This document shows positions 1 through 64,000 of a stretch of 64,000 nucleotides of DNA, piece by piece. How positions within the stretch are numbered: position 1 is the stretch's first letter; each line of letters starts with the position of its first letter. The translations under genes were made by a program, and so were the position numbers. Source of the DNA: Narcine bancroftii (lineage: Eukaryota); the NCBI RefSeq assembly GCF_036971445.1, contig NC_091469.1, positions 201,810,001 to 201,874,000 of the forward strand, read 5' to 3'. The notes beneath the pieces were generated by a model that was given only the letters and a program-made list of their open reading frames with translations, was not told the DNA's origin and searched no databases.

Positions 1-9
1 CAATGACTG

Positions 10-3000
10 TTATTCCTCTGGAATAGGCTGTAATTCAGGAGCGTGAAGAAGTCGGTGGAAAGGTGTACCTCCTTTTAAAGGGCGATGATTCAAATTGTCG
101 ACTGCCTGCTGCAGCACATGGCACCATCCCTTCTGGGTCCCCAGTGATGTTTCCAAACGAATTTGTTCCTTCAGTAAGCCGTTCATTTGTTCAACTAACC
201 CGGCAGCCTGCGGGTAATAAGGAATATGGTGGATCCATAAAATACCGTTGTCATTTACCCAATCACAGATTGCTTTCCTGGAGAAGTGCAAGCCATTATC
301 AGAGTGAATCTCCTCTGGAACATCATAACGATAAATCAAATGGTTTAGTCCTTGGATAGTGCTAGCTTGGTCAGCCATCTTGGTGGGAAAAGTAAAAACC
401 AGGCCCGAAAAGGTGTCAACCATTACTAGGATGTAATATTTACCCATACAGTCTAGCATGGGGCCTATATAATCAATTTGCCAGACCGCAGCTGAGTGAG
501 CACCCCGTTTTATTTGGCCATGTGGACCAGGTGGAATGGTATGGAACTTCACAAGCTGACATTCTGGGCATGTACGTACGACCATGCGGACATCATCCTG
601 ATGGACGGATAAAGCATGTGTACGGGACCACATAGCTGATCCCTTCTCCCCCAAATGACCACTCTGTTCATGTGCCCATCGAGCCAGGGGGACGGTATCA
701 GCACAGCTGATAGTGGCAAGCTGATCTGCTACTGCATTATGTTGAGCCATGTTAATCGCCATATTGGTATGGGCATAAACGTGATAAACGGTTATCTCAC
801 GATGGTGGGAAGCATCCCACAACAGCTGCCACAACTCTTTGCCCCATACTGGGCGGTCAAGTATCATCCAGTTGTTCTTTTGCAAATCAGGCATCCATAC
901 CACAAGTCCATTAGCCAAAGCCCAGGAATCAGTAAACAGGCGAAGAGGGTGATCATGGGGATCTAGTGGTAAAGTGACTGCCTTCAACTCAGCATACTGA
1001 CTGGAGCCACCATCCCCCTCCTCCGATAAGTGAGTTCCTGACCTGGGATGGTAAGCCACCTGTTCGTGTACGTGGCCCACCCCTTCAGGCCCTCTGGTCG
1101 CATGACTCTGAATATACCACTTCCATTTAACAATAGAAGACTGCTGAGCCCGCCCGATCTTTAGATTAGCATCATTAGCCAGGACCCAATTCATTATAGG
1201 AAGTGCAGGTCGCAATTGAATATCTGCATCACCTGTCATTCTTTCAGTCTCTAGCAGGGCCCAGTAACAGGCTACTAACTGTTGTTCAAAAACAGAATAA
1301 CGAGTGGCAGCCTCGGACATGGTACGTGACCAGAATCCCAGTGGGACTCGGCGACCCTCTTGTTTCTGCCAGAGGCTCCAGGAGGCCACATCATCAATAT
1401 AATGGTGAATTGAGAGGGAAGGCGATACTGGAAGGTGGATGAAGGTATACTGGCGCCCCTTCCAGGTAAAGGCGAACTGATCCTGTGAATCCTCAGCTAT
1501 AAGAATACTGAAGAAGGCGTTAGCGAGATCAATGACAGCATACCATGTTCCTGAGTTCCCAGTAGCAATGTTTTCAATAAGGGTGACAATGTCCGGAACT
1601 TCTGAAGCAAGTGGTGGGGCATGTTTGTTGAAAAAACGATAATCAACTGTCATTCTCCAGGAGCCATCTGGCTTCTGGACCGGCCAAACAGGGCTATTAA
1701 AGGGCGACGTTGCGGGCCTCACTACCCCTTCTTCTTGCAGAGCATCGATGGTGGCAGTAATCTCTTCCTGCCCCCCAGGGAGACGATATTGTGGAATGCA
1801 CACTGGTTTCATGGGGGCTGGCACCATCACAGGATCCCACTTAACCTGACCCACTACTAGTTTTTTTGTAATAGTTCGAATTCCAAATTCAAATCTCCCT
1901 TGGCTAGTATTAAGGGCCATACCGGCCAACATATTAATACCCAGGATACACTCGTCAGTAGCAGCCACCAGGGCATGTAACCAGACAGGGGAAGGGCTAT
2001 CACCCACCATGGCACAGACTTTTATTTCCTTTGCCAGGGTGACCGCTCCTCCCAACCCCTCTATTTGAAAGGCCGGTCCAGTCCAGAGGTCGGGATTGCC
2101 AGGAATCACCGAGTGCTCTGCACCGGTGTCGACCAAAGCCAAGTATTGGCGATCATTACCCCCACCCCAGTGGATTGTTAACGGTATGTAGGGCCGCGGA
2201 TCCCCGTGTGTGCGCCGTGTCTCGATGGAGTAGACACGGGAATCCTGCCCACACCTTGAGGCTTCAGAAGGGTTCGGGGGCTTCCAGGACCACATGCTAT
2301 TGTTATCTTTAAGAGCCTGTTTAACCCATTGTTTTACCTCATCATGAGTAACTGGAGCAGGAGAAGCCAGCTCGATAGAAGCAGCAGTGGGAGCAGAAAG
2401 CACAGCTGGGCCAGGAGGACTCAGCAGCTGGGGATGATGTTCCCCTGCTTTTTGCCTAAATCGATCTCCAATGGCAGCCAGCTCTTTTACAGAGAAATCA
2501 CGGATCATTGACTCCTTCCGACCCCTGTTCCCACTTTGACTCACAGGATCCTCCACCCAGTCTAGGGGAGGAGGTGGAGGCCATCCAACAGAGGGAGTAG
2601 GCCATAGAGCATAAGCAGGGGTTTGGGTATTTTCCCCTGGGTCCACATGGGAAACCGGGGTATCTATCCCTTCCATCTCTACCCTTACATCATCCCCCCT
2701 TCTGTCTGTTTGGGAAATCTGCTGCCTTATAGGGCGGGCGTGAACAGCAGATGGAGAGGGTAGTATGTTAGACACATGCTGAGGAGTATCTGCATTATTA
2801 CCATTGTCATTCCAGATATTCCCATCCCAATCCTCAATTACATCAGGATCGTTACCATTCCTTATCATGGCATGAATACGATATGGATCGGGTTCTACTC
2901 CATGCCTTTCCTTATCTGCACAGAGCTGCTGCCGGAGTTTAATATTACGGCAAATCATTTGGACATGCTTATCTTCCCATTCTTTGGCTCTGTCCTGACT

Positions 3001-3381
3001 GGTGCGAACAATCTCGCTCATCATGGAACAGCATTGTCGCAGGACTTCTAGCTCCTCCTCTAATTGCTTTCTTTTGCACTGAGATTCTACTTCTCTTTGA
3101 ATTAATTCTGCTTCACGCTGAACGGAGTGGCGTAATGCTGTGGCCAGCAACCAAAAACCATTCGTCAGCGTTCCCTTTTTATCAGGAAATTTACTTTCTC
3201 GAAGGAGAGTGGCAACCCGCTCTCCCAGAGGTGCACTTGATGAGTCTAACTTCTCATCCCAACTAATGGGTGGTCCCAACAAAGACAGGGTATTGGCCAA
3301 CATGCCAAACCCATCGTCTTTGGAAGTCCATCCAGGAATCAAGAACTGCTCAGGGCTCACCTCTTTCTTTCGGCGAAACAT
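10..3381 (-). mobile_element. ERV-L-like (class III) endogenous retrovirus gag-pro-pol, single open ORF with internal deletions
   Basis: ORF from ATG 3381 (MFRRKKE). Gag motif WDGNIW; protease IHWG..LVDTGA (DTG at 2122-2130); RT motifs SPFNSPVWPVQKPDGSWRMTVDYR, IDLANAFFSI and HYIDD; SIVKWKWYI; RNase H SSQYAELKAV and LFTDSWALANGL; integrase HHCC plus WQIDYIG / SDNG / GLVEQMN. These match HERV-L/MuERV-L Pol motifs as I recall them. Confidence 0.9.
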
Positions 3382-4288
3382 CTTGAGACCAACAGGGGAA
3401 GTGGGGGAGGGGGGTTGGCGGCAGTGGTGTGTGTGGCTGGTGTGGTGCTGCATGGAGGGGTGGCCTTGGGGGCCGGGGTCGACGTATGTGGGTCGTATTG
3501 GATGAGTGGGGGGGCGGGGGCAGGTTCATCTCTTAAGGCTGAAGCGGGCCACTGGTGGTTAAGGAGGCCCTGCGTGCCCCAGAGCTGCATGGGGATGAGG
3601 GTGTATGCCCGGTCAGCGTTGTCCTGTGTTGGAGGGTAGCGTGATGTGGTGAGTGCTTCTGCTGGTGCCAGGTCCCTGGTTAAGACAGTGTCCTCCCTGC
3701 CCCTGCCGAACCTAATGTAAGCGTAGTTATGGTTTGCATGAAGGAGGAACACCTGCTCCACCAGGGCTTCGGCCTTGTGTGTCCTTACATGCTTACACAG
3801 AAGCACCAGTCCCAGGGACGTGAGCCACACTGGGAGTGACATTCCAGTTGTCAACCTCCTGGGGAATGAGAACAGACGTTCGTGAGGGGTCTCATTGGTA
3901 GCCGTGCACAGCAGTGACCGAATGGCACCGAACGCCTCGGGAAGGGCATCCTGCCAGAATTCAACGGCCCACCCTTTTGACCTGAGAGCTAGGAGGACTG
4001 CCTTCCATACCACCCCATTCTCGTTTTCCACTTACCCGTTGCCTCTTGTACGTGGTGCAGCCTTTGGTTACCTGGAAGGCTCGGGGACCCACCTTTGACC
4101 GGAGTAGGACCAACCTCTTCCGATCGGAGTCCAGGATTTTGCCCTCATGTGCCTTGATGATTGCCTCGACCGCATGCTGCCAAATCTTGAAGCATGTCTG
4201 GGCTTCTGGATGGTGTGGGTTGACCTCGAGGCTCCCTGCGCACAGGAGTTTTTCCATGGCAGCCGTGGGAAAATTTTGTGGATTAAAT
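3382..4288 (-). mobile_element. Internally deleted Ty3/Gypsy retrotransposon: gag N-terminus joined to integrase C-terminal half
   Basis: MEKLLCAGSLEVNPHHPEAQTCFKIW (gag start) joins at ~4047 to RGNG*VENENGVVWKAVLLALRSKG...IRSLLCTATNETPHERLF...LLHANHNYAYIRF..GREDTV.TRDLAP (integrase core end and C-terminal region), then a Pro/Thr-rich tail. Confidence 0.8.
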
Positions 4289-4567
4289 TGTGGTCCGCTG
4301 TTAGACAGAATCAGACACACGCAAGGTAAAGACTGAACAACAGGCTTTAATCCACAAAAACCTCTGGCTGTGGCTGCAGCAACTCAGTATGAGGCCTCAG
4401 GAGGCTGGCACAGGCTTATATCCTGGAGGGTGATTGACACCCGATCGGGTGGGGCTTGATCCATTCAGGCTGACTGATCGGCATCCGGCCAAGTGTTGTC
4501 CATTCCCCTTACACTTCTGCAGGTACAGAGGTTGCTCCCTGCAGTAGGCTGGTGGTGTACCATCACA
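4289..4567 (-). repeat. 5' LTR of Gypsy element
   Basis: On the minus strand it begins TGTGAT and ends ACCACA, with a TATAA box (~4416-4420) and ATTAAA (~4346-4351). It lies immediately upstream of the gag start and abuts a CR1 fragment. Confidence 0.7.
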
Positions 4568-4865
4568 GTAGACAGTCAACACCTTTTTCACAGGGCAACA
4601 ATGTCAATTACCAGAGGACATCTATTCAAAGTTAGGGGAGATGTCAAAGGTAGGTTTCTTTTTCACAGAGAGTGGTGGATGCCTGGAATGCTTTGCCGTG
4701 GGTGGTGGTGGAAGCTGGTACAATGGAGACATTCAAAAGATACTTTGATAGTGTGTGTGTGTGTGAGGTAGGGATGGATTATATTTTTGAAAAGGAGGTT
4801 TACAAAGGTCAGCACAATATCATGGGCTGAAGGGCCTGAATTGTGCTGTAATGTTCTATGTCCAA
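4568..4865 (+). mobile_element. CR1-like LINE 3' fragment
   Basis: TRGHLFKVRG...RFLFHREWW residual RT C-terminus, followed by a typical 3' tail GGGCTGAAGGGCCTG...TGTTCTATG. Confidence 0.65.
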
Positions 4866-5667
4866 AAATTTTAAGGCTCACTTTCATGGAAGGAAGCCAT
4901 TTAATTGACTATTTCAATACCTGCCACAAATGGATCCATTTTGGTTTCTACCATTTCACAGATCTGTCAGAAACCTTCAGGTTACAGATCTTCAAATACT
5001 CATCCAGGTACATTTTAAATGTAAAAAAAGGGTAAGCCATCAATGAAGGCAGTGGGCTTTAGAGACCCAGTAATCAATAGGATAAAAATAAAGGTTTTCA
5101 CAATTCCCCTCTCACTCTTCAGCCAGTTAGTTAAAATCTATGCCCCTGAGTTATTAACCTTTCTGCCAAGCTTTTGAGTCCTTCTTGTCTCCTTGCTTTT
5201 TCCAATACTTTGCCACCACCAATGAAAGGCTGACTAGCCCATTTAACATGCTCTGATTCTCTAGCACACCTCAAGCCAAAGCCTGTAACTTTTATTTCAG
5301 ATACTATTGCCTTTATCTGAGCTTAGCTATTGATTTAGTTTTAATGATATGAAACTAATTAAATGTCCACTCGCTTTCATTCTTTCTTCTTAATACTTGT
5401 CAGCAATATAGTAACCTAGACACTTGGCTTATTGACTGATAGTATGTTTGAACTTTTCCCAATGCATTTTTATCCTTAGTAAATTCCAAAAAACTACCTG
5501 TTCTCGGATGCATATTCAAACTATTTATTTAGAACTACTTTTGCAGCTAGAAATTTGGGTTATAATTTTGGTTCCTAATCTTTTCTTTTCATCTTCTTAC
5601 TCATTACAGTACATAGTTAAAAAATATTTTGGAAAGCTCCTTAAAGTGGCCTTTAGTCCCTCGAGAT

Positions 5668-6587
5668 CAGTGATTTTCAAACTTTTTCTGTTCACTCACA
5701 TACCACCTTAAGTAATCACTTTGCCATAGGTGCTCTGTGATTAGTAAGGGATTACTTTTTTTTAAATTTTTTTAATTTTTCACACTATAAACCAAATTGA
5801 TCAAGATACATACATTTTCCCTCTTGAACATATACAGTGTTGTTTTCTCCCCCCCCCTCCCTCCTCCCCTCCCTCCCTCCCTACCTCCCCTCCCATTCAT
5901 TTAAAGTTCAGAAAATGGGATACATTAAACCCGTCAAACAATGTTGTCACTCAATAAAGACAAACAAGAAATTCCACTGAGTCAGTTCTTTTCATTCTCT
6001 TCTCCTTCTGTCATTTTAGGTGGTAAATGTCCCCGGTAGGTTTTCTCTATTATATTTCATGTATGGATCCCATATTTGTTAAAAAATGTTGTAATATTAT
6101 TTCTTAAATTATATGTTATTTTTTCTAATGGAATACATTTATTCATTTCTATATACCATTGTTGTATTCTCAAGTTATCTTCTAATTTCCAGGCTGTCAT
6201 AATACATTTTTTTGCTACAGCTAGAGCTATCCTAACAAATCTTTTTTGTGCACCATCCAAATCAAGTCCAAATTCTTTGTTTTTTATGTTACTTAGGAAG
6301 AAGATCTCTGGGTTTTTTGGTATATTGCTTTTTGTGATTTTATTTAATATCTGGTTTAGATCTTCCCAAAATTTTTTCACTTTCTCACATGTCCATATTG
6401 CATGAATTGTTGTTCCCATTTCCTTTTTACAGCGAAAACATCTGTCAGATACTGTTGGGTCCCATTTATTTAACTTTTGAGGTGTAATATATAGCCTGTG
6501 TATCCAGTTATATTGTATCATACGTAACCTCAGTAAGGGATTACTTAAGGTGGTATGTGAGTGGGGGGAAAAGATTGAGAACCACTG
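5668..6587. mobile_element. hAT/Charlie-like MITE interrupted by an L1 insertion
   Basis: Inverted termini CAGTGATTTTCAA ... TTGAGAACCACTG and internal inverted arms CACTCACATACCACCTTAAGTAATC / GATTACTTAAGGTGGTATGTGAGTG. Another terminus copy starts at 6700. Confidence 0.65.
5758..6531 (-). mobile_element. 5'-truncated L1-clade LINE with 15-bp target site duplication
   Basis: ORF2 C-terminal zinc knuckle (HRLYITP...CFRCKKEMGTTIHAIWTC), G-rich 3' UTR, A-rich tail. AGTAAGGGATTACTT is duplicated at 5743-5757 and 6532-6546. Confidence 0.9.
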
Positions 6588-6729
6588 CCCTTGACCCAAT
6601 TGTTACTGAAATATTTTGCTTGAGAAAAATTGTCATTGGCCCGTTTCCTTTGGAGTTATGAAACCATGTACATAACGAGTCAGTTAAGTATGATTAAAAC
6701 AGTGGTTTTCAAGCTTTTTTTTCCCATTC

Positions 6730-7720
6730 TGTGGTAAACCACTGCATATATGTTTGGATGTGTTAGGACACATCCCTTGCTAACTGTGCCTGAAGCTTCT
6801 CCCACTGACCCCTGAATAAAGGCAACTATGCCACAGCACCCTCCTCAGTCCAGGACAGTCGACCAGCATGGACAGACCTCCATTCTGTTTCTCTACAACT
6901 TCTAGTCTTTGCAGTTATTAATGGTGCATCAGTTTTATTCACAACAATTTTTTGATAATGGAGCAGACTCTGAAGCCAGAAAAGCTGGACCTCGAACCAT
7001 AATCACTTGATGCATCCAACAGCATCAAACTCTGGCTGTGTGGCTTCAAAGCGTTCCTGCAGGTTTCCTCTACTATAATTCGATCAGAGAACGACAGGGT
7101 GCAAGTACTGTATTCCTGGGTCGGGCCCCTAGGTACACTTGATGATCAGGGACGCTGAGTCTTATCCAGCGGTGATGGACATACTGAAAAGCCAGTTCCG
7201 GAGGAAGGTAAAAGAGGCACCTCCTGGCTACCCGAAAACAGAAACCTGGGGAATCGAGCGCCGAGTACCTTTGGACCCTGTGAGCTCTTGGATGGGCCTG
7301 TGACTGAAAGGCCATGACGGCTACAGTGAACATGGATGACTTGATCAGAGACACCTATGTCATGGGCCTAAGATCTAGCTACATCCGGCAGAGACTGTTG
7401 GAGCAGAGTGAGCTTAATTTACAAAAGACAGTCAAGCTAGTGGACAGGCTAGAGGTGGCCCTCCAAAACATAGATGCAAACTCAGCTGATAACAGAGCTG
7501 GTTCGTGGTTACCGTGGGTACCACCATCTTGGGAAGTGGGAGGACCTCCATGTCCTGTCAGCGACTCAACCATGGCCGCGGTACTCTGCAGGCACCCGAA
7601 GTGCTACTTCTGTGGCCTGCACAAACACCTGAGGAAACGCAGTCCAATGAACGACGTGGTTTGCTCTAGCTGTGGGAAGAAAGGACATTACGTAAAGGAT
7701 TACCCTAGCAATTGTTCCTT
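6730..7720 (+). mobile_element. Second Gypsy element fragment: LTR (6730-6931) plus degraded gag
   Basis: TG...CA LTR; ATG 6958 MEQTLKPEKLDLEP* resembles the first element's gag start; IRDTYVMGLRSSYIRQRLLE and degenerate zinc knuckles CYFCG..H / CSSCGKKGH; contains stops and frameshifts. Confidence 0.8.
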
Positions 7721-7724
7721 TCTC

Positions 7725-8240
7725 AGAATCAGAATTTATTGTCATGAACAAGCCATGAAATTTGGTGTTTTGCATCAGTGTTATAGTGTATTCATATTAT
7801 AACCATCTTATGACTTAACTATAACAAAAATTAAAATACTAGTGCTCGAAAAGTAAGGCAGTGTCTTTGGTCCATTGATTATTCAGGAATCTGATGGCGG
7901 CGGGGAAGAAGCTGACCTTGTGCCTTTAAGTGCTTGTCTTTAGACTCCTGTACCTTTTCCCCACTGATAGCAGAGTGAAGAGGGCATAGCCTGGGTGGTG
8001 GGGTGGGTGTCTTTGAGGACAGAGGCTGCTTTTTTTCAAGATACCACCTCAAGTAGATGCCCTTGATGGAGTGAAGTCTGCAGGCCGAGTTAACAACCTC
8101 TGGAGTTTATTCTTGCCCTGAGAGTTGGTGCCTCCGTACCAGTCAGTGATGCAGCCAGCCCCAATGCTCTCCATGGTACACCTGTAGAAGTTTACAAGAG
8201 TCTTCGAAGACATACCGAATCTCCTCAGACACCTGTACAT
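7725..8240 (-). mobile_element. Rex1/Babar-like LINE 3' fragment
   Basis: LRRFGMSSKTLVNFYRCTMESI.GCIT.WYG motif of the RT C-terminus; tail similar to other copies in the window. Confidence 0.7.
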
Positions 8241-8648
8241 GAGAAAAGTGTTTTAGCTGATATTTGGCATGTTAAACTACATACCCCCCCAGTCTACTCG
8301 TAACGTGCTGATTTGCTGACAAAACTGATCAACTTTGACCACACAAGCGATTAAAAATTCCAGAATCGGATGGGGGAGGTGGGAGTAATAACGCCACAGA
8401 CATGAAATCTCCATTCACAAGGTGACGTCCGAGGGAACTGACAGGATCCACCGATTGACAGCAGGTTTATCCAACGATTGTAGAGGGCAGTCGATAACTC
8501 CAATTCCCAGTGGACCGCGTGTTTAAAGCCGAATCCAATCGGATTTACGCTACCAGTGAGGAGGCGGGATCTCGGGGACTTAACTGACGAGAGTCTCCCG
8601 AAAGCCTGTACGTGTCAGCCTCCGGAGTGGCTAGCATTGGACCTGTGA

Positions 8649-8700
8649 CCAATCAGCAGCCTCCAACGCAAGGACAGTCGACCAATGGTAGTGCTCCACG
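8649..8700 (+). promoter_or_regulatory. Tandem ER stress response elements (ERSE) of HSPA5
   Basis: Perfect CCAAT-N9-CCACG at 8682-8700 and variant CCAAT-N9-CCAAC at 8649-8667 (NF-Y plus ATF6/XBP1 site). Confidence 0.95.
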
Positions 8701-8718
8701 ACGAGGAAGTCGCTAATC

Positions 8719-8726
8719 TATATAAA
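8719..8726 (+). promoter_or_regulatory. HSPA5 TATA box
   Basis: TATATAAA 18 nt downstream of the proximal ERSE, within a CpG-rich region (~8360-9200). Confidence 0.9.
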
Positions 8727-8749
8727 GGCCTGAGCCGTGCCTGTGGTAT

Positions 8750-8779
8750 TGGGAGATTAGTGCAGAGTCGGAGGCAGGG
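8750..8779 (+). other. HSPA5: Probable non-coding first exon of HSPA5
   Basis: About 30 nt downstream of TATA; donor GGG|GTAAGT at 8780; likely acceptor TCTCTGTTTAG ending at 9438 before the ATG exon. The start coordinate is approximate. Confidence 0.6.
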
Positions 8780-9473
8780 GTAAGTACTTGTGGGCTGAGA
8801 TGTGCTGGGGGCAGCCTGATCGGCCGTCCATCGAGTGGTCTGGTCACCTGAGCGGCGGAATCATTAACACCAGCCTGCAGCTCAGTAAAACTCAGGGAGG
8901 GTTGGCTGGTTTCCGAGCCCAGCGCCGTGCTGATCGCGCCGGGACGGTCACGCGGCTTCAGTCCGGTGAAATGTCCCGCAAAGTGGCCAACGATGCCGAT
9001 GATTTCCCGCCCTCCTTCCCCCGCTTCCCTGCGTGTGAGGACTGGGCCCACGGCTGGGCCGGGAACGCGTGCGGCTGCTGACGGCGGCTGGTTATAAAAT
9101 GGCTTCCGGAGCATTGCGGCCCCATTCAGCTTTTGTTCAGGCTGGAAGCTCCAATCGACCTCGATCGTCGAGACGGCACTTTCTCAGCGTGGAAGATTGA
9201 GGTTCATTGCTTGGTTTCGCCATTAATTGTCTGTGAGATGACTCACCAGGTTACTAAGCCTAGTTTGGGGTTTCTGGAGTTGTACCTTCGGGAGTCTAAG
9301 GATTAGGATTGCTTTCATGAAGGAAACTGGAGGAGTTTATTGTCTCTCATGACTGATTATAGCTGTTTAAAATCTATTTAGAAGGATTGCTTTTAGGGGA
9401 TTGTGGAGAAACTGCTAATTTTTAAATTCTCTGTTTAGATCATTTTCCCTACATTATAGTCAATTCTCTGAAA

Positions 9474-13841
<4,368 letters not shown>

Positions 13842-14135
13842 TGATTCAATTTTGTAAATAGTGGACTTGAACTTTGCTGTTTGGGAAAGAATCTGAATGA
13901 TAAAGACTAAACTCTTGAATGTATGTGCAACATTTTCATGAGTGGTGTGAATGTTTGAAATGGTTTTGAACTTCCATTGCAGTCTCAGCACCAATTGTCT
14001 GTAGGAAGAACTTAATTGGGAGAAGAGGGTGGGTTTAAAAAAAAAACAAAGTTCTCCAAATGCACATTTTTTCTATTTATTTGCAATCTTGTGTTTGGTC
14101 GGTGTAAGCGTAGAAAACATTTTCTACTGATGACC

Positions 14136-14141
14136 AATAAA
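14136..14141 (+). terminator. HSPA5 polyadenylation signal
   Basis: AATAAA ~295 nt after the stop, followed by ATTAAA and GT/T-rich sequence. Confidence 0.75.
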
Positions 14142-14687
14142 TGTTATGTTTGATATTAAAATTTCTCTTAGCATCTTGGTGTTGAAAGGCCACCAGCACT
14201 ACAAACTACCTTTCTGTGGTGGTGATGCACTTTTCATTGTTACACTTGAATCTACAGATAACAATGTCTTGAAATGAGTTGGGTTGTGCACATCATTAAA
14301 TGGATTAAATGTGTCATCTTGTGTAGGGTTTAAGTGTATTGAGCAATGAAATTGAATTTAAAATTGCAACATTTTCCCTAGTTGGTCAACAATCTCACTT
14401 GTGGATTCATTCAATCAAGAAGTGTTGGTTGGTTAGAGTAGTTTGAGGCAAATGTGGAGTGCAGACTAAACTAACAAATCAATTATTACCACTCCTAATT
14501 TAGTAAATCAGCATTCTGATTTGATGTCCATGAAAATGTCTGATACAATTTTTTTTTTGCAAACTGACCCATTTTTGAATACTATTTTGAAGTCTAGTTA
14601 AAAAATGTTGTATTTTAAAGGACAGTGTGATCACTCTTTGCATTTAAAATAATTTCACTTCACTGGCTTTAGCCTGTAGTCTGATTA

Positions 14688-14897
14688 CAGGTAGTCCTCA
14701 ATTTGATTTCAGTCCCAATTAGTCATAAATGGTCGTAAGTCAGATTTGTGTCTTAATGAGGTATTAAAGTAATATTTTCAACAACAAAAAATTCATCAAA
14801 TAAATTTTTAATGAAGAATCTCAGCAAGTATAAAGTAAAATGGGTTGTAAGTGCAGGTGGATGCAACTCGCATAGGTCGCAAGTTGAGGACTACCTG
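14688..14897. mobile_element. Tc1/mariner (Tigger-like) MITE
   Basis: TIRs CAGGTAGTCCTCAA / TTGAGGACTACCTG flanked by TA on both sides. Confidence 0.85.
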
Positions 14898-16130
14898 TAT
14901 TGAGTTATTTGGGGATAGCTAGCTCCCATGGAGGTCTTGATCTTGGGACAATTAATAAAATGCTGCAGTAACTAGAGTGTACTTTTAAAATTGGAATTCT
15001 AAACTAGAAGAAAAAAATTTGAAGTGATTATCATAAGTTTAAGTCTAAATTGCTGAATGTGGTCACATCCAACTGCACAGCAGATCTATTGGCATTGTCC
15101 CAATCCAAGTAAAGATGTCATTGAACCTTTGCATCTACCACATGTATTGAAAGACTATCTGATGATTCAATTTAAACTTGCCTCTCTCACTGGATAAGAG
15201 CTATTTTGCACCTTGAACACTTGGGTGTATTTTCTGGATTGTGGGCTGATACCAAACAGCTGTAAAATTTTGATTTTTTTTTTCATGTTTGAAGTCTAGT
15301 ATATTGCTCACAAAGCAAGTTGGTCAGTCAAAGCATGCCTGGGCATGCACTCAGTGCAGGTGCTAATGCAAGTGTCTTAGGCCTTGCTATGCTTAGGATA
15401 GATGCAGATAAGCTAGAAAAGCAGTCACATAGGTTGTGCATTACATTGATATGCCCATGTTCTTCAGGCAGTAGCATAGTGAGTGTACTTAATAGCATTT
15501 ATTGCCTTCAAGTTGATTCAATACAGCAGAAATGTTGCAGCAGCTCTGATACCTTCTGTTACATTTGTGGTAGGTATAAAAATCAATAAAACAATTTCTC
15601 CAACTTCCAAGTGATGTAACAAAGCTGAAATTTGTGTTCAGCTTGAAGTTATCTAGCATAATCCCCAATTGTTTCAGGAAGCAAATCTTTGGGGGAGAGA
15701 AATTGTCCAGTATATTTAGTTCATATCTTCTAGATTGTTATTGTGAGAGTGCCAGGTTTCTAGTCAAGATTCAGTGTGGCAAATTTAGCAGCTGGAAGTT
15801 GCTGCCTTGCAGTGCTAGTGATTGGGATGCTGTTGATGTGCTACATAAGGCTTCTCCAAAGAGGTGCTGTTGAAAGTAATTGGTTTTCATCCAAGGATAG
15901 ATAGAAAAAATATGATTTGCAGGACACTGAAGAGATTAATGATTAGTGTTATTGCTTGGAGACTGCTTCCATAGGTGGTGGTTACCCAAGCCACCTATCT
16001 ACCTGGAGCATCAAAGTTAATGACCATCTGCAATGAGGTACAATTGCCCATTTGGTTCTTTCCCACTGGCACAACAAAGAAGGAACAGTGAAAATATTTA
16101 CTTCAACTACACATCAATCTTCAAATTTCA

Positions 16131-16136
16131 TTTATT
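16131..16136 (-). terminator. Probable RABEPK polyadenylation signal
   Basis: TTTATT on + (AATAAA on -) ~390 nt after the stop codon. Confidence 0.55.
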
Positions 16137-16521
16137 GCCAAAATGCATTAAACATTTGGATAACAGTGACAGGTTGTATTTCACTCTAGCTACTTGAATG
16201 GTTTCCATTGGGAAGCAATTTAACAATACGTTGCTGCAGCCACCAGTAAATTCCTGTTTGATGGTCCAGATCTACATGTGAAATTTTTGACTAGAACTGT
16301 TCCTGACAAGATATTTGTAGCTAAATGGTTACAAGCTATAGTTTTGACACAAAAATACAATAGCCTGGAATTCCAGACTTCATAAATGAACAATCTTGAA
16401 TTTGGTCTGTGCAACCATAGCCGTGTTACCAATATTCTCAATATATTTTGAAAATAGTTTGTAACTGACCAGTTGAATTCTGGCTGATTTGTTTATAAAC
16501 AAAAGCCTGAAAAATGTGAAA

Positions 16522-16829
16522 CTAGTAACCCTGAAGAAGAGTGACAAAGCAGTCGTTATAAACTTCACCTTGAGTGTCCATACCACCAAATATCAAGCAT
16601 AAATACACAATGTTGTCTGTCTGACTTAATGCTGAGTATTTCATAGTGGCAGGGTCTACATTGTTGCCATTTTTACATTCCTTGTTCCCTTCATCTGGCA
16701 GTTTATCATTTCGTTGAGAAGTGTCTATTTCTAGTTTCCTTATTTTCCAAGGTATAACACACATAGCATGGTCCAATCTTTTTGGAGGAAGAGAGGAATC
16801 AAATTTGAATAATGTCCAGCATTGGGTTT
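16522..16829 (-). CDS. RABEPK: RABEPK coding exon 7
   Basis: [27 protein letters not shown]...CFVTLLQGY-stop; the acceptor is AAG after a long pyrimidine tract. Confidence 0.93.
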
Positions 16830-19800
16830 CTTTGTGGGGGGAAAAAAGAAAATGATGTGGTTAATTAAGAATCTCTTAAATATAGTAGCTATAACAAACA
16901 GCAATAGTGTTTAATTTTAAATCACTAATTTTATTTCTTACTCTGAAACTATCCTTAACACAATCTATCAACAACTATGGGCAGGTGTCTGTGTGTGTGT
17001 GATCTACCCAAACCATTACAGTCCAGGCCAAAATCTAGAAAGTCACTTCAAAGTTCAGTGTTGAAGTGCGAGCCTTTGAAATTTGATGCCCAGAATTTTT
17101 TTTTTAAAAATTTTTTATTTGATGCCCAGAATTAATGTTGAACTGATGGGAAAACTGGAGTTATGGCTGCTGCAGACTCTCAAATTCTTCTTGAATTGCC
17201 ATTTCAGAAATGTCCATCCACCTGAGATGTGGTCATAACACTCCTGGTCCTTTTGTAGGCAAGACTTGAACTGGGCAACTTCCAAGACCCTGGCACTAGT
17301 GTCAAGTGACCTTCACTGAGAGTCATAATCAAAATGACACTGCTTTCTGGCATAGGTTAATACATTCACTGAGCATGCTCTGCTCTGAATTCCACAAAAA
17401 TAGCTGGCTTCAAAAAGCTGCTTTCCCTTCAACAGTAAGAATGGTTCTTCAAATTCAGTGTCTGCAAATGTACTGAATTCTGGAACAGACTGCGACAAGC
17501 CGTCCCTCAGTTCTAGAAATGTATCAAATTATGACTCAGCAGTGACTAGTGTGAAATGTTAACTGACCATCCCTTACTGTGATACTCCCATTTTACTAAA
17601 ATAGGATCTTGTAATATAATCTAAACTTGATTGGTAATAGGATTATACCTACTCTTAACTCCTTTACACAACTCCTTTTGGGTCCAAATTATTTCTATAA
17701 AATCAGGGTATTGAAAAGTTATAGTTTTTTTTTAAAAGAAATTGCTAATAGGTAGAGAAGAAAATTCTTAAATGACAATTTAAGAGTTCACTACCAAAGC
17801 TTTATTATCCAACGTTATTCTCTTCATCGGAGGATAAGTACTTACCAATGTGATACTTGTACATGGTGTTCAGTGCCCCTGTCGTATCCAAACCACCAAA
17901 GATGAAAATGTACTTTTCATGGGAAACTGCAGAATGAGCTGCACGTCCACCTGGGATATCACCCTTCATATTTACTTTTATCCACTTCTTATTAACTGCA
18001 GCTGTACATCACAAAAGGTAAATCCATTGCTATTATTGTAAATCCATTGTTATTATTGATGTATTTTTACAGGTTTCTTCCTGTTTTAATGTCAAACTCA
18101 AATCATCCAAAGCCCATATAACAGTAAAGAAAGATAAGCTTCTGCAAAGCACATTACTTTCCTTCAACATATCTCCCATTGCCCTTACTGAGCATAACAA
18201 TTTCTATAAACATTTATCATATCTTAAATTTCTATGCATAAGCACCTACCTGTATCAACAGTATACATTTCACAAAAGAATTTCTCCCCTGCTAATCCTC
18301 CATGAATGAATAACTTGCTGCCTACAGCAACCATCACATGGCCATGCCTTGGCACTGGTGGCTCGCCTTCCATTGACATTTGTGACCAGCTAAGTGTGGC
18401 TAAAAACACGAGGGACAATGCAGATAAATGTGTATTAGATTTCTATTGGAATGAAAAAAATGTTAACACTAGTAATTTAATAATCTGTAATAGGGATGTC
18501 TAATAGTAAGGATTTCAATTGCCCAGATATTAACAGGTAAAAAATAGAAAGGGTACAGATTATTTAAAATTCTTAAAGTGCATTCAAAAGAACTTTTGAT
18601 TTTAAAAAAAAGTTGAGCCATAACGAGATAAGCCAGTCTGGACATTCACTAAACTGGATGTGGAATGGATAGTAAATATTTTGGTTGAATTTAGCAGTTG
18701 TAAGAAAAGGGTAATGATAGAGTAAAATTCTGACTAGGATAAGACCAATTCTCCAATTTTGAGGTGTAATGTAATGAGTATAAAATGATCTCTGAATGTA
18801 AGGCAATACCAGAGAAAAGAAAGACTTTTGAGGAGAACATAATGAAATTTCAAGGCAATATTGTTCTGATTAAGAGAGCGAGTAATACTCAAGTAATCTC
18901 GCACAATGCCCTTCCATCCCATTTGTCAAGAGGCATGGTATTTATTTAAATTAAATTATAATTCTAGGTTAAGAAAACAGTAGATTTTAAAAGATTGATA
19001 GGATTACTTATAACTTTATTGGGTACAGCTAATTGTATTAAAATGAATATTTTCCCTCAGATACAATACCTTTTTCAAAAATTGTCTGCACCTATTCCCC
19101 AGAATTTTTTTCAAGAATTAAATAGATATATAAGAAAATTTCTTTGGAAGGATAAAATGGGTAGAGTCTCATTAGACTTGGAAATTTGAATTAGAAGGTT
19201 TGCAGCTTCCAAATTAAAAAAAAAAGCATGGATTAAGATAGAGATGGATAAAATAGGTGAGACAATACCAGATTTTATATATAAATGGGATAATATTTTT
19301 TTAATTGGAGATATAGATACTCCTTTGTTGAGACACTTGCTAAATGTATAGAACAAGATAAATGTTGAAATGGGAATTAATAATGATCAAATATCTAAAA
19401 TGATATTAACTCAAAACATCCCTTTTACAATAATTTTTTTTTTAAATTGCAGTAATAAAGGAATTATAAACAAAAGTTGCTTTTAATTATCATAAACATG
19501 AAAATAGAATCAAACTTTAACTTAGCACTAGGCTTCTTCAGGTGTATTGTCCGATAAGAATGCGCCTGAAGAAGAGAAAGCAGCCCTTTGATTTGCTGTT
19601 CAGGTGGCAGAGCTAAAAGTGCAGCGCAAGCCACCTGAAAGGACAGCACATCTGAGTGCACTCCAGCTCCCGTTCCTTGAGCTGTCAAGTTAGGATGGCC
19701 GGCGGGGGAGGGAGGGGCTGGGGCGGCCGGCGGGGGAGGGAGGGGCTGGGGCGGCCGGCGGGGGAGGGAGGGGCTGGGGCGGCCGGCGGGGGAGGGAGGG

Positions 19801-22800
19801 GCTGGGGCGGCCGGCGGGGGAGGGAGGGGCTGGGGCGGCCGGCGGGGGAGGGAGGGGCTGGGGCGGCCGGCGGGGGAGGGAGGGGCTGGGGCGGCCGGCG
19901 GGGGAGGGAGGGGCTGGGGCGGCCGGCGGGGGAGGGAGGGGCTGGGGCGGCCGGCGGGGGAGGGAGGGGCTGGGGCGGCCGGCGGGGGAGGGAGGGGCTG
20001 GGGCGGCCGGCGGGGGAGGGAGGGGCTGGGGCGGCCGGCGGGGGAGGGAGGGGCTGGGGCGGCCGGCGGGGGAGGGAGGGGCTGGGGCGGCCGGCGGGGG
20101 AGGGAGGGGCTGGGGCGGCCGGCGGGGGAGGGAGGGGCTGGGGCGGCCGGCGGGGGAGGGAGGGGCTGGGGCGGCCGGCGGGGGAGGGAGGGGCTGGGGC
20201 GGCCGGCGGGGGAGGGAGGGGCTGGGGCGGCCGGCGGGGGAGGGAGGGGCTGGGGAGGGAGGGGCTGGGGAGGGAGGGGCTGGGGCGGCCGGCGGGGGAG
20301 GGAGGGGCTGGGGCGGCCGGCGGGGGAGGGAGGGGCTGGGGCGGCCGGCGGGGGAGGGAGGGGCTGGGGCGGCCGGCGGGGGAGGGAGGGGCTGGGGCGG
20401 CCGGCGGGGGAGGGAGGGGCTGGGGCGGCCGGCGGGGGAGGGAGGGGCTGGGGCGGCCGGCGGGGGAGGGAGGGGCTGGGGCGGCCGGCGGGGGAGGGAG
20501 GGGCTGGGGCGGCCGGCGGGGGAGGGAGGGGCTGGGGCGGCCGGCGGGGGAGGGAGGGGCTGGGGCGGCCGGCGGGGGAGGGAGGGGCTGGGGCGGCCGG
20601 CGGGGGAGGGAGGGGCTGGGGCGGCCGGCGGGGGAGGGAGGGGCTGGGGCGGCCGGCGGGGGAGGGAGGGGCTGGGGCGGCCGGCGGGGGAGGGAGGGGC
20701 TGGGGCGGCCGGCGGGGGAGGGAGGGGCTGGGGCGGCCGGCGGGGGAGGGAGGGGCTGGGGCGGCCGGCGGGGGAGGGAGGGGCTGGGGCGGCCGGCGGG
20801 GGAGGACGGGGCTGGGGCGGCCGGCGGGGGAGGACGGGGCTGGGGCGGCCGGCGGGGGAGGACGGGGCTGGGGCGGCCGGCGGGGGAGTAGGCACTCAAG
20901 TCGGGTACCAGCATTGTTTCAGCCAGCCCGTTTTCCCTCGCTGGTTGCCCCAGCCCCCCTTCTCCCCCACCGGCCATCCCGGCCCCCGATCTGCCCCACC
21001 AGCTGCTCCAGCCCCCGTTCTCCCCCGTCAGCCGTTCCAGCCCCGCAATCCCCGCACTGACAGCCCAGCCAGCTGCCCCTGCCCCGACGTCCTGCGCCGG
21101 GGGAATGGGCAGCTCGGAGGGTAGCTGTCAGTCGCTCGCTAGCTGACTGTCATCCCAAATGCAGCCATTTTTAGGCGGATGCATTCAGATGGCTGGGGAG
21201 GCCACTGTGCTGCGGCGATTATCCCTCGGAGGAAAGTTACAAAGTTCGCCTTGCAACCGCCTCCTGCACATTCACATGGCCTCCCAACAGCTGCATATTG
21301 CCAAAATATGCAGCTTTACAAGCAGGGCAATTGGCCGCCTGAAAGTGGCTACTAAACCTAACTTAACCCCCTTCTAATTCTAAGCGCACGTGTGTGTAAG
21401 TTCAGAAAAGTATTTGGTTCACAGTCCAATCTCACTTCTCATTCCTCCAAGTTCACCGGTTGCAAGCATTCTTAAACTGTGCATAGAATTTAACATTTAT
21501 AAAGTTCACCAGGTTTTGGTGCTTGAAAGGTAAATGGTTACCACTCAGGAAGGTTCTTGTAGGTTATAAGAGAGAGATTTGTAATTCCAGGACATCCAAA
21601 ACCGATGAAATTCCATCAGCCACTCCAGTGTCTTGCTGACATATCTCCAGATGATAACCTCTTTCTTTCAGGTCACCACAGAGTTCTATTTTATTTTTCT
21701 TATTCCAAGTGGAACATGAGAGCCAATCCTTTCCTCTTGCATGAACCACAAGGACTTTGACCAGACTGTCTTTCAAATGGGCTTGCCAGCTTGTCCTGTT
21801 CCAGTCTCAGCAACTTCTGCTTTCTCTCAGAGAGAAAGCTATTTTGACTCTCTGCATGCAAAACCACATGACCTTCTTACAACAGCAAGTTCTTCAGACA
21901 ATAGTGCCTCCAGCCTGTTCTTTCATCTGTTGCCTTTGGTAAACAACAATCCATTAGTGAAGTCTCTTGAAAGCTCTTGCAAAAGCTGTTGAGGCCCCGA
22001 TATGTCTAGCATGTGCAGAGCTACAGTATTTCAAATAAGATCTGTTTTAAAGTGTTTATATGTAGCCTTCCCAAGATCGTGTTATATGGCGAGCTCTCCA
22101 CTGGCCACCGTGACAGAGGTGCACCAAAGAAAAGGTACAAGGACTGCCTAAAGAAATCTCTTGGTGCCTGCCACATTGACCACCGCCAGTGGGCTGATAA
22201 CGCCTCAAACCGTGCATCTTGGTGCCTCACAGTTTGGCGGGCAGCAACCTCCTTTGAAGAAGACCGCAGAGCCCACCTCACTGACAAAAGGCAAAGGAGG
22301 AAAAACCCAACACCCAACCCCAACCAACCAATTTTCCCCTGCAACCGCTGCAACCGTGTCTGCCTGTCCCGCATCGGACTTGTCAGCCACAAACGAGCCT
22401 GCAGCTGACGTGGACTTTTTACCCCCTCCATAAATCTTCATCCGCGAAGCCAAGCCAAAGAAAAGATATGTAACCTACTCTAACAAATTTTTCCCAATTT
22501 ATCTCCCAAAAACATATCTATATATCCCAATATACTCTGTCACAATACAATATTTTGTTATCATCAAATGAAGGCATATTTGTGATAAATTGGGTCCAAC
22601 AATTTTATTACCTGAAAGGAGTGAAATAGAAAATTTGATTTCTAATAAATTTACTAAGAAGTTTATATCAGCAATGAGAGTATGGAAATGAGGAATTCTT
22701 AAATCTAGACAAAGGTGGGAAACTGATTTAAATATTACTATTGGAGAGGAAAAAGTGGTCCGAATTGTGCTCTGATAGTATGATAAATACAATATTACAG

Positions 22801-25800
22801 ATTAGTTCAATATAATTTTTTTGCATCAATTATATCTTACCCCACAGAAAGTAAATAGGTTGAAGTCTGATTTACCAAATAAATGTTTTAGGTGTAATCA
22901 GGAGATAGGTACTTTTTAAAAAATATACACACACACACTCTACTTGGTCATGTTCAAAATTGAGTCCTTTTTGGACAGAATTAGCAATATTTTTGAAAAC
23001 TGTTATGGAAGTTAAATTTCCTCAAGATCTAATGATTTTTTTTGGATAGGTAATCTTTTAGAATTAAGCCAAAATTAAAGCTTAATCAATATCAAACACA
23101 ATTTGTGAAAAATGCTTTGGCAGTTTGCAAGGAAAAATATAGCAGTCTACTGGAAATTAGATTAAAATTTGGGAATAGATAAAAGGCACTCTGAAATACT
23201 TAGCTGTACACCACTTTAAAAAAATTACATAGAATTTGAGAAATAGGTATAATTGAAAAAAAAATTTGATGCCCATATTTACATATAGTAGGTATTACAT
23301 TGTGAAAGATTCCCTGAGCCTTGATCCTTATCAACTCCTTGCTGACAGGCAAAAATAATTTAACTTTTATAAGTTGTTGTAATCAGATATTCTTTTCTCT
23401 TTTACTTTACTTCTATTCCTTTTTTCTATCCCATGGGCTTATTATTTAGGGGAGAGGGTTTGGGAAGTACAGGGGGAAAATTTTATGTATTATGAGTGTT
23501 GATATAAAACTGAAGGACATGTATGAAATTTAAATAAAATTATAACAAAGAGCATACTAGTTAATATCAAAAAGAGTGGGTTCTTGAATGCTAAAACATC
23601 AGTAGAGGAAATAGCAGAAGAGTAGAGGAACTGCAGTGTTGTAATTGAAAGGGAAATTAGGAATGCATTGACCAGAGGGTTTAAATATCCCCAGTCAGTT
23701 TAGTAAATAAGTACAATAAATGGAAAGACAATAACAAAGAATGAGCTAGTGTTAGTGATCTAAAAGGTAACCAAGTGGAAGCAAAAGACATGAACCCAAT
23801 TCTAAAAGAAAAAGTAAGTGATAATACAGAGATAGTTGTAGGTGTGTGAAACATTAAATTATTACAGAGGGAAAATATCAAGTAGTTCACCCTTTTTAAT
23901 ACTAAACAAATCAGTGAAGATATATTCGAGGCTCATGAGAGGCAAAGAAAAAGATAATTTTTATTCTCTTGCTAAAGCCATGCTGGAAGGTTGCTAATGT
24001 GGTAACATCTAAAGCCAGGGGAAAGGATATAGGTCAAATGAAATGGGTTAGTCATATTGCCAATAATTTCTCAGGAATAGGTTGAATCATAATTTAAAAT
24101 TATTTTAATTTAAAGAACTGATAAAAATGGATCATTAGGAAGAGATAGGAAACAGACTGATAAGAAAGTTGAAATAAAATTTCAGTGGGGAAAAAGGAAA
24201 AGAATATTAATTGACAAGAATTCACGTATCCAGAGAACTGCTTAGAGTGGGCTTTCAAGGGACATGGTACTTGTTTTATGTACTTACAAATAGCAGTCAT
24301 GATTCAGAAACTTGCATGAGCACGATGAAGAAAGTTGTAAACCCGGGAAAGAGGTAATTCAACGGGGTGACAGAGTGGCAAATGCAAATCAAAGGTTTAT
24401 TTCCACAGATCCCTTAAAATAGCAGGTAAGTCAGATGGAAACTTTCCTTTATTGGCCCATGCAAGAATAGGGATATAATATTAGATCTATACAAAACATT
24501 AGTAAGGCCAGAGTTAAAATATAGTGCAGTGTTGGAGGAAAGAGGAACAAGAAAATGTACAAAGCAATGGAATTTTGTTCCCACAACATTATACAATTTT
24601 GATACTCATTTGTACATTCATCCTTCCTTCAGTTTTGAAGTTTTAATGAATATTTTGTCAGAACTTCTTCCCACAGATACTCAGATTTGTTGGGTATTTT
24701 CAACATTTACTTTGTGAATTTCAAAACTCTTATCCTTCTTGGCCTCACTCCACCACATCTCCACAATTTTCCCGGCTTTGACTCAGCTTACATCCTCTAT
24801 TCTCGTTAAATAATTTACATGCATTGGACCTCTCCCAATCAAGGTGCACAATCTTCCAATCACTCGATTTTCCAAAGTTATTCTTCTACATCATAACTTT
24901 CAAATATCTTTGCACTATATACTTCATTTAATATTTACTTCCTCTGAGCTAAATGTCCTCATTCGTGATCTTTCTATTTAGGGTACCTAAGACAAGTTAT
25001 ATAAATTTGTTTTTCTGTCAGTAAAATTATTAGATACTTACAATCTTTAGTATTTTAGATTTCCAGCATCTGCTGATTTCCTCCCCCACCCCCCACTTAA
25101 AACCTTTTACTTGGGAATCTGTTTATTTCTACCTTTATCAAATGCATGGAGTTGTGGATCTTGTACAGGCTCTGCTCCCTTGTATCCTCCGCCAAAAATA
25201 TAAAGGCAATTTCCAATAGTTGCAGTAGAAGCGTGACATGTTCTTGGTGTAGGTGGTGTCCCACTTACTTTTGGAATTTTCCACTCTCCAGTTTCTGGTT
25301 TTAAATAACACAGGATAAAATAACAATTACATTATGCTTGACCACTAACAAATAGTCAGAAAGTTCTACATCTTGGAAACAGGTCCTTTAGCCCATCTTG
25401 ACCTGACTAAACTTTTCCTCTCCACATACCTGTCTAAATGTCTTTTGAATAATGCTATTGTCCCCACTTCCACCACCTTCTCTGGCAACTCGTAGCATTT
25501 AACCCACCAGCCTCTGTCCAAAAAAGGTGCCCCTCAGATCCCTTTTAACTTTCTCCTCTCATCTTAAATCTATGTCCTTTAGTTTTAGATTCACTTATTC
25601 TTGAAAAAAGGGTATGACTATTTTACTTATCTATGATCTTTGATTTTTTTTTAAAACCTCTATTAACTTGCCCTTTGGCCTCCTACATTGCAGGAAGAAA
25701 AGTCAGTCCCTCTTATAATTCAAGTCCCCCAATCCAAGCACCAAAATGGTACTCTAGTCTAGTAATTCTGCTTGGAAAATGTCTACTAATTATTTAGCTT

Positions 25801-28800
25801 TAGAAAATTATTTGCTATGTCAAATCAAAATAATTTAACATATGAAGAGTTTCAAAACAAAGGTCCAGATCTTTCTGGAGCACATCTCCCTGCAGGTACT
25901 CTTCAAAGGTTTTTCACATCCAGTATAAAAGGTACTGCAATGTAAAATGTTGGAAGCTGAAGACAAACATAACATTGGGAGATGACAGGACCAGCAATTT
26001 ATCTCATGGGCTTTTGGGGTACAGAAATAGGCAAAGCAAGAATGCAGGAAGTTATGGTGTAAGTTAAGATCAAATTAGGTACAGAAATAGGGAGAGAGGA
26101 AGTTAGATTGGATTGAAAGAAAAAAAGAGGAAATAAAATCTCCGATATTAATGTGGGTCATGTTCTAGGAATATAAAGATTAAAAGGTTGTGTAATCCCA
26201 ACTTTCTACAGCAGGTTTAATTACTTTCAATAGTATTTTCTCAGTCAGACTGATGTTGAGCTATCATTTTACAAGGCTAGTGAGAGAGCAATGCAAATCA
26301 TCCAATAATTTGCTGCAAATTTACTGTTTTATTTAAAAACTAATAACTGCAATAAATTTTCTGACAGTCACGAAAAAGGCTTTTTAAACTTTAAGTGTTA
26401 ACTGTTTCTCTTCCCACAAATACTGCATGGTTTGCTGATTGATTCCTGCAATTTCTGGTTTTATTACAGTTAGCAACACTCTATTACCACGCCAGCAACC
26501 TGGGTTCAAATTCGCTGCTCTCTGCAAGGAGTTTGTACATTCTCTCTGAGTCCATGTGGGTTTCCTCTGGGTGCTCCAGTTTCCTTCCATGTACTAAAGA
26601 CATACAAGGCTGTTAGGCTGATTGGTTATATGGTGCATTTTGATGGGATGGGTAATAAGTCAGGAATTGAAAATCTTAACTTCTAGCTGATTTTTGGTTT
26701 TAAAAAAAAGTGTGTGCAATTATTTAAAACATTGACATGTTTGAAATTATAAAGCTTCAATTATTTGTAGCTGACCAATAGCACCAGAACTAAAGTGCAG
26801 AGTAATTTTACCAAAGTTCAAAGCTTGGATACAGTTCCTGTTTCCATGTTCATCTGCACCACCAAACAGCCACAGGCCAGCAGGTACAGGGTCTGGAGCA
26901 AAGGTGGCATGCTCATATCGTGGCAGTAAACCCTTCCACTCAGGTACGTTCCATTCATGTCTGTCTGTTAAATAAGGAATGAAATTACAGATGAAAACTA
27001 GGAACTGAAATATACAGACACGAGAAATAAGCGATCGTTAATATGTGATGAGAAAGTTTCGAGAAGACATGACCTGAGAAATACATCACTGGACTCCAAT
27101 GTTACTTTGAAAAATATAATCAAAGGTGTCTGACTGAGTTGGAATCGAAAGAGATCTTATTACCAGATACGCATCATATAATATACTTTCTGCACAACCA
27201 GCCATCTATAAATATTTTTTTTTTTTCTGTGGTATCTTGGATGTTAATTATATTAAATTGTTGTTAGCGTATTCTATGTATCTGTGAAGTTGCAGCAAGC
27301 AAAGATTTTGTTGGATCTGTACATTGTACTGACGTATACAATAATAAACTATTCATGATAAAATTAGGGAAAGGAATGGTAACAAATATATTCATTTTGG
27401 AAAGGGTTAAAATTTCCCTATTACAGAAATAGATATTCACCAATTGATATTGTACAAGGGTTCCCGAGTCTCATAATTTCATCAAAACAATTTAACTGAA
27501 TATTTTAAGAAACTCACCCATACGGAATCTTTGATTCTTTCCATGATAAACTTAATTGCTAATTTAAATTGTTTAAAATGGTTTAGACACATCACATATT
27601 AACCATCATTATATGCATGCATTTCATCTGCATTTGATTAAATTACAGTAAATATCTTCAATGTCAACTATGTAATCCATTCTCCTAGCCTTTTGACTTC
27701 TGGACTCTTATATACATATTTAGAATACTGTGGGTTCTTCAGTGGTACATCTGCATTTAACCTCAAGTCATCTACTGAACCTATATCCTACAGGACCCTG
27801 GAGTCTAATCTGTTTCTAGTTCAGTGTTCTCCCTAAATAACATTGCAAAGATATCATAGAAATTGTAAACTCATAACATGACACCAAAACTATTTTCCAG
27901 TAATTTCTAAGGCCTCCTCCTAATGACTTGATGTCTTGTTCAAAACAAACCTCACAATTATTTAAATATAGTAAACATGCGAGTACTTGGATTGCATTAT
28001 CCAGGTATGCATCGCTTAACGACCGATCAGGCCACGTTCGACCGCATATACATCCATCGTCCGTGGTCCCATAGGTTATAATAGTTTGGAGAACGGGATG
28101 TCACCTGACGTACGCAACAACTTCCCGTATGCAATACATGTATCTCACGTCTTTTGTATACAAAGGCTTATGTTTATAGGTACTGTACTTTTTAAGCATC
28201 ATTGCTCCCAAAGACTGCAAAACCAGAGCTAGTGATAGCGGCAGCAAGAGGCAAAGGAGAAGTATCGATTTGGAATGAAACAAAAGGTTATTAAAGAACA
28301 CAAAGGTGGAAAAACAGTGAATGTTATCGCTTGCAATTTAGGCAATGTGGCACCCAGTAATCACAAGGATCCTCAAAAACAAAGAAAAAATTCTCCAAGC
28401 TGTTAAAAGATTGGCTACATAGCTAACGAAAATCCAAGAGGGACCTATATCAGATATGGTGATATTGCTAATGATGTGGATTGAGGGCCAAACATAAAAG
28501 TGAGTCCCTCTCAGCATCACTGCTAAGGCACGAAGCTGGTTCCAGATGCTTTAAGAAAAAGCAGGACCAGACTATGATATTGAGTTTTATGCTCTGGGTG
28601 GTTCAGGCACTTCAAACAACGTTTTTCACTACATTATGTGAAAGTGAGTGGTGAGTCTGTGAGCACTGATGTGAAGGCTGCAGAAGAACTCGTTGAAACC
28701 GAAGATAAACTAACTGTAGAGGGAGGTTATTTGCCCCAGCAAATTTTTAATTTGGACAAAACGTTATTCTGGAAACGAATGCCTGAAAGGACCTTCATCC

Positions 28801-31074
28801 ATCAGGAGGGCAAGTCAATGCCAGGCTTTAAAACAGAGTGACAGTGTTGTTAGGAGGCAACATTGCTGGGCATTTCTTTTTTGGCAAAGTGAAAACCCCA
28901 GGGCTTTCAAGAACATTAACAAACTCATCTTTCCAGTTTATTACAGGAGCAATAAAAAGTCCTGGATGACACAAATGCCGTTTCAGGATGCCCCTCTCAA
29001 TTTCTATGCCAGTGAAATGGAGAAGTACTGCTTGGTAAAAGGCATACCTTTCAAGATTTTGCTAATTGTAGACAATGCTCCAGGACATTTCCCCCCCTCC
29101 CCTTCATTGATGACCTCCACCCCAACATCAAAGTGGTGTTCCTCCCACCAAACACCACCTCTTTAATCCAGCAAATGGACCAAGGGGTTATTGCAGGATT
29201 CAAGGCCTACTACCTGAGGAGAATCTTTGCTCAGGCTGTTGCTGTAACTGATGACACTGGCAAAACACTGATGCAGTTCTGGAAGGAGTACATTTTCCTC
29301 TGCATAAAGAACCTTGTTTGGGCCTGGAATGATCTGACCAAAGACATGAATAGCATATGAAAAAAATACTGAAGCAGTATGTGCATGTCCTTAAGGGATT
29401 TGAAAAAGATGATGAGATTGCAAGGATTAATAGAGCTATTGTCAACATGGTAAACAACAACCTGAACCTAGACATAGATGATGAGGACATTGAAGAATCC
29501 CTATACGTGATTCATGAGCAACTAACTAATTAAATGTTGCTGGAGCTAGATCAAGAGCAAACAGCTGAAGAAGAGGCAAGGGAAAAGGAAACTGCAGAAG
29601 AAGAACAGGTGCTAGGCAAATTCTTTGCAGACCTTAACAGCTTGCTGAAGAGATGGTCCCAAACACTGAACATTTTTCACCGACAGAAAGGAATGCTCAT
29701 GAACTGCTTGATGCATATAAAGAAATTTATGAAAAGAAAAAGCAAACTCGGCAAACAACACTGGATATATTCCTGAAGAAGCCAACACCTCCCCAGGAAG
29801 AGCCTCAGCCAGGTCCTTCAGTCATTACAGGGTGACAGTTCATCAATGAAAGTTATTCAACTTGAAACTCTTCTAGTGGAACGTTATGAAGAAGTTGAGA
29901 ATAGTGTGATGTTAAATTGTGTGTGACAAAGGCTAAGAAAGCATTTACATAAAAGTTTAAAAATGTGTAAAAAAAAATTAAACAGTTTAATTTATCATAA
30001 GTTCAGCATCCTGTTTAGCTTTGCTAAGTATATACAGTAATATAGTGGTCACACAACGTCTACATTGCATAACACCAAATTTCACAGAACATAGCATGGA
30101 TGTTAAGCGACACATACCTGTAGTAAAGACAGAGGCAATGAATGCTTCAATTTGACCGCGCATTAATTAAAGTCGTGTTATTACCTAATTCTAAGATATG
30201 GGCATCAGAAAAACTTCCATTAGGGTTTGCACCTCCAACTATAACGACCTTTCCTTTTCCTGAGGCTTCTGGAATATATGTGAGAGTGTGACCAACACGA
30301 ACATCTGGACTCTCCCCTCTGGGCACAAAAGCATACCTAAATGGAAAAGGTTGGGAAGACCAAATTCAAACACAATGCAGTCATCTAGAAATTTAAAGTC
30401 ATTTTCTGTAAAGCCAAGGAAATCAACTGGTCTTATAGATCCTCTTGGAAATTCTCTAACACTGTGATTCTTATCTTTTCTTCATCAATTTTAAGTAAAA
30501 ACACAATGCTGGAGAAACTCAGCCAGTCAAACAGTGCATTTTATATAGCAAAGATAAAGATTCATAACTAATGTTTTGGGCTTGAGTCCTTCATTAAGCC
30601 CCTGATTTGATTAAAATGTTGGTTATGTATCTTTATGTTACACAGTTTGACCAGCTGAGTTTCTCCAACATTGTGTTTTTACTTCAACCAGTGTCTGGAG
30701 ACTTTTGTTTTACTTCGTCCATTTTAAGACCCCTTGAAGTATTCCTTTACTTACTAGAGATCTCTCAAGAGAAAAGGAAAACCTATCAATTCATTCTTTT
30801 CCTTTCTATAACCCTACAGTTCTTTGCACCACTTATGGAAAATTTTCCACTCTCACTATTGTCTCTTCAATGCTTCACAACAGAGATTTGAAGTGTACAT
30901 GTTTAAATATCACTCAAAACCTGTTTGGGTGGGTTACAGACAAAGTGATTTAAAGAGAAACTCGATCACATGAACCCAACTGATCATCATGTTACCCACT
31001 GATATATATGCATTGAGAACCCACCATGTTGCTATTTGGGGACTTTCTTCTGGCTCCAAGACAGACAATTCCAT
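16522..31074 (-). CDS. RABEPK: RABEPK, Rab9 effector protein with kelch motifs (7 coding exons, 1125 nt, 374 aa)
   Basis: Spliced translation [10 protein letters not shown]...RVGHT...[13 protein letters not shown]...LLPRYEHA...[22 protein letters not shown]...[11 protein letters not shown]...[16 protein letters not shown]. Exons 31025-31074, 30185-30336, 26812-26964, 25133-25294, 18250-18399, 17846-17995, 16522-16829. HSPA5/PPP6C synteny. Confidence 0.97.
17846..17995 (-). CDS. RABEPK: RABEPK coding exon 6
   Basis: [49 protein letters not shown]. Confidence 0.95.
18250..18399 (-). CDS. RABEPK: RABEPK coding exon 5
   Basis: [40 protein letters not shown]. Confidence 0.95.
19697..20888 (+). 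repeat. G-rich 28-bp minisatellite (GGCCGGCGGGGGAGGGAGGGGCTGGGGC)n, ~42 copies
   Basis: Read directly; the 28-aa periodicity in translation equals 3 units. One interruption at ~20250-20280 and variant terminal copies. Confidence 0.98.
22065..22465 (+). mobile_element. 5'-truncated RTE (BovB-like) LINE with 7-bp TSD
   Basis: [26 protein letters not shown]...[17 protein letters not shown]; ATATGTA at 22058-22064 and 22466-22472. Confidence 0.9.
23700..24570 (+). mobile_element. Highly degraded CR1-like LINE fragments
   Basis: Remnant motifs (GTTGCTAATGTGGTA, GAGTGGCAAATG, TACAAAACATTAGTAAGGCCAGAGTTAAAATATAGTGCAG); boundaries approximate. Confidence 0.5.
25133..25294 (-). CDS. RABEPK: RABEPK coding exon 4
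   Basis: [20 protein letters not shown]...[24 protein letters not shown]. Confidence 0.95.
26465..26650 (+). mobile_element. tRNA-derived SINE
   Basis: B-box-like GGGTTCAAATT followed by core GGAGTTTGTACATTCTC...GTGGGTTTCCTCTGGGTGCTCCAGTTTCC. Related copies at ~11030-11215 (-), ~54150-54365 (-), ~55798-56020 (+), ~62830-63060 (+). Confidence 0.7.
26812..26964 (-). CDS. RABEPK: RABEPK coding exon 3
   Basis: [21 protein letters not shown]...[21 protein letters not shown]. Confidence 0.95.
28002..30120 (+). mobile_element. Near full-length Tigger/pogo DNA transposon with disrupted transposase
   Basis: TIRs CAGGTATGCATCGCTTAAC / GTTAAGCGACACATACCTG plus TA on the right. Fragments [69 protein letters not shown], separated by frameshifts and stops. 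Confidence 0.93.
30185..30336 (-). CDS. RABEPK: RABEPK coding exon 2
   Basis: [50 protein letters not shown]. Confidence 0.95.
30493..30684. repeat. Palindromic Penelope-like terminal element
   Basis: AAGTAAAAACACAATGCTGGAGAAACTCAGC ... GCTGAGTTTCTCCAACATTGTGTTTTTACTT inverted arms. Confidence 0.65.
31025..31074 (-). CDS. RABEPK: RABEPK coding exon 1
   Basis: [17 protein letters not shown]; upstream acceptor TTTTATTCCAG at 31090. Confidence 0.9.
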
Positions 31075-31184
31075 CACCACTTGATGAAGCTGGAATAAAA
31101 TATTCAGAAATTAAATATTTATTCTTTCACTTAAGATGTCTAAAACTGCCTCATAATGTAATTCTATTAACGTCCGAAATCAAT

Positions 31185-31551
31185 CAACGACGAAGGGTTC
31201 CGACCCAAAACGTCAAGGCCTCTTTCTTTCCCACGGCTGCTGTTGCTCCAGCAGACGGTCTGAATCTGTGGTGATGACCACGAGCCGGTCCGGCCTTCCT
31301 CTGTGCATCGACGCTTTCCTCGAGGCGGCCCCCCACCCCCCGGGCGTGGCTGAGGCGACCTGAACTTTCAGCCCCTCCCCCCGCTCGAAGTTCCTCGGGC
31401 TTCAGGTGAGAGCGTGTCGTTCGGAGAGCGGGCGCGTGCTGAGAAAGGGAAAGCCTGCCGTGCACGACCAAGGCAGGCAGACGGGTGAGTGGCGGGCTTG
31501 GCGAGAGCCGGAAGCGCGTCACTGGCCCGGGGTGGGCCAGTCAGTCCCAAA
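31185..31551. promoter_or_regulatory. Shared CpG-island bidirectional promoter of RABEPK and PPP6C
   Basis: CpG-rich, no TATA box, GC boxes (CCCCCGC, GGGCG), ETS/GABP CCGGAAG at 31508, YY1-type CAAAATGGCG over the PPP6C ATG; divergent genes on either side. Confidence 0.8.
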
Positions 31552-31626
31552 ATGGCGCCTCTGGATCTGGACAAGTATGTGGAGATAGCTCGGCAGTGCA
31601 AATACCTTCCGGAAAATGATCTGAAG
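31552..31626 (+). CDS. PPP6C: PPP6C exon 1
   Basis: [25 protein letters not shown], donor GTAACG. Confidence 0.97.
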
Positions 31627-34600
31627 GTAACGAGCTGGCATATTTACCCCATCCTTTAACTCCATTCCCGCCTTCTGACCAGCCGCATCCGCTTGGATGG
31701 CGGACAAATTTGTACGAGCTGTCAAATTGTGGAGCTCTACCTTGTACAGTATGTAGAGGCCTTTCCTGAATGCGATATCCGCTCTGAGAATGTACTATAA
31801 ATACAATAAGAGGGGGGAGGGAAGAGAAAAGAACTGGTTCTCTGCGTTGACTATTAAATGTGGCCCAAAATAAAACGTTTGAAATGCCGACCATCCCCAC
31901 TAGTCGAAGGTGCCGCCAGCGAACAGCTTCGCCGTCTGCACTGGCATCTCTGAACACAACAAGATTGTTAAATTTGTTCGGTTTACTGGTGGCCAAAGGA
32001 TGGGGAAAGAGACCTTATTTTTTAAAGGATGGTTGTAATATGGCTGGAAAGCTATGTGTTGTGGCTTTTCAGTCCGCTGCTTACCAGAGGCGTTCACTCT
32101 TGTTTTTGATCTCTTTGAGGTGAAATACGAAAGTTTGCAGACGCTGCGATTGTAGTTTAAAACACACAGGTGCTGTATGAACTCAACCGGTCTCACAGCG
32201 TCCATAGGAGGTTAAGATATATTACCGACGTTTCGGGTCTGAGACCTTACTCGTACCTTGACGAAGGGCTCCGTCGGTAATATATCTTGACCTCCCATGG
32301 ACTCTGCGAGACCGGCTGAGTTCCTCCAACATCTGTGTGCTTTTACTTTCAGAAGGGTCGGTTTTGCTTTATGTTGCATCCAAGCAAAAGTTGCGTAAGT
32401 TATTTTTTGTAATGTGTTAGAAACCGTATCATGACCAATTGTTGCCAAATCAAAAATAACACCAGATGAAGCATTGTTTTAGGAGGAAAAAGTGATAAAT
32501 CAACACCTACCCCTTGCATTTAATATGGTACAACATCCTAAAGTCCTTCACACTATGTGTGTGGTTGGGGTGGGGGGTGGGGGGGGGGTTTGGTGGGGAA
32601 TACTTTTTTTATTGGTTACAGTGTGGGTAAATTTCAAAACTGGTTCTATCTAGTTGTATTCCATTTGCTACTACATAACTTTAAAGAGTTAGAATTTATT
32701 GCCACGAAATTCATTGTTTTGTGGCAGCATTATTGTGCCTTTCATGTGGGAGGGAAAATGCTATAAATTACATTTTTTTAAAAAATAGATTGGTCCAAAA
32801 GAAGAGGAAAACGTAAAGTAGTGTCTGGTTCATTGTCCATTCAGAAATCTGATGGTAGAGGAGAAGAAGTTGTTTTTGTACTATTGGGTCTTCAGGCTCC
32901 TGTACCTACTTCCTGATGATATCAGTGAGCAGAGGGTGGTGAGGGTCCTTAATGATAGAGGCTGCTTTTTTGAGGCACTGCCTCTTGTAGATGTCCTTAA
33001 TGGAATGAAGACTAATGCCCATGATGGTGCTGGCCAAGTTCACAACACTCTAGCCTTTTCCTGTCCTGTGCATTATCACTTCCATTCCTCTCCTGTATGC
33101 TTCCTCCTTGCCATCTGTTAGTCTGCTGCTGTCCAAGGTGTCATTGGCAAATTTGGAGATGGCATTTGAATTGTGCCTGGCCACACGATCATGGGTGCAG
33201 AAGGAATGGAGCAGTGGGCTAAGCATGGATGCATGCTTGAGATGTGCCTATGTTGATTCAGTGAACAGGAGACATTGTTACTGATTCGCAATGACTGTGG
33301 TCTTCGATGAGGAAGTCAAGGATCTGGTTGCTGAGGGAGGTGCAGAGGCCCAGGTTTTGAAGCTTGCTGACCAGTACTGAGGGGATGATGGTGTTGAAAG
33401 CTAGGCTGTAATTGATGAAAAGCAAACGGATGTACGCATTGCTCTTGTCTATGTGATCTATGGCTGAGTGAAGAGCCAATGAGATTTCATCTGCTGTGGA
33501 GCGATTGTGGTGGTTGGCAAATTGCAGTGGGTCCAGTTCTTGGCCATTGAAAAAGAAATCTTTATAAATTTACATAAAAAGAAAATGGCAAGTTATTTGT
33601 AAAACAGCCATGTTAGTTGATATTTACTAATTCTTTCTCAGTGAGTGGCTAATAACTAATGTCACCTAGCCTAATATTGTCTAGTGGAGACACCACCATG
33701 GTTACACCACCATGGTCTGAACTCTAATTCTGGTGGAAAGCACCCAAGATGCACACAACATATACATGTGTGCTTGAGTGACTTTCTTCAGACCACCATT
33801 CAATAATGAATAAAAAACAATTACTAATTTAAAAATTGTGCAATTTCCTTTTTATTTATAGAAGTGTGTAGAAATGAAACATCTTTTGTGATTGTGTTTA
33901 ATTACTTTCATTTAGATTATTTGTAATTCCAGTAACCACTTCCACAAGTCTCAGTAGCTCTATGTAGCTAATGGCTAATCATGGAATCACAGCCTATAGG
34001 CCTTCTTTTGTCTTGCCTAAATTTGTGCCAGCTGTTTCAAAGGGCATTCCAGATATATTTGCCCATATTGCAATGTATTTCTCCTTCATGCATTAATTTT
34101 TTTTAAATTGAAGCTGAATCCACTACCTCATTAGCTTGTGCATTCCACTTCACCTAGATTCTTGAAGATCATCATTTTCTCCATGCATGACAGTAATTCC
34201 TCATTCCTTCAAACATTCTTATGAGAGCTTTCTGCATCTATTCAAAGCTTTCATATCCTTCCCAAAGAACAGGGCTGGAATTGGATACAATGCACTCAAT
34301 GGAACCAAGCTAATATACAAGCTTAGCATTGTCACCAGGTCCCATATGCAACTTTAACTGTCTTGCCTGTGCTACCTTCAGAACTTTACACATAAACACA
34401 ACAGGTGAGTTTATTTTTGCAATCCTTGGAAAATTGTACCATTTAAGCTTGTATTGTTTCTCCCTCCAAAAAATACTATCATCTCAGACTTTCAATGTGG
34501 GTCTTAACAGTTATGTCTCCTCATTCTACCTGCCTATTTATTTATAAATTGCAAGGATAAAAGCAAAATATTAAAAGATATCAGTAGGTTAAGCAATTGA

Positions 34601-37600
34601 GCATGTGTTTTAGGAGATGGACAAAAATGAGGTCGTACACTTTGGATCTAGTGAGGATGGAGTACTTTCTAAATGGCACAAGTCAGGAAGCAAGAGGTTC
34701 AAAGACATTTGGTCCATGTACAAAGGATTAGGGTTAAAGTGTAATGAACTAGTATTTAAGATCAACAATTGAATCATGATCTGTCTATCTTGAGAACTAA
34801 AATAGAAAGTGTATACAACTTCCCATCCAATTTGTACATGGAATATTGTGGAATGTTTTGTATACAAGACTTGGAAAAATAGTGACAATTATGGATCAAA
34901 ATAAGTGGATCGAGATTGTTCTTGCAAGAAACAATTAGGTAAATTAGGGTTGATTCTGAAATTTGAGATAAGAAGCAAAAGTGAAATGAACTCTGAGATC
35001 AAGTGTTTCTGAATATTGTACACTGTCGTTTACAACTCCCACCTAATTCCTAATTCATCTAATCTCCAAATTATTAGTTTTTTTATTAGAAACAGTAGAC
35101 ACCCTAGTGGATGTATCAAATGGTCCTAAAATGGCCATTCACTACTTGTTTGAATTTTGTAACACTATTAATATATGCATTTCTCAGAGTACATTTACAA
35201 AAAGTGTGCATTCCTAAGAAACAATTTTTGTAAAATTTGAAGTAATGTAAAACCAAGCTGCCCTAGCCTCATCCACTCTGTTGATTACATCAAAAAATTA
35301 TAACAAATTAAACATTTTGTCTTTGTATGTGCTGACTTTCTTTTATTAGTGTACAATTGTGAAAGTGACTGTTATTTTCTTATCTCCATCATTGCTTCGA
35401 AAAACTTTAGTATTAGTATTAAACCTACAGATGTATATATACTTCCCTTTTAAATTGAAAATGAGTGTAGTATTTTCAGTTTTCAGATTTATTGCCAGAG
35501 TACATGCATGACATCATACAACTCCGATTCCTTTTTTCTGCAGGCATGGCAGAATTACCACTAATTGATAGTGCAAAAGTAAACTGAACACAGTGTTAAC
35601 ATGTAAACAAATAAAAGAACTGTAAACAGACAATGAATGTAAACTGTGCAATGCAGAGAGAACAAAAAGAAAATCAATAAAGTGCACAAGTAAGAGTCCT
35701 TAAGTGAGTCTCTGATTTAAGTTTGTCATTGAGAACTCTGATGGTGGAGGGGTAGCAGCTATTCCTGAACCTGGTGGTATGGGTCTTGTGGCACCTATTC
35801 CTTCTTTCTGATGGCAACAGCGAGAACAGAGCATATGTTGGTTGGTGTGGGTCTTTGATGATTGCTGCTGCCCTCTGACAGATGTAGATGTACTTGGTAG
35901 TAGGGAGGGTTTTGCCTGTGATGTGTTGGGCTGTGTCCACTGCCTTTTGGAGAGCTTTGCACTCAGGCGTATTGGTGTTTCAATACAAGACCATGAAGTA
36001 GCTGGTCAGCACACTTTCCACCACACCTCTGTAGAAATTTGCCAGGGTTTCTGGTGTCCTACGAAACCTCCACAATCTCCTGAGGAAGTAGAGGCGCTGA
36101 TGTGCTTTCTTCACTTTGCCATTGGTGTGTTGGGTCCAGGAAATATCCTCTGAGATAGTGACTCCCAAGAACTTAAATTTGCTTACTCCCTCCACCTCTG
36201 ATCCCCCAAAGATCACTGGATTGTATACCTCTGGCTTTTACTCCTTGTCCTACGAGAGTTGGTACTTGGAAGTTCATGGCTCCTACATTTATGATCTTTA
36301 CATTTAACTCCTTCAGCAATTTTTAATATATTGCATGTAGTTTGGCAGATAATAATATCAAGTTTTTGTTCCTTTCATTCTTAGTGTGAGAATGATATCA
36401 CGTAATTTGTTCTTATTGATTCTAATGCACTGATTGTTTGTGTAAATAAACAATACTATAAATTAATTTGATTTTAAAGTGACATCTTTTTGTAGATTTT
36501 TTTAAGATGACTATTTCTATACATTGTTTAATTATGAAGACTACAGGAGTCTTTGCAGATTGATTTTTTTTCAGTTCATCAACAATAACTTGTATTTATA
36601 TGGTTCCTTTTAAAAATATTCCCAAGGAGCTTCAGATTTGTTATCAAACAAAATTCAACATTAAGTCTCAAGGAGATAATCAAGCACAAGTTCTAAGATT
36701 TGCTACAAACAAGAGAAACTGAGGTTTTAGAATATGTCTTCTGTTGTGGAGATATTAGTTATGGAGATGAATAGTTTATTCTCACTGGAATATTGGAGGT
36801 TTGCTTTGAAAAGGTTCATACTATTGAGGAGCATGGATGGGGAGGGAGTGGGTAGTCTTTTTCCCAAGGAAAGGGAGTCCAGACAAGGGGGCATAGGTTT
36901 AAGGATAGAGGGGAGAAATGTAAAGGACATGAGGATGGATGGTGGTTATCTGGAATGTGTTGTAAGAGAAAGTGGTAGTGACAGATCCAGTTGCATTTAA
37001 AAGACTTTTGGGCAAGTACTTTGACAGGAAAGGCTTGGGACCTAATGCAGGCAAATGAAATTCACATAGATGGGCATGCTGAGATGTTCTCAACATGGAT
37101 GAGGTAGCCTAAAAGGGCCTGTTTCTGTTTTGTTCAATTCAATTATAATGGAGAGCATTGGATGTGTAGATATTTTGGATGCTTGTAGGACTGGAGATTA
37201 GCAAGGGGGAGAAGCTATTGAAGGGATTCAAACCAAGAATGAGAATTTTAAAATCATAACTATTCTTTACAGATGCGATTTGCTCAAATTAATAATAACA
37301 GATCGTCTTTTTTGGAATATTTTAATTAAAAATCCATACATGCAGTAACAATAGCTATTTTAATACAAATTGGTGGTTTTCATCCCACCTGTAAAGCTCC
37401 TCCCTCCCATCCAAGAACCTCTTCAAAGAAACAATATACAGTATGAAAAAATATAACTTTATAGGTATTTAAAAGAAATCTTTGGATTGCGGAGAAAGAT
37501 GTCATCCAGTACAAATCACCAGATCTAACATAAGCATACAGAGGAGAATCCCGCAGGTCTAGAGGGATAAGAAGGATATCATTACAAATTTAATTCCATT

Positions 37601-40600
37601 ATTTGGATGTACAGGCACCAGATTTGTGAAAAGATGGGGTATTTATTTCTTAAATTATAAAAGATTTTTTGTTATAAAGGAATACAACTTTGAATTTCAG
37701 CATGCCACCTTGGCATAGTCAAATGGAGAGCATTGGATGTGTAGATATTGCAATGCATTTCCTTGCTAATGCTAATTTAACAAGTTCCAATTGATAATTA
37801 ATTTCAATTTGGGTCTTGTACCTTGAATATTTCCAAATAAAAATAAATCAGGACTTTGCGGAAAAGCAATTTCTGTAACTTGTTCCAAAAGGTTATGTAA
37901 AACCTGCCAAAAGGGTTACACATTGAATGTGTAAAGGATCCCACATCTTCACCCCCACCTAAAACATTGGTTTGATAAATCTAATTTCAATCTATTCAAC
38001 TTTTGTGGTGTAAGATATAATTGATGTAAGATATAGATAACTTCAATATAATTTTTACATTAATGGTATTAGTCATACAATCCCTACATAAATTTTCCCA
38101 CATTTGTTGATCATTTATAATATTCATCTGTTTCCCATCTTTGACTAGATCGATGTAATCCTAGTTTAGAAGTTCCTGCTTGTAATAATTAATAAAACAA
38201 AGAAGTGATTTTTTTTTCAACAATTCCACTCCTAATAAGTTCTATTTCAGTGCAACTAGACAGAAACATAGTTAGTCCAAGCTTATCCCTCAAATATTCT
38301 CTTAACTGAAAATGGCAAAAAAAAGTATTATGTGGTGTAGCATATTTGTTTCTTAATTGCTTAAAACCATATACTCTTGTAAAAGCTAAAAGAGGGCTTT
38401 GGATCAATGGCATTTTAGGTGATATTGACCCGCCACCAATATCATGATTTATTTTATTCCAAACATTAAGCAAATGTTTCAATAATGGTGTCTCTTTATT
38501 AACAACCAACAATTTCAATTCCAACATATATAAATTCTTCTGCTTTCTTCTCTCCTATTTTATTCAATTCGCTATTGCTGATTTTTTTTTCCAAAAAAGA
38601 AGCAAGAAATTTCATCTGTGCTACTTGATGATAATTTCTAAAATTACTAGCTGTAAACCTCCCAATTTGTATTTCCACGTTAACTTCTCTATAGAAACTC
38701 TTGATATTTTACCTTTTCAAAGAAATTTCCTTACTTGTTTATTTAATTCTTAAAATAATTTTGAGGTATTAAAATTGGTAACCTCAGGAAAAGATGTTGC
38801 ATTCTTGGAAGTATATTCATATTTATACAATTCACCCTTCCAGCTAGAGTTATAAGTAGCTGATTGTATGTCTGTTGATAAAATATAGTCGCATATTTAT
38901 TGGAAGAGGTTTATGATACTTCCCCCCACCCCCCGAGAAAAATTAGGTATTAGAAGACTGCAGTTCAAGTCTTTTCCTGTCAAGCAATAGTTTTAAAACA
39001 GACATTAAATTTACTAATGTTGATGGTCTTTTAATTGTCTCACTCTGCTTTTTTTAAATCAATTCTAAAGTGAATGTGAACTGATTTTCCAACTTCTATG
39101 TGTGATGCAGACTATCTGACCAATCACCTCTCTAAAAGACTCCCATACTCAGTTAGATTGAATGATTAATGACTTCTTTTGGAGCCTGTATGATCGTTTT
39201 TCTTTGGAAATATATCACCTTTATTAATTGAAATAATTTACTTTTATGCTTAGCGTCTCTGCGACTATGTGTGTGACTTGCTTTTGGAAGAGTCTAATGT
39301 CCAACCAGTGTCTACACCAGTTACAGTCTGTGGGGACATACATGGGCAGGTAAATTTAAATTATTTGAAGACTTAATCTTTCTTGAATGCAGCTATTCCA
39401 GATTTTTAATAACTGCTTAATAATTGTTGGTTAACTATTTAAATCTTTTGTTTTAATGCAAATTACAATCTTTGATTTTCATTGTTGGGTGGGATGCTAA
39501 CTTTGGAACAAGCAACAATGGCATGAGTTATTAAAATTAATTATTTTACTTGATTAAAGCTGATTTTGAGATTGTTGCTTGGGTATGAAATCTTTGCTAT
39601 TTTGAAGTATGTATATTCCAAAAGAGTTCCTCAGTGTGACAATTTTCCTTAAGTCCCAAAAGAGTTTTGTGTTTTTGCCCTTCACCTTTTATTTTTTGCC
39701 ATTTGAACAGATTAGATTCAGATCAAATTTCAGTTTTATTGTCAGAGTATATACATGACAACTCCTACAACTCTGAGATTTTTCCTGCTTCAGGCCAGGC
39801 AGAATTACCACTTATTGGCAGTACAAAAAAAAGGACTCAATGTACACATGTAAACAAATAGAATAATGTAAACAAACTGAGCAATACAGAGAAAAAAAAT
39901 CAAAGTGCAAAAATAAGTCCTTAAATGAGTTCCTGATTGGGATTGTTGTTGAGGAGTCTGATGGTGGAGTGGTAGGAGCTGTTCCTGAACCTAGTGTTGT
40001 GAGTCTTGTGGTACCTGTACCTCTTTCCTGATGAAAGCAGTGATAACAGAATGTGTCCTGAGTGATGTGGATCCTTGATGATTGCTGCTGCTCTCTGGCA
40101 GCAGTGTTCCCTGTAGATGTTCTCAATGATGGGAAGAGTTTTATCCATATGTCCTGGGCTGTGTCCACTACCTTTTGGAGGGCTTTTCACTCAGGGGTAC
40201 TGATGTCCCCATACCAGACCACAATGCAGCTGGTCAGCACACTTTCCACCACACATCTGTAGAAATTTGCCAGGGTTTCTGATGTCATGCCAAACCTCCA
40301 CAAACTCCTGAAGATGTAGAGGTGCTCACGTGCTTTCTTTACAATACAATTTGTGTGTTGGGTCCAGGAAAAATCCTCTGAGATAGTGACTCCCAAGAAC
40401 TTAAATTTGCTCACCCTCTCCATCTCTGATTTCCCCCAATAATTAATGGATCATACACCTCTGGTTTTCCCTTCCTGAAGTCAACAATCAGCTCCTTGGT
40501 TTTGGTGACATTAAGTGCGAGGTTGCTGTTGGTACACAATTCAGCCATGTTTTTTTTCAATCTCCCTCCTGTATGCCGACTCATTCCCCATTTTCATACA

Positions 40601-43600
40601 TCCCACAATTGTGGTATCATGAATGAACTTGTAGATGCTGTTGTTGTTTTACTGAACCACACAGTCATTGGTGTAAAGTGAGTAGACCAGGGAACTAAGA
40701 ATGCAGCCCTGTAGTGCTCCTGTACTGATGGAGATTGTGGAAGAGATGTTCTTACCAATCCTCACTGATTGTGGTGGGGTGGGGTGGGGTGGAGTGTTGG
40801 ATCCCAGATCTTGGAGTTTGCTGATCAATTTTGAGAGAATGATAAATACCAACATGTAATTCATGAAGAGCATCCTATTGAGACTTAGATGAATATTAAA
40901 AGTTTACTAATACTCTAGAGGGTGTTTTATGAATGTTTGGCATATGTGAAAGGCTAATATTAGTGTTTATGCAGTTGATAATTTGAGCATGTAGTGGTAT
41001 GTGAAGTTTCTAGATGGAGAAATGGTGATGTATACAACCACAGAACATCCAATAATTCCCAACATTTTTGGAATAGATCTTCTGTTTTGAATGTACAAAA
41101 TGTTCAAGCCCAAATATATTTTAATTTCTTTTCTACAGTTTTATGACTTGGGTGAGCTGTTCAGAACTGGAGGACAGGTTCCTGACACAAATTATATTTT
41201 TATGGTATGTATGTGAATTTCTTAAGCTTTGATTCAGTTGTAAATCTGACCTAGAAGATAAATATATGGTTTTGTAATTAGTAATACATTCTTATAAATA
41301 AACCTTTTGTGAAGATAACTAGTATATTGTGGGGTGGGTGGGAAATGCTTAGGCTATATGTAGATGTGAAATTGCAGATGTGCAATTTGGTCCAAAAAAA
41401 GACTGCTGGAGGATCTTGGGTTGAGCAGCATCTGTGGAGGGAAAAGTGATGGAGAGAGGAATTGTAAATGTTTTAGTTCAACCCTCTGCCTCAGAATATA
41501 GAAGGAAGATGGTGTAAAAAAGGAGAGGGGGAGGGCGAGACTAGTCTGTTGGTGATAAGTGGATGGTTGAAGAATGACAGTCAAATTGAGCCAGGAAAGG
41601 GATGCAATTAATGATTTTTTTTTGTTCCTATGCAGTGTTCGTCAACATCAAAAAATTAAAAATAAAGGTTCAAACTTTTTATAAATGCAAAATATTACTC
41701 AGGCTGGAAATCTGAAACAAGATAAAATTGTCCGAGAGAGAGGGAGGGGGGGAGGGGGGAAGGGGGGNNNNNNNNNNNNNNNNNNNNNNNNNNNNNNNNN
41801 NNNNNNNNNNNNNNNNNNNNNNNNNNNNNNNNNNNNNNNNNNNNNNNNNNNNNNNNNNNNNNNNNNNNNNNNNNNNNNNNNNNNNNNNNNNNNNNNCCCC
41901 CCCCACTCCCCCACCCCCCCAACCCCCCCACCCCCCCACTCCCCCCACCCCCACCCCCCCCAACCCCCCAACCCCAACCAAACAGATGATGACCACCTTT
42001 GTGATTGCAACATTTTGTTCTCATTTTAAATTGTTAAGCCTCAAACTTTGGTTGTGTTATGTTAGTATTGCATTAGGTATAATAGATATTTAGCAAGATT
42101 CTAAAGTCAGGATCTGTGCTATTTATCAGTCCCAACCATTTCTAATGTCACCTGGGATAAATTATTTCCTTTTTTAAATCACTTGGAATGATAGCTGCAG
42201 AAGTGCTGGAGATACATCTACAGACGCTTAGTGACTCTGGGGGGGACCTCTCTTTTGCTTCTCTCTCTCTGACTGTAAGTAGCGCTTAGGAAATTTTAGC
42301 TGGTGATGAATCTGTCTGTCTTGCAGCAGGCAAAAAGAAATTTCATGTAATATGACACTGTTTTATTACTATGATAATAAATTGAATCTTTAATGCTAAC
42401 ATCTTTGCCATTTATAAAAACAGGGTGACTTTGTGGACAGAGGGTATTATAGTCTTGAAACTTTTACTTACCTCCTCGCATTGAAGGCAAAATGGCCTGA
42501 TCGCATTACTCTTCTCAGAGGAAATCATGAAAGCAGGCAGATCACTCAAGTCTATGGGTTCTATGGTAATTAATTAATATACTTCTTTAAAGTTGCAAAG
42601 TTTTGAAGAAATTGTCTTCCTGCCAGTCACATTCTTCATGAATCTTTTTGTCAAATTCACTCTTTTGAATGTTCAATAAAAAAACTGAAACTGGTTTTCT
42701 TTAACAGATGAATGCCAAACAAAATATGGAAATGCTAATGCTTGGCGGTACTGTACCAAAGTTTTTGACATGCTCACAGTAGCAGCCGTAAGTAGATACT
42801 ATTTTTTGTGATGTACCAGTGGTATATTCCCTGCAAGTTCAATGTGATGTTAGCATCCCTGTATGTGTTTACACTAGGGGGCACTGCATGGTATGAGGAA
42901 CCAAAGTTGTTTGAATTACTTGAATGTGATATAATTTGTCAGGGCAGCAAATATCAATTTTGAGAAAGGATTCAAAAAGTTGCATAATGACAAGAATTTA
43001 TTTGTTGGCTTAATTTGCTTCATTTGCTTTCCTGTTCTTTGAATTTTCTTGCAACTCACATGATGAAATTGTGGTTTCATTTGTTTCTTTTTGCTCAAAA
43101 CATTAATGTTCATTTTGATAAATCTGTTTTAATTGCCTTTTTAGTGCTAGAAAACATTAAACAAATAAAATAAAACTGGACATCTTTTCATTAAATCTTA
43201 ATTTACTCCCTGTAACTCTGTATTCAATATAGTGTTCTCATTGAGCATTTTAAACATGAACGTATTCTAAATCATAATACCTTACAGCACAAGGACAGAC
43301 CCTTACCTATGTGTCTATTCTAACAGCCAAATTAAACTAAAATCCTGTTTGCACGTGATATATTTATGCATATTTATGTGTCTATCCAGAAGCCTCTTAA
43401 AATGCTGCTATTGAATCTGCTTCTACCAGGACTCCTGGCACCCCATTCCAGGCACCTACCACTCTACCCATACGTCTTTTAAACTCATCTCCCCATCTCA
43501 TCTTAAATATAACCCCTCTAGTATGTGACAAAATGAATTCTCATGTTTCTTCTTAACATATTCAATTAACACCTTTTGTCTGTTGGTCTAGACTTCTCCC

Positions 43601-46600
43601 CTTCCCATTCTTCCCCCTTTCTCTCTCCAGTATTTAATTCTTGTACCTTGAAGGGCTCAGGCCTGAAACGTCAGTATTATACCTTTACCTCCTATGGATA
43701 CTGCGAGATTGGCTGAGTTCCTCCAGCATTTCTGTGTTTTTAATGCAACCAATGAAGCGGGGCACATTTGCAAAAAATATTGACTGTTTTGCCATTTGTG
43801 CACCAAAATTTTATTGTGCATAATGAACAATCTATGTTAATGTACAAAAAGATGTTTTTTTTAATCTTATTTACTTGAAATGCACTGGGGTTCTCAGTAA
43901 TCAACATAACCTGTGGAACAACATTGAACATGTGTTTTGATTATTGTATTTGCTACTTTTGGGCATGACCTCATTTTGAATCCAGTGTGGGTAAAAATAG
44001 TGCTTTTTAAAAAGATGTTTTGGCCCACTTTTAAAAGTACAACTGAATGAAATGTCTGTTTTACACACTTTGTAATTCCGAAATGAGGTGTGCATACTAA
44101 TGTAAAATTGAAACAGTTGATCTCAATTTGTGTTTTGCATTAAAATATGGATGGAGTTCAAATTGTGGCTTTTTAGTTGTGGTCTCTGGAAAAGAGAGGA
44201 ATAGCTTGGAAATCACCTTGAAATATCCACCAGATCCTCTCTCATGTATTAGTTTTCAATCCCCCAATACCTCTTTATTCTCCAACCTAGAATGTATTTT
44301 TCAGCCTTGTACATTTTATACAACCTGACTTTTTCCCACACCCTCCCCAAGTTCTTGTGCATTAGTTCCCTCCCTAAGCAGCCTCACTTCCGTGTGTACT
44401 TTAAAAATCTTCTGACATTTCAGATCTTCTATTTTCATTTTCTCCCTTGACACACATGCATTTTTTCCCTTGTGCCTCTTGAGTTTCTTGTAATGTTTTT
44501 CTGTATTAAAGACTAAGTTGTTTTTGATGATACTCTGGGGACTTGATATGAATCTAGTAGCCTGGTTTAAAAGGAAATAAAGAACATGGGCTTAGTTTGT
44601 TGGTAAATTAATATAATGTTCAGGTTATAAAAATTAGGTAGGGAATTGGTCACATTGAAGTCTCCTATTTTGTGCATAGGGCAGCAAAAGTAGACCATCC
44701 AACAAATGCTGAAACCTTTTTTAACAAAATGTGGACCACCCCTGTTTTTAATGGGATGCCTATTGTATGATAAAGGGTTACTGTGCTTTTTGGAAGGAAT
44801 ACAAGAAATGAGAACCTATTTTCAATGAAAAGATAGAGATAAAAAAGATAAAGAACAGAATAATTTGCAATGTATACCAAAAAAAATTGATCAATTTGTA
44901 AAATTGAATTTCATGGTGCTATACCCAGTTTTTTGGCATTCTGTTGCAGAAAGAGCTTTTAAAGATAAACAAAATGCTCCATGTCTTTTGAGCTAATTAA
45001 TTTACTACATCAGTAAATTGAGATTTAACGAGTTTTGAACATTCTAATAGATTATTTTAAATAGTAAATTAGAATGATTTTTGAAACAAAGACATTTGGG
45101 ATTGTGAGAGGGAAAGGAGTGGTAAAATGTTTTTTTTTGTTTGTCTTGTATAGTGAAATTCTGCTACAGATATAATGATTTGAATGGCTTTTTGCATTGT
45201 CTGAAGTTGATTGGTTCTTTAAAGCAAACTAAATTCAAAAGTCATTTTATTTTCCATCTCAGTTGATAGATGAACAAATATTGTGTGTCCATGGTGGACT
45301 TTCTCCTGATATCAAAACTCTAGATCAAATTCGAACCATAGAGCGTAACCAAGAGATCCCACATAAAGGAGCCTTCTGTGATCTAGTCTGGTCAGATCCT
45401 GAAGATGTCGATACCTGGGCTATTAGCCCTCGAGGTGCAGGCTGGCTCTTTGGAGCAAAGGTTACTAATGAGGTAAGCTGGGAAACTTCAGACTTGAAAG
45501 TGCTTCTATATGTTGAGGAACTGAGCAAACTTTATTTATAAAAAATATTGACATTTATCACGATTCACCATGATACTATCATTGTTTTATAATTGGTGTT
45601 CCACCATTTCATATTTTTATATATTTGCCTTAATAAGGTTCCTTTATATTGATATAACAATCTTTTTGCAGCTTGCGTGTGTTTTAATTTGGAAGACCTA
45701 TCCATTTAAAGGTTGTCTAGCAAAAATATTTTGAGTTTCACAACAGAAGAGTTTTGAATTCACCTACTTTATATTTAGAATGATGAAAACCAATGGGCAA
45801 TTATTTTTTTTTCCTCTGTTCATTACCCATCTCTCCCCATATTAAGATTGTAAATTGTAGACACTTGTAGGATAGAATATTAGCTTTAATTAGATGCATT
45901 GAATAAGAGTCGTAAAATTTCTCCTGCAGAATGTTATGATAAATGGATCTTGATGCAACCTGTTCCAACTTCCCATTGTTTATAGGTCAACCCTTAAAAA
46001 CTGATTCAGCGTATAGGTCAACCTTCGACAAACCAAAAAAAAAACCCAGAGTACAACAAATTTTCATTGAAAATTTTATTGAACAAAATTTTTTATTAAA
46101 CAAAAACACATTTAGAACCCTTCAAAATCACTATAATCATCTGAGACAAAGATCCAAAGACATGAATCCAAGCACATCCATACTCTCACTGTTTAAATAA
46201 TCAACATATGGGTCCCTGTCTGTATCTTCAGCTTCGTTGTCAGTGTCCCACAATAAATCAACTTCCGTGCCCTCAATTGCATAAGAGATACCACACTTTT
46301 TAAATGATTTTATCACAGTTTCAATGTTCATTTTGGCCCATGCTTTGAGCACGAAGTCACACAGCATATCAAGTGATGCAGCATGTATTACCCCTCCTTT
46401 TGTAAAATACTTTTTTGCATTCAACATCCATGTATTCCAACTGCCATGAAAGTGTTATTTTGTGCTAAACTACTTTTAGTGTTCTCAGTTAAGTGGCTAC
46501 GAAACATACCCCAGACCAGCAAACTCTGTTCATTGCGTAAACTGCTTGACTGCCTGTTCCACACATTATCTGTCCATAGTTTTACACCATTTCATCCTTC

Positions 46601-48992
46601 CATCCATCCTTTTTCATGAAAGTGTACAAAAATACCTGCTGGGAATTTTATTTTAGGTTTAATTTTGTGTTTGAAGATTACCAAGGGTCTTAACTTTGTC
46701 CTGTCAGCCATGCACCACGTTAAACCTGGTCCTTTCATGGACTATACTTCCACTCTCTATTGCCTATCATGTCAAAATTCATGGGGGTTTCATCGATGTT
46801 TCCTTTATTTGCCAATGCAAACTGGTGTTTCTGCCAGTTCTGTATAATGAACTGGTGAAAACTTAAACTTTATGATCAAGATCTTTTGGTAGTTACTGAG
46901 CAATTTTTATTATCATAATACCAGATTTTTCCTGTTCATGGTATGGCTGCTACTGTAGCTTCAGAATCTTCACTGAGGTCTGGATGCGACTTTGCCCACT
47001 TCGGTGCAAATGTTCTGATTTTATTTTGAATGACTCTGTAGGAATCTTGTCTCTGATCATGTACCCATTCTGCAATGTTATTTTCCAACACTGGCCAATG
47101 AGTGATTCCTCTTCTTATCGAACATTGCCTTTTTGGTATTTTTCTTAATCTCGTCTTTCTTCCTCTAATCTCTTACCAACTTCTCATGGATATCAAATTT
47201 TCTTGCAGCAACACTCTTGTTGGTTTTCTTGGCCATTTCTATCACTTTTATTTCAAAACTCACTTCATATTATCGTTACTTTGATGGAGCTTCCATGATT
47301 ATTCTAATGTCACCTCCAGTCAATGCCTTACAGATCAATCATTACAATTTTTGGAGGGGGGTCGACTTGTACGCTGACAAATGCCCAACATCTCAGGGAT
47401 TGCAATTTTAGGGGGTAGACATATGCCCAGATATATTAATAAACCCTTAAAATGAGGCTGAAAAAGGGGAGTTGACTGAGCTTGCAGGTGACTGAGCTTG
47501 CAGGTGACTGAGCTTGCAGGTGACTGAGCTTGCAGGTGACTGAGCTTGCAGGTGACTGAGCTTGCAGGTGACTGAGCTTGCAGGTGACTGAGCTTGCAGG
47601 TGACTGAGCTTGCAGGTGACTGAGCTTGCAGGTGACTGAGCTTGCAGGTGACTGAGCTTGCAGGTGACTGAGCTTGCAGGTGACTGAGCTTGCAGGTGAC
47701 TGAGCTTGCAGGTGACTGAGCTTGCAGGTGACTGAGCTTGCAGGTGACTGAGCTTGCAGGTGACTGAGCTTGCAGGTGACTGAGCTTGCAGGTGACTGAG
47801 CTTGCAGGTGACTGAGCTTGCAGGTGACTGAGCTTGCAGGTGACTGAGCTTGCAGGTGACTGAGCTTGCAGGTGACTGAGCTTGCAGGTGACTGAGCTTG
47901 CAGGTGACTGAGCTTGCAGGTGACTGAGCTTGCAGGTGACTGAGCTTGCAGGTGACTGAGCTTGCAGGTGACTGAGCTTGCAGGTGACTGAGCTTGCAGG
48001 TGACTGAGCTTGCAGGTGACTGAGCTTGCAGGTGACTGAGCTTGCAGGTGACTGAGCTTGCAGGTGACTGAGCTTGCAGGTGACTGAGCTTGCAGGTGAC
48101 TGAGCTTGCAGGTGACTGAGCTTGCAGGTGACTGAGCTTGCAGGTGACTGAGCTTGCAGGTGACTGAGCTTGCAGGTGACTGAGCTTGCAGGTGACTGAG
48201 CTTGCAGGTGACTGAGCTTGCAGGTGACTGAGCTTGCAGGTGACTGAGCTTGCAGGTGACTGAGCTTGCAGGTGACTGAGCTTGCAGGTGACTGAGCTTG
48301 CAGGTGACTGAGCTTGCAGGTGACTGAGCTTGCAGGTGACTGAGCTTGCAGGTGACTGAGCTTGCAGGTGACTGAGCTTGCAGGTGACTGAGCTTGCAGG
48401 TGACTGAGCTTGCAGGTGACTGAGCTTGCAGGTGACTGAGCTTGCAGGTGACTGAGCTTGCAGGTGACTGAGCTTGCAGGTGACTGAGCTTGCAGGTGAC
48501 TGAGCTTGCAGGTGACTGAGCTTGCAGGTGACTGAGCTTGCAGGTGACTGAGCTTGCAGGTGACTGAGCTTGCAGGTGACTGAGCTTGCAGGTGACTGAG
48601 CTTGCAGGTGACTTGTACACCAAAATATACGGTAAATTGTGCTGTGCTTTTCTCTGCTGTGTAACTTTGGTATTTCAGTTAAATATATTTGCCATGGGCA
48701 ATGTTTTAATGAATTCTAACTTTATTTGATACTTGTTTTGTAGTTTGTCCACATCAACAATTTGAAACTAATCTGTCGAGCACATCAGCTAGTTCACGAA
48801 GGATATAAATTCATGTTTGATGAAAAGTTGGTGACTGTATGGTCTGCTCCAAACTATTGCTACCGCTGTGGAAATATTGCATCAATCATGGTTTTCAACA
48901 ACGTAAACTCAAGGGAGCCAAAGCTATTTCGAGCAGTTCCAGATTCAGAGCGTGTAATTCCACCAAGAACAACAACACCCTATTTCCTTTAA
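31552..48992 (+). CDS. PPP6C: PPP6C, serine/threonine-protein phosphatase 6 catalytic subunit (7 exons, 918 nt, 305 aa)
   Basis: [14 protein letters not shown]; PPP motifs [34 protein letters not shown]; C-terminus TTTPYFL. Exons 31552-31626, 39254-39349, 41139-41204, 42424-42565, 42708-42787, 45263-45472, 48744-48992. Confidence 0.99.
32158..32344. repeat. Palindromic Penelope-like terminal element
   Basis: Long inverted arms, e.g. AAGATATATTACCGACG / CGTCGGTAATATATCTT, around a central GACGAAGGGCT. Confidence 0.7.
32690..33545 (-). mobile_element. Rex1/Babar-like LINE fragments
   Basis: [44 protein letters not shown] (RT core) plus 3' end. Confidence 0.8.
35475..36245 (-). mobile_element. 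Rex1/Babar-like LINE 3' part
   Basis: [18 protein letters not shown]...[13 protein letters not shown]...[12 protein letters not shown]; IIKDPH..LFSLLPS. Confidence 0.85.
36720..37140 (+). mobile_element. CR1-like LINE 3' fragment
   Basis: LFSLEYWR...LFP...[12 protein letters not shown] remnant and tail AAGGGCCTGTTTCTGT. Confidence 0.6.
37310..38860 (-). mobile_element. Degraded L1-clade LINE
   Basis: ORF2 remnants ([33 protein letters not shown]); T-rich left end. Confidence 0.75.
39254..39349 (+). CDS. PPP6C: PPP6C exon 2
   Basis: [32 protein letters not shown]. Confidence 0.97.
39715..40880 (-). mobile_element. Rex1/Babar-like LINE 3' part
   Basis: [53 protein letters not shown]; closely related to 35475-36245. 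Confidence 0.85.
41139..41204 (+). CDS. PPP6C: PPP6C exon 3
   Basis: [22 protein letters not shown]. Confidence 0.97.
41768..41896. other. Assembly gap (N run) in PPP6C intron 3
   Basis: 129 Ns, G-rich on the left and C-rich on the right. Confidence 1.
42424..42565 (+). CDS. PPP6C: PPP6C exon 4
   Basis: [47 protein letters not shown]. Confidence 0.97.
42708..42787 (+). CDS. PPP6C: PPP6C exon 5
   Basis: [26 protein letters not shown]. Confidence 0.97.
45263..45472 (+). CDS. PPP6C: PPP6C exon 6
   Basis: [24 protein letters not shown]...[13 protein letters not shown]. Confidence 0.97.
45965..48633 (-). mobile_element. Degraded pogo/Tc2-like DNA transposon containing a minisatellite
   Basis: FTKGG....[13 protein letters not shown]....[25 protein letters not shown] (transposase C-terminus); the terminus reads TA-CCGTATATTTTGGTGTACAAGTC on the minus strand at 48633. 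Left boundary approximate. Confidence 0.75.
47473..48613 (+). repeat. Perfect 16-bp minisatellite (TGACTGAGCTTGCAGG)n, ~71 copies
   Basis: Read directly; no variant unit seen. Confidence 0.98.
48744..48992 (+). CDS. PPP6C: PPP6C exon 7
   Basis: [23 protein letters not shown]...[12 protein letters not shown]...TTTPYFL-stop. Confidence 0.98.
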
Positions 48993-50990
48993 AATATGTT
49001 TTGCTTTTGGTCTACTTTTCATAAAATACAGTGTGCACAATGGACTGTAAACTTGCATTGTGTTGTGTAGACAAGATTCAAGATGTAGAATTTCAACCAT
49101 TCTATCAAATTTTAAATGCTAAATTGAATAAAGTGGTCTAAAGGGCTGCCTTTTTCTTGTTTTTAATGCTAGCAGATATTGAGAAGCTGATTTATGTGCT
49201 CCAATAATTAAAAATTTTACATTAAGATTGTATTGATCAGTTTCAAATTTCAATGTATTTTAATATAATAATATGGTAACTATGACTCTCACGGGTTAAA
49301 ATATTGGAAATAAACTGCTTTATTATTAAGGAATGTTTACAACCCTTTCTGAATTTTAATTGGTTAATGTACTCTTAACTTTTTGGGAGCTGGTGTTAAA
49401 ACTGAAGAGTCATTTATATGCTGAAGCATGAAGTCTGGTACTTAATTAGACCATTTAATGTGCACATTTAGTATTCAGTGGTGCAAGTTATTTGATACTG
49501 TTTTTAGAAAATTTATATTTAGACCTTTAATATGTTATCTGTGTTAATATCTGAATATTTTAAGCTTCATCACTAACTAATTTATCAACAATGTTGAAGT
49601 AATTACAAATCTAATTTGTCTTTAGTTTGTTAATCTTGTTCATCAGGTTAACCTGAGAGTTTTTTGTGGGGGGGGGTGGGGAAGAGACATGACAATATAC
49701 TGAACCTCTTATAGGAGTGAGGGCATAGGCATTGAGTTTGATCCTGTAATTTGTTCCAATTGCTATTAAACACGTGAGTCCTGGCAATCCATTCCACTGA
49801 GAGACAATTCACTTGATGCTATTTGCCTTCCTTTTTATTTCTTTCAAAGGTTACTTTGCAATTGTTAGCAAAGTTAAGATTTTGTCCGAATGAAATGAAG
49901 TTCTTGTGCATTTCCAAAGGTAGGATTATTCTAATGTGTGCTGTGTTGCACTGTAAACTTGGCTCCATGTTGACACACTTTTACCCATATAATTGTAGTG
50001 TCAGTTCTAACTCGGGTATATCATACAACCTAATTGTTTTAATCATTTTTGTGAGAGAGCATCACTTGCCACCCACCCTGGGGAACAGGATCTTTGGATG
50101 GTGTTCAAGGAAATGATTGAAATCTTAATCATTGGTATCTACAAATAATAATCTGAATTTTTTTTTAACTGGGAAGAGCATGATAGTCTGCCCCAATAAA
50201 GAATTATTTGGTGCTTTCTCTGTGCCCTCACTCAAAGAATAACTGCCAAATTGCAGTGTTGAAGAGCTATTGGAATTCTAACTCAGCAGAAAGGGAAGAA
50301 ATGTGGGGGTTGGAAGACTTCTAAGTAAAAGAAATAAGGCCATGTCCAGATTGAATTCAACATTCTGTTGTATTGTCTTATTGGAGTGATTCCAAAAATA
50401 TGTAAATTCCAAAAAAAAAACAATTTTCTGTGCGTAAATTAGAATGACAAAATTGATATGGATAAGTGACAGTTATGCTTTGATTATATGTTAGTTGATC
50501 ATTTGTAATTCTTTAAGGTGTATGATCCATGTATTCTATAACTTGCTAAATGTGTATTTTGATTTTGAATGATTTGAAGAAGTGCCCTTGAAGCTCAAAT
50601 GTTGACGTGATTTTTTTAATGCATGTATATTTAACTTGTGTTTTGGTAACTAATATGGCTATCAATTTATTATCGATAACCAGTGTTTTATAGAACATGG
50701 GGACCACCATAAACATTAGTGATTTTTTTTAACAGCTAAAGTATTTCTGATATGCCTTTGTTAAAGTTTGAAGACAACTTGTATTGATAATACACTATTA
50801 ACAATACAATACAATCTATGGTTGCAAACAGAATTAGAAATGTACTGTATTGCCAAAGCCCTATATTTTGCCAGGTGTCTATTTTCCTTCAGCAGTCATT
50901 ACCATTTGTAACTCTTCCAAGAATTTATCCTGCAAAGTAATGCATCTATATCTCCACATTCTTTACACAAATTAAAATTCCACCTTGTTA
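48993..50990 (+). other. PPP6C: Probable long AT-rich PPP6C 3' UTR
   Basis: About 2 kb with no recognisable transposon; AATAAA at ~49127, ~49309, ~50195 and ATTAAA at ~50971. Confidence 0.5.
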
Positions 50991-51036
50991 CAGTACAAGT
51001 ACAGAATAAGATTTATGACAATGTGATATCTTGTCA

Positions 51037-51718
51037 CTTTGGCTTGGCTTCGCGGACGAAGATTTATGGAGGGGGTAAAAAGTCCCCATTTCATCAGATG
51101 CAAGGATCGACAATGAGATAGACAACAGACTCGCCAAGGCAAATAGCGCCTTTGGAAGACTACACAAAAGATTCTGGAAAAACAACCAACTGAAAAACCT
51201 CACAAAGATAAGCGTATACAGAGCCGTTGTCATACCCACACTCCTGTTCGGCTCCGAATCATGGGTCCTCTACCGGCACCACCTACGGCTCCTAGAACGC
51301 TTCCACCAGCGTTGTCTCCGCTCCATCCTCAACATCCATTGGAGCGCTCACACCCCTAACGTCGAGGTACTCGAGATGGCAGAGGTCGACAGCATCGAGT
51401 CCACGCTGCTGAAGATCCAGCTGCGCTGGATGGGTCACGTCTCCAGAATGGAGGACCATCGCCTTCCCAAGATCGTATTATATGGTGAGCTCTCCACTGG
51501 CCACCGTGACAGAGGTGCACCAAAGAAAAGGTACAAGGACTGCCTAAAGAAATCTCTTGGTGCCTGCCACATTGACCACCGCCAGTGGGCTGATAACGCC
51601 TCAAACCGTGCATCTTGGCGCCTCACAGTTTGGCGGGCAGCAGCCTCCTTTGAAGAAGACCGCAGAGCCCACCTCACTGACAAAAGGCAAAGGAGGAAAA
51701 ACCCAACACCCAACCCCA
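51037..51718. mobile_element. RTE (BovB-like) LINE with inverted structure
   Basis: 51037-51085 is the reverse complement of the family 3' end (cf. 22411-22459); 51086-51718 is forward-strand RT C-terminus (QLRWMGHVSRMEDHRLPK). Confidence 0.9.
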
Positions 51719-52034
51719 TAGTTATGGCACAATACAAGAGTAGGCCCACTGGTCACTCAAGCTGATTAGCTAGTTAATAAGATTCTGATATAACCATATA
51801 ACAATTACAGTACAGAAACAGGTCATCTCGGCCCTTCTAGTCTGCACCGATTTATGTGAAACTCCACTAATTCCACCTACCTGCTCCCTGCTCATAACCC
51901 TCCTACCCCCTCACATCCATGTACTCATCCAACCTCCTCTTAAATGACAAAACTGACCCTCCTGCAACCACTAAACTTGGCATCAACATTATTTTCCCCC
52001 ACCAATCTTTTACACCATTGTAGCTTAAATTTTA

Positions 52035-52725
52035 AGATAATGATACTTAACCAACATTTCATGTTTGAGCCCTTCATCAAGGGATGAAAAAATGTCAACA
52101 GGCATCTGAACAAAATGGTGGGGGAGGGGCAAGGAGAGCAGGATGGTCCCAAAGGCAGGAGGTAATAGGTGATAGGAGGGAGAGCACTCTAGCAAGCAGG
52201 GGAAGGAGGGACGGCTATGAATGGAGAGGGAAGGGGGTGTCGAGCCGGAGGAAAGAAAACAAAGGAAAAGGGTAAGGTGAATAGGCTAGCAGAAACAGGC
52301 TAGCTTGTGCCTCGAGGTTTCCAGCTTTGGTTCTAGGCTTCCCAGTTTGGCCCCTGTGAGGATCTCTGGTTCTGCTGCTCTCCCCACTTCTCTCAACGAT
52401 TAACATTGATTTCTTCAGTTTCTGCTAGCCATACTCTGCTCTCCCTCCCTCCCCATTCCCTTTGTCTTTCCTCCAGCTCTCCACTACCTTCCTTTCCATT
52501 CACAGCCATCCCTCCTCCCCCTGCTAATTGGTGTGTCCTCCCTCCCTTATCCACCTATTACCTCCTGCCCCTCCCCACCACCATTTTGTGCGGGAGCCTG
52601 CCAAAATTTTATCATGCCCTGATGAAGGGCTCAAACCTAAAACATTGGTTATGTATCTTTATCTTTGCTACATAAAGTCCCACTGTTTGACCAGCTGTGT
52701 TTCTCCAGTATTGTGTTTTTCCTTA
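52035..52725. repeat. Penelope-like element ends in inverted arrangement
   Basis: GTTTGAGCCCTTCATCA ... TGATGAAGGGCTCAAAC, with a purine-rich left half and pyrimidine-rich right half. Confidence 0.55.
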
Positions 52726-55700
52726 AATGTGCTCCAGGTACAGACTCCTTCACTTCCATAAAGTTGCATCAAAACTCCCCTACATATAATGCAGGTCAAC
52801 GTTCTTAATTGCTTGCATATTAACTTTTGTGTTTTGTGCACTAGGACACCTGGATCTCTTTGTGCACAGCCTTTTGTAGTCTCATTCCATTAAAAAAATA
52901 ATAAATTTGCTTTCGTATTCTTCCTTTTTCAAAATGGATATCCTCACATCTCCCTTTTTTTGTCTGACTATCCATCTCTCCACAGGCACTTTCTGCCCTC
53001 CAAACTTACTAACCTCTATCTTTAGATCATCAGCAAATCTGTCTGGAGTGCATTTGATCCTTTAATCCAGGTTATTAACATAGACTGGAAATAGTTGAGG
53101 CACACTACTGATCCCTGTGGCAGCCCAGAAGTTACTGATGGTCACTTTCCAAAAATTACTCATTTATTGTGACTATCTCCTGTTAATTAATTCCCTCATC
53201 CCTGTTAACACTAGCCTGAAGGCTTAAACAATTTGTTCAAGTTTATTCCTTCTGGAAATACAAATAAACTTGCATCTTGCTGGTGCCCCTATATTCCATC
53301 CAATCCTCTGGTACCTTTCCAGAATCCAGGAAGTTATAAAAGATTACAATGCATTTCTACTGTCCCTAGAATGAAGATTATTGGTCAAGAGAAGCCTTTG
53401 TCTGAGGTAGATTTAATATTTATCCAAGTGCCTTGATTATCAAATAATCTAAGATCTTATTGTATTGTACTGTGGAGACTGATCCAAACTAATTACTTAG
53501 AATCTCTGCCATTTCCTTTCATTAGTTCATCAATCTCATTTTCCAATATTCTCAAATCAATGTTTGCTTGCAATGCTCTTTTTATATATGTAGAGACTCT
53601 TATCTAATTATTTGCTAGTTTATTCTCTCTATTTTCTCCATCTTTATATTTATCTTTTGATGATTTCTAATAATTTCCCATCTCTTGCCTACCTCTATTT
53701 TGTACCACTTTGTGTGCCTTTTATTTCAAGTTTTTAACTGTCCTTAACTTCCTTGGTTGGCTATAAACTCACAAATTGGTCCAGTCTCATAACACAATTT
53801 CAAAACTAAAACTGCTTGATTCCTGATTGGTTCCTTGATGATTTGCTTCAAGAAACTATTCCACATGTTTTCTGTGCAGTCATCCTTTGCCAGTTTGATT
53901 TGTCCAATCTAAATGCTGATTAAAATCACCCAGGGTTATTACAGTTACATTCTTGATTATTTGTACTTTGTCCTACAGCATAGGTATTGTTAGGGGGCTC
54001 CTCATGGAAAATAGGTGCAGGAGTAGGCCATTCAGTCCTTTGAATCTGTTCCACCTCTTCAGCCTCTTTATTTCACATTCGTATTTTCTAATTGGTTAAT
54101 GGGAGGTTATTTGATCCATCAAATTTATTCTGGCTCCCAGAGCATTCCATCAGTCACATTTCCCATTTTATTTCACTGCAATTTATTCACCTGCCATCCC
54201 TGTACAGTCAGTGTAATCTACTACCATCTTTAGAATATGTGAGGAAACCAGAACTCCTGGGGAAAACCCATATAGTCGTGATGAGAATTTGCAGACTTCA
54301 CCTGAATCCGGATCAAATGCAGGTTGCTGAAGCAGTGCAGCAGGAACCCTTAACTGCTGCAGCAATTTTGTCTGTCCCATTTACCACTCTTTCCTCAGAG
54401 GCCTGCGAGTTCCCTCCCAAAACCTTTCCAATTCCCTTTTTAATGCTGGCTATCTCCTCTCTGTGCTGAGTCTTGAAGAACTGTTCTGACCCAAAATATT
54501 GACCAATATTTTTCTCCCACTGACGCAGTTCGACCTGCTGCATTCCTCTGACAGATTGGGTTTCTTTTCTGGCAAAAATAAGGCACTGATTAATATTGTT
54601 TCCATCCCAAGAGTCATTAAGAATGAAAGGTTGACCAATCCAAAAGTAGTAATTTGGCTCTAACTAATAATTATGTTTTGCATTAATCTCCCAGCATGGA
54701 TGGAGGTTTGGAGCTATCACAAGCAGTGTTACATTATTGGGCTTTAATAGTCTTTGTAACTCATCAATTTAACTCTGCTTCCTTTTCCCCAGCTGAAACC
54801 AAAACCTTTCACTACCAATTTCAAATGCTTTCTGTGCTGTCAGCAGTTTAAATTATTCAAAATACCACAGTCTACATCCTCATAATATCCCTGAGCTATT
54901 CTGTATAAGCACACTTTTCTCACAAGGGAATTACTCTTGCCTATTCTCTTGGCTCCCACATCAGTTCGACTGCCAGTAAACCCATATCCCATCACTTCAA
55001 GCTTGGAACCTCCATATCATTTCATATTCTCTTCCATTCATCTTGGCAGCTATAACAAAATAATCCATTTTTGTTTGATTTATAAAAAAAAAAAATGTTT
55101 TAATAGCCTGTATTTTGATAATGGAAGTGCCACTGATCACTTCTATAAATTAATGTATGGAAAGAAAATCTAGCCTGGTTTGCTTCAGAATACAGTTAAT
55201 TTGCTGTGGAAAATTTATAACTATTGTGGATTTTAAGGGTGCAGAATATAATTCCACCCACACAGAATGAAGTAGGATATAATTGAAGTGTATCCTTCAT
55301 AAATTGTACAAAAGTAATGCACTGTTAACATTGTGTGGGTAACGTTCAGCATAGGCCTTTATTGTCCAATAATTTGACTAATAGTCTACTTTACTAATTG
55401 GATATGCAGATCAAGTATTGGGACTGGAGAATTTGCTTTAGTTTTTTTGTAGCGTGCAAGTAAATTTTTTCAATGCTGGGAATTAAAATTTGTGTAACAG
55501 AGTAATTCATCAAATTTTTGCTCAAAAGAACCAAAAATGTTGTTATGGAGGTCATACCAAGGCATATTTATTTGTTCTGGAAAGTAGAATGGACACAGCT
55601 TTATTTTGCAAATTTGTGTTTTAAAATTTGCATAATCAGAGAAGAAAAACAATTTTTTTCATTAGGAATGTATAAGTGTCATGTACAATCCTCAAAACCT

Positions 55701-56884
55701 CTGGGCACTCTGGCTGTTGCAATTTAAAAAGCTACTTTTAGTACAAACATGTAATCTTTTGATCCCCTGGTTCAAAATTATTCTTATCCCTACTTGTTGG
55801 ACAGCATGGTTGGCAATAGCAGCGAGCCAAACGCCTTTATAGTGTTGTCTAAGGAATTTGTATGTTCTCCCCATGTCTACATGGATTTTCCTGGGCGCTC
55901 TGGTTTCCTCCTACCATTCAAAATGAACTGGGGGTGTTGGTTAATTGTGTGTAAATTGGGCGGCATGGACTCGTGGGCCGTAATGGCCTATCACCATGCA
56001 GTATGTCTAAATTTAAATTTTACTATCCTGAGATCTTGATCTGGATGAGGAGATAGGTCAAAAATTTACTTTTGTGTTCACAGTTGTTACTAATAAATTC
56101 AGAATCAACATCTGGAAATGAACTGGAATAAATTGCTTTCTTCTGGGTGATGAAAATGTTATTTGACTTTTTAAACCTGAATATGTGAAAGGAACTAAAA
56201 TTGATCAATTGACTTTTGCAGGTGGCAGCTAACTTTAAACACAAGAAATATAAGCAGGAGAAGCCCATTCAGCCCCTTTGACCTCCTGTGCTATTCATCA
56301 AAGTCAGGTTTTTAAATTTTTTTATTGAAATTTATAAATATATTTGATATTATACACACAACAGTATAAGAACAAGAAAAAAGTACTTTACAAGTATAAA
56401 GAAATAACAATGTATCCTAGAATAAAAATGAACATCACAACCAATGCTAAACAGAAAGAATTCAATATATCTCTTGTTCAACAGGAAAAAAAAGATAGTA
56501 ACTAACTTATCCTAAATCTATAACCCCTAAACTGAAAATAAAAAGCTGCTGGAATGCCTTAAACCACCAAAAGGGTTGCAGTAACAGTACATGGTGAATT
56601 GCCTTGTATGTAAATAAATAAGTTCAGGAAGAGATAATAAACTATTTGTAGTTATATACAAAATAGTAAATCACTATTATTCATTGAAAGTTAAAATATT
56701 CCATAAGTGTACCACATTTTATCAAACTTCAGTTTTCAAAATATTACATCAAGTGGTCAACTTTATTTATTGTTCATACTATGGTAAAGACAAGATAGCA
56801 TTTCTTCAGGACCATGGAGCATATTTACATAAATACAAGTTGAGATATAAGTTAAACACATGCAATATACATCTTAATATTTAA

Positions 56885-57500
56885 TATCTTAAGAGTCCCT
56901 GGTACCAAGGTACTCTATACACATATGTTCTAGGAATTTAGGAGTCTGATGGCTTAGGGGGGAAAAAAAAACTGTTGCCCATTCTGGACGTAAGGGCCCA
57001 GTGCTGCAGTACCTCTTACCAGATGGCAGAAGGGTGAACAGTTTACCTGAGGGGTGTGTGGCGTCCTTCATAATGTTTATTGCCTTTCGCCTGCATTGAG
57101 TGTTATATATGTCCCTCACAGTAGGAAGAAAACACTCAATGATCTTTTCCGTTGACTTCACAATCCTCTGCAGGGTCTTACAATTTGAGACAGTACAGAT
57201 TCCAAACCAGGTGGTAATGCGGTTGCACAGGATGCTCTCAATACATCCTCTGTAGAATGTAGTGCAGCGGCGGGGGAGTGGGGGGGAGGGTTGGGAGATT
57301 AACTTTCCTCAGCCTTTGCAGGAAGTAAAGGCACTGCTGAGCTTTCTTGGGTCTGGAGTTGGTGTTTAGGAAGCAGGTGAGATTCTCTCCTAAGTGCACT
57401 CCAAGAAACTTGATAGTCTGGCCACCTTAATGGTGGAGCCATCAATGGTCAGCAGAGCAAGGTCATCTCTGGGCCCTCTTGAAGTTGACCATGATCTTTT
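56885..57500 (-). mobile_element. Rex1/Babar-like LINE fragment
   Basis: RKAINIMKDATHPSGKLFTLLPSGKRY. Confidence 0.75.
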
Positions 57501-58754
57501 TTTTTTAAACATCTAATCTTCTTGAAGTTCAAGCATGATAAAGTTTGGATCATCCATTGTGCAAAACTGGGAGGGATAGAGTCCTTCCTTCTTAGCAAAA
57601 TAGGTTAGCCTATTTAAGTGCCATAAGCTATCACATGGCAGTCCGACATATGTTCATCTTAGTGGCTCTTTCAATATCCCTGATTCCCTTCAGGTCAAAA
57701 AATCTATTGATCTAAGTCTTGAATATGCTCAGTGAGTGAGTCTCCATGGCCACTTGGGAAAGTAATTCTAAAGCGTGTACTTTAGAGTGGGAGTCCAATG
57801 CAGTTAATGATTCAGTTTAATAATTTATGCAATTTACAGCAAAATAAAGCTATTCATATTCACAAGGTAATCGGAATCCTTTCTATTGTAGCTTTTATTG
57901 TTGTGCAATCTCTTGATTCATTTGATAGGACTCAAATGCAGGGAATTATTAAATTATCTGCCCATACAGTCTTGCAGTGTTTTGTGCTCTCACAATATTT
58001 TCTTGCATTACTTTCCCCTGCACCTGTAAAAGAATGTTACATTGACAGAATCTTTCTCCTTTTCTTTTTCCTGTTTATGTTGCATTTTGTCCTCTTTAGA
58101 TCATATAAGAGAAAGACACAGAGTGAAATGTATGAAGCATTTATTCGACCAATATATTTTTTTAGTATCATGGCCTTTCAGTCAAGTTTTTACTTCTTCC
58201 CAGGGATTCAAACATTCCTTCTAGCTGAAGCAGTTCCAGTCCTGAGTACTACATTCAGTGCTCACGATATGGTCTCTACATTGGAGAAATCAAACACCAC
58301 AATGGATGACTAATTTAAAGAATACTTACACTCAGGTTACAAGGATGACCTTGAGCTTTGATTCCTGCTACTTCTCAAGGTTCAAGATTCCATTCAATGT
58401 CAGTACACAATGTACAGTAAAGTTTGTTTTGTTTGCCTCATAAAGACACACCATCACATTCTAGCTCTGACCTCATTATTCCAACAGGGCCCAGCTGAGG
58501 TTAAGAATCAGCAGCTCATCTGTTATCTGGACAGGTTGTAGTGCTCACACGCTCTTGAATCTGGCAAGTTTCTGAAGCCTTTCCAATTTGTGTCAAAACT
58601 CCATATCTGAGGTTAAGGTTAACACACAATGTTAAATAGGTTCTGGCAACTTGACCTGCTGAGTGTTTCCATCATTTTTTCAATTTCCAGTGATTGCTGT
58701 AATTTCAATTTTTTTTCTCCTCTTGGTCCTCATCTCTCTCCATTTATAAATCCA

Positions 58755-59335
58755 CCCTTGTCAATGACCAAGAAAATGCACGGGCACCTCTACATCCTCA
58801 GAAGCCTGAGGAATTTCAGCAGGTCCCCTGCGTCCTTCGACAATTTCTGCAGATGCACCACTGAGAGTATCCTGTCATGATGCATCACCGCATGATAGAG
58901 GAACTGTTCTGTCTAAGACTGTAAGAAACTTCAAAGAATTTTAAATGCAGCTTAGACCATCACATATGCCACATTTACTCCTCCATTTACTCCATCTACA
59001 CTCCCTTTATTTTGGAGAAACAGCCTCAAGACTTGTGCCACACTGATCACAATATCTTTTACCACTCCTATGGGGAAGAAGATTCATTGGTGTGAGATCA
59101 TGTACCACCAGATTTATAGACAAATTTCTTTCCCACCATTATCAAACTCGTGAAGAAACTTCATCACTCTAAAATAACATTGCTTTTGGTTTTTTTCTAA
59201 CTGATTTCACTTTGTAGCTTTGCACACTGTACTGTGTTTTGTATTGTTCTTTATATGGGTCGGCTAGCTGGATTGCATGCAAATCCTCGGTATGAGGTAT
59301 CTCAGTGTCCATGACAATAAACTTGAACTGTGTCA
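58755..59335 (+). mobile_element. Rex1/Babar-like LINE 3' fragment
   Basis: KKMHGHLYILRSLRNF...NFCRCTTESILS; tail ATGACAATAAACTTGAAC. Confidence 0.7.
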
Positions 59336-59759
59336 TCTGGACTCTTGAGACTCTAATTGGCCATGAACATTCAGTTTGATTTCTCTTTGTCTCCAACTTT
59401 TACTTTTTTCTAATTTGGATGAGAAGCTATTGACGTTAAAAATGAATGATTTCTTTAGTTGTAATGCCTGACATGATGGGCATAATTTTGTATATATTCT
59501 TGTTACATATGAAAAACAGTAGCCAAATTGCAAACAGCAAGCTTGTTCATAGGAATGCAATAATAACTATTTTTAGAGTCATTGTTTGAGCAGTCAATCC
59601 ATAATGGTAAAAGCACTGGTGATAATCATCCTTGACTTGACAGCGTTCTCTTCAGTTCTGCACCACAAACCAGCATGGATTCTTTGGAGTGGGATGTGAA
59701 CCAACAACTTTCTGAATCACAGGAAAGATTGTCAACTCAGTTACTGCAAATACTTTAAA

Positions 59760-60750
59760 AGCATTAAAATTTCCAGCTTTTTTAAGGTGCCATGTCAAAG
59801 GCTATTGTGAAATATAAAAGATTATGGTGCAAGAAGTAATATTGGCATGTAAAGACACAAGATATTGAACCATTATGAGCAAGATGTAAGGAGTGGATGG
59901 AACAATGGTTGAAGGAGCCACCAGAAATATGTTAATGAAGTGGACATAGACTATAATGGAACTTAGGCTGAGTAAAGATGTGGCAAATGATGTTTAATGT
60001 GGGAAAATGTCAAATTGTTTAGATTGACAGGTAAAATAAAAAGTGATCTAAATGGTGAGTGATTGAAGAGTTCTTGGATGCAGAGTGATCTGGTGTCCTA
60101 GGGCAAGATTCATAGAAGGCTAGTAGTCAGGTACAGAAAGAAATTAGGAAAATTAAGTTTTATTGTTTGTTGGGGGAATTGAATTCATGAGTATAGTGGT
60201 TGTGCTCTACGGCATTGGTAAGATCACTTTTGGAGTATTATGAACAGAATTGATCTTGTATAAAGATTGATACAAGTCTTCTGGAAGCTGTTCAGGGAAG
60301 GTTAATATCTGGAATGGATGAGTTATCTCTTGAGGAAACATTGAATAGACTGAGCTTGTATCTGCCAGAGTTCAGAAGAATGAGAGGTGGCTAAAATATA
60401 AGAAAAATCTTGAGGAGTCTTGACAGGGTGGCTACAGAGAGCATATTCCTTCTTGTGAGAGAATTTAGAACAAGAGGTTCATGGTTTTAAATATTAGAAT
60501 GCCCATTAAGAAAGAGATGAGGTGATTTATTTTTCACCTCCGAGTTGAGTCTTTGAAACTCTCTTCATTAATGGGCATTAATAGCTGACTTTTTGAGTAT
60601 TTTTAAAGCAATGGTGGGTAGAATCTTGATAAGCAGAGGGATGAAAGTTTCCCACAGGATGAAAGGATGTGGAGTTGAGGTTGCAATCAGGTCTTAAATA
60701 ATGTCAGCCATGAAGAGCCAAGACTTTCTCCAACTGCTAATTCATATGTT
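59760..60750 (+). mobile_element. Degraded CR1-like LINE
   Basis: Remnant motifs TGGCAAATGATGTTTAATGTGGGAAAATGT, CATTGGTAAGATCACTTTTGGAGTATT, GAGTTCAGAAGAATGAGAGGTG. Confidence 0.65.
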
Positions 60751-63700
60751 TGCATGTTGTGCTATTTCATGTTTAATATTCAGATAATTATAGCTATTTG
60801 TCCAATGTGGCTTAAGAATATGTCTAATTTTTCTAATGTAGAGTTTTATCAAAATCGTGGCACAGAATTCACATGTGTCCATTTGAAGTCTCTGCATTTA
60901 ATTGATGAACTTATCCAAAGTTAACTTTCAGAGTAGCTACTTTGAGATCACAGCTATCCTAATAACAGCACCTTCTGGGGAAAAATTATTAGTCTGACTC
61001 CACACATATTTCAAGCCCAGCAACAGCACGATGGAGGCTTCATCACACACATTGTAGAATTTAATGGAAAATAATCATAGAAGATCAATAGTTTGAATTT
61101 TACATTTTACATGTCGCTAGCACTCTTTGCATAATTATGTTAGTGGCAGCAACACATTTGAAATCGCACCTGGGAATCTGAAGGTTGGTGTCAGTTTTTA
61201 ATACCCAGATGCTCCACTGTTTAGGTGCTTTTACAAGTATAATTTCAACTGGGTTATTATAAAGCAATACAGAGGAGTGCGGAGAAACTCAGCAGGTCAT
61301 GCAGCCTTCATAGGAAATAAAAGGTAGCCTTTATGAGCAAAAAAGCAGGCAAACACTTTTGTGTATTGCACTACAATCACAGCATCTGCAGACTTTCCTA
61401 TTTAACTGAGTTTTTATAAAACCATGTTTTGCGAAATACCCTGAAAATTTGCTTTGTGGCAAGGGATGTGAAGAAGATTTTGATGGGAGTACCAAGCTAC
61501 AATTACTGTTAGCAAGCTCTTTGCAACTACTGGTTTAAGAATGACTGAACTCAGGCTCAGCTGATGCTGTGTAAATTGGATGAAGGTTTCTGCCTCTCCT
61601 GCCCTTTCAGGCAGTGAATTGTAGAGCCCACTGGCTCTGAGTGAAAGAAATATTCTAATAATGACAACATATTTATGCCTCTTAGTCCCTATTTACTTTT
61701 TCCAGCCCCTTCATAATTTTATTCATCTCAATTAGTCTCTCTTCAACTGCCAAAGAAAATTTCTACAACAATCCAATGCTTTCTCATGGGCTTTTATTTT
61801 TAACCCTGGCAATATCCTTGTGAATCTCCTCTCCAATGCAGTTATATTTTTCCTGCAGTGATGAGAAGAGCTACAGGCAGTTCTTAAAGCTGTGATCTAA
61901 GGCTGTTGTATAACTTCCTCAATCCTATAATCTATAACATGGCTAATGAAAAAACACATCCACTCTACTTGTTTAATCACTGTCCTTCTGTCATCATGAT
62001 TTGAGTGCATATGGCCCAAGGACTGTTTCTATTCCTATTTATCTTCCCACTCAATATTCCCCTTTGTTGTGTATCCCTTTGCCTCATTAAATTTCACATG
62101 TATTTTGATTAAGGTTCAAGGTTGTATTGTAATAATACGTTCAAATTGAAACATACATGAGATACTTCAATTTTTGTCTGGTTTTATGGCAAACAAAGAA
62201 TCGCCATGAGCATTGCTCGGCACCTCTATCAACAGGAGAATGCAAAGCAAAACGGAGTCCGCGGCTTTGCCCTCCAGCACTTCCACATCCTCTGCAGATG
62301 CCCAGACTCCTGTTCCAACCATCACAACCTGAGCTTCAGATCCAAACTTTCGATATTATCGGAAAACCTTCAGCCACCGAGGTCTTTTGGGCGTCCTCAA
62401 CACCCTCTCAATCCTGGCTCTGCTAGCTCGTTCCATGAGCCAGCCTTCAGCAGCCCCCAGCCGTATTGCCTGCATTTCGTTAGCCACATTGCCCAAATAA
62501 CAAGACCACGAGTATCTTCCTGCCTGCAGTCCAAAGCTTTAATCCTCCGTGTTATCCACACAGCCGTCTGCAAACTTCTTTGTTAACATTTTAATCAAGA
62601 TCATTAATATATTAGAAAAAGAAATGGTCTGAATAATGAGCCCTGTAACAGAAATGCAGTGGGAGGGATATTGTTTTACCATTTTATTTCTGCTACTGAG
62701 CCAAATGTGGATTTAATGTGTTACTTTGGATCATATGTGTTTCCCACCCCTCCCCCCAACCTCCACTCAAAAGTCCTGCTAAAATCTATTTAAAATAAAC
62801 GTACAATCCTAATGAATTGTCCCTGTCCCGTGGGCAATTCCGAGCTCTCTGGTGCTGCGGGTATGAAATTTGTTTACCTCCCTGTGACCACATGGGTTTG
62901 CTCCAGATGTTCTGGTTTTCTCCTACATCCCAAAGACACGGTTGCTGTTTAGTGAGTTGGCCACTGCAACGGACTCCTCACGACAGGAGGACCAGAATCG
63001 AGGGCCGGGAGGCTGAATGGACAAATGGGATTGAATTGGGAGTTTTTTTGAGAGCCAGCATGACCTTTGCCTTCTACATGAAGGTTTAACAAACCTTTCA
63101 GGATAGATTGCAATAATTCGCCCACCACCACAGTTAAAACAATTGCTTTGGTTCAAGGTTAAAACCATGACAATAACACAACATGACAGTTAAAACAATT
63201 GGTGCGATTAAACAAGGCACAGATGCAAGTTCCTTGTGTGCATTCCCCAGCGTTTCGCAACATTCAGGGTCACGGAAAAAGAGCATCTTCGTTTTTACAA
63301 TTCTGTGTGTGCGTGTCTTCCTGTCCCTTAAATTGATGACCAGGTAACTGGGTGGAATGTACAGTAATGGAATGAGCAACATTTGTGAACGTGACCGTGG
63401 AATCGCTCTTCATTTGCCACTGAATGTCACTAACTCCGTTTCTGTCTCCGCGAGCGCTGCTTGATGTGCAGAGAAATGGCCAGCATTTAAATTTTTTATC
63501 TCTACTCTCCAGCATCAGCAGCATGTTGCTTTTGTTTTGTCTTCCTTTCCCTTTGTTGGTAAAATGGAAATTTGGACGCCTGCCAGATTTTGTACTCCGT
63601 TGGAGAGAACGGGCAATTTCAGTCCTGCTACCCCATGCGACTGGATGGGTGAAGCAGAGAGAATTCCAACATTAATCCAGGGTGAGGTTTACAATGACTT

Positions 63701-63829
63701 TACGGGGTTGTCGCATTGCAATTGCAAGGTCTTCTGGTAGAATTGTGTTTGTGCATCTTTGAAACGCGTTATATAAGAAAAAAAATGAGTAAATACGTGA
63801 AAGCAGCTCTGCACATTTTATGAACGATG

Positions 63830-64000
63830 CCTCTCACTCGGTGGCGCTGCTTGGCCGGCCGCTTCTGATTGGCTGAAGGTTTCCAAGCACCCTGCACCCC
63901 AGCCGTAACGCCAGAGTCAACCAAACCAGAAGCAAGTCGGACACGCCCAACCTCTGTGATGTCATGTGATCGACGTCCACCAGGTTGAACACTAGGAAAG
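63830..64000 (+). promoter_or_regulatory. Start of a CpG-rich promoter for the next gene (possibly SCAI by synteny)
   Basis: Rise in CpG; CCAAT box (CTGATTGGCT ~63866), CACGCCC KLF/Sp site, GTCATGTGA E-box. Gene identity is inference only. Confidence 0.5.

Follow-up and report, generated by a model that had tools for sequence, protein, structure and literature searches.

The window, that is, the whole 64,000-nt stretch of Narcine bancroftii DNA analysed here, contains near its beginning a decayed, chromodomain-free copy of a Ty3/Gypsy element, which lies on the minus strand and continues beyond the window start into the locus numbered L051. The following features are distinguished:

4567..4289, minus strand: 5' LTR of the Ty3/Gypsy element, with TG..CA ends, 279 bp (about 292 bp in most family copies)
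L051 8314-8025, about 1.7 kb before the window start: 3' LTR of the window copy, 92.8% identical to the 5' LTR
4415..4420, minus strand: TATA box TATAAG (TATAA is present in 36 of 39 family 5' LTRs)
4386..4392, minus strand: Initiator (Inr) match, with the predicted start at A 4390, 30 nt after the TATA box
4346..4359, minus strand: LTR arm, predicted end of the self-primer, with 13 conserved pairs and a variable 14th; ATTAAA at 4351-4346
4343..4346, minus strand: predicted cleavage step AAA/GCC (RCC follows the arm in 21 of 27 tabulated rows)
4305..4324, minus strand: GT-rich U5 stretch, by its sequence a likely downstream poly(A) element
4288, minus strand: one-base spacer that separates the LTR end from the primer-binding site (PBS)
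4274..4287, minus strand: PBS, complement of the LTR arm (exact within the window), without TGG
4035..4257, minus strand: gag start (ATG 4257) and gag remnant; the window copy is deleted from gag to integrase
3394..4048, minus strand: integrase 3' remnant, of which 3519-3394 is duplicated (126 bp, 100%) beyond the nested insert
1..3393 and past the window start, minus strand: nested young ERV-like gag-pro-pol element of 4,806 bp, without its own 5' LTR and PBS

The LTR ends at 4289 and 4567 are also met by the loose ends of public contigs. These contigs, from three runs, display no start, end or poly(A) tail of a transcript and so give no evidence on transcription. From the GT-rich U5 stretch the poly(A) site would be placed roughly 12–20 nt after the arm.

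The nested ERV-like element (window 1-3393 together with L051 8587-10000) sits inside the Gypsy copy, is flanked by a perfect 126-bp target duplication (window 3394-3519 and L051 8461-8586) and lacks exactly the 5' LTR and the 18 nt that hold a TGG-type PBS. Its family is young and numerous, with 3,052 first-look candidates, about 100% identity in all 40 that were scored, and TGG after a 2-nt spacer in the five copies examined. The nested copy looks like a one-ended aberrant integration of incomplete DNA, or less probably an assembly artefact, and it lies outside the priming structure.

A search of the host genome returned 4,679 first-look candidates for the Gypsy family, of which 40 were scored, and 38 of the 39 other matches were taken with downstream DNA. 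The resulting set comprises 39 copies, the window's included; they are the best matches to a query that contained the PBS, so the set leans towards intact copies. Both LTRs were found in 28 of the 39, with an exact 5-bp target site duplication (TSD) at the LTR ends in 17 of these 28 and a TSD matching at 4 or more of 5 positions in 24. Full-length copies measure about 4.9 kb and have the order gag-PR-RT-RH-IN (family ORFs and P0006). The TG..CA LTRs, the TSD and the polypurine tract directly before the 3' LTR are all present, as in Ty3/Gypsy elements, and the best PDB match to the family RT is Ty3 RT (E 2e-48), while no chromodomain was detected in four long homologs (Pfam, E up to 0.5) or in the precomputed domains of 120 matches. 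Among named proteins, the closest homologs belong to sharks and rays, followed by those of nematodes, a cnidarian, a mussel, an insect and an echinoderm; no relatives were found in IMG/VR, and the protein atlas matches carry generic RT names alone. As the RT catalytic motif (family ORFs, e.g. L060:4337-5593:-, and P0001-P0120), 91 of 120 homologs have YxDN and 21 have YxDD, so that, as read from these translations, its second aspartate is often asparagine across the clade. Several contigs filed in bacterial MAGs (L151-L157) bear animal-type Gypsy elements, which suggests host contamination of the bins. Discordance between 5' and 3' LTRs was considered as a sign of intermolecular strand transfer and dropped, because the variation in most columns resembles CpG decay in a family that spread in a burst; the two LTRs of one copy gave 92.3% and cross pairs 91.3%.

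The first-pass annotation of this DNA had reported that the PBS position holds, instead of the TGG of a tRNA site, a perfect 14-nt complement of the LTR poly(A)-signal region, one base past the LTR end. Both points hold: positions 4287-4274 and 4359-4346 of the window are exactly complementary, the 14-mer has two occurrences and no more in the 64,000 nt, on opposite strands (4274-4287 on the minus and 4346-4359 on the plus strand), and the LTR end, from which base 4288 separates the PBS, is set by the TSDs. Shuffled windows gave a mean of 0.12 matches at up to one mismatch. When the leader was folded, as had been proposed, the stem appeared in both the minimum free energy and the centroid structure (z -2.81, equalled by none of 200 shuffles). 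Within the family the 13-pair stem is perfect in 23 of 39 copies and has at most one mismatch in 36; the 14th pair is present in 27 copies and the 15th in two, which makes the conserved family duplex 13 bp long. TGG stands at the PBS in none of the 39.

A search for compensatory changes between the PBS and the LTR arm had also been recommended. An alignment of 40 homologs led to 80 metagenome and 7 MAG-contig loci, and gag searches added further families from the host genome itself. In this way 27 family rows were tabulated, and two of them (L117 and L080) were dropped for having no CA at the position used, leaving 25 families; the true stem of L080 was later located elsewhere by a gag-anchored scan and is identical to that of L081. 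The 25 families have 25 different PBS 13-mers. Measured against the window family, both sides differ in 98 cells and pairing is broken in only 6, with 208 cells staying the same; the families share ancestry, so that the cell counts do not stand for independent events. Pairing is found in 24–25 of 25 families at arm positions -1 to -12 and in 22 at -13 and -14, and falls to 6–7 by -19 to -22. The PBS matches its own LTR over 13.9 nt on average, compared with 4.27 nt for the LTRs of other families and 3.07 nt for shuffled LTRs; only 8 of 702 cross-family pairs reach 10 or more nt, all within two groups with similar arms.

Since 16 of the 27 row positions had been picked by an inverted-repeat finder, an additional scan was anchored only on the gag start. 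From 87 loci, 46 had the gag N-terminus and 42 of these enough upstream DNA, many being copies of a few families. In the register of CA plus one base, 12–13 of 13 bases are paired at 33 of the 42 loci, compared with 6 of 1,232 random places; the nine misses score 7–11, several look damaged or truncated, and L144 has no stem. In an RT-RH tree of 29 rows, all clade members, stem-bearing families stand on both main branches, and RT identity to the query is 42–69% among the families where it was measured. Another family of the clade in the same genome (L158-L165) is very young, with identical 240-bp LTRs and open ORFs of about 1,460 codons; a 14–15-bp stem is present in all eight copies, and its older sub-families show compensation at -9, -11 and -13. 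According to these data the stem is a real, conserved and covarying structure of the whole clade.

The register of the stem is equally constant. Its PBS side begins at the second base after the LTR (a 1-nt spacer) in 24 of 25 families; where a 3' LTR copy fixes the LTR end (11 families), the start is at +2 in ten and at +3 in one. The arm lies 30–77 nt before the LTR end, has AAA at its end, and the next three bases are GCC or ACC in 21 of 27 rows; AAA at -1 to -3 and G at -10 (24 of 25 families) are near-invariant. The 3' end of the stem is sharp, because in most families no pair forms between the spacer and the first base past the arm. Taken over all families there is enrichment for a helix that starts directly after the arm (sum 95 versus 74.9 ± 5.2, reached by none of 500 shuffles), while that of the window family is weak, at 2 bp counted from +1 against a shuffle mean of 3.6.

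With regard to transcription, the arm had been placed some 30–45 nt downstream of the TATA-predicted start, and the present positions (TATAAG 4420, Inr A 4390) give 31–45 nt. The TATA-Inr pair recurs at 30-nt spacing in 30 of 39 window-family copies and at 31–34 nt in three other host families; the start is thereby predicted 45–58 nt upstream of the arm end in four of six host families, and there the primer would be internal, unlike that of Tf1. The earlier claim of a difference from Tf1 thus stands for these four, in which the arm is predicted well inside R; in the 21 outside families, a search of at most 170 nt gave no TATA-Inr pair. Many outside families have an Inr-like TAGT across -12..-9, and their start could thus be nearer to the arm.

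The fixed register together with the missing TGG suggests self-priming, and the most likely reading of these sequences is a self-priming site of new geometry in a widespread animal Gypsy clade. The 14-mer would be the PBS of elements that probably prime with their own RNA after a Tf1-like cut at AAA/RCC, to which we assign a probability of about 0.7. Folding of the 5' leader would pair the arm with the PBS over 13–14 bp, usually stacked on a small hairpin that starts with RCC; the element RNase H would cut AAA/RCC, as in Tf1, and leave a free 3'-OH pointing into U5; RT would then copy U5 back to the cut, and the approximately 12–20 nt from the cut to the poly(A) site would serve as the repeat for first-strand transfer. 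In the host-genome families the primer would be a capped 45–58-nt 5' piece, paired at its 3' end only. For the 16 of 25 families whose arm bears a hexamer, concealment of the 5' poly(A) signal would be an additional benefit of this fold. All steps beyond the pairing are inferred. An invariant register is understandable when the 3' end of the primer sets the end of the DNA copy, a constraint that a hexamer-hiding hairpin does not have. The proposal of tRNA-independent priming is therefore well supported by family covariation and fixed register, while the mechanism remains a prediction. A Tf1-type primer here would bear a long unpaired 5' tail, a problem for plus-strand synthesis or transfer. 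Moreover, a change at -14 is common to both LTRs of four copies and is not mirrored in the PBS, which indicates that simple copying back from a longer primer does not account for the PBS.

The long predicted tail and the unmirrored change leave room for priming from the 3' end, in which the R arm at the 3' end of the same or a partner RNA pairs with the PBS and is cut at AAA/RCC. RT would copy U5 and all of R to the cap, the product would be transferred to the leader portion of the 3' R, directly upstream of the product's own primer, and RNase H acting on the template would trim the primer to about 13–15 nt. Such a route would avoid the long unpaired tail and explain why pairing stops near -14/-15 despite a longer 5' leader; if the TATA-Inr start is right, the arm is within R and both RNA ends carry it. 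For the same reason the statement that the stem can form only at the 5' LTR was too strong, as the arm is also present in the 3' R and could pair with the PBS at long range. Yet the ensemble strongly favours the local 5' fold (P 0.85–0.99 in 25 families), which would keep the PBS engaged; the closing of the stacked hairpin is often further out than +15, close to the probable poly(A) site or beyond it; the loop is conserved at a short 30–77 nt; and the papers covered yielded no precedent. Priming from the 3' end is therefore considered unlikely, and the same doubt applies to its wider form, a Tf1-independent self-priming throughout this non-chromoviral, animal-wide Gypsy clade by a poly(A)-signal segment of the 3' R cut at AAA/RCC on a circularised RNA. 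If true, it would be an undescribed route of LTR-element reverse transcription, in a clade whose RT motif is mostly YxDN.

It is a little less probable still that the stem serves only for concealment of the 5' poly(A) signal, or for control of translation or of packaging, with priming by something else. HIV-1 and MoMLV bury the 5' hexamer in poly(A) hairpins, but they prime with tRNA and the partner strand of the hairpin is not the PBS; hexamer burial is common to these hairpins and the present stem, which uses the PBS as partner. Here AATAAA or ATTAAA is inside the paired arm in 16 of 25 families, the window family included, and a variant of the hexamer occurs in six more; the gag ATG follows closely in most families. 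On the other hand, nine arms have no canonical hexamer, three families have none of the variants tested, and in three of the 25 the canonical hexamer lies downstream, outside the stem, so occlusion cannot be the general purpose. Neither does it give a reason for a start one base past the LTR end, where no other primer site is present. Suppression of the 5' signal, which had been offered as a second function, is thus possible in the window family but not general, and is a side role at most.

Priming by a host RNA (the 3' end of a tRNA, a half-tRNA or another small RNA), with the LTR match incidental, appears very improbable. The near-invariant arm positions are what a shared primer would give, and the tRNA comparison that had been recommended was partial; nevertheless the best match to the PBS was 5 nt among 28 distinct host tRNA genes covering 11 amino acids, and Rfam gave no match over 4200-4620 at E up to 1. 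Furthermore, each PBS matches its own LTR and not those of other families, several different PBS sequences coexist in one genome, TGG is missing, and the covariation argues against half-tRNA priming. Lastly, a chance inverted repeat or a misplaced LTR end is practically negligible, since, although the sequence is A/T-rich and two of 100 window shuffles reach two matches at one mismatch, it is refuted by the TSDs, which fix the boundary, and by the gag-anchored scan.

Self-priming has been described for Tf1/Tf2 of Schizosaccharomyces pombe, Tj1, Tosmo1-3 and the Tf1/sushi chromoviruses (PMC7175516, PMC10085805, PMC4600332). In Tf1 the PBS pairs with the initial 11 nt, and the RNase H cut falls between nucleotides 11 and 12 (PMC7175516); an extra helix of the three-duplex "pretzel" model adjoins the predicted cut (PMC10085805). 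The Tf1/sushi group resembles the present clade in being Ty3/Gypsy, in having no tRNA site and in a PBS by the 5' LTR that is complementary to the element's own LTR RNA; a helix adjoining the predicted cut may also be common to both, one such flanking helix being supported across the families here. In contrast, the present clade has no chromodomain, its duplex is 13–14 bp rather than 11, its RT motif is mostly YxDN, only one flanking helix is supported, arm and poly(A) hexamer overlap in 16 of 25 families, and for four host families the arm is predicted inside R, 45–58 nt from the cap. Because of the missing chromodomain, the clade is not placed in the Tf1/sushi group, although its working is regarded as Tf1-like.

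Outside chromoviruses, self-priming has been predicted from PBS/LTR complementarity for the plant elements TAR, Houba and Osr-1 (Copia), besides the plant Gypsy element Tcn1, and the consulted part of that source does not describe an overlap with the poly(A) signal (PMC6317226). TAR, as a Ty1/Copia element, places the mechanism outside chromoviruses, in plant lineages unlike the animal clade considered here. The dictyostelid Skipper and SM-Tcn1 have neither TGG nor LTR complementarity, as far as the available sections report (PMC5006619, PMC2864245).

Among animal Gypsy elements, Mag A/B/C, Cigr-1, CsRN1 and MolGy share with the present clade short LTRs, a single gag-pol ORF, a length of 4–5 kb and a 5-bp TSD. 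The double zinc knuckle is presumably Mag-like and the 4.2-kb size presumably Cigr-1-like. The present LTR start TGTGGTG fits the CsRN1 motif TGTGGYG (PMC3601003, Table 3, as available), the clades being compared by published description and not by reference sequences. In the literature searched, as far as it was accessible, neither self-priming nor a PBS is described for the Mag, Cigr-1, CsRN1 and MolGy clades; the available text of PMC2774666 has nothing on Cigr, PBS or self-priming, and motif searches in the literature and in the searchable supplements of two papers yielded nothing naming the clade. Self-priming in a non-chromoviral animal Gypsy clade was likewise not described in the full texts covered (including PMC3601003, PMC6238403, PMC8556966, PMC5445492, PMC7472051, PMC2999396 and PMC10680173), a scope that excludes most subscription papers, Butler et al. 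2001, the Levin papers, Repbase and GyDB, and this negative result is no proof of novelty.

So far self-priming has been described mainly for Tf1/sushi chromoviruses (the fungal/fish branch) and a few plant lineages, while the present data point to the same logic in a large non-chromoviral animal Gypsy clade, with thousands of candidate copies in the Narcine bancroftii genome and relatives in several phyla. Its geometry is different, with a longer duplex, a conserved AAA/RCC, the poly(A)-signal overlap and probably an internal primer. If self-priming is true for these elements, tRNA-free priming arose or survived more widely than thought; control by 3' tRNA fragments would not reach them, and LTR annotation that relies on the PBS would overlook them. 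With its conservation, AAA/RCC provides an exact and testable predicted cut site.

Several other features of the window may be mentioned. A second, older member of the same clade lies at about 6700-7800 on the plus strand, with the PBS kept at 6933-6946 and the matching LTR arm deleted; its relatives L171-L174 keep both. The exons of an HSP70-family gene with a KDEL end, probably BiP/HSPA5-like, occupy 9594-13841 on the plus strand, and a GC-rich tandem array with a 28-nt period extends from 19641 to about 22000. At 5684-6572, inverted repeats of 38 nt (87% complementary) surround a stretch of 813 nt with a fragment whose translation looks like the end of LINE ORF2; a LINE piece may here have split a small DNA transposon.
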